From an uncultured Candidatus Rokubacteria bacterium (GTDB lineage Bacteria > Methylomirabilota > Methylomirabilia > Rokubacteriales > DASRDR01), in assembly GCA_963708025.1 (NCBI GenBank), contig CAVPSB010000041.1, positions 1-11,149 on the forward strand: 11,149 nucleotides of DNA, given 5' to 3'. This document shows positions 1 through 11,149 of this stretch, one piece after another (position 1 is the first letter of the stretch; every line of letters begins with the position of its first letter). Both the position numbers and the translations under genes were made by a program. The notes below the pieces were generated by a model that was not told the origin of the DNA, ran no database searches, and saw only the letters and a program-made list of their open reading frames with translations.

Positions 1-171
1 GAGGCTGAACTGGACCGCCACCAGGAAGGGATAGGCGACCAGCCCCAGCAGCAGCGTGACCAGGGGGCCGACCAGGAGGTAGGCGAGCGTCTGCTCGTGG
101 TCCAGCGCCGCCGCCAGGCCGCGGAGCCGCTTCTTCCGCCGGGCCGGAAGGACGAAGGCGCCGTCGCTCAC
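1..171 (-). CDS. Carbohydrate ABC transporter permease, N-terminal part (runs off the window edge)
   Basis: Manual translation from GTG at 171 gives MSDGAFVLPARRKKRLRGLAAALDHEQTLAYLLVGPLVTLLLGLVAYPFLVAVQFSL. The 'YLLVGP...YPF...SL' first TM segment is typical of MalF/UgpA-type permeases. It lies downstream of the solute-binding protein gene, with a GAGGTG SD upstream. An alternative GTG start is at 180. Confidence 0.85.
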   Translation of the reverse strand, partial: MSDGAFVLPARRKKRLRGLAAALDHEQTLAYLLVGPLVTLLLGLVAYPFLVAVQFSL

Positions 172-206
172 CCTAGCCACCTCGAGCCGCGGCTGCGCCA
201 ACATCC

Positions 207-305
207 GGCCCCCCCCCCCCCCCGCCAGAGGCCGAAGGCCGTCCAATCGGTGGGCGAGGGGGGCCAAAGGCCGAGGGCCGTCGAAGGATCGGGGTGGAGG
301 GAGGT
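207..305. repeat. REP-like GC-rich intergenic element
   Basis: GGCCCCCC (207-214) can pair with GGGGGGCC (258-265). There is an internal direct repeat GGCCGARGGCCGTC at about 230-243 and 269-282, and a C15 run at 209-223. Confidence 0.45.
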
Positions 306-315
306 CCCGAAAATC

Positions 316-1671
316 TCAGCCGAGCCGCTTCTGGGCGATCTGCTTGTATTCCTTCTGGGCCCACTTGACGGCGTCGATGGGCTTCATCTGACCGGTGGCG
401 GCCTTGGCGAACATGTTGACGAGCACGAACTTGTTCACGGCCTCGGCCGCCGCCGGCGTGGGCGGTCCGGCGTAGCCGGCCAGGCGGTTGAGCTTGTTCA
501 GCTCGCGGAAGATCTTGAGCTTCGGGTCGTCCGGCCACACGTCCTCCTTGTCGAACCCGCCGAAGGGCGGGATGAAGTAGGACTGGCCGGCCTTGGTCCA
601 CCGGGAGGAAGCTCCGGTCGTGCCACGCGCGCAGGAACGCGAGCTGGCCCTCGCGGTTCTTGCTGGCGGCGAAGCCGGCCCACAGGTTGATGTTGTAGTG
701 CCCGAACCGGCCGGCCGGCCCCGTCGGCCAGTTCGCGTGGTCCATGTTGTCGATGAGCGTCTTCTTGGCCGGGTCGGTCGGCGCGCCGTGCGGGCCGCCA
801 GGTAGATGGTGTTCACGTTGACGGTGGCCGAGACCTTGCCGGCCAGGAACGCCTGGTTGTTGTCGGGGTCGAGCCAGGCGGTGACGCCCGGGACCATGTA
901 CTTGTACATCTCGACGTACCACTCGACCGCGCGGAGCGTCTCCGCCGAGTTGATGGCCACCGTCTTGCCGTCCGCCTCGAACTCCTTGCCCCCGAACGCC
1001 CACAGTACCGGGTAGTTCGTGGAGCGGCCGTCCCCGGAGGCGTGGCCGAGCGTCATCCCGACCGGCGTGCCCTTGGCGTGGAGCTTCCGGGCCGCGGCCA
1101 GGAGCTCGTCGAAGGTGTCCGGGAACCGCTCGACCCCGGCCGCCTTGAACATGTCGGTCCGGTAGTTCCAGGCCGCCGGCGCCTGGCCGATCATCAGCGC
1201 CTTCCACCGGCCCTTGACCACGCAGGCCTGCTGGGCGACGTCGAACCAGCCGCCGTAGGTCTTGCCGACCTCGGCGGCGAGGTCGGTGACGTCGATCAGC
1301 TTGTCGGCGTAGAGATAGGCGTCGAAGTCGCGGACGAGGGCCAGGTCCGCGCCCTGACCGCTGCCGACGATGGCCGCCACCTTGGCGACGTGCTGCTCGC
1401 CGGCGAAGCGCTCGACCTTGACTTCCATGCCGGTGTCCTTCGACATCGACGCGGCGAGGTCGTCGAGCATCTTGTTCGTCTCCGGCACGTACCAGTCGCT
1501 GGTGACGATCGTGAGCTTCGTTCCCTTGAGCGCGCCCTGGGCCCGCGCGGGCCGCGGGCGCGCGGCCAGGACGGCGCCGGCGCCGCCGAGGGCGGCGGTG
1601 CCGGCCAGGAACTGGCGGCGGGTGATCCGCCGAGCGCGGGGCGGGCGGGGAGACGCGAGATCCTGTGTCAT
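316..1671 (-). CDS. ABC transporter sugar/solute-binding protein with Tat signal (apparent frameshifts near 780 and 600)
   Basis: N-terminal RRITRRQFL, hydrophobic stretch and ARA cleavage site. Family-1 SBP motifs include YRTDMF..AG, PDTFDEL and WLDPDNNQAFLAGK. The segment DPAKKTLIDNMDHANWPTGPAG...FLRAWHD is in another frame. SD GGAGGG at 1681-1686. Confidence 0.9.
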   Translation of the reverse strand: MTQDLASPRPPRARRITRRQFLAGTAALGGAGAVLAARPRPARAQGALKGTKLTIVTSDWYVPETNKMLDDLAASMSKDTGMEVKVERFAGEQHVAKVAAIVGSGQGADLALVRDFDAYLYADKLIDVTDLAAEVGKTYGGWFDVAQQACVVKGRWKALMIGQAPAAWNYRTDMFKAAGVERFPDTFDELLAAARKLHAKGTPVGMTLGHASGDGRSTNYPVLWAFGGKEFEADGKTVAINSAETLRAVEWYVEMYKYMVPGVTAWLDPDNNQAFLAGKVSATVNVNTIYLAARTARRPTRPRRRSSTTWTTRTGRRGRPAGSGTTTSTCGPASPPARTARASSRSCARGTTGASSRWTKAGQSYFIPPFGGFDKEDVWPDDPKLKIFRELNKLNRLAGYAGPPTPAAAEAVNKFVLVNMFAKAATGQMKPIDAVKWAQKEYKQIAQKRLG

Positions 1672-1746
1672 GGCGGCATGCCCTCCACTGCGCGGCCGCG
1701 CGCAGCCTGGAATCGATGAAGTCCGGCTCGCCGGGTAGTGGGGCCT

Positions 1747-1776
1747 ACGATATCGAACCCGCCGCCGGGCTGTCGA
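1747..1776 (-). promoter_or_regulatory. Possible sigma70-type promoter for the ABC transporter genes
   Basis: TCGACA (1776-1771), 18 bp spacer, TATCGT (1752-1747) on the minus strand in the enolase-SBP intergenic region. Confidence 0.35.
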
Positions 1777-1783
1777 GGGCTGG

Positions 1784-2904
1784 TCAGCGCGCGTACGTCG
1801 CGATCGCGTCCGGGTTCAGGGTCACCCCCAGCCCCGGCCCCGTCGGGATCGGGAGCATGCCGTCGGCGTCGAGCCGGAACGGCGGGGTGACGCAGCTCCT
1901 CGATGTAGGGCGACGGCGTCAGGTACTCGACGTAGCGCGCGACCGGCAGCGCGGCGGTCAGGTGCAGGTCGGCGGCCAGGCCGACGGCGGTGTTCCAGCC
2001 GTGCGGCACCAGCAGGACGTTGTGGTCGTAGGCCATCCAGCCGATGCGCCGGGCCTCGGTCAGGCCGCCGCACTTGGTCAGTCGGGCTGGATGATGTCGA
2101 CGGCGCGCTGCGGTCGATCCAGGGCTGGAAGCTCTGCCGGCGCGTCAGCACCTCGCCGGTGGCGATCGGCACCGGCGAGTGCCGCCGCAGCTCGATGAAG
2201 CCTTCGAGGTCGTCGGGCGGCAGCGCCTCCTCGAACCAGATGATGTCGTAGTCGGCGAGCATCTTCGCCGTCTCGAGCGCCCAGGCCGACGCCGTGCGGC
2301 CAGAACTGCTCGCTGCCGCCGGCGTCGACCATCAGCTCGACGTCGGCGCCGACCGTCTCGCGGGCCGTGCGGATCAGCAGCTCGTCGAGCTTGCGGCTGA
2401 CGCGGCCGAACGGCCGCCAGCCCATCTTGATCGCCTTGAAGCCGCGGGCGATCTGCCGCTGCAGCTTCTCGCGCAGCACCGGCGGTTCGTCGAACAGGAT
2501 CGAGCCGTAGGGCTTGATGCGGTCGCGGTAGTTGCCGCCGAGCAGCCGCGAGACCGGCTGGCCGAGGCCTTGCCGATCAGGTCCCACAGGGCGATGTCGA
2601 TGCCGCTGATGGCGTGCTCGACCGCGCCGCCGCGGCCCTGCCAGAAGGTGAGCTGCCGCAGCTTCTCGCTGACGCGCTCGGGCTCGTACGGCCGGTCTCG
2701 CCGATCAGCATCGGCCGGAGCAGGGTGAGCGACGGCCTCGACCAGCGGCTGGCTGGTGAAGCAGCTGCCGATGCCGGTGAGGCCCTCGTCGGTGCGGACC
2801 TCGACGAGGTGTTGTATCTGCTCGTTGGGATCGGTGCCGCCGGGCCAGCCGGTGTCGTGGGTGGCGCCGCGGAGGGGGATGGTGCTGACGTCGGTGATCT
2901 TCAT
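1784..2904 (-). CDS. Mandelate racemase/muconate lactonizing enzyme family protein (enolase superfamily, probable acid-sugar dehydratase), frameshifted
   Basis: Stitched across frames: MKITDV..., LVEVRTDEGLTGIG, AISGIDIALWD, GFKAIKMGW, LMVDAG, WFEEAL, PIATGE, DIIQPD, PHGWNTAVGLAADLHL, IPTGPGLGVTLNPDAIATYAR*. Metal ligands D/E/E are present. The ATG overlaps the upstream TGA (ATGA). Confidence 0.9.
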
Positions 2905-3320
2905 GACGGGAGCCCCCAGCTCCGGACCGCGCGCGGAAGGATGCGGAACATGACCCGGTCGGCCGGCAGTGCCCGCCCCGCCCACCGCCGCTCCAGGTCG
3001 GATGGTTCTTCTTCCAGGAACCGCTCGACGAGCGCCCGGCGCTCGGCCGAGTCGGCCAGGAGCTCGGCCCGGCCCTGGACGGTGACACCCCGGATGTCGG
3101 CTCAGACCGCCTCGGCCACGACGCAGCAGCGCGGATCGCGCTGGAGGTTCCGCACCTTCGCCAGCCCGGCCACGCTGATCATGGCGAGCGCGTCGGCGCC
3201 GGCGAGGAACCACATCGGCGTCGCCAGCGGCGCGCCGTCGGGCTGGAGGGTGGCCAGCACGACGACCTGCCGGTCGGCGAGGAAGCGCTGGATCCGCGTG
3301 TCGGAGAGCTGCTCGGGCAT
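2901..3320 (-). CDS. Pyridoxamine 5'-phosphate oxidase-like (split beta-barrel FMN/F420-binding) protein with one in-frame TGA at 3102-3104
   Basis: MPEQLSDTRIQRFLADRQVVVLATLQPDGAPLATPMWF...AKVRNLQRDPRCCVVAEAV*ADIRGVTVQGRAELL...RVMFRILPRAVRSWGLPS*. The LAT..PDG.P, KVRNL..DPR and V.V.GRA motifs continue in frame across the stop. Confidence 0.8.
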
Positions 3321-3335
3321 GTTGATTGGGACCTC

Positions 3336-3381
3336 CCTCCCACCCCCAGCCCCCCTCCCCCACCCACCGGGGGGAGGGGGA
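3336..3381. repeat. REP-like hairpin (CCCCCTCCCCC...GGGGGAGGGGG)
   Basis: Perfect 11-bp stem 3351-3361/3370-3380, preceded by a C-rich tract, between two co-oriented genes. There is no U-tract, so it is not a canonical terminator. Confidence 0.55.
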
Positions 3382-3400
3382 GCCGGAGAAGCGCCACCTC

Positions 3401-4407
3401 TCAGTACCATTTGCTTGTTGACCACGTTGGGCAGCGGCTCGCCGGCCGCGAAGCGGCGGACGTTGTCGAGCAGGACGCCGAGGTGCCGCTCGGCGATGCG
3501 CGGCGAGGCGCCGGCGACGTGCGGCGTGATGATCACGTTCTCCATCTTCCACAGCGGATGATCGGCCGGCAGCGGCTCCGTCTCGAAGACGTCGAGGCCG
3601 GCGCCCGGCGATCTCGCCGGCCTGGAGCGCCGCGGTCAGGTCGGCCAGGTCGACGATCGCGCCGCGGCCGATGTTGATGAGGTAGGCCGTCCGCTTCATC
3701 TGCCGGAACTGCGCCCGGCGGAAGAGCTTGCCGGTCTCCGGCGTGTGCGGCGCCGCGATGACGACGAAGTCGCTGGCGCCCAGCAGCTCGGGCAGGCGCT
3801 CCAGCGTCCAGAGCGCGGCCACGCCGTCCGGCGCCCGGCGTCTGGACCGGGTCGACGGCCAGGACGCGCATGCCGAAGGCGAGTCCGCGCCGGGCGACCT
3901 CGGCACCGATGCGGCCGAGGCCGACGACGCCGAGCGTCTAGTCGGCCAGGTGCAGGTGGGCCCGGTCGATCGCGCTGACCACGCCGGGCCCGGCGGCGAA
4001 GGTGGAGCGGGCGGCCTCGCCGCCGACCGGCGTCCCAGCGTGCCGCGCGATCTGGCTGGCGGATGTAGCGGTGGAGGTTCCGGGCGAAGCAGAGGATGTA
4101 GCCGAAGACGTGGTCGGCGATGACGTCCGAGAACAGGCCGCGCATGTTGGTCAGCGACGCAGGGGTGCGCGACCAGCTCCGGGAAGACGTAGTGCTCGAG
4201 GCTGGCGGTCGGCGCCTGGACCCAGCGGAGCCGGCGTGCGGCGGCCAGCAGCGGCGGCGTGAGCTTGCCGAAGAAGGCGTCGGCGTCGGCGATCTCGCGG
4301 ACCGCCGCCGCCTCGTCGGCGGCGTTGACGACCGCCATCGATCCGGCCGCCTCGCGGATCTTCGTGAGCCGGGCGGCCTCGACCGGCGGATGGATGACGA
4401 GCTTCAT
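3401..4407 (-). CDS. D-isomer-specific 2-hydroxyacid dehydrogenase (NAD(P)-binding), frameshifted
   Basis: Stitched motifs: LRWVQAPTAS, TNMRGLFSDVIADHVFGYILCFARNL, TLGVVGLGRIG (Rossmann), SDFVVIAAPHTPET, YLINIGRGAIVD, GLDVFETEPL, NVIITPHVAG. In-frame TAG at 3938-3940. SD AGGAGG at 4413-4418. Confidence 0.92.
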
Positions 4408-4431
4408 GGGCGCCTCCTGTGCCGAGGCGTC

Positions 4432-4440
4432 ATTCTATCA
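4432..4440 (-). promoter_or_regulatory. Extended -10 element (TGnTAGAAT) for the dehydrogenase operon
   Basis: The minus strand reads TGATAGAAT about 14 bp upstream of the AGGAGG SD. Confidence 0.5.
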
Positions 4441-4444
4441 GCGA

Positions 4445-4558
4445 ACCAATGTACACTGGGCCGCTGAAACAGAGGAGTCGTGGAGGCGGTGCCAACTCCT
4501 CGGCTCGGTCACGGGCGACCAAGGTACACTGAGCCGCTGAAACCCCGAGTCGCGGAGG
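4445..4558 (+). repeat. Imperfect ~42-bp direct repeat upstream of the dehydratase; each copy has a TACACT -10-like hexamer and a GGAGG
   Basis: ACCAATGTACACTGGGCCGCTGAAACAGAGGAGTCGTGGAGG (4445-4486) versus ACCAAGGTACACTGAGCCGCTGAAACCCCGAGTCGCGGAGG (4518-4558). Confidence 0.8.
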
Positions 4559-4567
4559 AGCGTGAGC

Positions 4568-6539
<1,972 letters not shown>

Positions 6540-6543
<4 letters not shown>

Positions 6544-7325
6544 GCGCGGAGGAACGGGAGGATCGCCGCGGCGAACTCGGCGGGCATCTGGTCAACCATC
6601 GCCACCGTGCCGCCCGGGATCGGCAGGCTGCGGCTCCCGGCGATGGCGCGGGCCAGCGGCTCCATCCGCGGGTACGAGAAGGGATCGCTCGTCCCGCAGA
6701 CCACGAGGGTGGGACAGCGGACCAGCCCGACCTTCGTCTCCATGCGGTAGACGCTGCAGGCCCGGTGTCCCTCTTCCGCCTTCTCGCCGGCCCGGAGGGC
6801 GTCGATGACGAAGCGGGTCAGGAGATCCGGCCGGCCCTTCGGATAGAAGCCGAGCCGCCGCTGCCACAGCTCGGTCAGGTGACGGCCGTCCTCGTGCACC
6901 GTGACCTCGTCGATCGGCGGCCGGTCCCGGCGCCGCTCCCGGTCCTCGGCGTCGATGTACGGGCTGTTGGAGAGCACGAGCCGCTCCACCCGATCGGGAT
7001 GGCTGGCAGCCAGCTCGACCCCGATGACCGCCCCGGTGTGGTGGCCGACCACCGCCGCCCGCCCGATGCCGAGGGCGTCGAGCAGGTCAACCGCGCCCCG
7101 GGCGTAGTCCTCGATGGCGCACGTCTGGGCGGGCCTGTAGGAGTCGCCGTAGCCGATCGTGTCCATGGCGACGACCCGGCGGGCGCCGGCCAGGAGCGGG
7201 ATGACGTCGCGGTACTCGTCCGAGGACCGGGGAGTCTGGTGCAGCAGCAGGACCGGTGGCCCGCTTCCCGCGGCCCGGTAGTGAATCGGGCCATGCGGCG
7301 TGTCGGCGAAGGCCCGGGTCACCAT
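6540..7325 (-). CDS. Alpha/beta hydrolase fold protein (non-canonical, GHHTG elbow)
   Basis: [68 protein letters not shown]. The ATG at 7325 is preferred over 7376 because of the promoter position. Confidence 0.9.
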
Positions 7326-7334
7326 CGGGCTCCG

Positions 7335-7363
7335 ATTCTGCGATCTCCCGGCCGACGTGTCAA
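7335..7363 (-). promoter_or_regulatory. Sigma70-type promoter of the hydrolase gene (near-leaderless transcript)
   Basis: TTGACA (7363-7358), 17 bp spacer, CAGAAT (7340-7335). The ATG is 9 bp downstream and there is no SD. Confidence 0.6.
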
Positions 7364-7473
7364 CGCGGCCGCCCATGCCTCAGCCGAAGATCCCCGTCCC
7401 GACCGGCCCCCGGCTCGTGTAGCCTGGTGCCCGGAGCCCCGCGCCGCCGCCGGCCCCCAAGGAGGGTGTACAG

Positions 7474-7545
7474 GTGGGTCTTTCCACGTACTGGCCCCTG
7501 GACAAGGACGTCACGTTCCTCAACCACGGAACCTACTGGGGCTAA
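7474..7545 (+). pseudogene. 5' fragment of a class-V PLP aminotransferase (isopenicillin-N-epimerase/EgtE-like), interrupted
   Basis: SD AAGGAGG (7459-7465) and GTG give [26 protein letters not shown]....FLNHG is the characteristic N-terminus of this family, and the resemblance stops right after NHGTY. Confidence 0.7.
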
Positions 7546-7587
7546 CTGCCTGTAATGACGAGAGTCGCGTCCATCTTGTGCAGAAGC

Positions 7588-7617
7588 AGGTTGCACCAGG
7601 GTTGCACTAGGTTGTGA
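7588..7617 (+). repeat. Tandem short direct repeats, putative integrase arm-type binding sites
   Basis: AGGTTGCACC (7588-7597), AGGGTTGCACT (7598-7608) and AGGTTGTGA (7609-7617), between the junction and the integrase stop codon. Confidence 0.55.
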
Positions 7618-7630
7618 GATCCGGAGCCCT

Positions 7631-8068
7631 TCAGCGAGAAGGATCCGGGCGTGTCTGGGCGACAAGCGCGTTCACCGCCTGCCGATCGGATCCGGGGAGG
7701 TAGTGCACGTACACCTTCGCCGTGATGAGGATGTTGGCGTGGCCCAGTTGCCGGCTGACGTAGTAGAGGTCCTTCCCGGCGGCAAACAGGAGTGTGGCAT
7801 ACGTGTGCCTGAGCTGGTGCACCGTGCGGTAGCGAAGACCCGACAGCTTCATCATCGGCTGCCAGACGTTGGTGAGAAAGCTTTGGTAGGAGTAGGGCCG
7901 GAGGGCGGTGCGTCCGGGGAACACATACTTGTTGGGAGACCGGCCAGCGACAAGGCTCTTCAGCTCTTGCTCCTTCAAGTAGTCCCGCAAGAGTGCGGCC
8001 AGCTCGTCGCTGATTTCGACGGTGCGCTCGCTCGTCGGAGTCTTCGTCTTGAAAACGATCTGGGGTGC
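7631..8068 (-). pseudogene. Tyrosine recombinase/phage integrase, C-terminal catalytic fragment (5' truncated)
   Basis: The frame reads ...KTKTPTSERTVEISDELAALLRDY...YVFPG...VHQLRHTYATLL...VSRQLGHANILITAKVYVH. The K, HxxR, H and Y catalytic residues are present. An in-frame TGA lies upstream at about 8069-8071, and the first catalytic Arg and N-terminal domains are missing. Confidence 0.9.
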
Positions 8069-8069
8069 T

Positions 8070-9352
8070 CATGGAGGGCCCGCGGACGGTTGGCGGTGGG
8101 CTCGCGGCGCCTCAGACACCAACAACGGGCGGGTGCTGCGTGCTCCGCACCCACTTGGCGGATCGACCCGGCCGGCGGGAGGCGAGAAGAAGCCCTGGCC
8201 GCGAGTCAACCCCGGGACCGCCGACGTCAGCGTGGCCGGGTGCACACCGCCGGCCGGAGCTTACGCGGCCCGGCGGGTGTAGCGATGATGGAGGCCGCCG
8301 ACCAGAGGCGTCTCGACGATGCGACCCCGGTCGGGACGCTCCACCGGTCTGGGCTCCGGGGCGTCCTTCGCGAGGGAGAGGTGGGTCCGGGCACTGTGGT
8401 AGTAGAGGAGGTAGTCACGCAGCAGGCGACGCAGGTGGGCGTCGTTCAGCACCACCACGTGGTCGAGGCACTCGCGGCGCAGGGTCCCGATGAGACGTTC
8501 GACATAGGGATTCTGCCACGGGGACCGCGGGGCGATCTTGACCTCGTGGATCCCCAGGGATCGAACCCGGCTCGAGAACACTGCCCCGTACACCGCATCG
8601 CGGTCGCGCAGCAGGTATCGGGGCGCGGTGTCCCACGGGAACGCCTCGACGAGTTGCTGGGCCGTCCACTGGGCGGTCGGGGTGTCGGTCACGTTGACGT
8701 GGACGACGCGTCGCCGGTCGTGCGCCAGGACGACGAAGACGAACAAGACCTTGAAGAGCACCGTGGGCACGACGAAGAAGTCCACAGAGACCAGCGTCCC
8801 GACGTGGTTGGCGAGGAAGGTCCGCCAGGTCTGCGACGGAGGGCGTTCGACGGCGGACCAGGTACTTCGAGACCGTCGCCTGGGAGATCTCGAGGCCGAG
8901 CTTCCGGAGCTCCCCGTGAATGCGCGGCGCGCCCCAGAGGGGGTTGGCCTCGGCCATTCGTCGGATGAGCGCTCGGACCTCCGGGGCGACGGCCGGGCGG
9001 CCGGGCCCGCGCCGCCGGCTCTTCCAGGTCCAGAAGAGCTTGAAGCCAGTCCGCTGCCACCGGATCACCGTCTCGGGTTGGACGATGGCGACGGCCTCCG
9101 CCCAGCCGTGCCACAGGCGGGAGAGCAGGACCCAGAACAGCCGGTCGGAGGGTCGCAGGCGTGGACGCGGCGTGCTGCGCTGGAGGACGGCCAGCTGATG
9201 CCGCAGCGCGAGGTTCTCGAGCACCAAGGCGCGCTGGGTCCGGATCCCGCGGAGGAGACTGGTGAGGACGAGGGTGATCATGGCGGTCATCATCGAGTAG
9301 GCCGGCCGGAAGTTCAACGCTGACGAGGCGGATGGAGTAAGTGGAAGGCACA
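8070..9352 (-). mobile_element. Insertion sequence 1 (IS481/IS3-like rve type)
   Basis: Transposase plus a putative left end TGTGCCTTCCACTTACTCCATCC starting at 9352 on the minus strand. The right boundary is approximate, set where integrase similarity stops, and no clear right inverted repeat is visible. Confidence 0.65.
8261..9281 (-). CDS. rve/integrase-core (DDE) transposase, one frameshift near 8840
   Basis: LENLALRHQLAVLQR, IVQPETVIRW, PGRP, NPLWGAPRIHGELRKLG, then DFFVVPT (D), YLLRDRD (D), SPWQNPYVERLIGTLRRECLD (E), GGLHHRY. Alternative starts are at 9290 and 9293. Confidence 0.92.
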
Positions 9353-9353
9353 G

Positions 9354-9398
9354 GCGGCGTGGCTCGTCGAGGAGTTGCTCGAGAAGGGTATGAGGTGA
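9354..9398 (+). pseudogene. Possible 3' remnant of a small gene cut by IS1
   Basis: AAWLVEELLEKGMR* begins at the IS end, and its TGA overlaps the next GTG (GTGA coupling). Confidence 0.3.
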
Positions 9399-9616
9399 AG
9401 TCACCGACGGCCGAGAGGCTTGCGAAAGAGGTGGCCCAGTTGAGCCGCGGGGAAGAGGCGCCGGCCCATTCCATGGTGCGCGAACGGCTCGACGAGCGGG
9501 AGAATCCAACATCGTTTGCGGCGGTGAGGGCAGAGATCGACCAGTCGCTCGCAGATTCACTGGTTGCTCTGTTCACCGACGACATGGAAATGGTCTCGGA
9601 GTCTGAAGCTGGCTGA
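9395..9616 (+). CDS. Small acidic hypothetical protein (73 aa)
   Basis: MKSPTAERLAKEVAQLSRG...DDMEMVSESEAG*. It has a GTGA overlap with the upstream remnant and is followed immediately by repeat 1. Confidence 0.5.
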   Translation: MKSPTAERLAKEVAQLSRGEEAPAHSMVRERLDERENPTSFAAVRAEIDQSLADSLVALFTDDMEMVSESEAG

Positions 9617-9619
9617 AAA

Positions 9620-9655
9620 ACGACGAAGCGCCCGGCACCGTGACGGAGGTGCTGG
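9620..9655 (+). repeat. Intergenic structured repeat, copy 1
   Basis: ACGACGAAGCGCCCGGCACC... with stem CCGGCACC (9632-9639)/GGTGCTGG (9648-9655). Confidence 0.7.
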
Positions 9656-9676
9656 AGTTGAAGGGGGGACAAGCCG

Positions 9677-9838
9677 ATGGGAAAGAAGACGTTCACGTGC
9701 GCGAAATGCACCAAGCAATTTGAAGGGGATGAGGAGCTCTTCAAGTCGAAGGCGGACTCGGAAGGCATTGCGGAGTCCCTGATTCTGTGCAGCGACTGTC
9801 GGCGAAAGGCCCAAGAAGAGCGAACCACGAAGGTGTAA
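9677..9838 (+). CDS. Small zinc-ribbon protein (53 aa, CxxC...CxxC)
   Basis: Not in the ORF track. MGKKTFTCAKCTKQFEGDEELFKSKADSEGIAESLILCSDCRRKAQEERTTKV*, with a purine-rich SD AAGGGGGG upstream. Confidence 0.75.
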   Translation: MGKKTFTCAKCTKQFEGDEELFKSKADSEGIAESLILCSDCRRKAQEERTTKV

Positions 9839-9840
9839 GG

Positions 9841-9894
9841 ACGTAGCAGCGCCCGGCGCGGTGCTGGTGACGGAGTTGCTGGCGTAGTGCCGGG
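9841..9894 (+). repeat. Intergenic structured repeat, copy 2
   Basis: ACGTAGCAGCGCCCGGCGCGGTGC... with a long G-U-rich stem 9852-9871/9875-9894. Confidence 0.8.
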
Positions 9895-9908
9895 AAAAGG
9901 GGAAGACC

Positions 9909-10058
9909 ATGGCCAAGATCGTTCAGATTGTCGCCAACGACAATGCGCTGTATGCGCTCGATGATCGCGGCAACATCTACCAGACTCTTACGGGAGCCGA
10001 CTGGACGAAGCTGCCAAGCCCACCCGTGGCAGGCGGCGAGATCAAGCCCAAGAAGTAA
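9909..10058 (+). CDS. Small hypothetical protein (49 aa)
   Basis: Not in the ORF track. MAKIVQIVANDNALYALDDRGNIYQTLTGADWTKLPSPPVAGGEIKPKK*, with SD AAGGGGA upstream. The pattern resembles a single beta-meander or propeller blade. Confidence 0.7.
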   Translation: MAKIVQIVANDNALYALDDRGNIYQTLTGADWTKLPSPPVAGGEIKPKK

Positions 10059-10061
10059 CGA

Positions 10062-10103
10062 ACGTAGCAGCGTCCGGCGCGGTGCCATGAACACCGCCCG
10101 GGC
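10062..10103 (+). repeat. Intergenic structured repeat, copy 3
   Basis: ACGTAGCAGCGTCCGGCGCGGTGC is 23/24 identical to copy 2. Stem CCGGCGCGGTG/CACCGCCCGG with one bulge. Confidence 0.8.
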
Positions 10104-10141
10104 AGTGGCCCACCAACCCTCAGCCTGGGAGGCGATGGAGG

Positions 10142-10257
10142 ATGAGCGACCCTATTCTACTCGAAGCCCGGCCCCTGGCCGCAAGCACCAGCGTCAAGTA
10201 CGCCCGGGCCTTGCGGCGGTTCGACGAGTACCGGGCGGCGCTGCCGGCCCCTGAGCC
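10142..10257 (+). pseudogene. 5' fragment of a gene interrupted by IS2, resembling a tyrosine-recombinase N-terminal (core-binding) helix
   Basis: MSDPILLEARPLAASTSVKYARALRRFDEYRAALPAPE, then read-through into the IS end to TAG at 10288. GGAGG at 10128-10132. L..ST...Y...L..F..Y pattern. Confidence 0.45.
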
Positions 10258-11149
10258 CGTAGTGTCCGAATATTCGGCCGAGCTGTAGACACCCCGGCGG
10301 TGAGTGGTCGGGCAGGGTAGAATCGGCGAATGATTGCCGAGCTCTCCCCTTTGCGGGTACTGCTCGTGACGCTCGCCGGATGGATCAATCGCCACCAACA
10401 GCACGTGATCGAGTATTTGCTCGAGGAGAACCGGGTCTTGAAGGAGCAGGTGAAGGGACGACGCGTCCGGCTCACCGACGACCAGCGCCGACGCCTCGCG
10501 GCGAAGGGGCGCCGACTCGGCCGATGGGTCTTAAGGCAGGTCGCGACGATCGTGACCCCCGACACGATCTTGCGATGGCACCGGCAGCTGATCGCCCGGA
10601 AGTGGACGTTCACACCGAAGCGGCCTGGCCGTCCCGGGACCATGAAGGAGATCTCGTCGCTCATTCTGCGGATGGCCACCGAGAATCCGGGGTGGGGCTA
10701 CACGGGCATCCAGGGGGCGCTAAAAGAACCTGGGCCACAACCGGCCGGACCACGGTCGCCAAGGTCCTGAAAACAAACGGGATCCCGCCCGCGCCGAACC
10801 GCCCATCATCCTGGCGGACGTTCTACGGGCCCACTGGGGGGCGATCGCGGGGGCCGACTTTCTCACCAGCGAGATCTGGACCCCTCGAGGGCTGATCACT
10901 TACTACACCCTCTTCGTGATCGATCTCCGGAGCCGACGGGTGCACGTGGCGGGCTCGACGCCGACCCCGGATGCAGGGTTCATGGCGCAGGCCGCGCGTC
11001 GCCTGACCGATGCGGTCGATGGATTTCTGGCCGGCCATCGGATCCTCATCTGCGACCGGGACGCCCAAGTGGACGGAGGGATTCCGACGCATCGTCCAAG
11101 GCGCGGGTGTGCGGATCGTGCTGGCACCCGTCCAAGCGCCGAATGCCAA
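10258..11149 (+). mobile_element. Insertion sequence 2 (rve type), left end plus partial transposase
   Basis: Putative left end CGTAGTGTCCGAATATTCGG lies 72 bp upstream of the transposase and shares a spaced motif with the IS1 left end. Confidence 0.7.
10330..11149 (+). CDS. rve/integrase-core (DDE) transposase, frameshifted, runs off the window edge
   Basis: IEYLLEENRVLKEQ, IVTPDTILRWHRQL, PGRP, ENPGWGY..IQGAL, PPAP.R...WRTF, AHW..IAGADF, LFVIDLRSRRVHVAG, LICDRD, P.QAPNA. TAGAAT (10318-10323) lies 6 bp before the ATG. Confidence 0.9.

Follow-up and report, generated by a model that had tools for sequence, protein, structure and literature searches.

Composition of the locus

The window (the whole stretch of DNA analyzed here, 11,149 bp) is an entire contig (C41) of an 8.17-Mb assembly with 71% GC and 49 contigs. 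Its GC content is ~0.73 before position ~7400 and 0.59–0.66 onward, compared to 0.71 for the genome. The features of the lower-GC part are as follows (SD, Shine-Dalgarno):

7634..8053, minus strand: tyrosine recombinase, C-terminal 140 aa (HxxR...H...Y region; PF00589, E = 8.3e-15), truncated N-terminally by the IS at 8054
8054..9355, minus strand: IS1, DDE transposase with HTH_32 and rve_3 domains in a split frame (Pfam rve_3, E = 1.7e-12; HTH_32, E = 2.5e-8)
9356..9616, plus strand: ORF1, 5'-truncated, equivalent to residues ~41–125 of the 125-aa protein P0010 (GC1/2/3 0.68/0.45/0.72)
9620..9676, plus strand: spacer 1, with repeat copy 1, a predicted sense-strand hairpin (CCGGCACC/GGUGCUGG), and a G-rich SD
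9677..9838, plus strand: ORF2, 53 aa, CxxC...CxxC zinc-ribbon-like (GC1/2/3 0.48/0.43/0.72), five near-identical cluster members
9841..9908, plus strand: spacer 2, with copy 2, a long predicted sense-strand hairpin, and an SD
9909..10058, plus strand: ORF3, 49 aa, predicted four-stranded beta-meander, propeller-blade-like, of a small-protein family
10062..10141, plus strand: spacer 3, with copy 3, a predicted hairpin, and an SD-like GGGAGG
10142..10288, plus strand: ORF4, 48 aa as present, with the last ~11 codons within the IS2 end
10256..11149, plus strand: IS2, a different DDE element that reaches the contig end (Pfam HTH_32; copies with 84–89% identity on contig C14)

Positions 9356–10255 are a lower-GC relic (~0.9 kb) of an integrative element, trimmed by an IS at both sides. 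The mobile-element context is indicated by the recombinase fragment, the GC drop, and the two IS elements, and it bears out the integrative-element setting of the original prediction (recombinase remnant nearby, GC of 0.59–0.66 vs. 0.71). That prediction also placed tyrosine-recombinase remnants on both sides of the array, as its direct flanks. On the left, a remnant was confirmed (PF00589), lying beyond IS1. On the right, none was found: the flank there is a DDE IS, and ORF4 has no support as a recombinase. The elements that directly adjoin the array are DDE transposase IS, not recombinases.

The best NCBIfam models for the recombinase fragment were XerA/XerD/XerC-like, with residues 8–118 aligned contiguously to 109 profile positions without an insertion. 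Integron-integrase models matched residues 75–120 only, at 33.6 and 19.9 bits (cut-offs of 265 and 435). The integron-specific insertion is absent from the fragment, the C-terminal 140 aa being all that survives of the recombinase. When the fragment was used to search for related loci, distant integrases were recovered (36–51% identity over short segments), and the repeat motif described below was present in none of them.

Copies of IS1 on contigs C44, C18, and C49 (83–88% identity) set its ends at 8053/8054 and 9355; no terminal inverted repeats were recognized. The IS2 edge at 10256 was confirmed by five loose contig ends in a public sequencing run (X2). IS1 and IS2 show no DNA similarity to each other, and a composite transposon was ruled out for this reason. 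A tRNA search of the window was negative, and a 24-aa stub at 7475–7546 had no Pfam match. Positions 1–9477 of contig C17 duplicate window positions 1–9553 with ~93% identity and many 1-nt gaps. We rejected C17 as a second paralogous copy and regard this indel-rich near-duplicate as a redundant assembly or a strain variant.

Four small genes

Codon-position GC of ORF1–4 follows the order GC1>GC2<GC3 (GC3 of 0.72–0.82), a pattern absent from the overlapping frames on either strand. ORF1 had been described as a 73-aa acidic ORF. Based on sequence comparison, it is not a whole gene but the 3' two-thirds of one that the left IS cut at 9355, and it encodes the C-terminal portion of a protein of 125 aa: the ORF1 90% cluster includes P0010 (125 aa), and the tblastn alignment to it begins at residue 41–47, right at the IS1 edge. 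The ORF1 family is small (P0012, 48% identity; P0014, 35%; P0016, 31%). Its member in genome G076 stands alone with no array around it, next to response-regulator-like and aminotransferase-like frames (assigned by eye from translated motifs). An alignment of the family (A2) yielded no confirmed relative in genome contigs or viral contigs.

ORF2 has weak matches to Pfam (zf_Tbcl, E = 0.0024, under the cut-off) and to PHROG (best E = 5.7e-4), and one weak relative among the 250 other genomes of the phylum. Its search against genome contigs returned one spurious 18-residue match, and that against metagenome contigs returned five matches limited to residues 36–53, with the known near-identical contigs not among them. 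For ORF2 and ORF3, viral contigs gave nothing except a 9-residue pattern match, and tblastn found no counterpart among 50,697 phage records.

ORF3 is more widespread, with relatives of 30–54% identity (gathered in alignment A3) in 38 of the 250 other phylum genomes at E ≤ 0.01, or 36 of 248 without the unpublished genomes G038 and G064. Five loci among these 38 genomes were examined: the frame around the match is 89–218 aa long (start unconfirmed), and no repeat-like sequence follows the stop codon in any of the five. The AlphaFold model of ORF3 (pLDDT 81.5) has strands at residues 4–9, 14–18, and 23–26. Sequence matches to Tectonin/DUF6242 were weak, and so were the structural matches to this model, with none at E ≤ 0.001 in Foldseek.

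The native ORF4 gene was probably cut by IS2 at about 10255, because IS2 homology starts at 10256. Short matches to 10252–10283 occur in several related genomes, and a 47-aa copy (98% identical) on a 5054-bp metagenome contig carries the same IS2-derived tail. No longer ORF4 homologue was found in 5.8 billion proteins. ORF4 as a recombinase N-terminus was rejected, with no Pfam, PHROG, or NCBIfam support and no longer homologue. No DNA-binding protein could be identified among ORF1–4.

Three locus-specific repeats

A repeat search of the window identified three copies of a 24-nt family (9620–9643, 9841–9864, and 10062–10085), with start-to-start distances of 221 and 221 bp, which reproduces the positions and spacing originally reported. 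Compared to copy 2 as the reference, identity is 75% for copy 1 and 96% for copy 3 (23/24, the count reported earlier). The repeats were also said to begin 2–3 nt after small-ORF stop codons, upstream of an SD, and this holds in each case: the stops occupy 9614–9616, 9836–9838, and 10056–10058, the repeats begin 3, 2, and 3 nt later, and G-rich Shine-Dalgarno-like runs lie upstream of the ATGs at 9677 and 9909. All three copies have the same orientation, are intergenic, and adjoin stop codons. The best-conserved part of the box is the near-palindrome GCGCC-C-GGCGC, with no mismatch in copy 2 and a single one in each of the other two copies. A second block is common to spacers 1 and 2 (9640–9658 and 9867–9885; 19 nt, 89% identity). 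Because its spacing is 227 bp while that of the first block is 221 bp, the units do not keep a rigid register throughout.

The consensus ACGNNGNAGCGYCCGGCRC, with up to one mismatch, matched the window three times, compared to 0.02 ± 0.14 times in 200 shuffles, a test that is circular in that the pattern was built from the very three copies counted. In the whole 8.17-Mb assembly, the same consensus had three exact matches, and all three are at this locus. With an nhmmer profile built on the 34-nt repeat, the three copies were recovered from the genome at E ≤ 0.002, and the next match had E = 5.8. With the short core AGCGYCCGGCRC, this GC-rich genome yields 63 matches. The repeats are real, locus-specific, and beyond chance. 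They do not show the genome-wide spread of a dispersed REP, a possibility named in the original prediction, given that the only three copies in 8.17 Mb are all found here.

Longer arrays, which the original prediction had proposed to look for, did not appear: nhmmer found no fourth copy, and a second array was found neither in this genome nor in 185,579 species genomes or IMG/VR. As a single pattern, the repeat matched 0–12 times per strand in 251 phylum genomes (a tally that includes the unpublished genomes G226, G064, G038, and G055), compared to 0–11 times for a reversed control pattern. Using blastn, these 251 genomes gave eight borderline, chance-like matches of 26–40 nt inside long coding frames, three of which overlap a repeat (these three also within long coding frames). 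A scan for pairs of the pattern in the 185,579 species genomes returned three stretches, none homologous outside the pattern and one of them an unrelated duplicate from a gammaproteobacterial MAG (spacing of 209 bp); the same scan of IMG/VR viral contigs returned none. Rfam, including its CRISPR-DR families, gave no match.

Metagenomic relatives and the 221-bp spacing

Protein clusters contain five members for ORF2, three for ORF3, and two for ORF1. Full-length homologues of ORF1, ORF2, and ORF3 and the 47-aa copy of ORF4 (87–98% identity) are encoded together on the 5054-bp contig; the metagenome contigs of 5.0–5.6 kb with ORF1–ORF3 are known here through their proteins alone. No different cassettes between the same boxes were found in related loci, and the 5054-bp contig keeps ORF1–4. 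The array is known only in near-identical form, so that the search for different cassettes among such relatives is a weak test. Parts of the stretch occur in 20 public sequencing runs from 15 studies. Four of these runs were compared as short Logan contigs, with parts of the array uncovered in some of them. In three runs (X1, X2, and X3), short contigs of 95–100% identity cover parts of the array, and an RNA library (X19) contains one 163-nt record that covers 9908–10046 only; such libraries can hold DNA.

The two 221-bp intervals are sums of different lengths, 57+162+2 in the first unit and 68+150+3 in the second. In an X2 contig, a G is inserted after 9838, and in an X3 contig, an A after 9840 (+1 nt each, in single low-depth contigs). 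The N-terminal extension of the P0002 variant comprises 17 codons from an in-frame GTG (window position 9861) to the ORF3 start, compared to 16 in the window, and the spacing of this variant would accordingly be +3 nt. With spacings of +1, +1, and, by this reckoning, +3 nt in three variants, the 221-bp period is not conserved, and the equal spacing looks like a coincidence of summed lengths with no fixed unit size.

Whole-unit tandem duplication was ruled out, because the likeness ends past the first 25–45 nt of the units and the ORF parts are unrelated. The ORF parts in register share 28% identity, compared to 26.3 ± 3.8% at other offsets, and the Smith-Waterman score of ORF2 and ORF3 was equaled by 125 of 500 shuffles. 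The original prediction envisaged a cassette-like array of fixed-size modules. This idea was not supported: the same ORF1–4 set recurs on one contig, the spacing differs as given above, and two observations that had been named beforehand as speaking against it (the same genes with variable spacing, and a motif found nowhere else) were both made. In practice, the eye-catching exact period should not be taken as a cassette size.

Spacer folding and candidate explanations

The RNA folds predicted for spacers 1 and 2 are strand-asymmetric. Spacer 1 folds at −25.0 kcal/mol on the plus strand (z = −2.31) and at −15.5 kcal/mol on the minus strand (z = −0.51), and spacer 2 at −32.0 (z = −1.90) and −14.8 kcal/mol (z = +0.71), respectively. 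The sense RNA of these two spacers is more stable than the antisense by 9.5 and 17 kcal/mol, and only their sense strands beat their shuffles, with modest z-scores. Spacer 3 has no strand asymmetry (plus, −36.1 kcal/mol, z = −0.90; minus, −36.9 kcal/mol, z = −0.83). In all three predicted folds, the conserved CCGGC core forms the 5' stem arm, whereas the 3' arms and loop sizes differ between spacers. Spacers 1 and 2 are homologous across most of their length, and the translated leader of P0002 seems to resemble spacer 1 further downstream than spacer 2 of the window does. P0002 carries different codons where the long spacer-2 hairpin of the window has its 3' arm, and therefore this long stem may not be conserved.

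A more stable sense strand is what G-U-containing RNA stems produce, in contrast to DNA palindromes. The strand-asymmetric folding thereby favors a stem-loop formed by RNA of the coding strand, and it speaks less for a palindrome in DNA or for a bottom-strand site like attC. An RNA-level signal had been offered originally as an alternative, and the folding of spacers 1 and 2 fits it. The repeats may best be explained as paralogous spacers that separate the cistrons of one small-gene operon and form RNA stem-loops, similar in layout to the PeSLs of T4-type phages, a reading that we hold with about even confidence. In this reading, the operon is part of an integrative element that was acquired horizontally and is now riddled with IS.

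All spacers have one layout, consisting of a stop codon, 2–3 nt, a box of ~24 nt (ACGTAGCAGCGYCCGGCGCGGTGC type), an SD, and the next start codon. In the sense transcript, the CCGGC core of the box is predicted to form the 5' arm of a stem-loop rich in GC. Most likely, the stem-loops would act on the mRNA by terminating or attenuating transcription in part, by blocking 3'-exonucleases, or by marking sites for processing, and would thereby set the relative expression of successive small cistrons. The likeness among spacers may have arisen through their spread or homogenization by recombination between spacers, as in T4-type PeSLs. No U-tract lies behind any of the stems, and a consensus scan found no plus-strand terminator. 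A consensus scan of 9300–10300 for sigma-70-like promoters, which may not be the phylum's own promoter rules, gave none. The sample consists of three copies, with no independent diverged homologous locus.

It is possible, even if rather unlikely, that the repeats are functionless relics, with the spacer copied by local duplication or gene conversion as the small genes were joined, and a spacing due to chance. The repeat is confined to three copies of a single lineage, identity between copies 1 and 2 reaches only 75%, the period shifts in close variants (and is 227 in the second block), GC-rich DNA folds readily, and the z-score of spacer 3 is only −0.9. However, relics of this kind do not account well for the constant position 2–3 nt after each stop codon, for the 23/24 identity of copies 2 and 3 despite unrelated flanking ORFs, or for the preference for sense-strand folding in two of the three spacers.

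The near-palindrome as the best-conserved part of the box could instead suggest a DNA operator, with one element-encoded regulator controlling every cistron, as do the stoperators of Cluster A mycobacteriophages. The candidate operator core is GCGCCNGGCGC. Like stoperators as described in PMC3029335, the boxes have one orientation, are intergenic, and lie by stop codons. We regard this explanation as unlikely: ORF1–4 include no identifiable DNA-binding protein or repressor gene in the surviving 0.9 kb, the same excerpts describe stoperators as 13-bp asymmetric sites with 24–34 per phage genome, compared to three longer boxes here, the short core is found 63 times in the genome, and the strand-asymmetric folding points to RNA.

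Recombination offers another use for the repeats, as sites in a cassette store served by a tyrosine recombinase in the manner of an integron, or by PeSL-like homologous exchange through which units are excised. The recombinase fragment is directed away from the array, and in integrons intI points away from its cassettes. Every repeat comes after a stop codon and can fold, and the ORF1 and ORF3 families stand alone in other phylum genomes, which would fit capture. Two metagenome contigs may be read in the same way. An X3 contig (depth 2.73) joins 9868 to 10090 and skips exactly 221 nt, and an X1 contig (single, low depth) matches the array from 9632 onward only and has 255 unlike letters before this point. 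The shorter side of the X3 joint, however, comprises just 24 nt, and the joint falls 4 nt past the end of the identical block; for these reasons it is indistinguishable from a copy-3 variant. Against a cassette store, IS1 stands between the recombinase fragment and the array, the fragment lacks the integron insertion (33.6 bits vs. the cut-off of 265), and the same four ORFs occur on one related contig. Furthermore, attC acts as a folded bottom strand, and here the bottom strand folds worse. No spacer has an AAC/GTT core (RYYYAAC/GTTRRRY, as defined in the excerpts of PMC5027507), and neither this genome nor the 185,579 species genomes or IMG/VR contain a second array. Taken together, we consider a cassette store very unlikely.

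A variant of this idea, to which we assign very little probability, is that the boxes are sites of non-integron gene capture, with a Xer-like recombinase or homologous box-box exchange inserting and excising single-gene units of ~220 bp. If true, it would explain why unrelated small genes, of which the ORF1 and ORF3 families stand alone on chromosomes elsewhere in the phylum, are brought together in one array, each with the same box behind it, and also why a metagenome contig is apparently short of exactly one 221-bp unit.

If, as in the preferred reading, the spacers act as RNA stem-loops, the locus would represent a further mobile element that tunes or shuffles small accessory genes by its own repeated intercistronic module. 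Most modules of this kind documented so far are from phages whose hosts are well studied (T4-type phages and mycobacteriophages). The phylum considered here, by comparison, is a high-GC one of soils and bogs about which little is known (251 genomes were in the collection searched). Beyond this, little can be learned from a relic of 0.9 kb that has three copies and lacks diverged relatives.

Comparison with known systems

The repeats do not have CRISPR geometry, as the original prediction had also noted: the 221-nt period holds coding ORFs, no TRF array was found in 9300–10300, and Rfam gave no match. REP/BIME hairpins in enterobacterial operons are GC-rich, follow stop codons, and are thought to stabilize the upstream mRNA; REPs number in the hundreds and are scattered over the whole genome. 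The motif described here shares the GC-rich stem-loop after stops within an operon but is confined to one locus.

Integron attC boxes are RYYYAAC ... GTTRRRY with a conserved AAC/GTT (excerpts of PMC5027507). The repeats resemble attC sites in being imperfect hairpins right after ORFs, with a tyrosine recombinase gene that faces the opposite way. Unlike the attC sites described there, they have no RYYYAAC/GTTRRRY, no IntI-type integrase, a poorer bottom-strand fold, and a constant cassette content. The absence of attC boxes, stated in the original prediction, was upheld by inspection of the three spacers: the GTT candidates are GTTGAAG in spacer 1, which does not fit GTTRRRY because its last base is not Y, and GTTGCTG in spacer 2, and there is no matching RYYYAAC. 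An attC-like bottom-strand fold was likewise not seen in spacers 1 and 2 (using RNA parameters).

Two repeat types of mycobacteriophages were also compared. In the excerpts of PMC3203893, the SAS of Cluster K phages includes the RBS and is located 3–7 bp ahead of the start codon, and the ESAS, of which the function is given as unknown, extends this with imperfect inverted repeats whose spacer varies. Both are, like the box, conserved repeats upstream of the starts of unrelated non-structural genes (SAS/ESAS), whereas the box abuts the preceding stop, 33–56 nt ahead of the start. The stoperators of Cluster A phages, described as 13-bp asymmetric repressor sites in 24–34 copies (excerpts of PMC3029335; see also PMC9283540), are also short, have one orientation relative to transcription, and occupy mostly intergenic gaps of a high-GC mobile genome. 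The box differs from them in its length (~24 nt), palindromic core, and three copies, with no repressor found in the surviving 0.9 kb, the remainder of the element being absent from the contig.

The PeSLs of T4-type phages show the order stop codon, motif, stem-loop, SD, and start (excerpts of Arbiol et al. 2010, PMC2839356), and the same layout was found at this locus between small ORFans, with the stem-loop as predicted. Both are repeated intergenic cassettes between small uncharacterized ORFs, specific to their element and located in an accessory region. According to the same excerpts, PeSLs have a sigma-70 −35/−10 promoter, an AT-rich tract, and ~50 copies per genome, and were shown to act as terminators and as promoters and to yield mini-circles by recombination (PMC2839356). 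In contrast to PeSLs as portrayed there, the spacers at this locus are GC-rich, number three, and have no promoter-like site that we could find, and their function is one that we infer. Based on these comparisons, the locus is a lineage-specific case of a known kind of module, one that recurs in the intergenic gaps separating small accessory genes in mobile elements, with a putative function at the level of the transcript.

Contig duplication and reading frames

Nearly the entire window (1-9553) recurs in the same assembly, G000, as contig C17 (positions 1-9477, the contig end) at ~93% identity, with 123 gaps in 7.7 kb, mostly single-nucleotide ones within homopolymer runs. The left junction of IS1 (the DDE insertion sequence at 8054-9355, minus strand) is not alike in the two contigs, and the contamination of the assembly is 8.18%. 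Either one or both of these contigs must be rich in indel errors, or two strains were placed in one bin. Pfam searches identified two ORF regions with an odd domain arrangement:

4562-7610 (+), ORF region with odd domain arrangement
2374-4407 (-), ORF region with odd domain arrangement

A dihydroxy-acid/6-phosphogluconate dehydratase has its N-terminal and its C-terminal Pfam domain on two separate ORFs, and one 677-aa ORF holds an MR_MLE domain as well as that of a 2-hydroxyacid dehydrogenase. These split and joined domains suggest that the contig (71% GC) contains frameshifts or that some long frames are spurious.

Possible left edge of the element

Two features were found near the recombinase fragment (the C-terminal 140 aa of a tyrosine recombinase; 7634-8053, minus strand):

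7475-7546 (+), short open frame, a 24-aa stub
7587-7614, 11-nt unit CAGGTTGCAC, 2.7 copies in a row

The 11-nt units, shortly past the stop codon of the fragment, may belong to an att region and serve there as arm-type binding sites. By a motif alone, the short frame resembles the N-terminus of a class-V aminotransferase that is broken off at the onset of the GC drop, possibly where the element inserted; a Pfam search with the stub returned zero matches.

Matches to ORF4 and to the repeat pattern outside the window

Record 19 of the public sequencing run X2, a 242-nt contig, is ~90% identical to ORF4 and its leader (10100-10233). Because its initial 104 letters do not resemble ORF3 or spacer 3 (the region between ORF3 and ORF4), ORF4 may be present in a different context in the X2 sample.

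Locus L019, a gammaproteobacterial MAG contig (match at 2001-2221), carries an unrelated ~60-nt sequence twice, 209 bp apart. This duplicated sequence satisfied our search pattern for two neighbouring repeat copies by accident.

ORF3 family and predicted fold

9909-10058 (+), ORF3, member of a small-protein family, with relatives at loci L042-L046

The ORF3 family shares a conserved core, KFIQICASQNDLFALDEEGNIYQYNF...W.KL, and a search of 250 other genomes of the phylum gave relatives at E <= 0.01 in 38 of them; leaving out the unpublished G038 and G064, the tally is 36 of 248. AlphaFold models ORF3 as a single four-stranded beta-meander, like one propeller blade. Oligomeric propellers such as Ph1500 were among the top Foldseek matches, all of them non-significant. 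ORF3 might assemble into a homo-oligomeric propeller.
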